From IMG/VR virus record IMGVR_UViG_3300045988_171102: a stretch of 64,000 nucleotides of DNA; one strand, written 5' to 3'. The stretch comes from a virus. A program made the translations under genes and the position numbers. Shown here piece after piece: positions 1 through 64,000 of the stretch. The notes below the pieces were generated by a model. That model searched no databases. It had not been told where the DNA came from and saw only the letters and a list, made by a program, of their open reading frames with translations. Within the stretch, counting starts at the first letter, position 1; each line of letters starts with the position of its first letter.

Positions 1-208
1 TAAAGCTTATTTCTATTATAAAACAGAACAGAAAATAAGTCCGTTGCACGCACAATATATAGATATATTAACTTAAATCACCACAAGATATAACACCTTC
101 AGCTTGATATATAAACAAAAACTTCTTATATCTTCTCATATCTTCTTATTTTACTATCTTCATTTTTAGTAAAAATTTTAGTAAATTAGCAAATTAGAAT
201 TTAATAAT

Positions 209-1486
209 TTAAAAAATGCTAAATTTACCCTCAAGATTGTTAAAAGATTCTTGTTTTTTGTCAAGGGTAGCTTCGTTATAAATATCCATTGTGGTGGTGA
301 TAGCTGAGTGTCCCATGATTTCTTGAATAATCTTAATGTTCGACTCGTTTTCACACATACGAGTACAAAAAGTGTGTCTTAAAATATGTGCTGTGAAATG
401 GGGTAGCAACAATGGTTCACGGTTTTGAGCTAAAGCTAACTTGTTTTCTTGTGTATTGTAATCATTAACAATAAGTTTAATTGTACTGTTTATAAGCTGT
501 GGTAGGACTACATGATGTTGTTTATTGCAAAATACAAAATTTGAGTAACTATCTATGGTGTCAAAATTACCGCCTTTTATTTTTTGCCTTTCGTATTCAA
601 ACAATAAACTTTTTTTTACATCTGTAAGCATTGGAATTATTCTTTTACTTGTAGATGTTTTCGGGGTAGAAATGTACACCACCCTTTTGTTTACCTTGTT
701 GTTGGGTTTGTAATTAAGGCTATGGTTAATATTGATGGTGTTATTATTAAAATCACAATCATCCCATGTTAATCCAAGACATTCTCCTATTCTGCATCCT
801 GTTCCTAACAAAAATGTAAAAATAGGAAGCCAATAATTATATTTTTTTCTGTTTTTCGTAAATTCAATAAAGGCATTTTGCTCTGATATTGTTAAAGCGT
901 GTCGTTTTAGTGATTTATCATGATAGTTTTTATTGATCTCTGATATAATGCCGTCAGTCGGATTTACTCTAATATAACCATCTCGCACTGCAATTGTAAA
1001 AAGCGGATGCATAACAGTGTAAATTTGCTTGACACTGTTAGATTTGAATTCTAAATCAAAGATTAAATGGTTATAATATTTTTTTATGTCCGTATACTTA
1101 ATGTCTGAAATTTTTTTTCTTCCTATTGTATCCCAAATGTATTTATGATATAGGTATGTGTAAAAGGTTACTGTGGAAGATTTTAATTCTGGTTTTTGTT
1201 CTATCCATTTTTCAAACAAAGCATTAAGTGTTGTTTTATTTGCTTGGTATGAATCAATCTTATCTTGTAAATCTTTTATTATTTCTTTTTCTAACTCCCT
1301 TAGACATTTTCCGTTTCGTTTTCCTTTAGGTGTTCTATCTGTTTGTGTGAGACACCAACTGTACACAAAACGAGTAGTCCCTGAAAAGTCAACATATCTG
1401 TACATATATCTACCATCAGCTTTTTGATATTCGCCTCTATTTAAAAGACGATTTTTTGTATCACGCCTTTCTGCCATATGTGTCAT
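209..1486 (-). CDS. int: tyrosine-type site-specific integrase
   Basis: 425-aa ORF. Catalytic residues are visible: TGCRIGE (Arg), HILRHTF (His-x-x-Arg) and GHSAITTTMDIY (His...Tyr). It lies at the edge of the co-directional gene block, next to an excisionase-like ORF. Confidence 0.9.
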   Translation of the reverse strand: MTHMAERRDTKNRLLNRGEYQKADGRYMYRYVDFSGTTRFVYSWCLTQTDRTPKGKRNGKCLRELEKEIIKDLQDKIDSYQANKTTLNALFEKWIEQKPELKSSTVTFYTYLYHKYIWDTIGRKKISDIKYTDIKKYYNHLIFDLEFKSNSVKQIYTVMHPLFTIAVRDGYIRVNPTDGIISEINKNYHDKSLKRHALTISEQNAFIEFTKNRKKYNYWLPIFTFLLGTGCRIGECLGLTWDDCDFNNNTININHSLNYKPNNKVNKRVVYISTPKTSTSKRIIPMLTDVKKSLLFEYERQKIKGGNFDTIDSYSNFVFCNKQHHVVLPQLINSTIKLIVNDYNTQENKLALAQNREPLLLPHFTAHILRHTFCTRMCENESNIKIIQEIMGHSAITTTMDIYNEATLDKKQESFNNLEGKFSIF

Positions 1487-1532
1487 CCTTTCTTAATTGA
1501 CAAAAGAAACTGTAATACAAGTATACAGGATA

Positions 1533-1562
1533 ATTTTACTACACAGCTATCACTTCTGTCAA
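1533..1562 (-). promoter_or_regulatory. sigma-A-like promoter upstream of int
   Basis: The minus strand reads TTGACA, 18 nt, TAAAAT about 47 nt upstream of the int start codon. Confidence 0.45.
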
Positions 1563-1606
1563 CGATTTTTCATATTTGTGGTCGTTATTTTACTAAAAAT
1601 TTACTT

Positions 1607-1852
1607 TTATAGATAGTTTTGCTCTGCTATCCATTTTTCAAATTGTATCCGTTTAATTCTTGTTCTATTGCCTACAAATATCACCCAATCTAAACTCTTA
1701 TCATCTTCTATTATTTTGCGTAGTCGGTTTTCTCCGAGCATAGAATATTCAGCAGCTTCCTCAATTGACAAACATAATTTTTGGTTTGGTAACAAATTCA
1801 ACTTTTTAATATTATCACCTGCCTTATAAGAGCAGAGTTGTTTTTTTGACAA
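1607..1852 (-). CDS. excisionase-family helix-turn-helix DNA-binding protein
   Basis: 81 aa. LSIEEAAEYSMLGENRLRKII...RIKRIQFEKWI matches the Xis/MerR-like excisionase HTH pattern, and the ORF is directly upstream of int. Confidence 0.7.
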   Translation of the reverse strand: MSKKQLCSYKAGDNIKKLNLLPNQKLCLSIEEAAEYSMLGENRLRKIIEDDKSLDWVIFVGNRTRIKRIQFEKWIAEQNYL

Positions 1853-1884
1853 CCCTACTCTAAATTCTTTATGTTGTTAGTTAT

Positions 1885-2052
1885 TTACTTTTCAATCAAT
1901 TTCAATACGCTTTTTAGCGTTGCTTTCTTACCGTTCAACTTAAATTCATACCCATTTTTGTTCATGCTTTTAAGCTGGCTTTCCGTTGGCAAACAACTTG
2001 TATCACTACACATAAATTTGCCTTGTCCGTCTTTATAAACCTCAAACAACAT
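1885..2052 (-). CDS. small hypothetical protein (55 aa, below ORF-track cutoff)
   Basis: My translation gives MLFEVYKDGQGKFMCSDTSCLPTESQLKSMNKNGYEFKLNGKKATLKSVLKLIEK. Its ATG overlaps the stop of the upstream ORF (ATGTTGTTTGA). Confidence 0.4.
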   Translation of the reverse strand: MLFEVYKDGQGKFMCSDTSCLPTESQLKSMNKNGYEFKLNGKKATLKSVLKLIEK

Positions 2053-2659
2053 TCAATCCATTCCTTTCTCTATCCTCTTTAATAGCATCCATTTTATCCT
2101 CTCGGTCAATGTAATCCACAATTAGTTGTACAGCTTTATCGTACCCCTTTTGGTTGCCTTTGATAATTTCATATGGGATATTCTTTTCGATTAGCATTGA
2201 TTCAATTCGTGTACCTATATTATTTGCTTCAATTTCGGTTTGTAATCTGCCATTTGGATTATATTTTTTAACAGGCTTAACAAAGAAGTTTAAGTTATCA
2301 AAGAGAGAACTAAACGCTTCGGCGGTATCGTTTACACACTTTTCAATAGATTTTGAGGGGTAAAAACCACACTTTTCAAATGAGTTATAAATTTCGGTCA
2401 ATAGGATTGGCGAGTCAGTTACAATTACTCTAACCTGATTTCTCAGTCTCCAAAATCTTTGTGAGTGCAAACCAAGTATATATAATTGGTTAGTTAAAGC
2501 AGTATCATTATGCTCCCATACTATATCTTTAGCCGTTTCAGTGACGAGTTCCGTGTCAATACCCCTCATTTTCAACTGACTAAATATATAAGCAGCCCCT
2601 GTGGATTTACCACAGGAAGGCTGACCATAAAGATTAACTGCAATCGTTTGTTTACTCAT
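2042..2659 (-). CDS. P-loop NTPase / AAA-type ATPase
   Basis: Walker A is YGQPSCGKST. I placed the start at MSKQT (2659), which follows AAGGAGAG plus an 8-nt spacer. The track ORF extends to 2692. Confidence 0.65.
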   Translation of the reverse strand: MSKQTIAVNLYGQPSCGKSTGAAYIFSQLKMRGIDTELVTETAKDIVWEHNDTALTNQLYILGLHSQRFWRLRNQVRVIVTDSPILLTEIYNSFEKCGFYPSKSIEKCVNDTAEAFSSLFDNLNFFVKPVKKYNPNGRLQTEIEANNIGTRIESMLIEKNIPYEIIKGNQKGYDKAVQLIVDYIDREDKMDAIKEDRERNGLNVV

Positions 2660-2984
2660 TTGACACACTCTCCTTATCATAAAAAGGATCATATTCCTTG
2701 GGGTCTGCTTTATTTGCCCATTCTACCCATTTGAGAACCTTGTCACGCAATTCATCGTCAAGTAAAAATGGTTCTCTTACTAATATCAAGTTTGGATTTT
2801 GTTTCATTATATTTGCGTTATCCACAATTTCTTCATAATCAACCGGATATAGCAGCATCTTTGAATAAACCTTATCTCCACGAGAATTTATTTTTCTTGT
2901 AAAAGTTGCCTCTGTAAATTTGAATCTTTCGGTGAAATGAGGGTTCATTTCCAAATTTCGTCTTGATATATAACCAATCGTCAT
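2652..2984 (-). CDS. hypothetical protein
   Basis: Track ORF 2652..2996. The likely start is MTIGY, in an ATGA overlap with the upstream stop. No motif recognised. Confidence 0.5.
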   Translation of the reverse strand: MTIGYISRRNLEMNPHFTERFKFTEATFTRKINSRGDKVYSKMLLYPVDYEEIVDNANIMKQNPNLILVREPFLLDDELRDKVLKWVEWANKADPKEYDPFYDKESVSNE

Positions 2985-3775
2985 TTTCGATGCCATTCAC
3001 TTCTCTCCTTTTTTCTATCTTCAAGCCACTTATTATCAATGACATAAAAACCTACTACCAATCCACCTATAAGTAATATCCAAAAAATCCAAAAAACTAT
3101 TATCTGCCATTCGGACTCAAGGCTTTCGATTGTATCTTCAATATTCTTATCATAATAAAAGTGAACATTAGAAATTGTATTATCTTTAAGTACAGCATAT
3201 AATGTTCCTTTACATTCAGCAGGAGCAGCATAATACACATATCTTATATCTCCTGATGAATGCCACCAATCACCATCTATATATATCGTTTTTATTTCTC
3301 TTTCATTTGGTAAATGAATTGTATCATAAGGAAACTCAACACCAATAAAATCAATCTTTGTAGAACTTTTTGATTCTTCGCTAACATAATCCCAAGTATA
3401 ATATTCTTCTGTTTCCGTATATGTTTCGGTTTTGCCTTTTGAGTTGGTTCTCGATTTTGTTACCGTTCTTGTGTGTCTTGTATATTTCTCTTTGACTTTC
3501 TTTATGTAGGAAAAGTCTCCCTCAATTTCGTTATAAGAAACTGTATCAATAGCTTTAAGTTTACCATATACGAAAGCATTACCTATATTTGTTCTCATAC
3601 CGTGTTGAAACACATCTTTGTTATTGTCTATCTGCAATGCTGTATTGTATTCCTGATAATCATTCATTAAAGAATTACTTATTCCGGATGAAATCATAAA
3701 ACCAAACACAAGCATTACAGAAATAATGACAATACTAAAGAGGACTTCACGCATGGTTACTAACCTCTTATCCAT
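2981..3775 (-). CDS. membrane protein (N- and C-terminal TM segments), partner of LemA
   Basis: 264 aa. Hydrophobic segments FSIVIISVMLVFGFMI and IIVFWIFWILLIGGLVVGFYVI. It starts 3 nt after the LemA gene ends. Confidence 0.55.
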   Translation of the reverse strand: MDKRLVTMREVLFSIVIISVMLVFGFMISSGISNSLMNDYQEYNTALQIDNNKDVFQHGMRTNIGNAFVYGKLKAIDTVSYNEIEGDFSYIKKVKEKYTRHTRTVTKSRTNSKGKTETYTETEEYYTWDYVSEESKSSTKIDFIGVEFPYDTIHLPNEREIKTIYIDGDWWHSSGDIRYVYYAAPAECKGTLYAVLKDNTISNVHFYYDKNIEDTIESLESEWQIIVFWIFWILLIGGLVVGFYVIDNKWLEDRKKERSEWHRK

Positions 3776-3778
3776 AGG

Positions 3779-4348
3779 TCAATCTCCGAAAAGATTTGTT
3801 GGTGCATCTTCCGACACATCATAATTTAAGTATGAATATTCAATCACCTCATAGCCAAGCATATCAAGAATATTACTATTCGGAAATTGCCTTATATACT
3901 GATTATAAGATTTAACAAACTTATTAAAATTACTTCGATAATTTGCAATCAAATTCTCTGTTGTTGTAAGTTCCGACATCAATTCTTTGTAGTTTTCATT
4001 GCTCTTTAATTCTGGATAAGCCTCTGCGACTGCGTTAATCATAGTCTGAATCTCGTTTACAGAATTATCAGACGATGTGCCTCTTGCCTCAACGACAGAC
4101 ATTAGGGTTTCGTATTCGTGTTTATCATACTGTTTAACACAATCAACAAGGTTAGGTATAAGGTCTGCTCTGCGCTTTTCCTGAACCTTAATGTCAGACT
4201 GCGCCGTACTGATTTGTTCCTCGTAAGAAATCGCCTTGTTTTTAACGCCATTGAAACCGAATACAAACATCATTGAAACGGCAACAATAATGGCAAGAAT
4301 AATCAAACCAAGCTTTATATTTAATTTCTTTTTCGTTTTTTTCTGCAT
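3779..4348 (-). CDS. lemA: LemA family membrane protein
   Basis: N-terminal TM segment. The LemA-like pattern QEKRRADLIPNLV..VK.Y..HE..T...V..AR plus NYRSNFNKFVKSYNQYIRQFP is present. Confidence 0.8.
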   Translation of the reverse strand: MQKKTKKKLNIKLGLIILAIIVAVSMMFVFGFNGVKNKAISYEEQISTAQSDIKVQEKRRADLIPNLVDCVKQYDKHEYETLMSVVEARGTSSDNSVNEIQTMINAVAEAYPELKSNENYKELMSELTTTENLIANYRSNFNKFVKSYNQYIRQFPNSNILDMLGYEVIEYSYLNYDVSEDAPTNLFGD

Positions 4349-4373
4349 ATATATATCTCCTATTCGCTCTATA

Positions 4374-4823
4374 TTATTCTGGCTTTTTGTTGTGGGCTAA
4401 ATTAACTTTTTCCATCTCTTCTGCATAAAAATGACTCACCGAAGGGATTGCGTTAAATTTATCCACAAAGGTATTCCAATTATTTTGAATCTCCCATTCG
4501 ATAACTTTCCATAAGTTAGCAATTTCAGCGATATTCACTTCTTTATTGTCAATTTCTACAATTGTATTTCTTTGACCACAATCTGTCTCCCAAACCCAAT
4601 ACGATATCCAAGTCTCACCGTATTCATCAGGCTTAAGGTTTAAACCTTTTTCGAGACAGTCAATAAGTTCATCTTCCATAGTTACACCATGATATGCAAA
4701 TGGCGATACATACTCTAAGACCAAATCACTATACTCATCGCCAAGATTCAAAATCTTATCTTCAAGTTCATGGATTCTTTGAATCTTGGTAAGGTATCTT
4801 TCAAAATCATTATATGTAATCAT
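4374..4823 (-). CDS. hypothetical protein
   Basis: 149-aa ORF tiling the minus-strand operon. No motif recognised. Confidence 0.5.
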   Translation of the reverse strand: MITYNDFERYLTKIQRIHELEDKILNLGDEYSDLVLEYVSPFAYHGVTMEDELIDCLEKGLNLKPDEYGETWISYWVWETDCGQRNTIVEIDNKEVNIAEIANLWKVIEWEIQNNWNTFVDKFNAIPSVSHFYAEEMEKVNLAHNKKPE

Positions 4824-4835
4824 AATTATTTCTCC

Positions 4836-5261
4836 TTACTGTTTACCTGTTGAGCCAAAGCCACCACGACTTTTTGTGTCAAGACATTCTACTTCTGTAA
4901 ACTCAAAATCAGGCTGTTTTTGTGTGATGCGAAACTGACAAATTCTATCGTTTTTATGTATGGTTGTATCTCTCATTGCAATTACAGGCATACCCCATTG
5001 GTCATTATCGCCCGAATAGGAGTTGTCAATTACTCCCATGTGGTTTGTCTGAATAATACCATAATTTTTGTAAGTGCTACTTCTTGGCACAATGTGAGCT
5101 TCATAGCCAAACGGTAACTTCATTCCTACTCCGAGTGGAATAATAGTAAACTCACCCTTTTTGAGTGTGACATCTTTGGCTGACCTTAAATCAACCCAAT
5201 CTCCGTTAGGGATTTGCTTAATCTTTTCGATATCTGTAAAGTATTTAATTTTGACTTCCAT
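4836..5261 (-). CDS. dut: dUTP diphosphatase
   Basis: dUTPase motifs are visible: [16 protein letters not shown] and the C-terminal SRGGFGSTG. Confidence 0.9.
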
Positions 5262-5456
5262 ATTTAACTCTCCTTAATTATTTTTTATCGCTAAACGCTT
5301 TGACAATTGCAGATATTATACTGAGTAGTGAACTAAAAATTGTAAAACCCCATACTGCAATAAAACATCCGTTAGGTATTACAACCCCATTTGCGTTGAG
5401 TAAATAAAGCGATATAAGAAAAATATCATTCCCATATATTTGTCGTCCTTTCTATA

Positions 5457-6158
5457 TTAATCAATCATATCCACATAGTTATACAAAATATGCTTTTGCT
5501 TTTCTGAATCCGAACCAAATGTAACATCAAGGTGATAATGTCCCATATACCAATGCTCATAATCCAACTTGTCATCGATGTGCTGTAGGTATTCGGTTAA
5601 AGTGTCCGGACTATACCCCTTATGGATACAACTGGCGATAAATTCGGTTGGAGCACAGTGCGTAATTACACAATCTACCTTCCAGTTACACTTATCAAGA
5701 TTTGTCAATCCTTCCTGCATTTCAGCTTCATTGGGTAATTCTTCTTCCCACCAGTCAACATTCTTTGTGCGATACTGTATATCGTGGCTTGATGCACCGC
5801 CCATTGTAAAAAATGTTTTGCCGTTAATTTCAAACACTTGTCCACGCATTAGATGATAAATATTATCTTCAATCTGATGTACCTTTCCACCCCATTTTTC
5901 AGTTACAGGGTAACGATTCAGCAAGGGGAATTTTTCGTGGTTTCCATCTACAAACAAGGTTGTCCACGGTTTGTTATTAAGCCAATCTCGCCAATACATT
6001 TCAGAATTTCCATTATTCCACACTAAGCCAAAGTCACCACAAATAATTAGGTAATCATCTCGTGTTAAATTGTTGCCCATTGGAAATCGTTTAGAACTCA
6101 GTTTGTGTATGTCATATTCACCATGTAAATCTCCAGTAATATAAAACATATCTTTCAC
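5457..6158 (-). CDS. calcineurin-like metallophosphoesterase
   Basis: The motifs GDLHGE, GDFG, GNHE and GHYH occur in canonical order. Confidence 0.8.
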   Translation of the reverse strand: MKDMFYITGDLHGEYDIHKLSSKRFPMGNNLTRDDYLIICGDFGLVWNNGNSEMYWRDWLNNKPWTTLFVDGNHEKFPLLNRYPVTEKWGGKVHQIEDNIYHLMRGQVFEINGKTFFTMGGASSHDIQYRTKNVDWWEEELPNEAEMQEGLTNLDKCNWKVDCVITHCAPTEFIASCIHKGYSPDTLTEYLQHIDDKLDYEHWYMGHYHLDVTFGSDSEKQKHILYNYVDMID

Positions 6159-6182
6159 CTCTTTCCTTATAAATCCTAAATT

Positions 6183-6482
6183 TTATTCTTCCCACCATGG
6201 TTTGCATGATATTTTTAATCCACTTGTTAATGTTTGAATCATTTGTAAAATATCATTATTGTCAAATACTGCAAATAAATCTGTATCTCTGTATTCCCCA
6301 ATACTCCAATCGAAATCAAACACCTCTCCATCTTGAGGGATTATACATTTTGCACCAAAATCGCCGTCAGTCACCATAAGTTCTGAAGTTAGCACATCTG
6401 GTGTATATCCTGCAAAAACAATACCTCCGTCTGGAAATTGTGCTATTAACGATTTCAACTCACTTTTTGATAAAACTTTCAT
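6183..6482 (-). CDS. hypothetical protein
   Basis: 99-aa ORF with a 4-nt overlap with its upstream neighbour. Confidence 0.5.
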   Translation of the reverse strand: MKVLSKSELKSLIAQFPDGGIVFAGYTPDVLTSELMVTDGDFGAKCIIPQDGEVFDFDWSIGEYRDTDLFAVFDNNDILQMIQTLTSGLKISCKPWWEE

Positions 6483-6733
6483 TCTTCCACCGCCATATAT
6501 GTTTCCTCAAAGATATCCTGTCTACAAGGATAAATCTCACCTCTGACATCCTGAACTATGTAGCTATTTAAGTCACACTTCATTTCACCTTTAAGTGTAT
6601 GAATATATAAACTTCCATCATCTTTAAAATAAAGCAAACCGTCTTTATACGCTTTAATTGCCCATATAGGAATAGTGAAGTCTCCTTTATACTGAAAGGC
6701 TTCAATCGGCATTGCTTTCTTAATGTATTTCAT
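6479..6733 (-). CDS. hypothetical protein
   Basis: 84-aa ORF tiling the operon. Confidence 0.5.
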   Translation of the reverse strand: MKYIKKAMPIEAFQYKGDFTIPIWAIKAYKDGLLYFKDDGSLYIHTLKGEMKCDLNSYIVQDVRGEIYPCRQDIFEETYMAVEE

Positions 6734-6743
6734 ATATACCTCC

Positions 6744-6941
6744 TTAAAAATGACTTCCTATCTGCATACCCCACATAATACCAAAATCTACAAGTACAAT
6801 AAAGTATGTGTACCAATAAATATTTTGTAATGCCTTTTTGTTTGGATATGTAGTCTTATGTTCGTAAACAGCAGCACCTATGTTAAGTGCTACACATACC
6901 AGTAGCACTATAATTGTTATCATATTAGCAATAATTCGCAT
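6744..6941 (-). CDS. small membrane protein
   Basis: 65 aa with two hydrophobic segments, IIVLLVCVALNIGAAV and FIVLVDFGIMWGM. Confidence 0.45.
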   Translation of the reverse strand: MRIIANMITIIVLLVCVALNIGAAVYEHKTTYPNKKALQNIYWYTYFIVLVDFGIMWGMQIGSHF

Positions 6942-6953
6942 ATCATTCTCCTT

Positions 6954-7562
6954 TTAGTTAATCCATTTAACAATTGTGTTTCCTTTATATCCCTTTTGCC
7001 ACACATACCAAGCATAAGCTACAGCACTACCACCACCTGCTCGCATTTTATCAAATTCTCCATTTTTGGCACACAAAAGTCTTGAACTCGATACATAAAT
7101 TGTTTGTGGCGGATTAGTGTCAAATAATTTTCTTCGTTTTTTGCCCTCAAGAAATTGCAGTTTAAGAAACATTGCTACTTTGTTGCCTTCTGTAACTGTA
7201 TCTAACGCTTTTTCTACAAATTCATAAGCGTATTTATAAGGTGGGTTTGTAATAATACTGCCGTTCCACGAATTAGGTTTTGATTCTGTTAAAAAATCGA
7301 ATGTTTCTGACATTCCTCCGTCACGGTAAATCAAATCTGTTGACTTAACATTGTAACCGTGAGCCTCAAATACTTTAGACAAATGGCATTCTCCACAAGC
7401 ACATTCCCAAATGTCAGTAGCGAAATCTTCTACTTGAAGTAGAAGTTCAGCAGCTTTAGGTTCTGTGGCATAATAATCATTTGTTTCTCTTACTTTGTCT
7501 GTATGGTTAGAAGCACCTAATGTTGTATAAATGCTTTTACCATTTCCTGTCCAATCTTTCAA
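6954..7562 (-). CDS. DNA N6-adenine (or N4-cytosine) methyltransferase, NPPY class
   Basis: Catalytic motif IITNPPYKY in a small phage-type MTase. I could not clearly see a motif I. Confidence 0.65.
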   Translation of the reverse strand: MKDWTGNGKSIYTTLGASNHTDKVRETNDYYATEPKAAELLLQVEDFATDIWECACGECHLSKVFEAHGYNVKSTDLIYRDGGMSETFDFLTESKPNSWNGSIITNPPYKYAYEFVEKALDTVTEGNKVAMFLKLQFLEGKKRRKLFDTNPPQTIYVSSSRLLCAKNGEFDKMRAGGGSAVAYAWYVWQKGYKGNTIVKWIN

Positions 7563-8461
7563 ACAATCTCCCCTTTTAAATATTTAACATAAGTTTTTAA
7601 TGTGTTTTCAAAAAATCTATCCCATTCGTTTGATAAATTGTATATGTTTGATTTCTTCATCAAGTCAGTGTTCAAAAACATATCTTCAACAAAAACAACT
7701 GGTGGTATTTTATCGACCAACACAAAATTCTTTATATTGCGAAACACAATCCAAGCTTCATTTCTTAACACAATACTTCCCCAACTGTCAGGATACATAA
7801 ATTTATCTAAGTAATTTTTGTCGCAATTAAAATATTTCTGTAATCTGTATGTAAGCGGTGTACCTATGTCTTTAGGAGTAGGTTTATGCGATTTAGAAAA
7901 GAAATCCCTATGCTTTATCCATAAGTCATTGTCCTTTACAAAACAATGACACTTGCATTTATTCGGTATAAAATCAACAATAAAACTCGATTTAATACCT
8001 TTTAATTCTACTGGCTTAACAAGTTTTGGTTCTCCGTATAACCTATATGAATAAATTTCGCAATAAGGCGAGCCGGAAAAGTATTTTTCACAAACTTTCT
8101 GTGGTGTTGACATTTCATATGTACAAGGTAACACTTTACAATCATTAGAAACGAACTGATAGTCGGTATAATCAAAATAACTGTCATCATTACAGTCTTT
8201 AATCAAGCGGAATCTCAAAACCCCATATGCTGTATCTGTTTTGTACCACTCACGATCACAATTATTGTTTCGATGTTGAATGCCTTCTAACATTGCATTT
8301 TTCAGCATTTTGTTAATATACGATAAATAGTCCCTATTCTTATAAAGTGTTACACTTTCAACGACTTCATCTTTAAAACAAGTTATTGCATCTGTTTCGG
8401 TTTTGGCATACACGATTGGTTCATACTCTTTATCTTTTAGTTTTAATTTCCATCGTTTCAT
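7559..8461 (-). CDS. hypothetical protein
   Basis: 300-aa ORF with a 4-nt overlap with the downstream gene. Confidence 0.55.
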   Translation of the reverse strand: MKRWKLKLKDKEYEPIVYAKTETDAITCFKDEVVESVTLYKNRDYLSYINKMLKNAMLEGIQHRNNNCDREWYKTDTAYGVLRFRLIKDCNDDSYFDYTDYQFVSNDCKVLPCTYEMSTPQKVCEKYFSGSPYCEIYSYRLYGEPKLVKPVELKGIKSSFIVDFIPNKCKCHCFVKDNDLWIKHRDFFSKSHKPTPKDIGTPLTYRLQKYFNCDKNYLDKFMYPDSWGSIVLRNEAWIVFRNIKNFVLVDKIPPVVFVEDMFLNTDLMKKSNIYNLSNEWDRFFENTLKTYVKYLKGEIV

Positions 8462-8470
8462 TGATTGCTA

Positions 8471-9427
8471 TTAAATGTCGAGTTCCCTTTCCGACAGAAT
8501 TTCTCTTGCTAATCTCATTGCGGAACTGTGAGCGAATTTACCAAAGTCGTAACCAACCATTTCAACAACATCTTTTTCCTCTTTAAGACAATCATAATAA
8601 ATGTCTTTTCCAATATTTTTAGCAATTATTCCCATTTCTGTATTGCTCCAATTTTCAGGTATAACTCCATTATCAACCATTTTATGTATAAGTTTACGAA
8701 CTCTTGCTTTAGTAACAACCGTGCTTACTAAACGCTGATTCTCCGCTTTTTTGGCTAATGCGTCTGTGTCAACCATATGACTTTGTTTGTGTCCTTTCGT
8801 TTCACAAAACTGTTCACATACAAGCTTCACATAAAACGGCAATCTTGTGTTTGGATTATTTAAAGTTGTTTGGTTTTTTACAACTACACCTTCTCCGTAT
8901 TCGCCACCCATTTGTGTTTTACCGATATAAGATTTCACATCGTCCCAACTCGTAAACCTACCTCTGTAAAAGACAGGAACAAATGTGAGATTAAGTTCTT
9001 TTACAATTTTTTCTGTTTCTGTTTGTTTTAAATACTGTTGTGTGTTGGTATCATATACATCATAACAATATGCTTTGTGGTATTTGTTGTCAGGATATTT
9101 TACAGTATGGGGTACAAGCCACTCCATAAACAATATAAGATTACTCCCCAATACCGTTTTAATTAATTCTTTATCAAGTGTTTGAGACCAATTCCAAGCC
9201 CCTCTTAGAGTGTTGGTTTCGTCCAATTCCTTTCTACGACTAAATGCTTTGATGCTATCACTTTCGGCATCGTAACGAATTGAAAAGTTCGCTCCATCAA
9301 TTTTCTCTTGAATTACAATTTCATCACCTTCCGAAAACGCATCTAAATAATTAGGTTTAAGTCTCTCAATATCTAAATAATGCTTCTGCTGTATAATAAT
9401 CAATCCTTTCTCGGTTTTCTTCCACAA
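8471..9427 (-). CDS. ATP-dependent RNA/DNA ligase (nucleotidyltransferase superfamily)
   Basis: The KxDG adenylation motif is present in IQEKIDGANFSI. The size and layout resemble phage RNA ligases. Confidence 0.6.
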   Translation of the reverse strand: MWKKTEKGLIIIQQKHYLDIERLKPNYLDAFSEGDEIVIQEKIDGANFSIRYDAESDSIKAFSRRKELDETNTLRGAWNWSQTLDKELIKTVLGSNLILFMEWLVPHTVKYPDNKYHKAYCYDVYDTNTQQYLKQTETEKIVKELNLTFVPVFYRGRFTSWDDVKSYIGKTQMGGEYGEGVVVKNQTTLNNPNTRLPFYVKLVCEQFCETKGHKQSHMVDTDALAKKAENQRLVSTVVTKARVRKLIHKMVDNGVIPENWSNTEMGIIAKNIGKDIYYDCLKEEKDVVEMVGYDFGKFAHSSAMRLAREILSERELDI

Positions 9428-10068
9428 CTGTATTTCTCAGGGCAATATCCAAGTGTTTCACATTTCGGTTGCATAACCATAGGAATTAGTGTTGCCCACT
9501 CTTCCGAATAGAGTTTTAACTGCTTTATGTATTCGTTAAAGAGTTCTCTATACTCCCAATATGCTCTCGAACACATTCTCTGTTCTGCCATACTAATAAC
9601 ATTTCTGACATTTCGCTTGTCTACAATTTTAGTCGCCATACCCAACGGAAGTAACATTGCGGCATCCTCTCTCTTGACACCACTTTCTTCAAGATTTTGA
9701 AGTGTTTGGCTTATAGTGTCAATAGCGTTGTTGTACCAAGCTTTCTGTTCTTCGGTCTGTACTGTGTTGGGAATTATGTATTCAAAGTTATTGTAGTTGA
9801 CATATCTTGTGCTACTTTGAAGTCGTGTAGGACTGCCACCAATATGTGTATACCATTCCCTAATTACTCTTGCTGAGTAACCTTCAATAATTGCTTCAAT
9901 GTTTACAAATTCAAACACTCTACCGTGATTAGACTTAATACAATCAAGACCTCGTTTGTAGTTTTTTTCGCTGTCTGTAATATCTGCTCCCCAACATATA
10001 CCTGCTCGTCTACCCATTAACGAAATTGGATCAATGGTTGTTTCTGGTAAGATTGTGATTTTACCCAT
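9400..10068 (-). CDS. thyX: flavin-dependent thymidylate synthase ThyX-like
   Basis: SNHGRVFEFVNIEAIIEGYSARVIREWYTHIGGSPTRLQSSTRYV follows the ThyX pattern GH.S.fE...i.g.SR...RH...qsSqRY, though the RHR triad is variant. I placed the start at MGKITIL after GGAGGTGGTGGAGA. The track ORF extends to 10143. Confidence 0.65.
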   Translation of the reverse strand: MGKITILPETTIDPISLMGRRAGICWGADITDSEKNYKRGLDCIKSNHGRVFEFVNIEAIIEGYSARVIREWYTHIGGSPTRLQSSTRYVNYNNFEYIIPNTVQTEEQKAWYNNAIDTISQTLQNLEESGVKREDAAMLLPLGMATKIVDKRNVRNVISMAEQRMCSRAYWEYRELFNEYIKQLKLYSEEWATLIPMVMQPKCETLGYCPEKYSCGRKPRKD

Positions 10069-10426
10069 TCTCCACCACCTCCGTATCTGATAAGTTGGAA
10101 ATAATAATTGTGTTCGTGTCTTTATTATGTATAACTTTGGCATCGGTGTCTAAATGTAAGGTTAGAGATTTGCTTTTTGCTCTATAAGGATGAAGAATAA
10201 TCTGTGTAACAGTGTCGGCAAATAACTTAAAACGAGAACTTCTGCGTTCGAGAACTGATAAATCAATCGCCTTAGTTTCAATATAGACTTCATTGCACCA
10301 AACTAATCCATTATCAATATCAATATTGTTTACCATAAAGGTGCTGAGTTGCGACAACTCAAAATCTACCGTTAAGCCGTTTTCCCCAATAACCGTTATG
10401 TATGGTTTAAATTTAAACATTTTCAA
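10061..10426 (-). CDS. hypothetical protein
   Basis: 121-aa ORF. Its stop overlaps the thyX start (ATGGGTAA). Confidence 0.5.
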   Translation of the reverse strand: MKMFKFKPYITVIGENGLTVDFELSQLSTFMVNNIDIDNGLVWCNEVYIETKAIDLSVLERRSSRFKLFADTVTQIILHPYRAKSKSLTLHLDTDAKVIHNKDTNTIIISNLSDTEVVENG

Positions 10427-10661
10427 CCTCCTTAAAGGATATTCTGTCCGTCAGCATTCTACTTTCAAGACACATCTTGTAAGTACACATTGCTTCAAGT
10501 TGTCTTGAATAGATTGCCCTTGAGGGCTTTGGGACAAACGAAAGTTGTCCGTTGTCCCATTTATTAAGAAACACTCTCAGTTTACTAATCCTATCTACGA
10601 GTTCTTTATACTCAGATAAAAGTCTGGTTTTATAGTCGTTCATTTTCATCTCACCCCTCAA
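10413..10661 (-). CDS. hypothetical protein
   Basis: 82-aa ORF tiling the operon. Confidence 0.5.
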   Translation of the reverse strand: MRGEMKMNDYKTRLLSEYKELVDRISKLRVFLNKWDNGQLSFVPKPSRAIYSRQLEAMCTYKMCLESRMLTDRISFKEVENV

Positions 10662-10959
10662 TTGTCTTTATTTCAAGCGTTGCTTCGTTAGCAAACTCAA
10701 TGTAAATATAATGAACTCTATATTCTAAGTAGCTAACTAATTGTGTTGGTGGCGTTTCGTTGGTAATCAATGCCGATATAATAGTCTTAATTACTTGGTC
10801 AAATTCATTCTCTGATATTGTCAGTGATATGCCGGCGTTAGGGTTGTCCTGTACAAAGCTAAGCAAGGACTCATAATCAATGTTCTTATGCAAAACTAAG
10901 CTCCTCCTTTGACTTATACTTTTCTTTATATGAACCGTGACTGTTTGTATGCTTGGCAA
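10651..10959 (-). CDS. hypothetical protein
   Basis: Track ORF. A TTG at 10893 preceded by AGGAGG may be the true start. Confidence 0.45.
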   Translation of the reverse strand: MPSIQTVTVHIKKSISQRRSLVLHKNIDYESLLSFVQDNPNAGISLTISENEFDQVIKTIISALITNETPPTQLVSYLEYRVHYIYIEFANEATLEIKTIEG

Positions 10960-11266
10960 GGATTTCCCATTTGCTATCTTCTACCAATTCGTCAACGAGT
11001 ATTTCGTCATACACGCCCCTAAAATCGTTTGTAATTAACGAATCTTTATAGATGGTGATTGTGCCTGTTCTAAAGGAAATATGGTCATAGGTTAAATATG
11101 ACGAAGTATTCCAGTATGTATCGTTCATAATCGCCTGTTCGAGAACTGAAACAGAAATTTCGTCAAAATCTTTGTTATCTTTAAGGACAATAAGGTAATT
11201 GTAATTTTTGTTACTGCAACGCTCAATTGCTCTTTCAAGAGTTCTATCAGTTAAATAGTAAATCAT
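10886..11266 (-). CDS. hypothetical protein
   Basis: 126-aa ORF tiling the operon. Confidence 0.5.
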   Translation of the reverse strand: MIYYLTDRTLERAIERCSNKNYNYLIVLKDNKDFDEISVSVLEQAIMNDTYWNTSSYLTYDHISFRTGTITIYKDSLITNDFRGVYDEILVDELVEDSKWEILAKHTNSHGSYKEKYKSKEELSFA

Positions 11267-11484
11267 ATATATCTCCTATCTTTTATTATCATACGAGCCA
11301 CTCTTTTGTGACAATACGGACAATCTGTTATATATGCTAAGTCACCTGAAGTTGCTATCAGTTTGTAGTCATCCTTATCTGCGTCAAAAACGCACTTACA
11401 TCTAAGACAATTAAATCTAATTACTGGTGATTTAAAATCGCCTTCTCTAATAATTTGAATCATTTTATTCACCTTTGTGTGCAA
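11263..11484 (-). CDS. small zinc-ribbon protein (paralog family 1 of 3)
   Basis: MIQIIREGD...CLRCKC...CPYCHK has two CxxC pairs. It shares the M-x-I-I-(R/K)-(Q/E)-G start with 11856..12050 and 12283..12507. Confidence 0.55.
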   Translation of the reverse strand: MHTKVNKMIQIIREGDFKSPVIRFNCLRCKCVFDADKDDYKLIATSGDLAYITDCPYCHKRVARMIIKDRRYI

Positions 11485-11522
11485 ATTTAACTACCGCACT
11501 AAACAATTTATTCATATAATAT

Positions 11523-11804
11523 CTATTGTAAAACATCTTCATTTACTGCTTGACGCAAGTGTTGAAACACCCAATCACAATCCGTAATGAATATGTCATT
11601 GCATTTATCGAAAGAGCCTTCTCCAGACTCAAAGAAGTGGTCAAGATTTTCACGATAATGAAGATATGGGTAATAAAGATAGCAGAATAAGTACGATCTA
11701 CTATCTGAAGCGTTTTCTTTTCGGAATTGAGATATCCATTGGTTAATACTATTACGCTGATACCCAAGTGAATACATCAGTTTTTTAAATCTTTTTCGAG
11801 TCAT
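11523..11804 (-). CDS. hypothetical protein
   Basis: 93-aa ORF. The nested 11543..11767 ORF is in another frame and I discarded it. Confidence 0.45.
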   Translation of the reverse strand: MTRKRFKKLMYSLGYQRNSINQWISQFRKENASDSRSYLFCYLYYPYLHYRENLDHFFESGEGSFDKCNDIFITDCDWVFQHLRQAVNEDVLQ

Positions 11805-11855
11805 TTCGAGTCATAATCCTTTCCGTTGCATTTGCAATATATTAAAATCTTTCTT

Positions 11856-12050
11856 TTAAAAATATTCTTGAATTTCATGTCCACACCACGGACACCGAAC
11901 ATACATGCAGTCATCATATATAAGGTCTCCATGATGTGTTTCATTAATATTAAAACGAAATTGACAATGACATCTCGGACATTCTTTTTCATACATTGTT
12001 TCAACTACTTGCAATTCAGGTTTGCCTTGTCTAATAATTTCCATAGTCAC
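11856..12050 (-). CDS. small zinc-ribbon protein (paralog 2 of 3)
   Basis: MEIIRQGKPELQ...CPRCHC...CPWCGH. I preferred it to the overlapping 11801..12004 ORF because of its paralogy. Confidence 0.55.
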   Translation of the reverse strand: MTMEIIRQGKPELQVVETMYEKECPRCHCQFRFNINETHHGDLIYDDCMYVRCPWCGHEIQEYF

Positions 12051-12282
12051 ACTCCTTTATTACATTGTGTTTTATATCACTCTCTATCCAATCATATTCT
12101 TGAATGTCGTAATACGCCTCAGCACACTCACGAGAACAGAAGATATTGTCGTATTTATCTCGAAAATATGTATAGTCATATCTTAATTTGTTACTACACT
12201 GATGACAGACTGCCATAACTGGTGGATCGAGAGCATGAGGACAAGTGGGTTTGCAAGGCAAGTTTTTGCATACATTACACAT
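12031..12282 (-). CDS. cysteine-rich small protein
   Basis: 83 aa with several CxxC-like pairs (CNVCKN, CHQCSN, CSREC). Confidence 0.5.
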   Translation of the reverse strand: MCNVCKNLPCKPTCPHALDPPVMAVCHQCSNKLRYDYTYFRDKYDNIFCSRECAEAYYDIQEYDWIESDIKHNVIKECDYGNY

Positions 12283-12507
12283 CTAATTCTCCTCAAAATT
12301 AAAAATTCCATAAATTTCTGTGTTACACCAAGGATAAACAATCCATTCATCCCAGTCCTCGTCCTCCCAGTCGTAACTTATGTTTGTGGCATAATGTGTG
12401 TCATAATCATCATATTGAAATACACATCCACATTCTGAACAGGATATTGTATTTGGTTTTGATGGTTTGATTTGCAACTCAGGTTTGCCTTGTTTGATGA
12501 TTTTCAT
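12283..12507 (-). CDS. small zinc-ribbon protein (paralog 3 of 3)
   Basis: MKIIKQGKPELQIK...CSECGC...YPWCNTEI. Confidence 0.55.
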   Translation of the reverse strand: MKIIKQGKPELQIKPSKPNTISCSECGCVFQYDDYDTHYATNISYDWEDEDWDEWIVYPWCNTEIYGIFNFEEN

Positions 12508-12526
12508 TGTTGTGTTTTCACCTTCT

Positions 12527-12979
12527 TCAACAAATAATCTCAGTTACATCATCTTTGTTATTCAAGATGTCTAATAGGTTAAAAACATCGTAACATAATC
12601 TCTTCTTACACTGATTAAAATGATCAGAATCGACAGAACCGTTATAATCATATTCTGCTGTCCAATGTGCCCATTCATCTAAATTAGTATGGATATCGTT
12701 ACAAAGTTCCAGAGACAATTCTTTAATATCGATATCTTGATGACTTACACTGTATTGACAATTTTCATCTTCCGTTATGATAATCGTGTCTAACAAATCA
12801 AACACAATCCAATAATTCACGCCCTCGGCATCGAAACATACAACTTCGGGTTTTTGATTGCTAAAAACATTGCAAAAGGCATTCAGTAGAACTACAGGCA
12901 CATCGTCTATATAACTTAATTTGCCTGTCCAATCGCCAATTGTAATATCTGTCCAACCGAATTGTGGTTTTGAAAGCAT
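12527..12979 (-). CDS. hypothetical protein
   Basis: 150-aa acidic ORF preceded by AAGGAG. Confidence 0.55.
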   Translation of the reverse strand: MLSKPQFGWTDITIGDWTGKLSYIDDVPVVLLNAFCNVFSNQKPEVVCFDAEGVNYWIVFDLLDTIIITEDENCQYSVSHQDIDIKELSLELCNDIHTNLDEWAHWTAEYDYNGSVDSDHFNQCKKRLCYDVFNLLDILNNKDDVTEIIC

Positions 12980-12983
12980 TAAA

Positions 12984-13208
12984 TCACTCCTTTATCAAAT
13001 ACAAATAACTATATCCTCCTGTGTTGCCTAATGGAGATACAGTTAAAGCCATCGCAATATGATTACCGGAATAAACTCTGTTTCCTTGCCTATATTGTTT
13101 ACCGAAGTTTATTTCACCCACACCTCCAACTATTTTTGTAACATTCTCAGAAACAGACGGAGTATTTAAGTCTGAGAAGCCTGAAAATTTATTTCTGGTA
13201 TGTAAAAA
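12984..13208 (-). pseudogene. start-less relic of a C5-methyltransferase target-recognition domain (cassette H)
   Basis: My translation of the open frame gives ...NVTKIVGGVGEINFGKQYRQGNRVYSGNHIAMALTVSPLGNTGGYSYLYLIKE*. This is a typical C5-MTase TRD pattern (vG....kqy.q.nRVYs..g.a.aLt....gg). There is no ATG, GTG or TTG, and the frame overlaps the 3' end of 13166..13843. Confidence 0.6.
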
Positions 13209-13843
13209 TTATTGGCATTTTCGTTTTCATATAACATATCTAATGCTGTTTCAAAAGCTCCAATGCCAGAAAAATAACTACCTACTTTTAGGTCATCAAA
13301 CAAATACGGCATTGCTTTATATAATTCCACATAAATGTGATAAAGAACATGTGTAACAATACTGTTTCCTGCCTGCTTATAAAGTTGAGTGTTGCTAATA
13401 CCTGCATTTTTTGCTTTTTCAAAAGCGTCATCTGAAAAACCCATAAGTCTCCAACATTCTTTTGGCGTTAATTTTCTAATGCGGTACTGAGTTTTGTCTA
13501 CCACGGCACTGTCAATGCCGTGGTTTTCTTTAACGGTTGCTGAAACGCCTTTTGTGTCAACAATCCTACTTGCTTCGTGATTGCTCGGCATATAATTACC
13601 AAGCACATTAATATCATTATTAGTTATCTTATCTATTTTTCTCACTCCTGTTTCTGTTGCTGTAATAGTGGGACAAATAGTGCCACACTCTTGAACTCTT
13701 CCTCTGCGTGTTTTACTACTTGGGTAACTTAAATCAGCTACCCCCCCGTTTTCACATTCAATATATCCTCTCTTTGTCGCTTGTTTGATTAAAATATTAT
13801 CCGACTTATCATAAATTTCGATAACTCTTTTACCCCCCCACAT
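13166..13843 (-). CDS. C5-cytosine DNA methyltransferase, C-terminal half (TRD, motif IX, motif X, then motif I)
   Basis: In order: TRD-like RRGRVQECGTICPTITATETG, motif IX YRIRKLTPKECWRLMGF, motif X LYKQAGNSIV, then without a stop KAMPYLFDDLKVGSYFSGIGAFETAL (FxGxG motif I). The MWGG start is inside a G7 tract and is probably not a real start. Confidence 0.8.
   Translation of the reverse strand: MWGGKRVIEIYDKSDNILIKQATKRGYIECENGGVADLSYPSSKTRRGRVQECGTICPTITATETGVRKIDKITNNDINVLGNYMPSNHEASRIVDTKGVSATVKENHGIDSAVVDKTQYRIRKLTPKECWRLMGFSDDAFEKAKNAGISNTQLYKQAGNSIVTHVLYHIYVELYKAMPYLFDDLKVGSYFSGIGAFETALDMLYENENANNFYIPEINFQASQT
13741..13747 (-). repeat. G7 homopolymer (C7 on plus strand), in frame in MTase C-half (ENGGV)
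   Basis: Read directly from the sequence. It encodes Gly-Gly. Confidence 0.95.
13833..13839 (-). repeat. G7 homopolymer at junction of TRD cassette F and the MTase C-half
   Basis: Read directly from the sequence. G8 or G5 would fuse ...GTIRTIECGG to KRVIEIYDK... Confidence 0.95.
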
Positions 13844-13964
13844 TCAATTGTTCGTATTGTTCCACACACATTATCTTTAAACAGACGATAACCTTCATCT
13901 GTTCTATATTCACACGGAATCTTTTTCATTTATCTTCCTTTCAATAATAAACGGTTGTAGATTA

Positions 13965-13970
13965 CCCCCC
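13965..13970 (-). repeat. G6 homopolymer, in frame in TRD cassette E (CQGGN)
   Basis: Read directly from the sequence, within GGGGGGTAAT. Confidence 0.95.
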
Positions 13971-14268
13971 TGACAGGTATTAATTGTGGGAGCAATATAT
14001 TCTGTATTGTAAACTCTTCCTCTACTCGGATTATCACGATTCGGATTCGGAGTTATATTGCCTATTTGTTTGATTATATTTGTTTTCATTATTAATCCTT
14101 ACTAATATTTTTGTTGCATCTTTATATTGAGAAACTGGTAAACAACAGCAAGCACCACTCGTTGAATACACTATTCCTTTTTTGCCCCCTACACCGAGAG
14201 TGCCGTATTTAATAATTTTGTGATTTTTTCAATTTTTTGTCTCCTTAACAATAATCATTGGTTTATTA

Positions 14269-14275
14269 CCCCCCC
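14269..14275 (-). repeat. G7 homopolymer at junction of TRD cassettes C and D
   Basis: Read directly from the sequence, within GGGGGGGTAAT. G8 or G5 would give ...TMSGGNKPMIIVKE, matching the cassette E pattern GGNLQPFIIE. Confidence 0.95.
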
Positions 14276-14521
14276 ACTCATTGTAAGTATGGTTGGAGAA
14301 ATATATAAACTATCACAAACAGCACCACGACCACTTGCGAACTACCCTTTATTTTTATATACACACCCCAATATGATAGGCTTTATGTTATTTATTTTGA
14401 TTTTGAATCACTCCGTTCATAGCTTGATTTCCAAATCCTTTATAATCTCTTGCGAGTAAAGTATTAGCGACATCAACTTCTTTGTCAAATTGACTACATT
14501 GCTTTGAGAATAGTCCGGTTT

Positions 14522-15319
14522 TTATACCTGAACCATATCCCATTGATGTCGGTCTATGCTTCCTCGCCCCCCAGTTCTTACGGTGTTGGAGATATCTTTT
14601 TCTAATTTTCCGCTATCAATCAAAGTTTCAATTAACTCGTTTGCTTTTGGCGTATTAACATAATATTTTTCTTCAACGCTATCTTCTGTAACATCTTTAA
14701 ATCGAACACCGTTATCAAATGGCTCAGGGAACTTAAACTGACCATTGTCTAACTCTTTTTTTATAATAATTAAGTACACACGCTCTCTATTTTGTGGTAT
14801 TCCGTAATTTTTAGCATTTAAAACTTGCCAATATGTATTGTAGCCGTATTCGTGAAGTTCGTTAATAAACATATCGAAGGTCTCTTTGAATTTTTTACCC
14901 ACAATATTTTTTACATTTTCGTAAATTCCCCATTTAGGTTTATTCGCCCTAATAATTCTTAACCATTCGACAAGCAAGGAACTCCTTGTCTTATCAAGAT
15001 TACAACTACCACAATTTGGACATTTATCTCTTGTGGAAAAATGTACTGTAAGCGGATTATATTCATGTTGACAATCTTTGCATTTCCACATACTGCCTGC
15101 CTGTTTACCCGATATTGAAAAATCTTGGCAAGGACTGCCTCCGCATATCATAGTAAATGGTTTTAAATTATTTTCATCAACCTTTGTTATATCTCCTAAA
15201 TTTAAACTTTCGTCCACACCATGAACTGCACAATAACTTTTTGTTGCGTATTTATCAAACTCGCAAAAGTTTACAAGTTCATAATTTTTACCTTTTAAAA
15301 CTCGTGTTTTATCTGCCAT
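14522..15319 (-). CDS. C5-cytosine DNA methyltransferase, catalytic half (motifs II-VIII plus first TRD), lacking motif I
   Basis: GGSPCQDFS (motif IV), IYENVKNIV (motif VI) and GIPQNRERVYLI (motif VIII) are present. By recall it resembles the SPbeta/SPR/phi3T multispecific MTases (YELVNFCEFDKYATKSYCAVHGVDESLNLGDITKV). The start at MADKT follows GAGGTG. No FxGxG is present. The track ORF extends to 15349. Confidence 0.85.
   Translation of the reverse strand: MADKTRVLKGKNYELVNFCEFDKYATKSYCAVHGVDESLNLGDITKVDENNLKPFTMICGGSPCQDFSISGKQAGSMWKCKDCQHEYNPLTVHFSTRDKCPNCGSCNLDKTRSSLLVEWLRIIRANKPKWGIYENVKNIVGKKFKETFDMFINELHEYGYNTYWQVLNAKNYGIPQNRERVYLIIIKKELDNGQFKFPEPFDNGVRFKDVTEDSVEEKYYVNTPKANELIETLIDSGKLEKDISNTVRTGGRGSIDRHQWDMVQV
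14567..14572 (-). repeat. G6 homopolymer in TRD A of MTase N-half (RTGGRG)
   Basis: Read directly from the sequence. G7 would read through into cassette B. Confidence 0.95.
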
Positions 15320-15321
15320 TT

Positions 15322-15657
15322 TTACACCTCTGGAATTGTTGCTGTACAATATTTTGCCATTGCTTGTGTGTATTCACTTGCGGTATTTTCCAAATCTATC
15401 TCGGATTCAGTTTTAAACTTATAAATTTTATATATTCCAATAACTTCGCTCAGCACTTCAGCACCACACATAATCATATCAATGGCATTAGTCGAAAGGT
15501 TTTCGCTATCTGTAACACAAATCGCAACACTTTCTTTGCCATTAGCATTTCGTGCCAGAACCATATCTCCTTTATTAAGAGATTCATTATCTGGGACTTT
15601 GCATGTATATCTTTTTGCGTTTTTATCCTGTATGTGTCTTACTTGTACAATATACAT
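15322..15657 (-). CDS. hypothetical protein
   Basis: 111-aa ORF that ends just upstream of the MTase start. Confidence 0.5.
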   Translation of the reverse strand: MYIVQVRHIQDKNAKRYTCKVPDNESLNKGDMVLARNANGKESVAICVTDSENLSTNAIDMIMCGAEVLSEVIGIYKIYKFKTESEIDLENTASEYTQAMAKYCTATIPEV

Positions 15658-16018
15658 TTATCATTCTCCTTCTTAATTCCATTTTTTCTTTGTAAGATAG
15701 ATTGGACGGAGCGCAGAAGGTTTTAATAAGCTCCGAGTCAATGTTTTTGTCTATAATCATACTATTGTATTTCTCACCTTTACCTTTGTATTTGTCTGTA
15801 ACCACTTCAATCTTACTATTATTGCTAAATACAAACGAAGCATATCCTTTTGTTATGTGTGTGTAAATCAAATCATCACAATGCGATACAATATGATCAC
15901 ACACAACAGTAAAACCACTTCCATCTTCTTGCATTACGACAAGTACCATTAGCTCATCTAACTTTTGACACTCTTTAATGATGGCGTCAATCTGTTTTCT
16001 GCTCACAAAATGAATCAT
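15623..16018 (-). CDS. hypothetical protein
   Basis: 131-aa ORF tiling the operon. Confidence 0.5.
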   Translation of the reverse strand: MIHFVSRKQIDAIIKECQKLDELMVLVVMQEDGSGFTVVCDHIVSHCDDLIYTHITKGYASFVFSNNSKIEVVTDKYKGKGEKYNSMIIDKNIDSELIKTFCAPSNLSYKEKMELRRRMINVYCTSKTHTG

Positions 16019-16021
16019 TTA

Positions 16022-16778
16022 TCATTCTCCTTTCCATTTAAACAAACATTCGGTTTTATGTTCTTTATTTTGAGCGTTAATACTTCGTAATACAGGCTTT
16101 GACCATACTGTTTCAAAGTCATTTGGAGCATATTGTTCACTTATATATACATAATTATTTTTTGACAATCTTCTTGCAAAATTCCAAAAATCAATATGAT
16201 CAAAGTTTGTTGCAATTCCAAATTCTTTCGTATGAAAGTATGGCGGATCAAGATAAAAGCATACACCTGAATAGTCTGTTTTAAGATAACACTCATAAGA
16301 TATGCAATTCAATGATACTGTCGATAAATCGCTTGCTTGTTTTTCAAGATTGCGCTTGCTTTCTTGATAATAGTCACGGATTTTGTTACCGTTAGGTGTT
16401 TTTATACTGGTAGGCTTTGCATACCCGCCATCAAACCATCTGCCATTATACGAAGCAAGAAAACCTACATTTCCAACATACCACTGTTCGTATTTGTCTT
16501 TATCTGTCCCGTTTTTCCAAGCATCTCTCACAAGGTTGTATGTATCTCTCGACACTTCATCAAGTAAAGGTTTTCCTTCTTGTACTCTTTTGAGCAATGC
16601 TATCAGGTACGGATTTATGTCAGAACCTATACGCTCTTGACAACGAATCTTATCAATTACATTACCCCCCTCCAACAAAGGGTTCTATGTATGTAGTCAC
16701 ATGATTGCTGTCAATACATTCCTGTAATATTGGAACAATATATTTAGCAATACGAGACTTGCTTCCCATATACTTCAT
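16022..16778 (-). pseudogene. Dam-like N6-adenine DNA methyltransferase interrupted by a frameshift in a G6 tract
   Basis: AAGGAGATATTA-ATG opens MKYMGSKSRIAKYIVPILQECIDSNHVTTYIEPFVGGG* (16662..16778). The remainder (track ORF 16022..16678, carrying YLDPPYFHT) is in the -1 frame. G5 would give the canonical EPFVGGGNVIDKI. Confidence 0.8.
16665..16670 (-). repeat. G6 homopolymer at frameshift point of Dam-like gene
   Basis: Read directly from the sequence, within GGAGGGGGGTAAT. Confidence 0.95.
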
Positions 16779-16788
16779 TAATATCTCC

Positions 16789-17109
16789 TTAATCTATATA
16801 AATCGTAATTAAGTTGCCCAATTTACGATAACCAAAACAAAGATTGCCACCATCGCAAATCAGAGCCTGTTCATCTTCTGTGAAATTGAACGGATTACTT
16901 AACACCTTGTATGTAATGTTACCGTAACCATATCCCTTCTGCGTGTAACACATATAATTCTGCAAATCGTCTTGTGTAACATCGTACTTCTTTGTATAAA
17001 AGTTCAGCCAAATCAATTTTGCTTTCGGTGCAAGTTTCTTGTATATTGCAAGATTTTCTTCATGAAGTTCTTTCTCATTAGGCTTAAATGCCCACCCTGT
17101 ATTTATCAA
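16789..17109 (-). CDS. hypothetical protein
   Basis: 106-aa ORF tiling the operon. Confidence 0.5.
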   Translation of the reverse strand: MINTGWAFKPNEKELHEENLAIYKKLAPKAKLIWLNFYTKKYDVTQDDLQNYMCYTQKGYGYGNITYKVLSNPFNFTEDEQALICDGGNLCFGYRKLGNLITIYID

Positions 17110-17489
17110 TGAATTACCTCCTCGACAATCTTCGTTCTTGGGACATACATTCTTCTACGCTGTTTGTCCTCAATTTTTCTGGTCTCTCCCAGAACTTTCT
17201 GTAATGATTTTAACGCATCAGAATGTGACTGAATCCATTCTACTAATGGAGCATTAAGTTCTACACTATCTTTTGCTTTTCTACGGTTCTCTCTAACTTT
17301 CGTTAAAGCTTTCCCAAGTTTGGCAGTGTCGTGATACGACACATCTTCAAGTTCAAGTTTATGTAAGATATCTTGTGTTTCGTAGTCGTGCAATGATTCG
17401 TTTTTAATATTGTTTTGAAAATCTTCAGTTGTTTGTGTGAAAAAGTTGATTGTATCTTCTAACTCTTTAGCTGTTTTGATTTTCGTCAT
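17106..17489 (-). CDS. hypothetical coiled-coil protein (paralog of 17495..17935)
   Basis: Both proteins end in a similar basic tail: KQRRRMYVPRTKIVEEVI here, QSKRHYVQRTNVVKETL in the neighbour. Confidence 0.5.
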   Translation of the reverse strand: MTKIKTAKELEDTINFFTQTTEDFQNNIKNESLHDYETQDILHKLELEDVSYHDTAKLGKALTKVRENRRKAKDSVELNAPLVEWIQSHSDALKSLQKVLGETRKIEDKQRRRMYVPRTKIVEEVIH

Positions 17490-17494
17490 CTCCT

Positions 17495-17935
17495 TTAATA
17501 ATTTGTGACTCTCCCCAATGTCTCTTTAACAACATTGGTTCTTTGGACATAGTGCCTTTTAGATTGTTTTTCTCTAATTTTTATTATTTTATCGACTACT
17601 GATTTAAAACTATCAAGTTCACAATGATGAATAGAGTACCATTCCTTTACAGGAGTAAATACTTCCATAAAATCTTTTATTATTGCTTGCTCCGCCTTTA
17701 CTTCGCACAACTTATCAATCAAGATCGCTTTTTGACTATCAGTTGTATTTTCTAAAGAAATCTGATGTAATAAATCATCAATTTGCCCATAATATGAATT
17801 GAATTGTGATTTAAGCTCACGATATCTTTCTGAGTAAAGTTGCAATGCTTCTAAATTATCTCTAAGAGCAATTGTTGCATCACAATACTTTTCTATATTT
17901 TCCTTAGAGATAGGAAAATCATTTGCGGTAGCCAT
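17495..17935 (-). CDS. hypothetical coiled-coil protein (paralog of 17106..17489)
   Basis: See the neighbouring entry. This looks like a tandem duplication. Confidence 0.5.
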   Translation of the reverse strand: MATANDFPISKENIEKYCDATIALRDNLEALQLYSERYRELKSQFNSYYGQIDDLLHQISLENTTDSQKAILIDKLCEVKAEQAIIKDFMEVFTPVKEWYSIHHCELDSFKSVVDKIIKIREKQSKRHYVQRTNVVKETLGRVTNY

Positions 17936-17967
17936 ATTCTAAAATACCATCTCCCTTGTCAATTTTC

Positions 17968-18837
17968 TTAATAATTTGTAATTAAAACTTCTATTGAACT
18001 GTTGCCTGTTTTTACCTTAGTTTGATAGTTGCAATTATTGTAATCTTTGATTAGATAATGTGTGTTGTAGTTCTTACTCCACTCTTTAAGAATTGTATTT
18101 TCTTTACCTTTGTGTTTTGTAACATTCGACAAAGCAAATTTGCCACCTTTTGAGTTAATAATGTCAAGTAAATTAAGAAGTTCTCTCTCATAATCTTCTG
18201 ACCATTTACAAAAATAATCTCGTTCATATCCACCAACAGTAATAAGATAAGGCGGATCACAATAATAGAAAGTGTTATTAAATTCTGGCGAATCTAAATT
18301 CAAATTATGAAAATCGCTGCTGTAAAAACTAATATTTTTCTTGTCGATAGCTTCTATGTATTTTACAAGTTTATCCTCTAATGATTTAGAGAAGTAAGAC
18401 CTGCTTGCACCAGACGGCATATTAAACTCTTTATTCTTATTAAAGGCTATTTGATAGTTGAATGCGTGAGTAATTAAGCAATATAAAACTACTGCATTTT
18501 CTCTATCAAGATTATCTTTCAGATTTGTATTATAGTAACTTCTTAAATTAAGAAATTCTTGCTTACTAAACTTGTTCAATTTGTATGTATCAATCATTTC
18601 TTTAACTTCGTCTACGAATTTACTATCGAGATTTCTGAAGATATTAACGAGTGGTTTACATTTGTCGTTATACACAACCTGTTTTGCATTCACATTTAGT
18701 GAAACTTCTCCACCCCCTCCGAACAAATCTACAAATTTATCAATTTTCTTCGGAAAGAGAGGTAGAATCTGAGGCAGCAATTTATACTTACCACCAATAT
18801 AATTAAAAGGATTTTTCAAATAATCTATATTTACCAT
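17968..18837 (-). CDS. dam: DNA adenine methyltransferase (Dam / D12 class)
   Basis: GGKYKLLPQI, DLFGGGGEVS (motif I, encoded with an in-frame G5) and CDPPY (motif IV) are present. Confidence 0.85.
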   Translation of the reverse strand: MVNIDYLKNPFNYIGGKYKLLPQILPLFPKKIDKFVDLFGGGGEVSLNVNAKQVVYNDKCKPLVNIFRNLDSKFVDEVKEMIDTYKLNKFSKQEFLNLRSYYNTNLKDNLDRENAVVLYCLITHAFNYQIAFNKNKEFNMPSGASRSYFSKSLEDKLVKYIEAIDKKNISFYSSDFHNLNLDSPEFNNTFYYCDPPYLITVGGYERDYFCKWSEDYERELLNLLDIINSKGGKFALSNVTKHKGKENTILKEWSKNYNTHYLIKDYNNCNYQTKVKTGNSSIEVLITNY

Positions 18838-18841
18838 CTCC

Positions 18842-19342
18842 TTATAGTGTTACTACTTGTTCTGATTTCAAACTTTCTTGAACTTTGATTACCCTTTGGT
18901 TTGATGAGCCACACCAAGCAAGTGTGATGTCTCGCTTGGTGCAATCATATTTTCCATCAACAAGAATATCTATATAAGGCAAGATTTCGTTTACAATCAA
19001 CTTAGATTTCAATATCTGTTCGTATGTATAACCTGTATATAGCCATATTGTTTTGCTTGGCAATTTGGTTTTGACCGTTTGGACAATATTAGATATTTGT
19101 TGTTGATTTGCTTGCTCCAATGGATGCCCACCTGAGAGCGTTAGCCCCGATATATAATCAGGACTTAACGCTTCAAGTAATTCAGTCATAGTGTCATTAG
19201 TAAATGGTTGTCCGGCTGTAAAATCCCAAGTTGAAGGATTTTGACAGTTGTAACAATGAACGGTACAACCGCTTACCCATAGTACAACTCTGACTCCAAC
19301 TCCATTGGCAATATCGTGTTTAGTGATTTTGATGTAATTCAC
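18842..19342 (-). CDS. nrdG: anaerobic ribonucleotide reductase activating protein
   Basis: Radical-SAM cluster motif GCTVHCYNCQN. The GTG start overlaps the nrdD exon-2 stop (GTGA). Confidence 0.85.
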   Translation of the reverse strand: MNYIKITKHDIANGVGVRVVLWVSGCTVHCYNCQNPSTWDFTAGQPFTNDTMTELLEALSPDYISGLTLSGGHPLEQANQQQISNIVQTVKTKLPSKTIWLYTGYTYEQILKSKLIVNEILPYIDILVDGKYDCTKRDITLAWCGSSNQRVIKVQESLKSEQVVTL

Positions 19343-19418
19343 TCGTTGCCACCTAAATGCACATATCTTTCTTTGATCTCTTGTGTTCTTCCTTGATTCC
19401 AGAAGTTAGTTCCTATAT
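19339..19418 (-). CDS. nrdD: anaerobic ribonucleoside-triphosphate reductase, exon 2
   Basis: After splicing the protein reads ...ICRRTCG-Y-IGTNFWNQGRTQEIKERYVHLGGNE*. This restores the glycyl-radical motif RxCGY(L/I)G. Confidence 0.8.
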
Positions 19419-19736
19419 CCTTTTATACCCTCGGTTTCCCGATATTTATTAGGGGAGTAGACTATACAATATCATTGTTTGCATAAGAAACAATTCCCCG
19501 AAATTATAGTCGTTGAGCGTCCTCCATCAGCGTTGCCTGTTAAGGAGTTTCGTTGCGTAAGAGTGACTTGCACACTCGGTAATCCCTTGCTTAATGTTTT
19601 TATGGTTTCTATCCTATCGGACTGACAGATTTAATCCTATACCGCATTCACACTTGCCGTTTCCAGCTATGTTGTAGCCATTAAGGTTATGGGGACTTCC
19701 CCGCAGTTTATTCGGTTTAAAGTGGGCTTACACTTA
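19419..19736 (-). mobile_element. group I intron (ORF-less, 318 nt) in nrdD
   Basis: The 5' exon ends GUGGGU and pairs with the intron's GCCCAC (P1, U-G wobble at the splice site). The intron ends in G before exon 2. The segment is GC-richer and visibly structured, and phage T4 nrdD (sunY) also carries a group I intron. Confidence 0.8.
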
Positions 19737-21843
19737 ACCCACAAGTTCTCCGACAGATGTTCAATTTACTTTCATCTGTGTTGCCACAGTTTGGGCACTT
19801 CCAAATAAGTTTACCGTTTTCATTTTCTATTACATCAATCTCTCCGTCATATCCGCACACTTGACAGTAATCACTTTTGGTGTTGAGTTCAGCATACATG
19901 ATATTGTCGTAGATAAATTGCATAACAGACAGAACAGCTTCTGTGTTATTTTGCAAATTAGAAGTTTCAATATAACTAATTGCACCACCCAAACTTAATG
20001 CCTGAAACTGTGATTCAAGTTTCAGTTTTGCAAAGGCGTCAATAGGCTCTCTGACATTTACATGATAACTATTTGTGATGTAGTTTTTATCTGTAATACC
20101 TTCGATAATACCAAATCTTCGCTGTAAACATTTTGCAAACTTATAAGTTGTGCTTTCAATCGGAGAACCATACAGCGAAAAACCTAAATCAAGTTGCTCA
20201 TTCCATTCATCGCACTTTTTGTTCATATATCTCATAATATCAAGTGCGAACGGTGTTACTTCCGGATCTGTATGAGATTTGCCTGTCATATACTTTACAC
20301 ACTCATACAATCCTGCATAACCAAGTGATATTGACGAATAACCACCAACAAGCAATTTATCAATGGTTTCACCTTTCTGAAGTCTTGCTAATGCACCGTG
20401 TTGCCAAATAATCGGAGCTACATCCGACACTGTTCCTTTCAGCCTCTCATATCTGCACAAGAGGGCTTTATGACACAGCTCTAATCTCTCATCAAAAATC
20501 CTCCAAAACTTCTCTTTCTCTTTACCTGACGATAAGGCTACATCAACAAGATTGATTGTAACTACACCTTTGTTGAATCTGCCATAGAATTTGTATTCAC
20601 CATTTTCTTTGTACGGTGATAAAAAGCTTCTACAACCCATCGAAGGGAAACAATTTCCTTCTTTTAGCTTTTTCATCACCTTTTCAGATATATAATCTGG
20701 AACAAGCCTTTTAGCCGAGCACTTTGCAGCTAATTTTGTTAAATACCAATACTTGCTGTCCTCAGTAATGTTATCCTCTTCAAGTACATAAATAAGCTTT
20801 GGAAACGCAGGTGTAATCCATACACCCTTTTCATTTTTTACACCTTCATACCTTTGATTAAGTGTTTCTTCAATAACCATAGCGAGGTCGTGCTTTTCCT
20901 GCTCGTTTTTAGCCTCGTTAAGATACATAAACACTGTGATAAAAGGGGCTTGTCCATTAGTTGTCAAAAGTGTTTCCACTTGATATTGGATTGTCTGAAC
21001 ACCTTTGTTGATTTCCTTTTGAAGTCTTTCTTCGGCTATCTCGGCAATCTTATTTTCGTCAGTTTTAAATCCACACTGACTCCACTCTCTTCTCAACTCA
21101 TCTTTAATGCGCTGTCGGCTAATATCCACAAACGGTGCAAGAGCAGTAAGACTGATACTCTGTCCGCCATATTGACTGCTGGCAACCTGAGCAATAATCT
21201 GTGTTGCAATTGTACAAGCCGTTGAAAAACTATGTGGTTTTTCAATCATAGTGCCACTGATAACCGTTCCGTTCTGGAGCATATCATCAAGATTACATAA
21301 GCAACAATTATAAGTATGTTGTGCAAAGTAATCTTTATCGTGGAAATGAATAATTCCTTCTCTGTCAGCCTCAACAATATCTTGGGGAAGTAAAACTCTA
21401 TCAGTCAAATCTTTGCTGACCTCACCTGCCATATAGTCACGCTGTGTAGGAATAATAGTGGGGTTTTTATTTGAGTTTTCCTGTTTGATGTTCTCGTTAC
21501 TTAAATCAATCAGTGAAAGGATTGTATCGTCAGTAGTGTTCTTCTTACGGATTAAACTCTGCTTGTATCGGTAAAGTGTGTATCTTTTTGCCAAAGAGAA
21601 ACAACCGTATTTATCTATGTATTCTTCAATTAAATCCTGTATATCTTCAACTGAATAAATTCGCTTACTTCGTCTGAGCTTATCATAAATTCTTGTAGCA
21701 ATATTTTTAATTTCATCATCAGACAATGTTTTTTCGTGGTTCTGAAGGGATTCGCTATTTGCTTTTCCAATTGCAGAAATAATCTTATTGCGGTCAAAAT
21801 CAACTTCTCGACCATCTCGTTTAATTACTTTCATACCTGTCAC
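19737..21843 (-). CDS. nrdD: anaerobic ribonucleoside-triphosphate reductase, exon 1
   Basis: ATP-cone VIKRDGREVDFDRNKI, a long class III RNR body and the Zn-ribbon CQVCGY...CPNCGN. The track ORF runs into the intron and ends in the non-conserved GLSVSPL*. Confidence 0.85.
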
Positions 21844-22550
21844 CCATTCTTCCTGAGAATATCACCAAATGTAAGATGACTAAAGTCAAGCAGGTTATGA
21901 CAATTGTTACAAGGTGTGCTTACTGGACTTCTATCCTTAAGTGTGATGTTATTTACAGATTTGCAGAAAGGACATTTGGTGAGAATCTGCACACCACGTA
22001 TATTCATAAAACTCCCTGCAAAAGGATCAACAACATTATGAGCTATATATGTACGAATAATATTGTCCTCATTTATGTATGCACTTTTAGTGTTCTCGCA
22101 TGTATTGTCATATTTATGCATAACTGGTGCTGTTGGTACAGGCGTCTTATCGCTATTAACTTTATTTGTCTTTATTCCATCAATCAAACCTTTGACATAA
22201 TCATAACCTTCAACTTTGTGTGGATTATCTTCTGCGTTTGTCACAAATAACACATCAATTTTATGTGCGTTTGCGTACTCAATTTCCTTGATAACACCTG
22301 TTGAATCGTACCATTTTTCGCCTGTCACCCATATTTCATCACATTCGGCAAGCTGATACAGGCAAAGTTCAAGCCCATCTTCGTAAGACATATCGTTGTA
22401 CAGAAAGCCAAACATATGTATCGGTGAAATAAACATATAATTCGGATGTTTCTTTTGCTGTGTTCTAATGATTTCTTCAACCTCTTTGAGATTGTTTTTG
22501 TCACCACCGTATTTGTGGCTGACATACACTGTTTTTTCAAATTGCTTCAT
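21840..22550 (-). CDS. nucleoside 2-deoxyribosyltransferase-like / DUF4406-like protein with C-terminal Zn-ribbon
   Basis: The N-terminal VYVSHKYGGD...FISPIH...ECDEIWV pattern resembles the NDT-like fold family. The C-terminus has CPFC...CNNC. This is recall only. Confidence 0.4.
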   Translation of the reverse strand: MKQFEKTVYVSHKYGGDKNNLKEVEEIIRTQQKKHPNYMFISPIHMFGFLYNDMSYEDGLELCLYQLAECDEIWVTGEKWYDSTGVIKEIEYANAHKIDVLFVTNAEDNPHKVEGYDYVKGLIDGIKTNKVNSDKTPVPTAPVMHKYDNTCENTKSAYINEDNIIRTYIAHNVVDPFAGSFMNIRGVQILTKCPFCKSVNNITLKDRSPVSTPCNNCHNLLDFSHLTFGDILRKNG

Positions 22551-22617
22551 TCAATTCCTCCTAACTTACTTATTATTTATCAGCGTTGCTGTTTACAAGC
22601 ATATACACCACCACCTT

Positions 22618-22833
22618 TCAAAATGAAATCTCTTTATTGTTGTTATCTATTTCGATTGCCTTTTCAGGATGATACATTTCAAAAGTTGCACACATCATAC
22701 TTTCAGATGTACCATTATTTTGCCAAGATAATGGGCAGTCACTACACTTAATTTTACATATTCCACTCTTTGCTCTTTTCGTCATCCTCAACTTTTCAAT
22801 CAAGTAATTTTCAGTTTTTGAACAATCAATCAT
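22618..22833 (-). CDS. Cys-rich protein, short paralog of 40150..40933 family
   Basis: MIDCSKTENYLIEKLRMTKRAKSGICKIKCSDCPLSWQNNGTSESMMCATFE. It shares a 64-bp identical DNA segment with the 40150 gene. Confidence 0.6.
   Translation of the reverse strand: MIDCSKTENYLIEKLRMTKRAKSGICKIKCSDCPLSWQNNGTSESMMCATFEMYHPEKAIEIDNNNKEISF
22678..22741. repeat. 64-bp perfect dispersed repeat, copy 1 (copy 2 at 40381..40444)
   Basis: TTCAAAAGTTGCACACATCATACTTTCAGATGTACCATTATTTTGCCAAGATAATGGGCAGTCA is identical at both loci. Confidence 0.9.
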
Positions 22834-22853
22834 TTAATTCACCTCTATTAACT

Positions 22854-23459
22854 TCATCGTATTTTCTCTTTGTCATATTTTGCCTGTCCTTCTACAAACT
22901 TGTTCACCCATTCTGTAGTTTCTGGCATTGTTTTGAGTAAGAACACACAGTTTTTAACATCTTCCTCGGTGCGATTTGAGATTACATAGTCAACTTTTTC
23001 TTCAATATCTTTAAACTCTTTACGGTCGTTAATAATACGCTCCATAGCTTTTACAGTTCCTGTTTTGCTGTCTTTATACCTTTTCTTCATTCTCAAGAAT
23101 CTTTCAACAGCAGGACAATCTATCAGTACAGAGTCAATTAGTTTATCGCCTTTGTAATTATTCTTGAAATCTTCAAATCCCTTTGGATCGATTATGTAAA
23201 AATCAGCGTCATCAATTTGCTGTTGTGTTGCACAATATCTGTAACCGTTAAACTCGGTATAAGCCACGATATTGGTCAGTTTATCAAACTCCTCATCTGT
23301 CACAAAAATATGTGAGTTTGGAGATTCATTATCTCTTCTTGGTCGTGTCGTATAAGACACAACCTTTTTGCGATTATATTCCTTACAAACTTTGTCTACT
23401 AAGTAATCTTTACCAGAGCCCGAAGCTCCGAGAACTAATACAATTGATTTAACAGTCAT
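22854..23459 (-). CDS. guanylate kinase-like nucleotide kinase
   Basis: P-loop GASGSGKDYL and the guanylate-kinase signature SYTTRPRR. Confidence 0.75.
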   Translation of the reverse strand: MTVKSIVLVLGASGSGKDYLVDKVCKEYNRKKVVSYTTRPRRDNESPNSHIFVTDEEFDKLTNIVAYTEFNGYRYCATQQQIDDADFYIIDPKGFEDFKNNYKGDKLIDSVLIDCPAVERFLRMKKRYKDSKTGTVKAMERIINDRKEFKDIEEKVDYVISNRTEEDVKNCVFLLKTMPETTEWVNKFVEGQAKYDKEKIR

Positions 23460-23471
23460 TATTATCTCCTT

Positions 23472-24173
23472 TTAGTAACTGCTGAAATAAACATTATCTA
23501 CCACTGCATACGGTGCTCCAAATGAATGATAACAACTCATTCTGAACGCTTTGACATTATAATCTCTATCACCACTCAATATCCTTTGAGCAACTGAATA
23601 AGACAACTCGCTCGGATCTCTCGTGTAAAGAATACCTGCCACATTGAATGTATTATAATCAAAAGCTACTGCTCTCAATCCACCGTTACTGTCAGCTAAA
23701 TTCATTGCCGTTGAACCTACCAACCATTGACAATACTCGCTACAATTACCCGCTTCGCAATAAATTACTCTTGCCAACAAATCTACCTCATCTGACGATG
23801 TGTTATATGTATTATTTGATTTTGTAATAGTTTTTGTTTCTGCTTGAACTTCAACTTTTTCTGTTGGCGGTTCTGTAGGAGGAGAGGTTGTTTCAACCTT
23901 CTTCTTGTCTTTTTTAGTTTTCTCAGTGGGTTTTACTGTTGTTGGTTCTGTTGTGACTTGCACGGTTGTAGGTTGCATTGTTGATTTGACTGCCGTATCT
24001 TTAGTGGCTGTATCTCGTGTTGCAGTGTCAGGGGTGGAGATGTTTGGTTCTCCACAAGCCGAAAAGCCAAACATCATACCTAACATCACCCATAAACTTG
24101 CTATCTTCTTACCAAATCGGATATAATCACCCTTCCTTAATTTCCCATTTTCTAAATTTATCCACATAATCAT
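23472..24173 (-). CDS. secreted lipoprotein with SleB-like cell-wall hydrolase domain
   Basis: Lipobox MMFGFSAC, a Thr/Pro-rich low-complexity linker, and a C-terminal LARVIYCEAG... region resembling the Hydrolase_2/SleB family. Confidence 0.6.
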   Translation of the reverse strand: MIMWINLENGKLRKGDYIRFGKKIASLWVMLGMMFGFSACGEPNISTPDTATRDTATKDTAVKSTMQPTTVQVTTEPTTVKPTEKTKKDKKKVETTSPPTEPPTEKVEVQAETKTITKSNNTYNTSSDEVDLLARVIYCEAGNCSEYCQWLVGSTAMNLADSNGGLRAVAFDYNTFNVAGILYTRDPSELSYSVAQRILSGDRDYNVKAFRMSCYHSFGAPYAVVDNVYFSSY

Positions 24174-24384
24174 CAGTGAAAAAACCTCTGATAATAAGTG
24201 TTTGTGGCTTATTTGTGTCTATAAGCATTAATCCAAGTAGACTTTTACCGGACAACACTTCCTTGCCTTGTGCTACTTCAATAATGCCACTCATTAATTC
24301 ATCTGCTATGTGAAGAAAATCGTCAAAATCATCTCGCTGAAGCTGAATGTGTAACATTACTGTTCTATGTATTTTGTTTTCCAT
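24127..24384 (-). CDS. HPr-like (PTS phosphocarrier fold) small protein
   Basis: LSGKSLLGLMLI resembles the HPr segment akSimgvmsLg. It is a tandem paralog of the next ORF. Confidence 0.4.
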   Translation of the reverse strand: MENKIHRTVMLHIQLQRDDFDDFLHIADELMSGIIEVAQGKEVLSGKSLLGLMLIDTNKPQTLIIRGFFTDDYVDKFRKWEIKEG

Positions 24385-24387
24385 AGT

Positions 24388-24672
24388 TTACTCCATAACC
24401 GAGCCTACTGCCCACTTACTAATTACTGAGTAAATATCCTTGTCGCACACACAAGTAATGGTATTCCAATCAACATTATGTGCTGCTTTAGTTTTTGCTC
24501 TTTCAACACCGTTTGCAAGAACAAGACTTGCAAGGAATGATTTGCCACTGATAGACCAATCTTTGCCATTTTCATCTTTACCGATAAGAGTTACTTCTTC
24601 GTCAATCTGACTTACAGCCTCTGTAAAATCAGACACATCCTTAAGTGTAACAAGTTCAATTTTTTGCCTCAT
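24388..24672 (-). CDS. HPr-like small protein
   Basis: ISGKSFLASLVL is in the equivalent position to the motif in the neighbouring paralog. Confidence 0.4.
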   Translation of the reverse strand: MRQKIELVTLKDVSDFTEAVSQIDEEVTLIGKDENGKDWSISGKSFLASLVLANGVERAKTKAAHNVDWNTITCVCDKDIYSVISKWAVGSVME

Positions 24673-24728
24673 TCAATCACCTTTCTTAATTACATTTTTT
24701 AATTTATATTCCATAATACATTTGGTCT

Positions 24729-24748
24729 AATTACAAGTGACGGTTAAT
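24729..24748 (+). promoter_or_regulatory. conserved intergenic motif copy 1 (AATTACAAGTGACGGTTAAT)
   Basis: One of five copies of AATTACAA(A/G)TGACGGTCA(A/T)T. This copy is degenerate, with core TGACGGTTA, whereas the other four carry the core near-palindrome TGAC(G/C)GTCA. Confidence 0.6.
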
Positions 24749-24844
24749 ATAGGTAAAATAATACATCACATATCGTTTAAAATCTAACAATATGTGTATT
24801 ATTCGTTTAATATTTAGACGCTCATTATCAATTTAATCAAGATG

Positions 24845-24859
24845 TGACCGTCATTTGTA
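24845..24859 (-). promoter_or_regulatory. conserved intergenic motif copy 2 (inverted; TGACCGTCATTTGTA)
   Basis: Inverted relative to copy 1, about 96 bp away, in the same 225-bp intergenic region. Confidence 0.6.
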
Positions 24860-24897
24860 TTCTTGTAATTTACAATATAAATTGTACACCATACATA

Positions 24898-27183
24898 TTA
24901 ATTTGTCAATAGATTTAACCATGTTTTTCTACTTAGTGAATGATTTTTTCTTAATGCCTGTTTATATGCTGAGGGTTCTGCTAAAAGCATACATTTCTTT
25001 TTAGCTCTTGTAAGAGCAGTGTACAATAAACAATTATCCAATAAAATGTAATCGGTATTGTCTATAATGACAATTACACAGTCATAACCACTACCTTGAC
25101 TTAAATGCACTGTTAAAGCATAAGCAAGTTGCACTTCATTCACTTCTGAATCAATGTAATTAACCGTTTTTTTTAAGTTTTCATCTAATAAATTATTGTA
25201 TTCAACTGACACACATATACTCTTACTTTGTTTTTTCGTCTTATCTTGCTTTATATGCGTAATACTTGTAACATAGCCGATTTCACCATTAAAAATATCT
25301 TTGTCGTAATTATTAACTCTTTGAATCACCTTTGCACCCACTTTTAATAGACCATTAATAGTTTTAACGCTGGGTGCATTTGGTAATAAATTATTTTGAA
25401 TAATTTGATTAATTTCGGCAGTGGAGTTAATACAATCACTCTTTCGTGGAGTAATTATCACTACATTGTCAATTCCAAATTTATTAACAGCGTTTAAATA
25501 AGACTTTATACCTATATCTCTTAAACCCTCTCTATTGGTACGGAATTGATAAATTAAATCTTTATTGTCGCCAACTACCATCCGCATTTCTTTACGAGGA
25601 ATAGGATCAATACCATCTCTTATCTTATTAGCATTAGTTAAAATACCAGACTTTTCAGCCTGCCTATGTACTTTATGTAGTTTGTAAATAGTGAATTTAT
25701 TTGAAAATCCTAAAAGGTCATTAAAAACATTACCATAGCCAATTGGAGGAAGTTGTCGATTATCACCACAGATAATTACTCTTGTACCTTGTTTAACGGC
25801 TGACAATATTGATAATGCCAATGGCACATTAATCATAGAAAACTCATCAATAAATAAAACATCAATTGGCAAAGGATTATGTGAATTATATTTAAACTGT
25901 TCTTCTATTGAAGAATCACTATCTTGTTGATATTTTAATAAACGGTGAATTGTACTTGCTTTATACCCTGTGGCTTCTGTAATTCGTTGAGCTGCTTTAG
26001 CTGATAATGCACAACATCTAATTTCCATATTATTATATGTGTAAATATCAAGTAAAGCTCTTGTAATACTTGTTTTACCTGTACCTGCTTTACCTGTAAT
26101 TAGCACGACAGGCTTATTTAATGAACCTCTAATTACATCAAGTTGTGTCGCATCAAACTCAAATCCTTGCGATAATTCAGCATCCCGAATTACTTTATCC
26201 ACATAACTTTCATCAATATTCATTACAGTTCCATTATCTAAATTTACAATAGTTTCAAGAACAGCCATTTCTTTATCGTAATATTTCCTCAACCCTACAT
26301 TGTTATTGTCAATCCATAAAAAGTTTTTAGACTGCCTTTGTGAAATTATAAAATCATCAAATTCGTTAATGCACTCTGGGATATTGTCAATGACATCTTC
26401 TCTTAATTTTTGAAAATCTATATAAGTATCACCACTTTCCTCGCCAAGTACACTAAAATAATATTTAAGAAATGCAGTAACTCTTTCAAGTGAATTTTTT
26501 AAATCTGGTCTTATTTTGAGAGCTACTCCATCAGCCCTTTTAAATCCTAACCCTTTTACTTTGGTAATTACATAAGGATTTTTAAATATCTTTTGTTTTA
26601 ACAATTCAGGCTGACTTTCAAGAGATATTAGTTTTTGACATATTGTGTTGCTAATACCATAAGGAGATAATAGTGCCAAAATATCTTTCATACTATAATT
26701 ATTTATGATTTTCTGTTTACATAGTTGCCATTTGTCATCATTAATACCTTTAACTTTATTAATGTCAACATCTTTATTTTCCATCACCCTTTGTACAATA
26801 TCAGGATATACCGAAAGTAAAGAATCTGCTTGCTTTTCAGATAAAATTGATACAAGAAAATTATATTGGTTTTTTTCTGAACATTGATTTATTTCTTTAA
26901 CTGACAGAGGTTGATATTGCCAACAATTATATTTTTTATTATATACAGGAGTAGCTTCAACGCTATATATACATCCACCAAACAATTGCTGCATTTCACC
27001 ACATAAAACAGAATAATAATATGTTGATTTACCTTCATCACTTATATATTCTTTTGGATTTCCGTTAAAGTATTTAATTTCGTCTTGTGTCTTAAATGTA
27101 TAAACTCCCCAACAAGAATTTTCATTATAATATCGTTCTTGACATATTTCAGCTTGAAAACACATAATATCTTTGTTTGACAT
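24898..27183 (-). CDS. RecD-like SF1 DNA helicase
   Basis: GKAGTGKTS (Walker A), FIDEFSM, CGDNRQLPPIG, TVHLSQGSGYD and YTALTRAKK are all present. Confidence 0.85.
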   Translation of the reverse strand: MSNKDIMCFQAEICQERYYNENSCWGVYTFKTQDEIKYFNGNPKEYISDEGKSTYYYSVLCGEMQQLFGGCIYSVEATPVYNKKYNCWQYQPLSVKEINQCSEKNQYNFLVSILSEKQADSLLSVYPDIVQRVMENKDVDINKVKGINDDKWQLCKQKIINNYSMKDILALLSPYGISNTICQKLISLESQPELLKQKIFKNPYVITKVKGLGFKRADGVALKIRPDLKNSLERVTAFLKYYFSVLGEESGDTYIDFQKLREDVIDNIPECINEFDDFIISQRQSKNFLWIDNNNVGLRKYYDKEMAVLETIVNLDNGTVMNIDESYVDKVIRDAELSQGFEFDATQLDVIRGSLNKPVVLITGKAGTGKTSITRALLDIYTYNNMEIRCCALSAKAAQRITEATGYKASTIHRLLKYQQDSDSSIEEQFKYNSHNPLPIDVLFIDEFSMINVPLALSILSAVKQGTRVIICGDNRQLPPIGYGNVFNDLLGFSNKFTIYKLHKVHRQAEKSGILTNANKIRDGIDPIPRKEMRMVVGDNKDLIYQFRTNREGLRDIGIKSYLNAVNKFGIDNVVIITPRKSDCINSTAEINQIIQNNLLPNAPSVKTINGLLKVGAKVIQRVNNYDKDIFNGEIGYVTSITHIKQDKTKKQSKSICVSVEYNNLLDENLKKTVNYIDSEVNEVQLAYALTVHLSQGSGYDCVIVIIDNTDYILLDNCLLYTALTRAKKKCMLLAEPSAYKQALRKNHSLSRKTWLNLLTN

Positions 27184-38447: not shown

Positions 38448-38727
38448 CCTTTCTATTATCTTTTTTATTTGTATTTTTAGCTTTATATCCTACACATTTT
38501 TTATCCTTAAGAACTGTAATAAAATCACCTTCATCACAATTAGAAGGAACGGTTACACAATTTAAATTTTTACAAATGCAATATGTAGTCAATTTTTTTC
38601 CGTATTTATCGTAGACACAATGCTGTTCTTTCAATGCTCTACATTGCTTGTATTTGAAATCTAAATAAGTACAACCATTGCAAGTTAATTCCTTATCAAC
38701 TAAATAATTTTTGGATGTTTTTAACAT
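38428..38727 (-). CDS. cysteine-rich small protein
   Basis: 99 aa with many Cys residues (CNGCTY, CRALKEQHC, CICKNLNC). Confidence 0.5.
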   Translation of the reverse strand: MLKTSKNYLVDKELTCNGCTYLDFKYKQCRALKEQHCVYDKYGKKLTTYCICKNLNCVTVPSNCDEGDFITVLKDKKCVGYKAKNTNKKDNRKVDTTNE

Positions 38728-38728
38728 C

Positions 38729-39043
38729 TTAAAATCCTTTCTCTATAATCTCTTTTTGCTGTTTATCATATGACTCAATATGTTTATTTGATTTTAAAAA
38801 CTTAATTGTATTAGCTACAGCTAAAGCAGGATTTTTACTTCCTTTAAGCTTCTTCAATACAATTGTAGAAATTGAGTATGCTCCAATCATAAGACCTTTT
38901 TTGTAAGCAGCATCATAAACATTTTTAACAGCTTCTTTAATTTTTTCATCAGGAAATGAATCAATTATTTCTTCAACTGTCATATCGTTTACTTCTTTTG
39001 AAATTATTTTCACCACCTTTCGATTTAAAGTCATAATAGACAT
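38729..39043 (-). CDS. hypothetical protein
   Basis: 104-aa ORF, first gene downstream of motif copy 3. Confidence 0.5.
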   Translation of the reverse strand: MSIMTLNRKVVKIISKEVNDMTVEEIIDSFPDEKIKEAVKNVYDAAYKKGLMIGAYSISTIVLKKLKGSKNPALAVANTIKFLKSNKHIESYDKQQKEIIEKGF

Positions 39044-39087
39044 CCTTCATAACATCACCACCTTTAATTTTATATTTTATTTTTTGC

Positions 39088-39107
39088 AATTACAAATGAC
39101 GGTCAAT
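39088..39107 (+). promoter_or_regulatory. conserved intergenic motif copy 3 (AATTACAAATGACGGTCAAT)
   Basis: Lies upstream of the replication operon. On the minus strand, TTGTAA, 17 nt, TAAAAT overlaps it. Confidence 0.6.
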
Positions 39108-39239
39108 AGTGTTAAAAAAATAAAACACACTTCCACCTCTTTGGTTAATTACGCAATATCTGTTTTTATCTGCTCATTTTGCCACTATAAATGCAATTAT
39201 CAAAGGATAAAAACGGGAATCACAGTTTTAGCTGTAAAA

Positions 39240-39869
39240 CTATACTTTTATTGTTTCCAAACTTTCCAAAAACTGCTTCATAAAAATGTTATAATCTTCG
39301 ACTCGCTTATTTTCTTTATCTAAATCCGATTTAGCTTGCCGTATTTCATCCTTTAACGACTTCAAAAAGTTTTTCTTATATTCTTTGATACTTTCTGGAG
39401 TATCGTCAAATGTCTTTTTTATAATTCGCATATAATAATCATAGTCATAATCTGTACTTATACACATGTCAACCTGGTTTAGCGCAAATGTCTTAATGTT
39501 TTCATGCAGGTCAGTCGGTGGTTTCCATTTCTCCACTTCTTGTTTGATGCGTTGATACACTTTATCTTTTGCAATCATCTCGTTCAAACACTGTTTGGCT
39601 CTATCTATACATGAATCACGTTCTGTACGCACATATTTAGCAAACTCTGTATCTGTCATTTGAGAAAATTTCTTATATTTCTCTACAGATTCTTCATAAT
39701 GTTTTTGATAAAAGTTATCAGGTGTGAAATGCGTTGGTATAGGTTTTTTCAACCCTTTATCTCTGCTTATTTTTGCTGCTAAACCAAAATTGCGAGAACA
39801 GAGTAAAAGAAAATCTTTTCCTGTTGTTATTGTTCCATTTTCAATAAAAGATGTAAATCCTGTTGGCAT
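39240..39869 (-). CDS. hypothetical protein
   Basis: 209-aa ORF. Confidence 0.55.
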   Translation of the reverse strand: MPTGFTSFIENGTITTGKDFLLLCSRNFGLAAKISRDKGLKKPIPTHFTPDNFYQKHYEESVEKYKKFSQMTDTEFAKYVRTERDSCIDRAKQCLNEMIAKDKVYQRIKQEVEKWKPPTDLHENIKTFALNQVDMCISTDYDYDYYMRIIKKTFDDTPESIKEYKKNFLKSLKDEIRQAKSDLDKENKRVEDYNIFMKQFLESLETIKV

Positions 39870-39932
39870 ATTTAAAACTCCTTTTTTAATATTTTTTGAG
39901 ATTTTACACCCGACACTGTGAATGTACAGAGG

Positions 39933-40043
39933 TTATTGATGGTCATTGGTGAAATTCATTACAGGAACTACAACAACTGCGACAATAACTGCGATAATAA
40001 CTAATGTAATTACTGTTAAGTAACCTAAGCTCTTCTTTGACAT
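39933..40043 (-). CDS. small single-pass membrane peptide (36 aa)
   Basis: My translation gives MSKKSLGYLTVITLVIIAVIVAVVVVPVMNFTNDHQ, preceded by GGAGAGG. Confidence 0.4.
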   Translation of the reverse strand: MSKKSLGYLTVITLVIIAVIVAVVVVPVMNFTNDHQ

Positions 40044-40149
40044 TTTCTTTCTACCTCTCCTTGTATTTTTTATATAGGTATAGTCTTATTGTTTTCAATT
40101 TTGCTTTCATATATTTTTTTTAATTTGTAATAGAGTTATATTCTTTTCT

Positions 40150-40536
40150 TTATCCTTCTTCAGCAATCTGATTCCAACATTCAACACATTTGTTAGAATC
40201 TTTTTTGCAATCCTCTACGCTCATCAACCCTAAATCATGAGGACACACATAAGATGGTTTGCCATTGTTGTCGAGAGGAACATTTGGATATTTCTCTAAT
40301 AAATCCGTAAGATAGGTCTTTTGCGGATGTCCATCCGACCATTGTTGAACTTTTTCTATTGCTTTTTCAGGATAATTCGCTTCAAAAGTTGCACACATCA
40401 TACTTTCAGATGTACCATTATTTTGCCAAGATAATGGGCAGTCAGTGCATTCAATTTGACATCCTCCATATCTATACCTTTTTGTCATTCTCGCTTTTTC
40501 AACGAGATAGTTTTTAGTTTTCGAGCAATCACCCAT
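40150..40536 (-). CDS. Cys-rich protein (paralog family)
   Basis: MGDCSKTKNYLVEKARMTKR..CQIECTDCPLSWQNNGTSESMMCATFE...CVECWNQ. The start follows GGGTGGAGAAA and overlaps the upstream stop. Confidence 0.6.
   Translation of the reverse strand: MGDCSKTKNYLVEKARMTKRYRYGGCQIECTDCPLSWQNNGTSESMMCATFEANYPEKAIEKVQQWSDGHPQKTYLTDLLEKYPNVPLDNNGKPSYVCPHDLGLMSVEDCKKDSNKCVECWNQIAEEG
40381..40444. repeat. 64-bp perfect dispersed repeat, copy 2
   Basis: Identical to 22678..22741. Confidence 0.9.
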
Positions 40537-40933
40537 TTTCTCCACCCTCTTCATTGTTTTTAATAGGCTGATTCCAGCATTTAGCACACGCATTGTCTAC
40601 TTCGCAATTATCTAAACTCGTCGCCCCTAATTCATACAGACATATACCTTTAGGAGTTCCATCATCCTTAAGTGGAGTGTTTGGAAAGATTTTCAAAAGC
40701 TCCGTAAGATATGTTTTCTGTAGATGTTCATTGCTCCATCTCTGAATTATTTCTATTGCCTTTTCAGGGTGAAGCATTTCAAGAGTGGTACACGAAACAA
40801 GACCGGATGTCCCGTTATTTTCACTGCATAAAGGACACACGGAACAATCAATTTTACATAACCCTTTTCTTGTTCTTTTCGTCATCCTCAACTTTTCGTT
40901 GAAGTAATTTTTAGCAATATTACAATCAATCAT
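40529..40933 (-). CDS. Cys-rich protein (paralog family)
   Basis: MIDCNIAKNYFNEKLRMTKRTRKGLCKIDCSVCPLCSENNGTS...CAKCWNQ. Confidence 0.6.
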   Translation of the reverse strand: MIDCNIAKNYFNEKLRMTKRTRKGLCKIDCSVCPLCSENNGTSGLVSCTTLEMLHPEKAIEIIQRWSNEHLQKTYLTELLKIFPNTPLKDDGTPKGICLYELGATSLDNCEVDNACAKCWNQPIKNNEEGGENG

Positions 40934-41015
40934 TTTTTACACCTCTATACTATCTTGTTTAAATGTTGAATTTATTCGTGGTTTTCCTCAACTAAATTCC
41001 AATAAAACCTCACTT

Positions 41016-41663
41016 TTATTCTTCAGTATCTACAGCCGCTACAAATTCACCATCTTTTAAAGTATAATAAACACCTGCTTTAATTTTATCTCCATCAACT
41101 CTTGTCATCTTTGCACCAACAAATTCCCATCCTTTTTTATTGCTAACATACCGCCATTCAGCACAGACGATATGAGAACCAATACAGCCTTTTGCCTTAC
41201 TTAGATACCCCCAAGCAACAGCCACCCCTGTTGTGTTCTCAACTGAGGACGCTCCTTTATAGCCTGTGGCTGAGGACGCTCCTTTATAGCCTGTAGCTGA
41301 GGACGCTCCGTAATCTCCTGTGGCATTCTGCATTGTGACGGTTTTGGATTTGGTAAAATCTATTGCAGCCTGAACAAGTCCAGCTATGCTTAATTTTGCA
41401 CCAATTTTAATCTTAGTTGATGCAATTTTTGAATCTCTATTATCAGAACCGGATGAAAATTCACCTGTCTGTTCAACTTCATGATATACACTTGTATTTG
41501 GTGAATAATAACCTAAACAATCTAAAGGGTATTCACATGCATGAAATCCTTCATTACAAACAACAGCTTTACTTGTTTCATATTCTTTGCCTTCTTTATA
41601 CTGAAAGCCTCTGCAAGTCATATCTTTATTAAAACCTTTGTAACTTTTAACTACTTTTGACAT
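41016..41663 (-). CDS. hypothetical protein with internal 9-aa tandem repeats
   Basis: 215 aa with ...GASSATGYKGASSATGYKGASS... encoded by 27-bp tandem repeats. Confidence 0.55.
   Translation of the reverse strand: MSKVVKSYKGFNKDMTCRGFQYKEGKEYETSKAVVCNEGFHACEYPLDCLGYYSPNTSVYHEVEQTGEFSSGSDNRDSKIASTKIKIGAKLSIAGLVQAAIDFTKSKTVTMQNATGDYGASSATGYKGASSATGYKGASSVENTTGVAVAWGYLSKAKGCIGSHIVCAEWRYVSNKKGWEFVGAKMTRVDGDKIKAGVYYTLKDGEFVAAVDTEE
41243..41323. repeat. 3 x 27-bp tandem repeat inside CDS
   Basis: The unit CTGAGGACGCTCCTTTATAGCCTGTGG occurs twice near-perfectly, followed by a diverged third copy. Confidence 0.85.
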
Positions 41664-41962
41664 TATGTATTCTCCTTTATGCTCTTAATATTTTTAACCA
41701 CAATTGTAGGTTTTGGAACTTTCTTCCTTTTGAGAATCATCGTCATTCTGCGATGCTCAATTATTGTATCTTTGATGTTTATGTATATCATATTTACAAT
41801 GAATGGAATGAGCAAAATCAATAATTCGCCACCAAGCATTTCTGATTTTCGTTCATTCACTGCTCCCAGTCGGGCAATTATAAACAATGGAATCGTAATG
41901 GAAATTGATATTGCACTTATCCAGAATCGCATTCTATGTAGTTCAGTTTTTAACTTCTTCAT
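41663..41962 (-). CDS. membrane protein
   Basis: 99 aa with two hydrophobic helices. Confidence 0.5.
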   Translation of the reverse strand: MKKLKTELHRMRFWISAISISITIPLFIIARLGAVNERKSEMLGGELLILLIPFIVNMIYINIKDTIIEHRRMTMILKRKKVPKPTIVVKNIKSIKENT

Positions 41963-42099
41963 TGGACTCTTTCCTTTCTTTTATTTGGACGGCTTCAGTT
42001 CATTCTGATGAACAACCACAGACCGTTATGGTGACGCTTATCCGTCATGCGTCAAGGAGGTTACAAAATGAGTTTGTGCCGATTGCACTCACTTGTAAA

Positions 42100-42175
42100 T
42101 GGTGACACAGAAGAGATTTGAACTCTCACTTTACAGATTTTAAGTCTGCTGTCTCTGCCGTTGGACTACTGTGTC
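42100..42175 (-). tRNA. tRNA with anticodon UAA (reads UUA, Leu by anticodon) but class-I short variable loop; CCA encoded
   Basis: Hand-folded cloverleaf: acceptor GACACAG/CTGTGTC (7 bp), anticodon stem GCAGA/TCTGT, loop CTTAAAA, T-arm GAGAG-TTCAAAT-CTCTT, A73. Confidence 0.75.
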
Positions 42176-42336
42176 ATATCCGGTATTATGTAGACTAAAA
42201 GGCTGATGGAACAACAGTAAAAGGACATCGTCGTTCAACACCGAACTGAGCAAATATTCAGTATAAAGTCTTTCTACAAATTAAGTAGATTTTTATTTGA
42301 ATCGCTAAGATTATAAAATCACTACACAATACCGTT

Positions 42337-42411
42337 TGGCTGAGCAGGCGGGAATTGAACCCACGATACTGGAGTCAAAGTCCAGTGCCTTAACCGCTTG
42401 GCGACTGCTCA
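42337..42411 (-). tRNA. tRNA-Gln (anticodon UUG), CCA encoded
   Basis: Hand-folded: acceptor TGAGCAG/CTGCTCA with the U1-A72 pair typical of bacterial tRNA-Gln, anticodon loop CTTTGAC, T-arm GTGGG-TTCAATT-CCCGC, G73. Confidence 0.85.
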
Positions 42412-42511
42412 ATATATAAAACCGTAAGCAAAAGAATTTCTGAAAAACTTACGGTTGATTTTCACAACTAATAAACCAACTAAAAAGGAGATAAGTTAAA
42501 TATATATAAAA

Positions 42512-43408
42512 TCAGACTTCCAAGCCAACACCATATTTTTCAACAAAATCATCAATTTCCTTTTGTTGAATATTAATATAGGCAGCCGTTATTTTTTGAC
42601 TGGAATGACCAAGAAATTCTGATGTAATTTGAAGTTCTTTGACATCCGTTGTATGATCTACAACATTTCGGGCAATTGTCTTTCGTAAGCTATGTGTTCC
42701 ATAATGTTTACAAAACATTTGTGGATTTTTACTATGCAGTTTTTTTGTTAATCTCTGAATGACTTTTCTCATTCCATCCACTGTATTTGGTTCATCTGGA
42801 GTGAAGCACTTAGGAAACAGCCAATCTGACATTTTTAATTTACAATTTCCATGAAGTTGATTATATTTTCCTAATTCACGGAAATAATATTGTAAAGCTG
42901 ATTTAGCAAAAGAGTTAATCTTCACATGAGCATATTTCTTAGTTTTTTGCTCATGTAAATTAATGTATTCCCCAACACTTATCCCATTAGAACTGGTTTG
43001 CAAAACATCTCCAACCTTTAAACTTACAATATCACCTGCTCTTCGAGCTGTATTTACACTCAATACTATATAAAGGTAATTTCTCAAACTGTTTATATAA
43101 TATTTTGAAGGTTTTAAAAGCTCTTCGAGCATGAGCTTTACTTCATTGGGCGTGAAAGCATCAGTGCTTTTATCAGTAATTTTCTTTGTAACTAAATAAT
43201 TATTGTCTACTTCAATACAATCAATTAAATTTTCGTTATCGTTAAAATATAATTCATCCTCATTGTCCATTTGTTCAAGATAACGATTTATTTCAACAAC
43301 ATTATCAAGATAACTTTTCCCGCTTATTTCAGTATTATCATTTGTAACAATGTTAATATCGGGAACATATTGCTCCTTAAATCCAATCAAAGCCAATTGC
43401 TGACTCAT
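42512..43408 (-). CDS. tyrosine recombinase (second, XerC/D- or integrase-like)
   Basis: ARRAGDIVSL (Arg), THSLRKTIARN (HxxR) and LGHSSQKITAAYI (His...Tyr). Confidence 0.8.
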   Translation of the reverse strand: MSQQLALIGFKEQYVPDINIVTNDNTEISGKSYLDNVVEINRYLEQMDNEDELYFNDNENLIDCIEVDNNYLVTKKITDKSTDAFTPNEVKLMLEELLKPSKYYINSLRNYLYIVLSVNTARRAGDIVSLKVGDVLQTSSNGISVGEYINLHEQKTKKYAHVKINSFAKSALQYYFRELGKYNQLHGNCKLKMSDWLFPKCFTPDEPNTVDGMRKVIQRLTKKLHSKNPQMFCKHYGTHSLRKTIARNVVDHTTDVKELQITSEFLGHSSQKITAAYINIQQKEIDDFVEKYGVGLEV

Positions 43409-43450
43409 ATATTTTCACTCCTTATTATATGTTCCATTTCTTATTTTAAA

Positions 43451-43470
43451 AATTACAAGTGACGGTCATT
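43451..43470 (+). promoter_or_regulatory. conserved intergenic motif copy 4 (AATTACAAGTGACGGTCATT)
   Basis: About 45 nt upstream of the second recombinase's start codon. Confidence 0.6.
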
Positions 43471-43530
43471 GATATGTATTTTTTTGGCTACTAATCTTGT
43501 AGCCAAAAAAATATAAATTAATTAAATTAA

Positions 43531-44436
43531 TCATAAGTTAAAGTATGTTCGCCATTGTTTATATCTGTTGATCATCTTTCCTTTATCAAAGTCATTTCTT
43601 GGTTCAGGAAATCCAAAACTTAATAAAACTTTTGTATCAACTTGTTTGGGTGTAACAGATAAAAATATAAAATTATCGTTAGCTTTATCATATTTGTAAC
43701 ATCGTTGATAAATGCCAGACCAACGAAACTGATAAGAATTAATACCACAATTTTTCCAAAGATTACGAATAAGAACTGTATCCAATTTTGGATATAGCCT
43801 AAATATTTCAGCTAACATATCCGGAACTGCAAATGCAATGTTTTCAAAATTGACGATATTATTATTAGTACCCAAATGTTTAACAGAACAATCTGCCTCT
43901 TTTGCAGTTACATTTGCCCCATTAAAGTATAATAAAGCAAATATCATAGTTAAATCCCGATGAATCTTACTTTTGAAATATTTACTCCAATCCTCAGATA
44001 TAATACTGTAGGTTGTCCATTTCAGTGTTGGAATAACAGTCGGTACAAATACATCAGCCTTAAAGTCAATTATCAATTTTGGAATTGGTCGTTTTAACAC
44101 TTTAAAATATTCCATAATTAATAATTTATTTCTTACAATATCTTCTGTATATTTTTCATCTTGTATCTTGGATAACACATCATATTCATTCCAACACCAT
44201 ATAGGGGATTTATCACAACATTCTTTGTCAGATATATCTTTCAATTTATATAGCATCCTATGAATAACATATGCTGTATCTAAGTATAAAGAATGATACT
44301 CCTTTGTTTTTGCTTGACAATTTAAAATATTCTCTAATACTTGAATTTTTCCTTTTTGATCAAATAATATTTCTTCAATAATTGATTGACCTTTACGGTC
44401 ATTATCACACATTCCCATTAACAAACAGCCTTTCAC
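43531..44436 (-). CDS. hypothetical protein
   Basis: 301-aa ORF directly upstream of the recombinase. Confidence 0.55.
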   Translation of the reverse strand: MKGCLLMGMCDNDRKGQSIIEEILFDQKGKIQVLENILNCQAKTKEYHSLYLDTAYVIHRMLYKLKDISDKECCDKSPIWCWNEYDVLSKIQDEKYTEDIVRNKLLIMEYFKVLKRPIPKLIIDFKADVFVPTVIPTLKWTTYSIISEDWSKYFKSKIHRDLTMIFALLYFNGANVTAKEADCSVKHLGTNNNIVNFENIAFAVPDMLAEIFRLYPKLDTVLIRNLWKNCGINSYQFRWSGIYQRCYKYDKANDNFIFLSVTPKQVDTKVLLSFGFPEPRNDFDKGKMINRYKQWRTYFNL

Positions 44437-44526
44437 GATTATTAATACATATTATACCAATATGTAAGGCAACTTGTCAAATACAAAATGGAAAGGTAAA
44501 TCAATTATTTATCAAGCAATTATCTA

Positions 44527-44928
44527 TCACCTATGAAGATTGCTGTATAGATGTACAAAACAATTTAATCCCATCATGTTAATAGCACAAAGGCGAGCGT
44601 CTTTTAATTCACTCTCAGTCAGTTGACCAATCTTATATCCTAATTGATTTTGATTAATTGTAGTAATCTGTTCCCCTAAGATTATCGACTCACTTCTCAA
44701 ACCATTTATGTCATTTGGTTTTATTTTCATATGCGTAGGTAAATCTTTCTTATGTTTAGAAGTCAACGGCATAACCGTAACAATACCACTATAATAATTA
44801 CCGATATCGTTACTAACAACAACGACTGGTCTTAATCCTGTTTGCAGAGAGCCTTGACCGCTTAAATTTGCGAAATATACATCTCCGCACTTAATATTCT
44901 TTACACTAACATTTTCTGCGACTCTCAT
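44527..44928 (-). CDS. MazF/PemK-family endoribonuclease toxin
   Basis: GDVYFANL....QTGLRPVVVVSND....VTVMPLTS matches the PemK pattern. Confidence 0.8.
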   Translation of the reverse strand: MRVAENVSVKNIKCGDVYFANLSGQGSLQTGLRPVVVVSNDIGNYYSGIVTVMPLTSKHKKDLPTHMKIKPNDINGLRSESIILGEQITTINQNQLGYKIGQLTESELKDARLCAINMMGLNCFVHLYSNLHR

Positions 44929-45082
44929 CGCTAATCTCCTTCCTTTTGTACTTATTTTGAATTTACATAAGTTTTAGTGAGTGGATAATACCCTCACCAT
45001 TCGGCAGCAAAATCTACCGTTATAATCCATTCACTAATTATCAAACTAAATCAATGAAGTTGCTACCGAAATAAATGACATT

Positions 45083-45095
45083 TGACCGTCATTTA
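45083..45095 (-). promoter_or_regulatory. conserved intergenic motif copy 5 (TGACCGTCATTTA) within a 10-bp-arm palindrome
   Basis: AATAAATGAC-atttgacc-GTCATTTATT, upstream of the mazF-like gene. Confidence 0.5.
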
Positions 45096-45136
45096 TTCGT
45101 CGCTTTTATTCTTCTATTGTTTATGCTCATATGATA

Positions 45137-45682
45137 TCATTTATTGTTGCCGTTGTCAATAGTTTTATTAAAAAAAATTGAAAAAAATTCAAATTTATTT
45201 TTGCAACTATGTAATTTAAGTGCGTTTATAATTTTCAAGCTCTCTGTCTGTACATCCTTCAACATTCCGATCCTATCACCTATCAAGTAAAACCCCATAG
45301 AAACATACGCTAAACAATCTTCATTGTTCGGATCTGAAGGAAGATAGCCTATTACATATGCCTTTTTTTCTGTTCCTAACTCTATACAAGTAAATTTACG
45401 GCATTTAATATATTTACAAGCTGTTAAGTAGTCTTGTTCTGATACGAAATCAGCAAGTGAACACTCGCCTATGTAGACTAAATTCTTAAAATCATAATTA
45501 CAAAAATCAGTAAAACATAAATCTATTAACCGTGTTTCAGTTTCAGTCTTACACCTGCAATTCATTTCAAGGTCATTAGTTATTTGTGGCTTGCAAGCCT
45601 GATTTCGAGGAATAATCATTCCATTATCAAGGTAAATGCTCCAGTTCCAACATTCATTGAATAAGTTAATTGTGTTGTTCAT
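45137..45682 (-). CDS. hypothetical protein
   Basis: 181-aa ORF with its own consensus promoter and an AAAGGAAG Shine-Dalgarno. Confidence 0.55.
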   Translation of the reverse strand: MNNTINLFNECWNWSIYLDNGMIIPRNQACKPQITNDLEMNCRCKTETETRLIDLCFTDFCNYDFKNLVYIGECSLADFVSEQDYLTACKYIKCRKFTCIELGTEKKAYVIGYLPSDPNNEDCLAYVSMGFYLIGDRIGMLKDVQTESLKIINALKLHSCKNKFEFFSIFFNKTIDNGNNK

Positions 45683-45738
45683 TATACCCGCTTCCTTTTA
45701 TTTTAAAAATAGAACACTTGTTCGATTACTTAATTTAA

Positions 45739-45766
45739 TTATAATCAAAAAATTCTATATTGTCAA
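45739..45766 (-). promoter_or_regulatory. consensus sigma-A promoter
   Basis: The minus strand reads TTGACA, 17 nt (atatagaattttttgat), TATAAT. Confidence 0.7.
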
Positions 45767-45788
45767 TGAGTAAACCAACATTTATCAA

Positions 45789-45941
45789 TCAAATCTTTGG
45801 CTCATCATCATTTCTGTTTTTAATATATTGATTTAAATATTGTTTATTATTTTTTTTGATCTTATGGTTTGCATAATTTTCTTTACTCTTTTCCCACAGA
45901 ATTAAGATAATAAACCCTATAATACACACTAAAGTTATCAT
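45789..45941 (-). CDS. small membrane peptide (50 aa)
   Basis: My translation gives MITLVCIIGFIILILWEKSKENYANHKIKKNNKQYLNQYIKNRNDDEPKI: a hydrophobic N-terminus and a charged tail. GGTGATGA lies upstream. Confidence 0.4.
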   Translation of the reverse strand: MITLVCIIGFIILILWEKSKENYANHKIKKNNKQYLNQYIKNRNDDEPKI

Positions 45942-45956
45942 GATTCATCACCATAT

Positions 45957-46136
45957 TTATATTAGGTTTAATTCTTTAGTTAAGCGTAAAGCTATTACTG
46001 ATTTAAAATTTCTTACAGGTACAGATACAGTATTCATTCCATTGCCATATATCGCATGATTACCATTCTGCCTAAGAAAACTATACCCATTATTCCTTAA
46101 CTTTCTTAAAAAGGCTCTTTCATTTACCTGTTTCAA
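45957..46136 (-). CDS. HicA-like toxin (59 aa, missed by ORF track)
   Basis: My translation from a TTG start gives (L)KQVNERAFLRKLRNNGYSFLRQNGNHAIYGNGMNTVSVPVRNFKSVIALRLTKELNLI. This fits the HicA pattern ..L...Gf...rq.GsH......vp.h..i....l..i.k.l.l. The TTG overlaps the upstream stop (TTGA). Confidence 0.55.
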   Translation of the reverse strand: MKQVNERAFLRKLRNNGYSFLRQNGNHAIYGNGMNTVSVPVRNFKSVIALRLTKELNLI

Positions 46137-46363
46137 TTATAAATTTCCTCCAATTCTTGAATAGTCGATGACAAATCATCAAGTAAATCCTCAAAGTTAT
46201 CATAGGACTCACAGTTCTCTTCATATCTTTCTGAGTTTTGCAAATTTTCAGGAACAGAATCTAAATACTCTTCTTCTTCGGAAAGAATATTTTCTAACTT
46301 ACCAATGCATATATTAATAGAATCTATTTCTACCTTAATTTTCTTTCTTCTTAAATTGTTCAT
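46133..46363 (-). CDS. acidic coiled-coil small protein
   Basis: 76 aa, very D/E-rich, translationally coupled to the HicA-like ORF. Confidence 0.5.
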   Translation of the reverse strand: MNNLRRKKIKVEIDSINICIGKLENILSEEEEYLDSVPENLQNSERYEENCESYDNFEDLLDDLSSTIQELEEIYN

Positions 46364-46440
46364 ATATATTCATTTACCTTTCACTATTATTGTACAAAAT
46401 TTTCCTATCCAAATTCAACCCACAAAATATGGAAATAACA

Positions 46441-46577
46441 TTGACAAAATTCTCCAAATAGTGTATCATTATGTTAGGCTTAGAAAATGGGTAGGCTAAC
46501 GCTGACCATCTTTCGATAGCTTACTTGGTATAGACATCACCAGATTTTCGCAGGTCGAAGTGATGTCTATTTTTTTA
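46441..46577 (+). ncRNA. candidate small RNA unit 1 (promoter, ~100-nt transcript, intrinsic terminator)
   Basis: TTGACA (46441), 17 nt, TATCAT (46464). Terminator stem ATAGACATCAC/GTGATGTCTAT (46530..46570) is followed by T7. There is no SD-led ORF. Confidence 0.55.
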
Positions 46578-46594
46578 TGTATAAAACCTTTGTT

Positions 46595-46879
46595 TTAAAC
46601 ATCTTCCGATACATAATGTTCGTACCGTAATCTATTTAACAATTCTTCAAGCGTAATTGATAGGGCGTATTCTTTGTCTGTCATACCGCCTATAATAGAT
46701 TTTTTAAGACTAAATCTGCTTACTATCTGTATGTCAGGCGAATTTGCAACAGAGCGAAACGAAATAATAACATAACATCTCAAATCTTTACCATAGAGCC
46801 GAATGTCATTTTCTACTCTTTCTATCATCTCGGTATGATTAACTTCAATGGGTTTATCGTTATTGTCAAACCACGGCAT
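46595..46879 (-). CDS. hypothetical protein
   Basis: 94-aa ORF. Confidence 0.5.
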   Translation of the reverse strand: MPWFDNNDKPIEVNHTEMIERVENDIRLYGKDLRCYVIISFRSVANSPDIQIVSRFSLKKSIIGGMTDKEYALSITLEELLNRLRYEHYVSEDV

Positions 46880-47084
46880 TTAATACCCTCCTTATTACTG
46901 TCTGAGCATAAGCGTCAGTTTTAGCTTTCTCGTCAACATATTCCACCTCGGAATTAGCAAGATTGATTTTGGCAATTACTTTACCCTCTTCGTTGGAACT
47001 TGTTGTTCTCCAAGCGTCAATATACATTATATTTTTATCATAATCAATAAAGTTGCTTCTAATTTCTCTATATTTACTTTGCAT
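46866..47084 (-). CDS. hypothetical protein
   Basis: 72-aa ORF preceded by AAGGAGGAA. Confidence 0.55.
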   Translation of the reverse strand: MQSKYREIRSNFIDYDKNIMYIDAWRTTSSNEEGKVIAKINLANSEVEYVDEKAKTDAYAQTVIRRVLNAVV

Positions 47085-47128
47085 AAAGCTACATTCCTCC
47101 TTATTTAAGATAATTTTTTAAAAAAGTA

Positions 47129-47247
47129 TTGACTTTTTTAAAATTGCGATGTATTATAATGCTGTGTAAGGTTTTGTTATTTACTTACGCAAGCATAAAC
47201 TATTAGTTTTTTAAGCGGAAAAGACTCAGTCAAAAGCTGAGTCTTTT
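47129..47247 (+). ncRNA. candidate small RNA unit 2
   Basis: TTGACT (47129), 17 nt, TATTAT (47152). Terminator GACTCAG-tcaaaag-CTGAGTC (47223..47243) is followed by TTTT. There is no ATG in the transcript. Confidence 0.55.
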
Positions 47248-47266
47248 CTGTTATACAAAAAAAAGC

Positions 47267-47396
47267 TTGACTGTAAACTGAAAAAGTAGTATCATATAAG
47301 TGTGGAAGTTTGTTTTTTAATTTCTACTATGGTAGATTAGTTTTTTTATCCTTTCTTCCGTACCTCGCACACTGTTATACAGTGTGCGTTTTTTTT
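47267..47396 (+). ncRNA. candidate small RNA unit 3 (paralog of unit 2)
   Basis: TTGACT (47267), 17 nt, TATCAT (47290). Terminator CGCACACTG-ttata-CAGTGTGCG (47366..47388) is followed by T8. It shares the 5' GTGT..AAG.TTTGTT and the ATTAGTTTTTT segments with unit 2. Confidence 0.55.
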
Positions 47397-47532
47397 ATTG
47401 TCAACACACTAATACTTTGGGATTCACTTATTATAAAGCAACATTACCGCCTTTAAACTGTATTCTTGTCCTGTTTTTGTACTGCATTACCTTGTATTCA
47501 GGATAATCTGATTGATGACTTAAACAATCTCT

Positions 47533-48153
47533 TTATTTGGATTTGGTGTCTTTGTCTATGCCTTTCATATAACCATCAATCCACACTACCTGTCCTGTCT
47601 GATATCTTCTGAAATGTCCTCTAACTTGGAATACACCTTCAGGACTGCGATGATGACCGACCGATGTAGCATAAAGCTGATTCTTAAACGGTCTGAATAC
47701 GATAGTCTTATCTTGATTATCGTTTTTACCAATAGCGGAAAACTCTCGTTTATCTCGATCAAGATAATTGCCATACCATAGGAAAGCATTAGCGTTGATA
47801 TATGAATCAATCATGTATTCTATTGCCTCAAGACAGTCATCAAGCATTTGTTGACTGTCAATATTGCGTTCAACAATTTGGTAATCTATCTTTAAATCGC
47901 AATCGCTTTGTTCAGGTGATTTGTGAAACAATCCTTTGGCGATTTGTGTCTTATTGTATTTTAAAGAGAATTTTTGTTTTGGGATATTATTCTTAACACA
48001 AGCCGTAACATACAGTATGTATTCGGGACATTCTTTGATTATTACTTCACATTTCTCAAAATACGGTTTCGCAGACATAACCTTGTCCATAATGTTGCGA
48101 TTCCATTGTTGAAAGTATGCGTAAGTGTTTTCGTCAATACAAATTAGATTCAT
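47533..48153 (-). CDS. hypothetical protein
   Basis: 206-aa ORF. Confidence 0.55.
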   Translation of the reverse strand: MNLICIDENTYAYFQQWNRNIMDKVMSAKPYFEKCEVIIKECPEYILYVTACVKNNIPKQKFSLKYNKTQIAKGLFHKSPEQSDCDLKIDYQIVERNIDSQQMLDDCLEAIEYMIDSYINANAFLWYGNYLDRDKREFSAIGKNDNQDKTIVFRPFKNQLYATSVGHHRSPEGVFQVRGHFRRYQTGQVVWIDGYMKGIDKDTKSK

Positions 48154-48190
48154 AAGGTTGGATTCAACATCCTTTCAATCTTACTCTTCA

Positions 48191-48631
48191 TCACTTATAG
48201 AGAATTTCATAAAAATCTTCTGTATAGGTGCCGTCAGCCTTATCTTGCTCTTCGTACTTTTCAAGTGCCTTGACTGCATCTTCGTGAGTGTCAAAAGAGT
48301 CAATTAACTCTTTTGTTCCTGCGTAAGCAATCCAATATCTTGGCGGATTCTCACTAAGAATAATAACCAAGATTTGAGCATTCTTGTCACCGAACCAGTC
48401 TTCAAAATCTGCGGTAACATCATCATTGGCAATGACGGTCATACCGTACTCTTCCTCATCCATAAGTTCTTCATACACAACTTCTTCATTTTCATTGTAC
48501 TGGTCATTCTCTATATCGTCAGATGTATAAATAAAATCACTGTGAACACGGTGTGTGAAGTCTGTAAATCTGTAGATTTCGCATTCAACATATTGTCCTT
48601 TGTAATGTTCTTTAACTTCTTTGATTGTCAT
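48191..48631 (-). CDS. highly acidic hypothetical protein
   Basis: I placed the start at MTIKEV after AAGGAGAAAACATT. The sequence has many D/E runs (EELMDEEEYG, DDVTADFEDW). The track ORF extends to 48670. Confidence 0.55.
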   Translation of the reverse strand: MTIKEVKEHYKGQYVECEIYRFTDFTHRVHSDFIYTSDDIENDQYNENEEVVYEELMDEEEYGMTVIANDDVTADFEDWFGDKNAQILVIILSENPPRYWIAYAGTKELIDSFDTHEDAVKALEKYEEQDKADGTYTEDFYEILYK

Positions 48632-49301
48632 AATGTTTTCTCCTTTTTGTTGTTTCTTTGTTTTTTGCAATTAATAATAATTTATCAATGATTAAATTTT
48701 CAATCCAACGAGATAGTACCTTTTTTCCACTCTCCAAACTTTCAATTGTTTGCTGTCTCATTCCAAAAATTTCAGACATTTCTTCTTGTGTTAATTCCGC
48801 ACACAAGCGAGCTTCCTTTATCGTCATGCGTTTAGAAGGTTCAAAAATCTCATCAATAGATACAGGAAGATTAAATTTTAAAAGAGTTGAAACTTTATAC
48901 GCTGAGTCTAATAAAGGTATTTTCTTATGATGATAATAACAAAATGCAGTTGAATGAGAAATACCATATTTTTTCTCAACCTGCATATAAGTTTCGTCAA
49001 GTGCATCAAATGCCTGACTAAAAGCAAAATAAAACTTATGTTCAATATCTTTTTGAAATTGAATTCTTTCATCGGCACTTACAAATCTTCTGCCATGTAA
49101 TACCTCTAAAAGGACTACAGCCGTACTATAAGACATCTTCTTGTTATTGTTACTTTCTACGAAATAAAAACCCATTGTTGAAGGATAATATTGACTCCTT
49201 TTAGCTATTTCATAATAAGTTAAATACTGTTCTTTGATTTTTGTTTTACAATATTGAACAAAAATATCACTTACAGGCAATTTATTATTTTCTTTGTTCA
49301 T
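48612..49301 (-). CDS. XRE-family helix-turn-helix DNA-binding protein
   Basis: C-terminal HTH MTIKEARLCAELTQEEMSEIFGMRQQTIESLESGKK, plus earlier HTH-like segments. Confidence 0.6.
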   Translation of the reverse strand: MNKENNKLPVSDIFVQYCKTKIKEQYLTYYEIAKRSQYYPSTMGFYFVESNNNKKMSYSTAVVLLEVLHGRRFVSADERIQFQKDIEHKFYFAFSQAFDALDETYMQVEKKYGISHSTAFCYYHHKKIPLLDSAYKVSTLLKFNLPVSIDEIFEPSKRMTIKEARLCAELTQEEMSEIFGMRQQTIESLESGKKVLSRWIENLIIDKLLLIAKNKETTKRRKHYDNQRS

Positions 49302-49339
49302 ATAATCACCACGCTGTCTTGTTTTCTAAAACAAGAATT

Positions 49340-50017
49340 TTATTTATTGTGTTTATCATACCAAGCGGATTTGTTGGTCAGGTAAAGCACAAAATCTTCA
49401 TCTTTGTATAAGTCTGATAAAGTATCTTCATACTCTTTGTCATCGCACCAATAAATCCGCCAGTACACGCATCCAATAAAATCCTCATATATACAATCGT
49501 TATAATAAAAATTACAGGAATTTAATTCGTATGCTAATGCGAAATACCCAGAGCCATCTTGCAATGTATAACTGCCATCATCGCAACAATAGCCGTTATC
49601 ATATAACTCATATATAGGTTGCTCATAAGAAGCCTTAACACTGCTCATAACATTCAGCATAGCTTTATATGTTGATATCACCTCAATAATGTTTGATGCT
49701 ACACATTTGTCAGTACACAACTGATACGAACTGTGTGTTTGAGCAACAACATCATTGGTTCTAAATCTAATATATAAATGTTCGTTATCTTGATTCATTT
49801 CTTCAAACGCTTCATTGAAAAATTTATTCCGCCACACTTTATCAGTTGATGCTTTATAATAGTTAATGATATAATAATCAACAAACTGCATTGAAGTAAT
49901 ATCTTTGACAGCAATGATTTCAGAGTTTGGTAACACTTCAAAATTAGAATTACCAATTAACCCACTATCATCAAATTGCAACCGTATTACCTCATAGTTT
50001 TTATCATATCTTTTCAT
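49340..50017 (-). CDS. hypothetical protein
   Basis: 225-aa ORF. Confidence 0.55.
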   Translation of the reverse strand: MKRYDKNYEVIRLQFDDSGLIGNSNFEVLPNSEIIAVKDITSMQFVDYYIINYYKASTDKVWRNKFFNEAFEEMNQDNEHLYIRFRTNDVVAQTHSSYQLCTDKCVASNIIEVISTYKAMLNVMSSVKASYEQPIYELYDNGYCCDDGSYTLQDGSGYFALAYELNSCNFYYNDCIYEDFIGCVYWRIYWCDDKEYEDTLSDLYKDEDFVLYLTNKSAWYDKHNK

Positions 50018-50093
50018 AAATATCCCCCGCTATATTAGTTAATAATAGTATCTGCCTTTATTTCTTCAACCGTAGATTAGTACTCAACAATTA

Positions 50094-50285
50094 TTACTGC
50101 CTGTCAATAATGCAATCTTGATAGCCTAAACCTGTTAATGCGAGTGCAAACTGTTCGGGAGCAATTAAAACAATATCTTTTTTAAAGTCATCATCTGTAA
50201 TAGATATAATAATTTGATTTATATTATTGATATTACGAGAAATAGTTATTTTTGCGTTAGCTTTCATTTGTTCACTCCTCCTCAC
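50094..50285 (-). CDS. hypothetical protein
   Basis: 63-aa ORF. Confidence 0.4.
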   Translation of the reverse strand: MRRSEQMKANAKITISRNINNINQIIISITDDDFKKDIVLIAPEQFALALTGLGYQDCIIDRQ

Positions 50286-50395
50286 ACTGTTTTTTCACTA
50301 CACTTTTAAAGATAGAAGTTAAAATGTCATTAATGCTTTGAGAATCATTCATCATATGGTCGCCTCCGATCTAAATTTTGTACTTGTTCTAATTG

Positions 50396-50743
50396 TTAAG
50401 CTAATTCTGCGACATAAATATCCCAAATTTCCCACTCTGCATCCGCATCATAATCCTCTTCATCATCCTCATTAAGAGGGATGCTTTGGATGTACAACAC
50501 ATCATAAGTGTATGTATGAAGTCCATGCTCCAATCCCCAAGTTGTTGTACACTTATCTTTTGAAGATTCAAACAACTTTCGAGCCTCCTCTAAAGTGTTA
50601 AATCTGCCGATAACATTATAAGTATCGCCTAAACAATTACCTCCGCAGTAGCACGCATGGTCGGCAAGTTGTTTTGTAGTAAGATTATTTTTACGGTTGC
50701 GATATTCCCAATTTTCCATTCTTACTTCATATACTTTTTTCAT
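50396..50743 (-). CDS. hypothetical protein
   Basis: I placed the start at MKKVYEV after ATGGAGGTATACAAA. The upstream part of the track ORF overlaps the preceding gene. Confidence 0.5.
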   Translation of the reverse strand: MKKVYEVRMENWEYRNRKNNLTTKQLADHACYCGGNCLGDTYNVIGRFNTLEEARKLFESSKDKCTTTWGLEHGLHTYTYDVLYIQSIPLNEDDEEDYDADAEWEIWDIYVAELA

Positions 50744-50759
50744 TTTGTATACCTCCATT

Positions 50760-51257
50760 TTATTTGCTATCTTCAAATGGCTCTCGATAAGAATAGTGAT
50801 TCTCTGTACAGAAAACACAACCCCACCAGCAGTGTTGTTGTCCACAAGGTCTAACACCATAGCCATCGTACCCTGCATTAAGCTTGCAACCATCACATTC
50901 GTCTTCCCCTGTGATTGTACAATATCCTTTCCCATCTGGGCAAGGTCTATATATATATGTGTGTGTGTCACCAGTTTTCCTTTCAACAAAGACTATCTCG
51001 CAATTGTCTGTATCGTAAGTTAAAGCAAAACCATCTGTGAAATCTAATGCCTTATTGTTTTTCCAGATTTGCCATTCCTTTACTTTTTCAAATAGTGTTT
51101 GCCAATCACCATTTTTGAAAGTTTTTCGGTCAATTCCATACATATCCACTGTATACTCATGACCGCTTGCCTTGTCGATGACTGTAAGAATCACAACACC
51201 GTTCTTATAATCAATACAAGCGTTGCCATTTGACAAATATTTTGGTCTTAACAGCAT
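50760..51257 (-). CDS. hypothetical Cys-rich protein
   Basis: 165-aa ORF. Confidence 0.5.
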   Translation of the reverse strand: MLLRPKYLSNGNACIDYKNGVVILTVIDKASGHEYTVDMYGIDRKTFKNGDWQTLFEKVKEWQIWKNNKALDFTDGFALTYDTDNCEIVFVERKTGDTHTYIYRPCPDGKGYCTITGEDECDGCKLNAGYDGYGVRPCGQQHCWWGCVFCTENHYSYREPFEDSK

Positions 51258-51293
51258 ATTATATCCTCCTTATGTTTTACCAATTCGACATAC

Positions 51294-51491
51294 TCATATG
51301 CCAATCATCGTATCCATTGTATTGTGTATCAAATCAATGTTTGTTTGGATTTCAAACCGTTCATCTTCTGTTGTTGTATAGGCAATACCGATACATTCAA
51401 GGTTTGAAAAGTCAACATTCTCTGTTCCATATTCTTCTTCGCAAAAATCAGTTATCAACCGTTTTGCATCGTCAATTGTATATTGTCTCAT
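51294..51491 (-). CDS. hypothetical protein
   Basis: 65-aa ORF tiling the operon. Confidence 0.4.
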   Translation of the reverse strand: MRQYTIDDAKRLITDFCEEEYGTENVDFSNLECIGIAYTTTEDERFEIQTNIDLIHNTMDTMIGI

Positions 51492-51531
51492 TTTGTATTC
51501 TCCTTTATTATATCATAATATCAACAATATT

Positions 51532-51762
51532 TCAAGTGAAACTCGCTAATATTTTATTATTTTCCACAATGTTAAGCCAATCTATCGGTTCTTTTGTTCT
51601 CCTGTTTGTGAGTAAACCTTTTCTCAGCAAGGGCAATAATGTATTGAGATGAGTTTTGGCTTCGATATATGTTCCAAACAATCCGTAGGGTACATATGTG
51701 TCAGCATCTTCATTATAACCATTAACACTAAACATGCTCTCTATCTTGTCCACTTTACACAC
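51532..51762 (-). CDS. hypothetical protein
   Basis: 76-aa ORF tiling the operon. Confidence 0.4.
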   Translation of the reverse strand: MCKVDKIESMFSVNGYNEDADTYVPYGLFGTYIEAKTHLNTLLPLLRKGLLTNRRTKEPIDWLNIVENNKILASFT

Positions 51763-51801
51763 TCCTTTTTCTTTATCGGCATTAAAATATCGGTTTTATT
51801 T

Positions 51802-52326
51802 TTAGTCGTCATCTTCTATACATTCATTGTCTAACCATTCATCAAAGCAAGGATAAATCATTCCACCTTTAAATCCTGTATCTTCAAACAAATCAAATGC
51901 ATCCCAAATATCAATAGTCTTATCGTAAAGACAACCTTTAAACACTGGCTCTTTTGCCTGTAACTCCTCATAACAATCGTTAATTTTACTTAAAAAATCT
52001 ATTAGAGAATAACCGTGTGCAGCCATCCATTTTAATTGAAAATCATGATACTGTTTTATAATTTCTCCTTGCTTATTTAGTAATGCCTTTACCATTTGTG
52101 CGTTACCGCAAAATATGTCCATATACCTTTCAAGATTTTTTCGATAAAAACGTCCTTTGTCCAGACTAATCAAGACATTAACAGCATACTCAAAAGTCAA
52201 CATCTCATCATCACGCCCACACAAAGATGTAAAAATATCTTCGATAGTTCCATATTTATCCAGCATTGAAGAATTGATTACCCGATCAATATCGTTGTAT
52301 ATTTTCTGTATTTTTGATATATCCAT
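51802..52326 (-). CDS. hypothetical protein
   Basis: 174-aa ORF preceded by AAGGAGGA. Confidence 0.55.
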   Translation of the reverse strand: MDISKIQKIYNDIDRVINSSMLDKYGTIEDIFTSLCGRDDEMLTFEYAVNVLISLDKGRFYRKNLERYMDIFCGNAQMVKALLNKQGEIIKQYHDFQLKWMAAHGYSLIDFLSKINDCYEELQAKEPVFKGCLYDKTIDIWDAFDLFEDTGFKGGMIYPCFDEWLDNECIEDDD

Positions 52327-52351
52327 ACTTTAATCCTCCTTAATTAAAAAA

Positions 52352-52379
52352 ACTATATTATGTAATATTACATAAACAA
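52352..52379 (-). promoter_or_regulatory. candidate promoter with a perfect 16-bp palindrome filling the spacer
   Basis: The minus strand reads TTGTTT, 16 nt, TATAGT. The spacer is essentially TATGTAATATTACATA (52359..52374). Confidence 0.4.
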
Positions 52380-52419
52380 TTCCGAGTTATAAAAGTGTTT
52401 TAATCTCTGTTTGCCGTAA

Positions 52420-52701
52420 TCAAATCATTATTATATAATTAATGCTATCTGAATCCATCTGAACCTTACAGTCTTGTTTCTTAAACCAATTTGCAACTTC
52501 TGGTGAGATTGTTCTCCCTACACCTAATTGCACCAAATCGTGCCAAATATATGGTATAGTTTCATATTGTACTAAAGTTAATTTATTTTTTCTCATATCC
52601 ACAGCATTATCAATTGATTTCCATTTTATAAAGATTGCTTCTGTTTTTTTATTAGCTCTATACTTTTTGCCGTCATACCATTTATATAACATTTTTTGCA
52701 C
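52420..52701 (-). CDS. hypothetical protein
   Basis: 93-aa ORF. Confidence 0.45.
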   Translation of the reverse strand: MQKMLYKWYDGKKYRANKKTEAIFIKWKSIDNAVDMRKNKLTLVQYETIPYIWHDLVQLGVGRTISPEVANWFKKQDCKVQMDSDSINYIIMI

Positions 52702-52745
52702 CTCATTTATGAATATAACTATTAAACAATCTTAAAAGTAATTAC

Positions 52746-52943
52746 TTACAGATACACTTTACGCAACTCCATATCTGATAATCCGATTGTTCCATCAAGA
52801 AGATTGCATAACATATTATATTGCTCATTCTCATTAGTAGCATTGTTTGAAACGAAATCAAGAATATTACTAATCAGTCGATAACTCTCACCAGTTATAT
52901 TGAAATTTTCTTCAATGTATAACAAAAACTCTGATTTATTCAT
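52746..52943 (-). CDS. hypothetical protein
   Basis: 65-aa ORF. Confidence 0.4.
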   Translation of the reverse strand: MNKSEFLLYIEENFNITGESYRLISNILDFVSNNATNENEQYNMLCNLLDGTIGLSDMELRKVYL

Positions 52944-52988
52944 TTATATTTCTCCTTATCGTTTATAGTTCTCCTTAAAAGTGCCGTT

Positions 52989-53516
52989 TTAATCTTCTCT
53001 GAATGTACATTTAAGTTCTTTATACCCAACCGGAATATCATCTTCAACGGATATAGCACACCAAGCCCAACCGCCAACTTGATCTTTATTGATGCCATAA
53101 TAATCTCCGTCACCCAAACCGTTGCCTACGGCTGTCAATAACGGCAATGGATGTAAAATCCAACCATTATTATTACATCTTGCTTTATACTTGTCACAAT
53201 CGAGATATGCTCCTATTGTATGATTAACAAGATACTTACCGTCAAGATACATTTCATCCTGATGTATGCTATGTTTTTCAACCTCATCTTCCCAAGCAAA
53301 TTCAAAGAGTGTCTGGTTGATTTCTTTAGAATAATCACCTATCCACGCCACTTTACAGGGATTTTTATATAACAATTTTGCAATTGAAGAAACAAATGGA
53401 TTATACCACCACGAATGTTCTGTCAATTTTGGCATTGTGTACTTGCCATCAACTTTTTTGTTGTATGTGATTATTCTGTTGTTATTATAGACTACAACAT
53501 TATAATACTGCCCCAT
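52989..53516 (-). CDS. hypothetical protein
   Basis: 175-aa ORF. Confidence 0.55.
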   Translation of the reverse strand: MGQYYNVVVYNNNRIITYNKKVDGKYTMPKLTEHSWWYNPFVSSIAKLLYKNPCKVAWIGDYSKEINQTLFEFAWEDEVEKHSIHQDEMYLDGKYLVNHTIGAYLDCDKYKARCNNNGWILHPLPLLTAVGNGLGDGDYYGINKDQVGGWAWCAISVEDDIPVGYKELKCTFRED

Positions 53517-53518
53517 AA

Positions 53519-53722
53519 TTAAACCTCCTGTACACCTGCAATCGTTTCAAGCACTTTATACAATACTCTGTACCCTTCTGGATTATATGGATTTTGAGTT
53601 GCTGCTAATAATCCGAGTAAACCGTCTGTACATTCCATTATAGTTTGCCTGCTTGGATTATAAAAAGCAATCAAACATAAAGCTTCAGCTACATCTTCTG
53701 GATAGTATTTTACTGTAAACAT
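53519..53722 (-). CDS. hypothetical protein
   Basis: 67-aa ORF, 2-nt gaps to its neighbours. Confidence 0.45.
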   Translation of the reverse strand: MFTVKYYPEDVAEALCLIAFYNPSRQTIMECTDGLLGLLAATQNPYNPEGYRVLYKVLETIAGVQEV

Positions 53723-53724
53723 AA

Positions 53725-53997
53725 TTAAATCTCCCTATACATTTTCTTTGCGGTTGGTACGCCATACTCTTGAACAAGATTCCAAAGCACATCCAACCCT
53801 TGTATATCTATATGCAAAATTTCTGTCGAATCTACAACACCTTGCAACCAAGCTTGTGCTGTTTCATCTGCAATATTCATGAATTTTCCATATATCTTTT
53901 TACCAGTATCGGATTCTAAAAGAACAGGTAAATCTTTGGAATAAATTTCTTTCCTTGTATATGGTTGTTTCTTTATGATACTTTTTGATCTCCCCAT
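53725..53997 (-). CDS. hypothetical protein
   Basis: 90-aa ORF. Confidence 0.45.
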   Translation of the reverse strand: MGRSKSIIKKQPYTRKEIYSKDLPVLLESDTGKKIYGKFMNIADETAQAWLQGVVDSTEILHIDIQGLDVLWNLVQEYGVPTAKKMYREI

Positions 53998-56957
53998 CTT
54001 ATTACATAACCTTCTTCCGTTTTTTCTTTATACATGAGGTTCTGCAACATATTACTATCCACTCCAAAACGTTCATATAATTCATCGTCTGTCAAATCCT
54101 GATCCTTCATAAACAGATTTAATTTGTCTTTTACAAGAATCATTTTTAACAGATTGCTTTCAATACTATTCTCGTAAGTTACAAAATACACTTGCTTGAA
54201 TTCCGTTGAAGTATAACGAATAAAGCGGAAATAATACTGACTCATGCTGGAGTTGTTCCAGTGCAATTCTGGAATAATACACTTATTCACAAAATCAATA
54301 TTCATACTTGCAGATAAGCTCTGCTGTGTGCTTATTAGAATTCCGTTTGTTGTTTCTTTTAACTCTTTGACAATTTTCTTTCTCTGTTTCAATGTAGTTT
54401 CATTTCCAGTAATCACAAATACAGGTCTACCCGGAAATGCTTTTTTGATTTCCTTTGCATATGCATCTACTACTGAAATATGACGCACACCAATAGCAAC
54501 TCTTTCATCAGAAAATTCGTCTAAAAGTGATAATACAGTTTTGAATTTTTCCGGCATTATCGACTGATTGTACTCTCTCAACATCTGAGGCGCAGCGCAA
54601 ATCTTCAAAAGTGCAAGCAACTGATTCAAAATTTTCAACATTGCATCTTTCCGGCTGTTCCCAGTTTTCGCAAACAGATATTCCATTTTATAGAACTCAT
54701 CCAATGCAACCTTATACAGACGTTTCTCTTCTTCTCCCATTTCACAAGCAATCTGTATAATCTCATAAAGCTGTTTGCCAGTAATTTCTTCAAATGTACG
54801 TGTGATAATCGTCTTATCAATCATCTGTTTCAAAATGTCTGCATTAAGAATATCTTGTGTGAACTGAGATACGCCAAATACAGTGATTTTCTCTGGAATA
54901 TGACTCGCTGCAAATAACTTACTACCCTTACGATATGCTGGATATGGCTGTAAAAAATATTCATTTATCCGGTTTTCCAGTTCTCCATCTTTGTTGCGTT
55001 CCATAATATACTCACATTCAGACAGCATATTGATAGAATTGTTGTACAATAATTCAAACTGAGGATAAATTTCAGTGATATTATTCCTTGTGCTTGTACC
55101 CGTCATCAGTGTTTTATACTTCAGCCGGCGAAAAGCATTTAATACGGCTTTTGTCCGTTTACTATCCTGATTACTCATATTATCCGATTCGTCAAAAATC
55201 AAAACGGCTTTCTGGCAGATTGATTTTACATATCGCTTGATGAATTTATGATATTTACACATCATATTTAAAGTGATAATTACAAATTGACCTTCTTTGA
55301 TATTTTGAATATCTGCAAGGTTTCCAATCATAACAAAATCAATACCGTACTGATCCAATACATCCTGCCAATTGTTCTTGATTGAGATTGCCGTACTCAC
55401 AATAAATACATTTTTCACATGATCGTGCTGCAAACGATATTTACCTATTGCAATTCCGGCGAATGTTTTACCGCTTCCCTGTTCCCACTGTATGAAACTA
55501 TATGGTTTCTGAATAAACAGATTCAGATCCGCTTTCTGAGCATCATTCAGCTTTATAGTTCTTTCATCATCCGTCAATGTAAACTCATCAAGCCACTTTG
55601 CTATTTTTTTGTTTGGTTGCATTTCAGAAAATGGCATATTCTGGATATCATACATCTTTCGCTTTTTATTCACGATCTTATCAATCCATTTTGACTGAAA
55701 ATGCCCCATTGAAAAGCCTTGCAACACAACATCGTTTATAGATGTAAAATCGCCATTATACTCAAATGTATAATTGTTTTTAATAATTCTACCAGTTCTA
55801 TCAAGTTTTGGATTCTGTGAACATAACGCCATTTTTAAATGCTTAATAACATCTTTCGGCTTGATTTTAAGTTGTTCCCATTCGTCCCATTTGATATGAT
55901 CCGGTTTTTTCTGTGTCTTATACCTATTGACATATTCACAACATTCTGCATACTGGCTGCATGTTTTCGGATTTCGTTTGATATCATACAGGAGTTTCTC
56001 AACCTTAAAACTCCACGCTTCATCGTCTTTACTATTTCTTACGGTTTCCAGAAAAATCTTGTTTTTAATCTGTTCTCTTTCTTCTGTAATAGGCTTTAAA
56101 TACTGCTCCCATACTTCATCGGAAGTAACACCGGAAAGTATCTCTGTACTATATGGAACTTCTTTCGTATATTCAGATTTTTTCTGAAAGAACACTATTT
56201 TGGTCTTGTAGTTCTCAACGCCCAAATGCTTAAAAGTATTCTTGTCAAGTTCTACTTGGCAGATAAAATTAAAATGCTCATTCATTCCGTCAATCATGCC
56301 ACCATCAGAGAAACTGTCAGCACAAAACGACATAGGCACGATAATAGCCATAATTCCGGCTGGCTTTAACAGTTCCGCAGCTTTCAGACAATAATAATAT
56401 TCTGACAAATAGTTACTGTCATCTTTTCTCCATCTCAGATTATACGGTGGATTTCCCAGAACATAATCAAAAGTAATTTTCGGCTCATAAAAACGAATAT
56501 CTGTATTTTCCAGCTTTGCATCTGGATAAAGGTATTTTGCCACTCTGTACGGCTTCCCGTCTAATTCGCAACCGTAAAAATTCGATTCAACCGGCGCACA
56601 ACTAATAAATGAACCATGTCCACAAGTAAGATCTGCTATCAAATCAGTATTTGAAATATGTAAACAATTATAAATCCATTCAACCAGCTTATAAGGTGTA
56701 AAGAACTGTCCTTGCTCAATATCTGCTTTCGCTCTCTGATAATCATAGTAACTATCATAGTTGTTGAACTCTAAACCATGAAGCCCACCTAATCCAGTAT
56801 ATGCATTGAAAATATCATCTTTTGAAATACCTGTTTCTACTTCTGGCAAATCGTTATTCACAATATATTCAATTTTTGTATTGATGTCTTCCCTCATTTT
56901 CTGTGGGATTACTTCATTTGTACATTTATACTTCATGACTTGTATATCTCCATTCAA
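53973..56957 (-). CDS. fusion protein: N6-adenine DNA methyltransferase domain plus SNF2/DEAD-like helicase domain
   Basis: N-terminal half has ADLTCGHGSFI (motif I) and LGNPPYNLRW (motif IV). C-terminal half has WEQGSGKTFAGI (helicase motif I) and IFDESDNMS (motif II). Confidence 0.8.
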   Translation of the reverse strand: MNGDIQVMKYKCTNEVIPQKMREDINTKIEYIVNNDLPEVETGISKDDIFNAYTGLGGLHGLEFNNYDSYYDYQRAKADIEQGQFFTPYKLVEWIYNCLHISNTDLIADLTCGHGSFISCAPVESNFYGCELDGKPYRVAKYLYPDAKLENTDIRFYEPKITFDYVLGNPPYNLRWRKDDSNYLSEYYYCLKAAELLKPAGIMAIIVPMSFCADSFSDGGMIDGMNEHFNFICQVELDKNTFKHLGVENYKTKIVFFQKKSEYTKEVPYSTEILSGVTSDEVWEQYLKPITEEREQIKNKIFLETVRNSKDDEAWSFKVEKLLYDIKRNPKTCSQYAECCEYVNRYKTQKKPDHIKWDEWEQLKIKPKDVIKHLKMALCSQNPKLDRTGRIIKNNYTFEYNGDFTSINDVVLQGFSMGHFQSKWIDKIVNKKRKMYDIQNMPFSEMQPNKKIAKWLDEFTLTDDERTIKLNDAQKADLNLFIQKPYSFIQWEQGSGKTFAGIAIGKYRLQHDHVKNVFIVSTAISIKNNWQDVLDQYGIDFVMIGNLADIQNIKEGQFVIITLNMMCKYHKFIKRYVKSICQKAVLIFDESDNMSNQDSKRTKAVLNAFRRLKYKTLMTGTSTRNNITEIYPQFELLYNNSINMLSECEYIMERNKDGELENRINEYFLQPYPAYRKGSKLFAASHIPEKITVFGVSQFTQDILNADILKQMIDKTIITRTFEEITGKQLYEIIQIACEMGEEEKRLYKVALDEFYKMEYLFAKTGNSRKDAMLKILNQLLALLKICAAPQMLREYNQSIMPEKFKTVLSLLDEFSDERVAIGVRHISVVDAYAKEIKKAFPGRPVFVITGNETTLKQRKKIVKELKETTNGILISTQQSLSASMNIDFVNKCIIPELHWNNSSMSQYYFRFIRYTSTEFKQVYFVTYENSIESNLLKMILVKDKLNLFMKDQDLTDDELYERFGVDSNMLQNLMYKEKTEEGYVIRWGDQKVS

Positions 56958-56987
56958 TTACATTTATTATCGTGTATATGATTCCTC

Positions 56988-57854
56988 CTAAATAAGTGTA
57001 TAACCACACCATTCTCTTGCGAATTTACGGCAAAATTCTGCATCTGTAAAAGTAACATCAACCCTTCCATTCTTGAAGAGTTTGATATGCTTGACTCCGA
57101 CCTCTGGTGCTGAAAATCCATTCTGAAAATCATCCTCTTCAAGTCTTATAGAATAAGAGTCATATAGATGATTCAGTGAATAAACTTGTGTTTTTTCTCC
57201 ATATGTATTAAATGCCAACGCATCAATAAAAGCACATAACCATTCTGTACCACCGAAATTGTAATAATCAAAATATTTTTCTTTACTACAATAACCACCT
57301 GTATATGTGAATTTATTACCTTTTACTTTAATTTTCCATGTATCACGATAGCCGTTGTAACATTTTTCTTTCAATTTATCTTTTATTTCTTTGATAGCCT
57401 TTTCTTCAAAACTCATACCGCCTAACTGGTCAAAAATCTTGTCAAGCACTGCATGGTAGTCAATGAAGTCAACAACAAGCTCTTTGATAGGTTCTGAGTC
57501 AGTGTATCTGTAATATTCTCTATCCAGATCATATCTATCAAAATTGTTTTCAAGTTGCACATTATACTTATTTGAAAAGTAACTGAAAATACCGCTTATA
57601 TAATTATTTTGAACATCAGAAAGCGATTTTGGGACACCAAAATTCCCAACTAAAAAAGAAGAATACTTGTAATTTTTGCGGTCTTCTTCTGAATATGATT
57701 CATTTTCTGCCTTATAGATATTATAAACAGACTTGTAAACTGCAATTGCTCGTTTGTATAATTCCTCTCTGTGAGTCAACCATGCTTGATCTTCCTTGCT
57801 GATTCTATCAGATTTCTTAATTTGAAAGTTTCCGAATTTATCTGTAATTCCCAT
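56988..57854 (-). CDS. hypothetical protein
   Basis: 288-aa ORF between the two large proteins. Confidence 0.55.
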   Translation of the reverse strand: MGITDKFGNFQIKKSDRISKEDQAWLTHREELYKRAIAVYKSVYNIYKAENESYSEEDRKNYKYSSFLVGNFGVPKSLSDVQNNYISGIFSYFSNKYNVQLENNFDRYDLDREYYRYTDSEPIKELVVDFIDYHAVLDKIFDQLGGMSFEEKAIKEIKDKLKEKCYNGYRDTWKIKVKGNKFTYTGGYCSKEKYFDYYNFGGTEWLCAFIDALAFNTYGEKTQVYSLNHLYDSYSIRLEEDDFQNGFSAPEVGVKHIKLFKNGRVDVTFTDAEFCRKFAREWCGYTLI

Positions 57855-57911
57855 TTTATAACTCTCCTTTATACTTTTAATTTTTAACCTGTACGATGCA
57901 TTGTTTTCTCT

Positions 57912-59741
57912 TTAAAATACAGGCTTATATGTATTGATAATAGGTTTCAATCCTTGTTCCGCAAAGTATTCAAGTATAGCATCATACTGCTTTCTATCAA
58001 ATAATGCCCATTTAGATTTTTGTGTAATACAATGTTCTTTGTATGATATATCAAACAGAACTGTATCAGGAAGGTCATACCATCCATTGTAGATGATAAC
58101 ATCTCCATAAAACCACTTATAATAAAGACCTTTCTTTCTATGCGGCTTGAATGTCATTTTCACAGAATTATCATACTGTGCGTATTGCCCGATTTCGTAA
58201 CTATGAAATGTTACTTTTGATACCGACATCATACCAAAGTCGCTATACTTTACGATTGTGATTCTCTGTCCTGCCTCAAGGTTTGTATTTTTGAATTGTT
58301 CCGCTATGCTGTCAACTTCTGTAAGAACCTTATACATAACCGTTTTAAGTTCGGGAATTGTAATTGCTCTGACAATGCCGGCATTCAACTTGAATTTATT
58401 TGCATAAATCCATTCTTTCATACAAGCCTTATATAAATCAAAATCTTCATCCTGCCATGTCTTTTTGATTTCATTTTGGCTGATAATCTCGGTGCTGACA
58501 TCTTCAATAGTTTCTGCAAGTTCAATATTATGCTGATGTTCTTCTTCACTAATACCATAATCTGAATGGTAAGTGTCAACCTTTTGGCTCTGCTCATCGT
58601 AAACATATACATATCTTGCATAATTGTAACCCTGTGGATCAACGATAAGTTTCAGTTCACCATCACAATATATAGCAACGCAATCAATATTGTACCACTC
58701 GACAGTTTCCCTTTCTTCTTCGGTCATCATATCGTAGTCTATTGATGATTGGATTCTACTGTCATCTGTACGGCTTCCGCCCATTCCATCAAAGAATGAA
58801 TAATCGCTCATCAACTGTTTTTCAAAAAGTGCATAGACCTCTGTGGTAAAATGTACTTCTCTGGAAACCTGACAAGTTTCTCTACACTGTTTTTCATCAT
58901 AAATTTCAGTGTGGTCAAGGTTGTCATCTTTGTTAGCCTTTAGAATGGCATTCACGATAGTATAATCAACCGCTTTAATCTCTGCGTTCTTTTCAATTCT
59001 GCGGATTTTCTTCTGTCGTTCTGCTTCTGCTTTTTCATACTCCGCCTGCCTGATTTTATATTCTTCAACACCTTTTTTAATTCGTTCTTCTTCCTGCTTC
59101 TTTTGTTCGGCATCAAACTCTGATTTTTTTACAAGAAAATCTGTTTCAAGCTCTGTTTCGTTCGGTTTACATTCACGCTGATTATAGTTGTAATTTACAA
59201 TGTCATTTTTATAAACGCCGTAAAAATTGACATCAAAATAATCTGTCATGCTGTCGCTGTTGTCATAATTCCAGCTCTGCGCATATGTATAAGCATAATT
59301 AACAATAGCCTTCAAAGCCTCTGAATTCCGTGAAAATGGGCTTTCAAGCAATTCAACACGAATACTGTTATAATCACTCGTAACCGACCATTTGCACATT
59401 GAAAACCTATTCCGTAAATGTTTACGAATATTGGCAGCAATTTCTTTTGTATTCGTTATGTGGGTTTTACCGTAATTATCTTCAATTCCTTCTGTATGTG
59501 TTAAAGACCATAAGTCAATGTTAGTTTCTGTTTTTGGCTTATACTCAAAACTGCCTTCCGATTCTGAAATTTGATTAGCAAGAGCAACCGTGTCATCGTT
59601 TTGTTTTGCGTACCACATCCGCTGTTTTCCATTCCAACGAAATCCCGCTTCTTTAATGGCAGTAATAACATCTGTATTCGGTTTAGTGTCAAAGCGTAAT
59701 TCAATGCCGTTCTTCTCTGTATTTAATGTAATGTTTAACAT
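57912..59741 (-). CDS. large hypothetical protein (polyvalent-protein-like N-terminal module)
   Basis: 609 aa. N-terminal GIELRFDTKPNTDVITAIKEAGFRWNGKQRMWYA resembles, by recall only, a module common at the N-termini of large phage and conjugative-element proteins. A Lys/Glu coiled coil lies in the middle. Confidence 0.55.
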   Translation of the reverse strand: MLNITLNTEKNGIELRFDTKPNTDVITAIKEAGFRWNGKQRMWYAKQNDDTVALANQISESEGSFEYKPKTETNIDLWSLTHTEGIEDNYGKTHITNTKEIAANIRKHLRNRFSMCKWSVTSDYNSIRVELLESPFSRNSEALKAIVNYAYTYAQSWNYDNSDSMTDYFDVNFYGVYKNDIVNYNYNQRECKPNETELETDFLVKKSEFDAEQKKQEEERIKKGVEEYKIRQAEYEKAEAERQKKIRRIEKNAEIKAVDYTIVNAILKANKDDNLDHTEIYDEKQCRETCQVSREVHFTTEVYALFEKQLMSDYSFFDGMGGSRTDDSRIQSSIDYDMMTEEERETVEWYNIDCVAIYCDGELKLIVDPQGYNYARYVYVYDEQSQKVDTYHSDYGISEEEHQHNIELAETIEDVSTEIISQNEIKKTWQDEDFDLYKACMKEWIYANKFKLNAGIVRAITIPELKTVMYKVLTEVDSIAEQFKNTNLEAGQRITIVKYSDFGMMSVSKVTFHSYEIGQYAQYDNSVKMTFKPHRKKGLYYKWFYGDVIIYNGWYDLPDTVLFDISYKEHCITQKSKWALFDRKQYDAILEYFAEQGLKPIINTYKPVF

Positions 59742-59796
59742 AATGTTACCTCCTTAACATTCTGTTTTATTCCTGAGAATGCTACACAATTTTTAA

Positions 59797-59964
59797 TTAT
59801 TCAAATTTAGCACCACTGAAATACCATCCGGGATGGCGTTTCAAAAGGTTTTTCAACTCATTATAACTATAACCAACGCACCATACTACAATACGACCGT
59901 CTTTGTCTCTGATGCATTGTTCTGTTCCTTTTTTTCTACTTCTACAATAATCTGCCCATGCCAT
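59797..59964 (-). CDS. small hypothetical protein (55 aa, below track cutoff)
   Basis: My translation gives MAWADYCRSRKKGTEQCIRDKDGRIVVWCVGYSYNELKNLLKRHPGWYFSGAKFE, preceded by AAGGAGGAAAATATT. Confidence 0.5.
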   Translation of the reverse strand: MAWADYCRSRKKGTEQCIRDKDGRIVVWCVGYSYNELKNLLKRHPGWYFSGAKFE

Positions 59965-60003
59965 AATATTTTCCTCCTTAAAATCAATGAAATGTTAGTT
60001 TTA

Positions 60004-60228
60004 TTACCATTTAATGTTTCCAACTTTGATATAACTATTTTCATACATCATTTCAGCAGTGTCAGATACCTTTATATCTTCCAAAGTGCAATGCTCGGAC
60101 TCTATCTGCTCGAATTGCTCCCGCAAGCCCTCACCAAAAGCAATAGCACATCTTTTATTTACAACTTCCTTTTTGTCTCCCAGATATTTCGTCCGATGTC
60201 CTTTTGCGTGATACTTCACAACAAACAT
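60004..60228 (-). CDS. hypothetical protein
   Basis: 74-aa ORF preceded by GAGGAGGAATAATCAAA. Confidence 0.55.
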   Translation of the reverse strand: MFVVKYHAKGHRTKYLGDKKEVVNKRCAIAFGEGLREQFEQIESEHCTLEDIKVSDTAEMMYENSYIKVGNIKW

Positions 60229-60529
60229 TTTGATTATTCCTCCTCGATAATTTCTAACTCCCGCATTCCCACTCCCATTCCGCTTCTCTAAACTTCTTCA
60301 TAAACTCATCAAAAGAAAGATTTTTCCAGTCATTGATTGTTTTCTTATTCCATCTACATTTTGCTCTGTTGAATTTGAAAGCCGTCAAGCCAGATGTTCC
60401 GAAGGATACAAAAGCAACTACTTGATATATCCATATCCTCTTTATATATGCTATTCTTTAACCTTTCTCTATATCTTTCGTAGTTTTGTTTTAGGATTTC
60501 AATATCTCTGTTGTTCATATTTTCACCCC

Positions 60530-60877
60530 TTACTGTTCGTACACATTGTACTTCAAAATTGCATTTCCTCTAACCTGATTATCAAGAATTTTTCCGTTGT
60601 AGTTATAATACTTGCCTTTTACGGGTTCATAACCAGCAAGCCAAGGGCAAGGGCATTTCTTGAAATAGTCCTTCTTTTTCCAGTAGACATCACCGTATGG
60701 ATTCTGCTTGTAGTAGTCATCCTCGATTTTCTGCCAGTCTGCAAGAATTTTCCTCTCCTGCTCGGTCAAATCCCTTTCGCCTCTCTCATAGATGGTCAAG
60801 GATTTTCCGTCATATTCGATTAACTTTGCTGGAGGAAAATCCAAACTGCTGGTCAATCCATCGGCGGTTTCAAGCAT
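60530..60877 (-). CDS. hypothetical protein
   Basis: 115-aa ORF. Confidence 0.55.
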   Translation of the reverse strand: MLETADGLTSSLDFPPAKLIEYDGKSLTIYERGERDLTEQERKILADWQKIEDDYYKQNPYGDVYWKKKDYFKKCPCPWLAGYEPVKGKYYNYNGKILDNQVRGNAILKYNVYEQ

Positions 60878-61025
60878 AATTTTTTACAGTATTTACAGAT
60901 TGAATCGTTCTGATTCCTCTGTATCTTTCCGGGATTTCTTCTCCTGTTTTTCCATAGCGTTCCACCATTTCAAGTTTGATTTTTCCGCTTGCTGCATCTC
61001 GTTTAAAATCTGCAAGTGTTTTCAT
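60870..61025 (-). CDS. small hypothetical protein (51 aa)
   Basis: My translation gives MKTLADFKRDAASGKIKLEMVERYGKTGEEIPERYRGIRTIQSVNTVKNYA, preceded by AAAGGAGAAAACGAA. Its stop overlaps the next start (ATGCTTGA). Confidence 0.5.
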   Translation of the reverse strand: MKTLADFKRDAASGKIKLEMVERYGKTGEEIPERYRGIRTIQSVNTVKNYA

Positions 61026-61038
61026 TTCGTTTTCTCCT

Positions 61039-61293
61039 TTACTTACTGTAAATTAGTTTGTCGGCTATATCACGCCATTCAAAATTTATATTTAATTTTC
61101 CGTCACAAACATCCCATTGTTGTAACTCGCTGTTAAGTATTGCAGCTAAATCCGATTCCGGATTTTCGTCAACATTTTCAATTAAAGTATCAATTTTTCC
61201 ATCGTAAAAATTTCCTTGTTCCTCATAGTTATAAAGTACAATATTTTCCGTTGTTGTATCTGTTGCCATTTCTAAAAATTCTCTGATTGTCAT
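61039..61293 (-). CDS. hypothetical acidic protein
   Basis: 84-aa ORF preceded by AAGGAGGAATAATAGA. Confidence 0.55.
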   Translation of the reverse strand: MTIREFLEMATDTTTENIVLYNYEEQGNFYDGKIDTLIENVDENPESDLAAILNSELQQWDVCDGKLNINFEWRDIADKLIYSK

Positions 61294-61319
61294 TCTATTA
61301 TTCCTCCTTGTTTATGTCT

Positions 61320-61390
61320 GGGTTGCCTCATCAGGCAGTGAGCGCCCATCTCACTGCTACGGGCTTTTTCTGCCCGTTTCGCCGATATTA
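61320..61390 (-). ncRNA. type II hammerhead-ribozyme-like motif (stem II not resolved)
   Basis: The minus strand reads C-GAAAC-GGGC(agaaaaa)GCCC-GUA-GCAGUGAG(augggcg)CUCACUGC-CUGAUGAG. This gives the core GAAA, a 6-bp stem III with an A-U closing pair, the GUA cleavage triplet, an 8-bp stem I hairpin and the CUGAUGA box. It is a GC-rich island in an AT-rich spacer. Confidence 0.4.
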
Positions 61391-61583
61391 CAACGTATTT
61401 TAATTATTTTTAAAATTCTTCTTTTATAAAACAGTAAACGGAACATCAAAAATTAGCGTGTTATAAAATGCAACAATCAATCACTGTTAAAAAAGGATTT
61501 TTGCGTAGCTCATCAACAATTTTTTCATATTCTAAATGTCGTTGATATTCAGACTCATTTAAAATATGACCAAACTGCTTTAT

Positions 61584-61841
61584 TTACATTTCATAAAAAT
61601 CAGTAACATTATGAGGGTAATATAATTTTATACCGTCAGTATATATGTTTCCCCTGTATTCATTCAAGCCGTTATCAGCTAAAACTTTATGCAGTGAAAA
61701 CAATTTTGAAGGCGGTAATTGCATAATTGGTGTTATCCCACGAATTACACCTTTAGTTTTAAGCGTATTAGAATTTTTTACAGTCCACGAATTTCTACTG
61801 ATTTTTATAGAATCAGTTTTTTCAATTTCTGTAATTTTCAT
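61584..61841 (-). CDS. hypothetical protein
   Basis: 85-aa ORF. Confidence 0.45.
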   Translation of the reverse strand: MKITEIEKTDSIKISRNSWTVKNSNTLKTKGVIRGITPIMQLPPSKLFSLHKVLADNGLNEYRGNIYTDGIKLYYPHNVTDFYEM

Positions 61842-61845
61842 AGTT

Positions 61846-62178
61846 TTAAACCTCTTTTAATAATTCCGCCGTTTCTAATTCCAATTCATAATCCGTTATT
61901 TTATTTAAATAAGATATAAAATCACGCAAATAAATAATGGCATCCTCGCTCAATTCACATTGATAATTATTTATATATTTATATATAAGTTTCTTTAATA
62001 CAAAAGTTTCTTTTATATTAAATTTATATATAGTATATATTTCCATATTGGATTTATTTAGACTATTCCAATCAAGATTTGATATATCATCATTTCTATT
62101 CATATCAGTATAATTTGTAATTATATCATAGAATTTAAGTATTTTATTTTTAGATTCTGTTTTCATAAATAATTCCAC
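61846..62178 (-). CDS. hypothetical protein
   Basis: 110-aa ORF. Confidence 0.5.
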   Translation of the reverse strand: MELFMKTESKNKILKFYDIITNYTDMNRNDDISNLDWNSLNKSNMEIYTIYKFNIKETFVLKKLIYKYINNYQCELSEDAIIYLRDFISYLNKITDYELELETAELLKEV

Positions 62179-62212
62179 CTTTATTTTTTAATTATTTTGA
62201 GTTTTCACTCTA

Positions 62213-62440
62213 TCATATAACTTCATCTGTAAGATTATTTAATATACCCAATAATGCGCAATAAGTGCATCCGTTTTTATTGTACAAGTCTGTTGTAAAT
62301 ATTTCCGTATAGTTATCGCTCTGTATAGCTTGCAAGATCTGTTTGAAAAATAACTTGTTAAAATAACGGATGTTGCTACACTCTGATTGTAATTCTGTTT
62401 TAACTGTTTTATATAATTGTTCAAATTTTTTTGTTGTCAT
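62213..62440 (-). CDS. hypothetical protein
   Basis: 75-aa ORF. The nested 62239..62424 ORF was discarded. Confidence 0.45.
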   Translation of the reverse strand: MTTKKFEQLYKTVKTELQSECSNIRYFNKLFFKQILQAIQSDNYTEIFTTDLYNKNGCTYCALLGILNNLTDEVI

Positions 62441-62446
62441 ATTATT

Positions 62447-62608
62447 TCAGCCTCCGATCATTACAAGAAATTTACAACAGTAATAAAAACTTAAATAGGC
62501 AGCAGTAAAAATAATAATAGCAATTGCAAGGAATAAACTAATTTCAAGTGTTACGGCTCTGTTATGTTGTTTTTTTCGGTTTACTATGTATTTCGTGGGC
62601 GTTCTCAT
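62447..62608 (-). CDS. small membrane protein (53 aa)
   Basis: My translation gives MRTPTKYIVNRKKQHNRAVTLEISLFLAIAIIIFTAAYLSFYYCCKFLVMIGG, preceded by GGAGGAAGACACACA. Confidence 0.5.
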   Translation of the reverse strand: MRTPTKYIVNRKKQHNRAVTLEISLFLAIAIIIFTAAYLSFYYCCKFLVMIGG

Positions 62609-62644
62609 TGTGTGTCTTCCTCCTCTTTAAGTAATAAAAAGCAT

Positions 62645-62678
62645 TAAAAAAAGAAGCTAACACACAAGTTAGCTTCTT
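62645..62678 (-). terminator. rho-independent terminator after 62698..63603
   Basis: The minus strand reads AAAGAAGCTAAC-ttgtgt-GTTAGCTTCTTT followed by TTTTAATGCTTTTT. Confidence 0.65.
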
Positions 62679-62697
62679 TACAATTTAGATTATTCAA

Positions 62698-63603
62698 TTA
62701 TTTATTTTCGGGTTTTCCGGCTTCAGTTTTTGTCTTTGAAGGCTTTTCAGCTTCTTTTTTCGGTTTATTTTCCTTTTCGGGTTTTATAGTTTTTGCACAA
62801 CTATTTTTACTCTTAATGACAAATTGTTCGTCATTGATTTTTGACTTTACAAGATTAAACAAGTGTTTTTCCATCTTTTTTTCACCTGCAAAAGTGATAA
62901 GTCTTTTGTTCTCGGCACATTTTGCGCAGCTATCAATAATGTAGTGAACATCTTTTTTGCTGACAAGTAAATTAAAGTCCGGAAGCATCAGCTTCAGAAG
63001 CTCAGCAAGTGCCTTTTGTATTGTATTAATTGAAACCGAAGAAGGGCGAAATACTGCAAAATCAGAGTCAGAATTAGTATTTGGCACATTTTCAAATTTT
63101 TGAATTGTTTTTGCTTCCTGCTGATTTTTTGCAAATCGGAAACAAAGAATATTAAAAAGTGTTAAAGCAAAATCATATTTGAGATCGGTCAAGTTTTTAT
63201 ATTTTGCTTTAATAGCTGCAAAATCAATAAATTTTGACTTTTCATTAAAGTTAAAGTCTTTATCAATTTTAATAAAGCCGTTCATAAATTCATTTTTACA
63301 AATAAATTCAATTAGGTTTTTGCGGTCATCTTTAAACCGTAAAACGATTTCATTGATCTTAAAATCAGAATAGTAGTTGTTGAAATCATTGCAAAAGTCA
63401 ACATTTTCATTGAACAAGTCAAAATCATTATTTTTTCTTGCGTATGTAAAATTGTTTTTGAGAGCTTCTTTAATGCCTTCAAATTCTTCTTGCGTGTGTT
63501 CCTGCTGCAAATTTGTTTTTTTATCAAATTCGCAAAAGGGATTAGCTGAATAAGTCAAAATGTTTTCGGTTGTTGCCGTTGTTGTTGTGTTAGTTTTTTT
63601 CAT
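62698..63603 (-). CDS. hypothetical protein with Lys/Pro/Glu-rich C-terminal tail
   Basis: 301-aa ORF preceded by TAGGAGGTAACAAAAA. It is the first gene left of an AT-rich regulatory region. Confidence 0.6.
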   Translation of the reverse strand: MKKTNTTTTATTENILTYSANPFCEFDKKTNLQQEHTQEEFEGIKEALKNNFTYARKNNDFDLFNENVDFCNDFNNYYSDFKINEIVLRFKDDRKNLIEFICKNEFMNGFIKIDKDFNFNEKSKFIDFAAIKAKYKNLTDLKYDFALTLFNILCFRFAKNQQEAKTIQKFENVPNTNSDSDFAVFRPSSVSINTIQKALAELLKLMLPDFNLLVSKKDVHYIIDSCAKCAENKRLITFAGEKKMEKHLFNLVKSKINDEQFVIKSKNSCAKTIKPEKENKPKKEAEKPSKTKTEAGKPENK

Positions 63604-64000
63604 TTTTTGTTACCTCCTAAAAAATGAATAATAAAATATATTTATTGTTGTTTTTTCAAAATGATATAATTTACCTGCGGAATTTAGTACCATTTCTAAA
63701 AACAAAATGAATACAAAATGTAAAAATATGATAGATTTGAAATCTTTTAAAAATTCAATTTCATGAAGTTTTTTTGTTTGAGCTTCAAAAAATTCATTTT
63801 GCAGCCCGAAAAAGATTTTTTTGTCTATATTTTTCAAAGATCTAAAAAATAATTCAAGCACATTAAAATTAACGGATGATTTATTTTTTTTAATTGATGG
63901 GATAGGACTGATAGGCTCAACCCTTCAGAAACCGTTTAATTTATTGAATTATAGGCGTTTTATATATTTCAGTTTCCCCATTATATGTAATTGCTATATT

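Follow-up and report, generated by a model that had tools for sequence, protein, structure and literature searches.

A viral DNA stretch of 64,000 nucleotides (hereafter the window; IMG/VR record IMGVR_UViG_3300045988_171102) carries on its minus strand a C5-type DNA methyltransferase (MTase) gene that is fairly likely to represent a slipped-strand, poly-G-controlled multi-gene contingency locus made from a phage multi-TRD C5-MTase. The locus is divided into separate genes: alpha, beta and, between them, several TRD mini-ORFs that have an SD, a start and a stop of their own. Alpha holds motifs II-VIII and the first TRD, the mini-ORFs are TRDs of about 60 codons, and beta supplies a TRD along with motifs IX and X and the relocated motif I; in each piece, 5-12 G in a row lie at a conserved Gly-Gly. 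The lineage appears to be one of large gut and rumen phages with a Ruminococcus-type host, and the closest cellular copies are found in Ruminococcus genomes. The features are collected in Table 1.

Table 1. Features of the C5-MTase locus and of other MTase genes in the window
Feature	Coordinates	Strand	Details
TRD-like fragment	12984..13208	-	..FGKQYRQGNRVYSGNHIAMALTVSPLGNTGGYSYLYLIKE then stop; downstream of the MTase stop, in another frame
Rest of beta	13166..13831	-	KRVIEIYDKSDNILIKQATKRGYIECENGG segment, tract 6, TRD VADLSYPSSKTRRGRVQECGTICPTITATE, motifs IX and X, C-terminal motif I (SYFSGIGAFETAL)
Beta 5' part (cassette F)	13789..13929	-	MKKIPCEYRTDEGYRLFKDNVCGTIRTIECGG; SD GAAAGGAAG + ATG at 13927-29
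Cassette E	13910..14089	-	stand-alone 59-codon TRD mini-ORF (MKTNIIKQIGNITP..RGRVYNTEYIAPTINTCQGG-NLQPFIIERKINEKDSV, stop); SD AAGGA + ATG
Cassette D	14034..14232	-	TRD ..KIIKYGTLGVGG-KKGIVYSTSG..YKDATKILV
Cassette C	14229..14382	-	TRD ..IKPIILGCVYKNKG, stop, FASGRGAVCDSLYISPTILTMSGG / GNKPMIIVKETKN, stop; tract 2 out of frame
Cassette B	14388..14564	-	TRD ...FDKEVDVANTLLARDYKGFGNQAMNGVI...; out of frame with alpha here (OFF)
Tract 1 (G6)	14567..14572	-	alpha C-terminus selector
Alpha gene	14522..15319	-	C5-MTase N-core (motifs II-VIII, PCQ, ENV, QNRERV) + TRD A
D12-class (Dam-like) adenine MTase	16022..16777	-	Pfam PF02086; frameshifted at tract 16665-70
Second D12 adenine MTase	17968..18837	-	Pfam E=5.5e-35; intact here, G5 at 18713-17 in FGGGGE SAM motif
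C run (coding-strand G), tract 6	13741-47	+	length 7
C run (coding-strand G), tract 5	13833-39	+	length 7
C run (coding-strand G), tract 4	13965-70	+	length 6
C run (coding-strand G), tract 2	14269-75	+	length 7
C run (coding-strand G), tract 1	14567-72	+	length 6
C run (coding-strand G), Dam-like MTase	16665-70	+	length 6

The identity of the enzyme is indicated by the C5-MTase motifs PCQ, ENV, QNRERV, IX, X and the SAM motif, and by matches to Pfam PF00145 in both halves. The protein aligns to M.HhaI, motif I included once the order is permuted, motif I being C-terminal in this family, and its N-core shares 36% identity with the phi3T MTase (M13488).

No G/C run of six or more exists within the 64-kb window beyond the six listed in Table 1, and each of the six lies inside one of two MTase genes; five are packed into 832 bp of the variable region of the C5-MTase. 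The sequence-only reading of this DNA, which had counted five G runs in about 830 bp and a single further one in another methyltransferase, was thus accurate; the homopolymer count that it had proposed finds GGGGGG confined to MTase genes and not spread genome-wide. All six G6-G7 tracts are in coding sequence, where one G more or less alters the reading frame. The excess of GGGGGG matches is modest (9 observed versus 3.4 +/- 1.6 in shuffles); eight of the nine cluster within 832 bp and all nine fall in MTase genes, while GGGGGGTAA occurs four times where 0.16 would be expected. A stop directly follows the G6-G7 run in five instances (TAA in four, TAG in one). GGG accounts for 9.6% of the Gly codons of the window, and none of the 43 Gly-Gly dicodons in its 56 other ORFs is GGG-GGG. 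A composite tract of G5 and A6 (14178-89, within cassette D) is additional to the six G runs. Some details of the earlier reading need correction: the context GGGGGGTAAT, assigned to three of the five tracts, is found at two (14269 and 13965), the third instance being the 16665 tract of the other MTase, and the placement of the tracts at cassette junctions encoding Gly-Gly holds for the Gly-Gly and for the ends of TRDs, but tracts are also present inside TRDs. Taken as a whole, the observation is confirmed in part, and it is stronger than its reader could see.

Split, tract-bearing relatives come from IMG/VR, ENA and JGI metagenomes and from the isolate genome of Ruminococcus sp. YE282. The 142 unique related loci comprise 47 that are split and carry G6-G12 tracts, 91 that are single intact ORFs without G runs of at least six, and four that are split without any tract; an intact locus with such tracts is absent among the 142, a single-ORF arrangement is absent among the 47 tract-bearing relatives, and no relative was seen with every piece ON. 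In total, 140 tracts were counted in 101 kb of the split clade versus 0 in 142 kb of the intact clade, both with a GC content of 35.9%. The split architecture persists in loci whose N-half has as little as 68% amino-acid identity. Members of the intact sister clade contain 3-6 tandem TRDs per ORF of 453-720 aa, and homology links cassettes A-G to the in-frame TRDs that intact relatives carry between motifs VIII and IX. At the GG/VADLSYP site, the intact clade uses GGT-GGT, GGT-GGC or GGT-GGA, and about 62 unique sequences are free of poly-G there, in contrast to G7-G9 in the split clade. More generally, where the intact clade encodes Gly-Gly as GGT-GGN, the homologous sites here read GGG-GGG, contrary to the codon bias of the genome; by this codon usage, the tracts look selected and not accidental.

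The length of the tracts is variable. When the window was compared with 11 relatives of at least 88% nucleotide identity, G runs of six or more differed in length in 17 of 32 comparisons, as against 4 of 90 for A/T runs of six or more and 14 of 409 for A/T runs of five. Close relatives have anything from G5 to G12 at homologous tracts. Near-identical pairs of independent assemblies, compared at the consensus level, differ only at the tracts, although these differences could in part be homopolymer miscalls, especially at G9 and above: L026 and L027 share 6733 bp with no mismatch, yet have G11 and G6, L006 and L122 share 8047 bp with one mismatch, yet have G12 and G11, the four indels between L128 and L136 are all in poly-G/C, and both indels between L009 and L188 are in poly-G. 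In addition, all three frames are found at one junction (tract 1) in different genomes, and the G/VADL junction is ON in seven cases and OFF in three, whereas the intact clade is invariably in frame (56/56 and 54/54). Collectively, the G5-G12 range, the pairs that differ at tracts and the three frames strongly support the slipped-strand length variation that had been proposed at these sites. Against the contingency reading, G5-G7 is short among the tract lengths known as hypermutable.

Purifying selection acts on the pieces in their own frames. Within the split clade only and in the coding frame, pN/pS is 0.16 for alpha, 0.16 for the IX-X-I part, 0.10 for cassette G and 0.11 for the VADL TRD, versus 0.9-2.3 in shifted frames. 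Values are likewise 0.10 for the 14-codon A tail in its frame, 0.28 for cassette B in its own frame (versus 0.8-1.9 in the others), 0.25 for cassette F and 0.10-0.16 for the rest of beta. The tests covered the cores and the cassettes with enough homologues; those of cassette C are too few. D-like cassettes of relatives give about 0.15 and E-like cassettes 0.19. The mini-ORFs carry an SD with ATG or TTG, their starts and stops are conserved, and both halves are under purifying selection in their own frames (D-like and E-like mini-ORFs pooled, 0.17).

Alpha begins with an SD (GAGGTG) and an ATG at 15317-19, contains a Zn-ribbon insert in the interval between motifs IV and V, matches the Pfam DNA_methylase profile with E=7e-47 and ends in TRD A, NTVRTGG-RGSIDRHQWDMVQV followed by a stop. 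Tract 1 determines this end: G6 leads to RGSIDRHQWDMVQV and the stop, with G7 cassette B is fused on, and in the third frame GG-EEA is followed at once by a stop. Across the split clade, the A tail is found in 16 loci, the fusion to B in 11 and the immediate stop in about 6-7. The window is in the first state, with a short TRD-A tail on alpha and not TRD B, whose homologues are in-frame TRDs of intact-clade enzymes, e.g., L028 and L036. The sequence-only reading had foreseen that one extra G would join A to B, and the same G7 with a fused ORF is present in L003, L005 and L007.

The cassettes that follow are in different conditions. The assigned frames (coordinate mod 3; A=1, B=2, C=1, D=2, E=1, F=0, C-half=1) are exact, and the SD and ATG ascribed to E (AAGGAttaataATG) and to F (GAAAGGAAGataaATG) were both found. 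The cassettes had also been described as uninterrupted, but C, which is homologous to the L028 TRD KFIGNV..GYAGGVWDSNNISPTLTTMQGGGRQPHII, is open for just 28 codons because of a CAG>TAG nonsense change at 14342-44 relative to L005 and L003. Its tract 2 is out of frame, where G8 or G5 would be ON, and an extra G does not join C to D as had been suggested, since it only reaches ...GGNKPMIIVKETKN and a TGA (14229-31) precedes D. In cassette D, the composite tract (G5 at 14185-89, A6 at 14178-83) is in frame in the window, but the start (SD AAGGAGA with TTG, 14230-32) is out of frame because of an extra A (A6 at 14224-29); in L005 and L003, AAGGAGG and TTG are in frame but the G/A tract is out of frame (G7+A5, G5+A5). 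Neither the TAG of cassette C nor the loss of the D start is a reversible lesion, so that some cassettes are truly decaying here. Cassette E is ON in the window, with tract 4 in frame, and overlaps the start of beta by 20 nt in a different frame. In relatives, its tract is G5, G6 or G7, with 11 loci ON and 13 OFF, and the TRD homologous to E is in frame in 56/56 intact-clade sequences.

Beta is OFF in the window because tract 5 imposes a frameshift that leads to a premature end at 13789-91; once this tract is in frame, beta spans 13166-13929. Among relatives, tract 5 ranges from G5 to G9 and is ON in six loci and OFF in 17; the former include L007, L083, L188 and L123, all with intact beta ORFs, and L123, with G8 and a fused ORF, corresponds to the joining of F to the C-half by one extra G that had been anticipated. 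Among 23 split-clade loci, 22 have a cassette F that opens with a Met right after a stop, and an SD-like sequence is present in 19 of the 22. The rest of beta matches positions 247-322 of the Pfam profile, and its C-terminal tail aligns to motif I of M.HhaI. Tract 6 is in frame in the window and is G7, G8 or G9 in relatives; the corresponding site in the intact clade is GGT-GGN in all of about 62 unique sequences. Fragments homologous to the downstream one in Table 1 are present in L128 and L136, with a G6 tract at the GG.

Similar tracts are found in other MTase genes of these phages. In the Dam-like MTase, the G6 of the window leads to EPFVGGG and a stop, while G5 leads to EPFVGGGNVIDK.., and seven close relatives have the intact EPFVGGGNV with G5. 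The FGGGGE site of the second D12 enzyme is a variable poly-G in relatives, in frame with G8 in L003, L123, L012 and L020 and frameshifted with G7 in L014 and G10 in L008. Variable tracts are also located at the Gly-rich motifs of a second C5 MTase (GGSPC) and of a beta-class MTase in the same phages.

The earlier interpretation is thus supported for slippage but not for a single interrupted ORF. It had assumed one ORF broken only at G tracts with a net shift of zero; B/C, D/E and E/F are separated by stops and new starts, so no set of G-tract lengths yields a single ORF. Its proposal that the tracts switch the expressed specificities is plausible at tract 1, while the beta tract, the most conserved one, is more simply understood as an ON/OFF switch of the whole enzyme. 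Tract 5 switches beta and hence probably the entire activity; with beta truncated by G7, C5 methylation is probably OFF altogether in the consensus genome. The Dam-like MTase nearby, with its G6, is OFF too.

The earlier reading had named assembly errors and gene decay as trivial alternatives, and both are largely excluded by the 47 independent loci, an isolate included, and by purifying selection on out-of-frame cassettes. That the true gene is one intact ORF broken by homopolymer miscalls is hardly credible. Homopolymers, long G runs especially, are error-prone, and the Dam-like MTase, one G off from seven relatives, could by itself be a miscall; however, the split, tract-bearing structure recurs across several databases and in isolate YE282, equal-length A/T runs are stable in the same alignments, and no correction of G lengths can restore one ORF when three junctions consist of a stop and a start without a tract. 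The lack of any G run of six or more in the intact sister clade also implies that the tracts themselves are real sequence. Decay of an inactivated ancestral MTase, with tracts drifting neutrally and the ORFs as debris, is a rather improbable explanation, though it would account for the lesions in cassettes C (nonsense codon) and D (lost start), for the lack of relatives with all pieces in frame, for beta being ON in 6/23, about one-third as under neutral drift, for the four split loci without tracts and for Streptococcus phage Javan117, which has a similar break into N-half, mini-ORF and C-half without poly-G. It is difficult to reconcile with pN/pS of 0.10-0.28 in the right frame (alpha, beta, B, F, G, D-like and E-like) against about 1-2 elsewhere, with the conserved start and SD of beta and its Met after a stop in 22/23 loci, or with an architecture maintained down to 68% identity, and it leaves unexplained the change from GGT-GGN to GGG-GGG at many sites against codon bias as well as the tracts that these phages carry in further, intact MTase genes.

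Recoding at the RNA or ribosome level, in which fixed tracts would produce a fixed mix of fusions by transcriptional slippage or -1/+1 frameshifting, is highly improbable as the main mechanism. A G6-G7 run with an immediate stop resembles shift-prone sites, and purifying selection on out-of-frame cassettes would be expected under recoding as well. Yet length polymorphism is seen directly in the DNA, the occurrence of all three frames at one junction is incompatible with the conservation of a single programmed shift direction, and most cassette boundaries (B/C, D/E, E/F) have stops and new SDs and starts and no tract. Recoding may therefore supplement slippage in the DNA but cannot replace it.

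Under the slipped-strand contingency reading, replication slippage would change the length of a run by one or more G and bring the downstream part in or out of frame in a stochastic and reversible way, with lengths varying at high frequency within a clone. Alpha and beta would come together as an active enzyme, in the manner of M.AquI, and the states of the tracts would alter the methylated motifs. The purpose of such a broken MTase is probably to generate phage subpopulations with different DNA methylation patterns. This would be a form of bet-hedging in which, in a population with mixed methylation states, some phages would be guarded from modification-sensitive restriction and others would be invisible to methylation-dependent (Type IV) restriction. 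The ON state of beta in 6/23 loci, close to random drift, fits a mostly-OFF locus but also weak selection on the state. A bolder extension, which is unlikely though conceivable, is a modular C5-MTase in which free TRDs of about 60 aa dock in trans on alpha and beta, like Type I S subunits, so that TRD-wise poly-G switches, together with those of the other MTases, would make up a combinatorial, heritable yet reversible 'methylome lottery', i.e., a viral phasevarion. Purifying selection on both halves of the mini-ORFs (pooled pN/pS 0.17) and the conservation of their starts and stops are compatible with this extension.

Phase-variable methyltransferases are a classic bacterial strategy. Here, a virus appears to apply phase variation to its own anti-restriction methylation, recognition module by recognition module and across several MTase genes. 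If confirmed, this would be a case of a phage hedging between hosts that cut unmethylated DNA (restriction-modification) and hosts that cut methylated DNA (Type IV), a trade-off so far discussed mostly from the bacterial side. In virome assemblies, such loci will be labelled as pseudogenes or 'corrected' as errors, and variable methylation would confound the methylation-based linking of gut phages to their hosts. The presence of a clade member in the isolate Ruminococcus sp. YE282 makes the system experimentally accessible, and the family would offer natural split, circularly permuted and possibly trans-acting TRD architectures for the engineering of targeted C5-MTases.

Multispecific C5-MTases are known from temperate Bacillus phages (M.SPRI, M.Phi3TI, M.Rho11sI and M.H2I, studied by the Trautner laboratory) as single polypeptides with the canonical motif order I-X and no repeat tracts. 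The present family resembles them in having one core and several short tandem TRDs between motifs VIII and IX, but differs in the C-terminal position of motif I and, in the clade of the window, in being split into several ORFs with poly-G. A single polypeptide with the core and all TRDs is found in the 91 members of the sister clade, and in neither the window nor the 47 tract-bearing relatives. To our knowledge, no stand-alone TRD polypeptide functions in any C5-MTase. Two-polypeptide C5-MTases are represented by M.AquI and M.EcoHK31I, and detached fragments of monomeric enzymes (M.BspRI, M.BsuRI, M.HhaI and M.SssI) can complement each other (PMC3404938). M.AquI is split in the variable region, the large subunit comprising motifs I-VIII along with a portion of that region and the small one the remainder and motifs IX-X (PMC3404938). 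The window similarly has separate ORFs for the motifs up to VIII and for IX-X, divided in the variable region and the second with its own start, which would be the putative subunits alpha and beta. Neither repeat tracts nor phase variation are reported for M.AquI and M.EcoHK31I, and no TRD mini-ORFs lie between their subunits.

Among bacterial phasevarion SSR contingency loci, the nearest case is NgoAV, a Type I system of Neisseria gonorrhoeae with a poly-G tract between hsdS1 and hsdS2 that has 6-9 G in different strains (PMC9577141). With one G fewer, the halves are fused and a different sequence is recognised; other lengths lead to a truncated product (PMC9577141). Both have a coding G tract at the boundary of recognition modules, and tract 1, with its A tail, fusion to B or stop, is formally equivalent. 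NgoAV concerns a bacterial chromosome, a Type I S subunit and one tract, whereas here a phage has a Type II-like C5-MTase with tandem TRDs, 3-8 tracts per locus over separate mini-ORFs and tracts in 2-4 further MTase genes per genome, with predicted switching.

Among phages, homopolymer contingency has reportedly been described in the receptor-binding proteins of Fletchervirus (Sorensen et al. 2021), and a preprint on T2/T4 contingency loci is said to deal with loci of this homopolymer type. Reports of phage genes under poly-G contingency exist as well, among them a single poly-G tract, 'not studied further', in the methylase of Bordetella phage BPP-1 (PMC12633550; the tract is cited in PMC12823448). 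The earlier suggestion that such switching had not been described for phage multispecific MTases must accordingly be tempered. The targets in Fletchervirus are host-recognition proteins and here they are MTase genes; the Fletchervirus, BPP-1 and T2/T4 cases have no TRD array, split enzyme or set of several MTase genes, and none is from phages of gut Firmicutes. What the window would share with all of them is the use of homopolymer tracts that give rise to reversible frameshifts and, in turn, to phenotypic heterogeneity.

The homopolymer census of the 64-kb window, whose GC content is 32.8%, found six runs of at least six C on the plus strand, that is, G runs on the coding strand; no run of at least five G on the plus strand and no tract outside MTase genes were present. 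The homopolymer count that the sequence-only reading had proposed gave only a modest enrichment of GGGGGG window-wide (9 matches observed vs 3.4 +/- 1.6 in shuffles), yet eight of the nine fall within 832 bp and all nine fall in MTase genes. GGGGGGTAA occurs four times vs 0.16 expected, the TRD cassette D holds a further composite tract (G5+A6), and the single other G run noticed in another MTase is indeed the sixth of these runs, located in a D12 adenine MTase. The context GGGGGGTAAT, attributed to three of the five tracts of the C5-MTase locus, is present in only two of the five. In the 56 other ORFs of the window, GGG accounts for 9.6% of Gly codons and GGG-GGG for none of 43 Gly-Gly dicodons; thus, the tracts oppose the codon preference of the genome.

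Coordinates of the features of the window and, where a relative is named, of that relative
Feature	Coordinates	Strand	Remark
G tract 6	13741-47	minus	7 G
G tract 5	13833-39	minus	7 G
G tract 4	13965-70	minus	6 G
G tract 2	14269-75	minus	7 G
G tract 1	14567-72	minus	6 G
G tract of D12 MTase	16665-70	minus	6 G
Alpha gene	14522-15319	minus	N-core and TRD A
ORF with motifs up to VIII	14522-15349	minus	Pfam, E=7e-47
Zinc-ribbon insert	~14990-15095	minus	alpha gene
Cassette B	14388-14564	minus
Cassette C	14229-14382	minus
TAG in C	14342-44		shortens C
Cassette D	14034-14232	minus
Cassette E	13910-14089	minus
Beta gene	13166-13929	minus	span with tract 5 in frame; 5' part is cassette F
ORF with motifs IX/X	13166-13843	minus	Pfam
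Segment missing in L003 and L007	13748-13840		93 nt
Segments of the permuted C5-MTase	13166-13330; 15280-15319	minus
TRD-like open frame	12984-13208	minus	3' of MTase stop
D12 (Dam-like) adenine MTase	16022-16777	minus
Second D12 MTase	17968-18837	minus	G5 at 18713-18717
FGGGGE tract in relatives	L003 3074; L008 1200; L014 1069; L123 2074
N6-adenine MTase and helicase fusion	53973-56957	minus	994 aa

No close cultured relative was found by megablast in INPHARED phages, and sensitive blastn matches were limited to short stretches of the MTase core in Streptococcus and Clostridioides phages; the comparison was therefore built on IMG/VR, metagenome and GTDB contigs. Protein scans with the N-half recovered 198 loci from IMG/VR, GTDB genomes and metagenomes, which left 142 unique MTase regions after duplicate removal. 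These form two classes without overlap: 91 of the 142 are a single ORF of about 450-720 aa with no run of at least six G (the intact clade), 47 are split with 1-8 tracts of G6-G12, four are split without tracts, and none is intact with tracts. At an identical GC of 35.9%, 140 tracts lie in 101 kb of split loci vs none in 142 kb of intact ones. The observation is genuine, is not trivial and holds across a conserved phage lineage. N-half identity within the split clade is 68-99%, and its members include a Ruminococcus MAG and an isolate, Ruminococcus sp. YE282; the intact clade is found in Lachnospiraceae genomes, e.g., Blautia, Dorea and Faecalimonas. The YE282 contig (L081, NZ_FMUV01000001.1) breaks off 9 bases into a G10 tract (position 8930), which suggests that the assembly was broken at a hypervariable homopolymer. 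A related prophage MTase in Streptococcus phage Javan117 (L199, MK448672.1 9253-10572) is annotated as two CDS, between which lies, in a different frame, an unannotated 51-codon TRD mini-ORF (MDIIKIGVIEPNF..GIAPTIRAYAGGNLEPKILV..); the frame changes occur at A-rich runs without poly-G, and motif I of this MTase has the canonical location. Split MTases with several TRDs may extend beyond the clade of the window.

Three-frame translation reproduced exactly the cassette frames of the sequence-only reading, and the SD and ATG that it had assigned to E and F are both present. Its idea of one ORF interrupted at tracts is not supported, as B stops at a TAA and C follows in a different frame with no tract separating the two, while E and F have their own starts. 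Similarly, an extra G at tract 2, which had been expected to fuse C to D, joins C only to 'GGNKPMIIVKETKN', followed by a TGA before D. D continues into E, and E and F overlap by 20 nt in different frames. The start of D, AAGGAGG followed by TTG in the close relatives L005 and L003, is lost in the window via an extra A, and the TAG that shortens C is absent from relatives. Pfam returned no match for the isolated cassettes, the C-terminal tail or the downstream fragment, which are too short, and TRDs and motif I were identified from their homology to intact relatives and from the alignment of a permuted query to M.HhaI. Indeed, intact enzymes hold, within one frame, homologues of B ('..EIDVANTLLARDYKGFGNQAMN..'), C ('..GYAGGVWDSNNISPTLTTMQGGGRQPHII'), E ('..VGNIS..NPQVGRVY..SPTLNTC.GG..PK') and G with the start of the C-half ('AIRQATKKGYIECE.GGVADLSYP.SKTRRGRVQ..CPTITATE'), so that the cassettes of the window are genuine TRDs. 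F ('MK[KI][IV][PC]CE.R.DEG.R.F.D...G.IRTI..GG'), a type absent from the intact clade, has its Met directly after a stop in 22/23 split-clade loci and an SD-like sequence in 19; it is the start of the beta gene which, when the tract is in frame, extends across more TRD sequence to motifs IX, X and I. L007, L123, L083 and L188 have the complete beta ORF. Loci with many tracts (L026 with 8, L024, L148) are made of successive ~60-codon TRD units, most with a Met start, with poly-G at Gly-Gly before an 'xSPT[LI]' core or at 'GG' before 'xxPxII'.

The CxxC...CxxC zinc-ribbon insert (MWKCKDCQHEYNPLTVHFSTRDKCPNCGSC), located between C5-MTase motifs IV and V, is conserved in both clades and has weak Pfam matches to HypA and Zn_ribbon_8. 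The TRD-like open frame 3' of the MTase stop (..FGKQYRQGNRVYSGNHIAMALTVSPLGNTGGYSYLYLIKE, then a stop) is in a different frame, and its homologues in L128 and L136 have a G6 run at GG; additional TRD-like sequence follows motif I in some intact relatives (L067).

The C5-MTase family, in the window and in all 142 related loci, is circularly permuted. The protein begins at motif II (..ELVNFCEFDKYA..); no more than 25 open codons precede it, F-x-G-x-G is absent there, and motif I (S[YF]FSGIGAFE.AL) stands at the extreme C-terminus, after motif X; once moved in front of the N-half, the tail aligns collinearly to M.HhaI residues 16-92, motif I included. That the 'FSGIGAFE' tail is the start of a second, truncated MTase was rejected, since every intact member ends in this conserved tail and has no motif I at its N-terminus. 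The natural permuted C5-MTases known in REBASE in 2018 all placed IX-X before I-VIII (PMC5944983), so that the arrangement described here may represent a new natural permutation type.

When the window is aligned three ways with L005 (96% nt) and L003 (97%), nearly every indel is located at a G tract or an adjoining A run. Among 11 relatives of at least 88% identity, length differs in 17/32 comparisons of runs of at least six G, in 4/90 of A/T runs of at least six and in 14/409 of A/T runs of five. Near-identical pairs from independent assemblies differ, beyond the mismatches counted here, at tracts only: L026/L027 (6733 bp aligned, no mismatch) have G11 vs G6, L006/L122 (8047 bp, 1 mismatch) G12 vs G11, L128/L136 (9283 bp, 5 mismatches) four indels, all poly-G/C, and L009/L188 (10766 bp, 42 mismatches) two indels, both poly-G. 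An assembly artefact is excluded as a general explanation and is highly improbable. At a given junction, all three frames occur in different split-clade genomes. In particular, tract 1 leads to 'GG-RGSIDRHQWDMVQV' and a stop in 16 loci, to 'GG-[AE]RKHRPTSMGYGSG..TLLARDYKG..', with B fused, in 11, and to 'GG-EEA' and a stop in about 6-7; the E mini-ORF is ON (in frame) in 11 and OFF in 13, the beta gene ON in 6 and OFF in 17, and the G/VADL junction ON in 7 and OFF in 3, while the intact clade is in frame in 56/56 and 54/54 cases. This comparative evidence on tract lengths and frames supports the slipped-strand phase variation of a phage MTase advanced by the sequence-only reading. RNA- or ribosome-level recoding may accompany slippage in DNA; as the explanation in its place it would leave the DNA polymorphism and the junctions without tracts unaccounted for, and it has little probability.

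Neutral decay of the locus would agree with the damage to C and D and with the fact that no genome is all-ON, but does not fit the codon and selection data and is unlikely, if somewhat less so than recoding. Indeed, the 'GG/VADLSYP' site is encoded by GGT-GGT, GGT-GGC or GGT-GGA in all ~62 unique intact sequences and mostly by G7-G9 in the split clade. Nei-Gojobori counts on split-clade sequences in the proposed coding frame gave pN/pS values of 0.16 for alpha, 0.16 for IX-X-I, 0.10 for the A tail (14 codons), 0.28 for B, 0.25 for F, 0.10 for G and 0.11 for the VADL TRD, vs 0.9-2.3 in the two shifted frames. For mini-ORFs, D-like and E-like cassettes of L001-type relatives were used, as C, D and E of the window have too few gap-free homologues; pooled, with both halves each in its own frame, they gave 0.17. 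Thus, cassettes continue to be preserved as coding sequence even where the consensus puts them out of frame, as would be predicted by reversible switching and not by decay.

Slipped-strand mispairing at multiple poly-G contingency loci is the best-supported candidate mechanism. Tract slippage would switch the beta gene, hence the enzyme, ON and OFF, exchange the TRD at the C-terminus of alpha and turn single TRD units ON or OFF, presumably resulting in phage subpopulations with different methylation. Such a mechanism would entail switching at some rate within a clone, assembly and activity of alpha with beta, and an effect on the methylated motifs, and could provide a bet-hedging benefit against modification-sensitive vs methylation-dependent restriction. 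A bolder reading, in which the TRDs would be free subunits that work in trans and are each switched separately, is rather unlikely. A second layer of variation may come from recombination at tracts and conserved TRD ends, as suggested by the differing cassette sets of L001, L002 and L004 and by a deletion in L003 and L007. These two loci lack exactly 93 nt between tracts 5 and 6, with 'TIECGG' joined directly to 'VADLSYP', a junction that is in frame in L007 (G7) and frameshifted in L003 (G8). The loss in L003 points to recombination between tracts, and the G tracts, whose flanks are similar (ATTGAATGTG / GAATGTGAAAAC), seem to serve as sites of recombination.

In the window itself, tract 1 is G6, so that alpha ends in the TRD-A tail, which leaves B OFF; C has a nonsense codon and is also OFF at tract 2, D has lost its start, with its G5+A6 tract in frame, and E is ON. 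At tract 5, G7 sets beta OFF (ON with G8 or G5); tract 6 is in frame. Since motifs IX and X and the SAM-binding motif I all lie on beta, C5 methylation is probably OFF in the consensus genome.

A similar situation is present in other MTase genes. The D12 (Dam-like) adenine MTase is OFF at its tract in the SAM motif, where G6 gives EPFVGGG and a stop and G5 the intact EPFVGGGNV; the gene is intact, with G5, in seven close relatives. Other DNA MTase genes hold many of the remaining G/C runs of at least six in split-clade flanks, including a D12 enzyme (FGGGGE), a further D12 enzyme, another C5-MTase (GGSPC) and a beta-class 'DLPY' MTase. In the second D12 MTase of the window the FGGGGE motif is encoded by a G run of G5; in relatives this run is in frame with G8 and frameshifted with G7 and G10 (L014, L008). 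The fourth DNA MTase-type gene of the window, which has no G tract, joins an N6-adenine MTase (N6_Mtase/Eco57I-like) to a DEAD/ResIII helicase. The element is phage-like, with Pol III alpha, primase, RecD-like helicase, NrdD/NrdG, RNA ligase and integrases, and its genetic code is the standard one. Reassignment of a stop codon (TAG or TGA) as the reason for the fragmentation was rejected, given dense coding under the standard code, only Leu-TAA and Gln-TTG tRNAs, and mixed TAA/TGA stops between cassettes.

In the literature searched, no account was found of a TRD array, a split multi-TRD C5-MTase or several MTase genes of one phage being under poly-G control. Poly-G contingency loci are known in phages for Fletchervirus receptor-binding proteins (PMC12633550; PMC12823448), a 2025 preprint reports homopolymer contingency loci in T2 and T4 (PMC12633550; PMC12823448), and a poly-G tract in the methylase gene of the Bordetella phage BPP-1 has been noted without further study (PMC12633550). 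The N-core is 36% identical to the phi3T multispecific enzyme; strict SPR/phi3T multispecific membership should not be assigned to the window's clade, because its enzyme is not encoded as a single polypeptide. M.AquI consists of two polypeptides split within the variable region, and C5-MTase fragments can complement each other (PMC3404938); the alpha/beta layout matches the M.AquI split, and such complementation is compatible with the split locus. Functionally, the closest case is NgoAV hsdS, where a poly-G between two halves varies from 6 to 9 G in strains and the loss of one G fuses the halves and alters specificity (PMC9577141).
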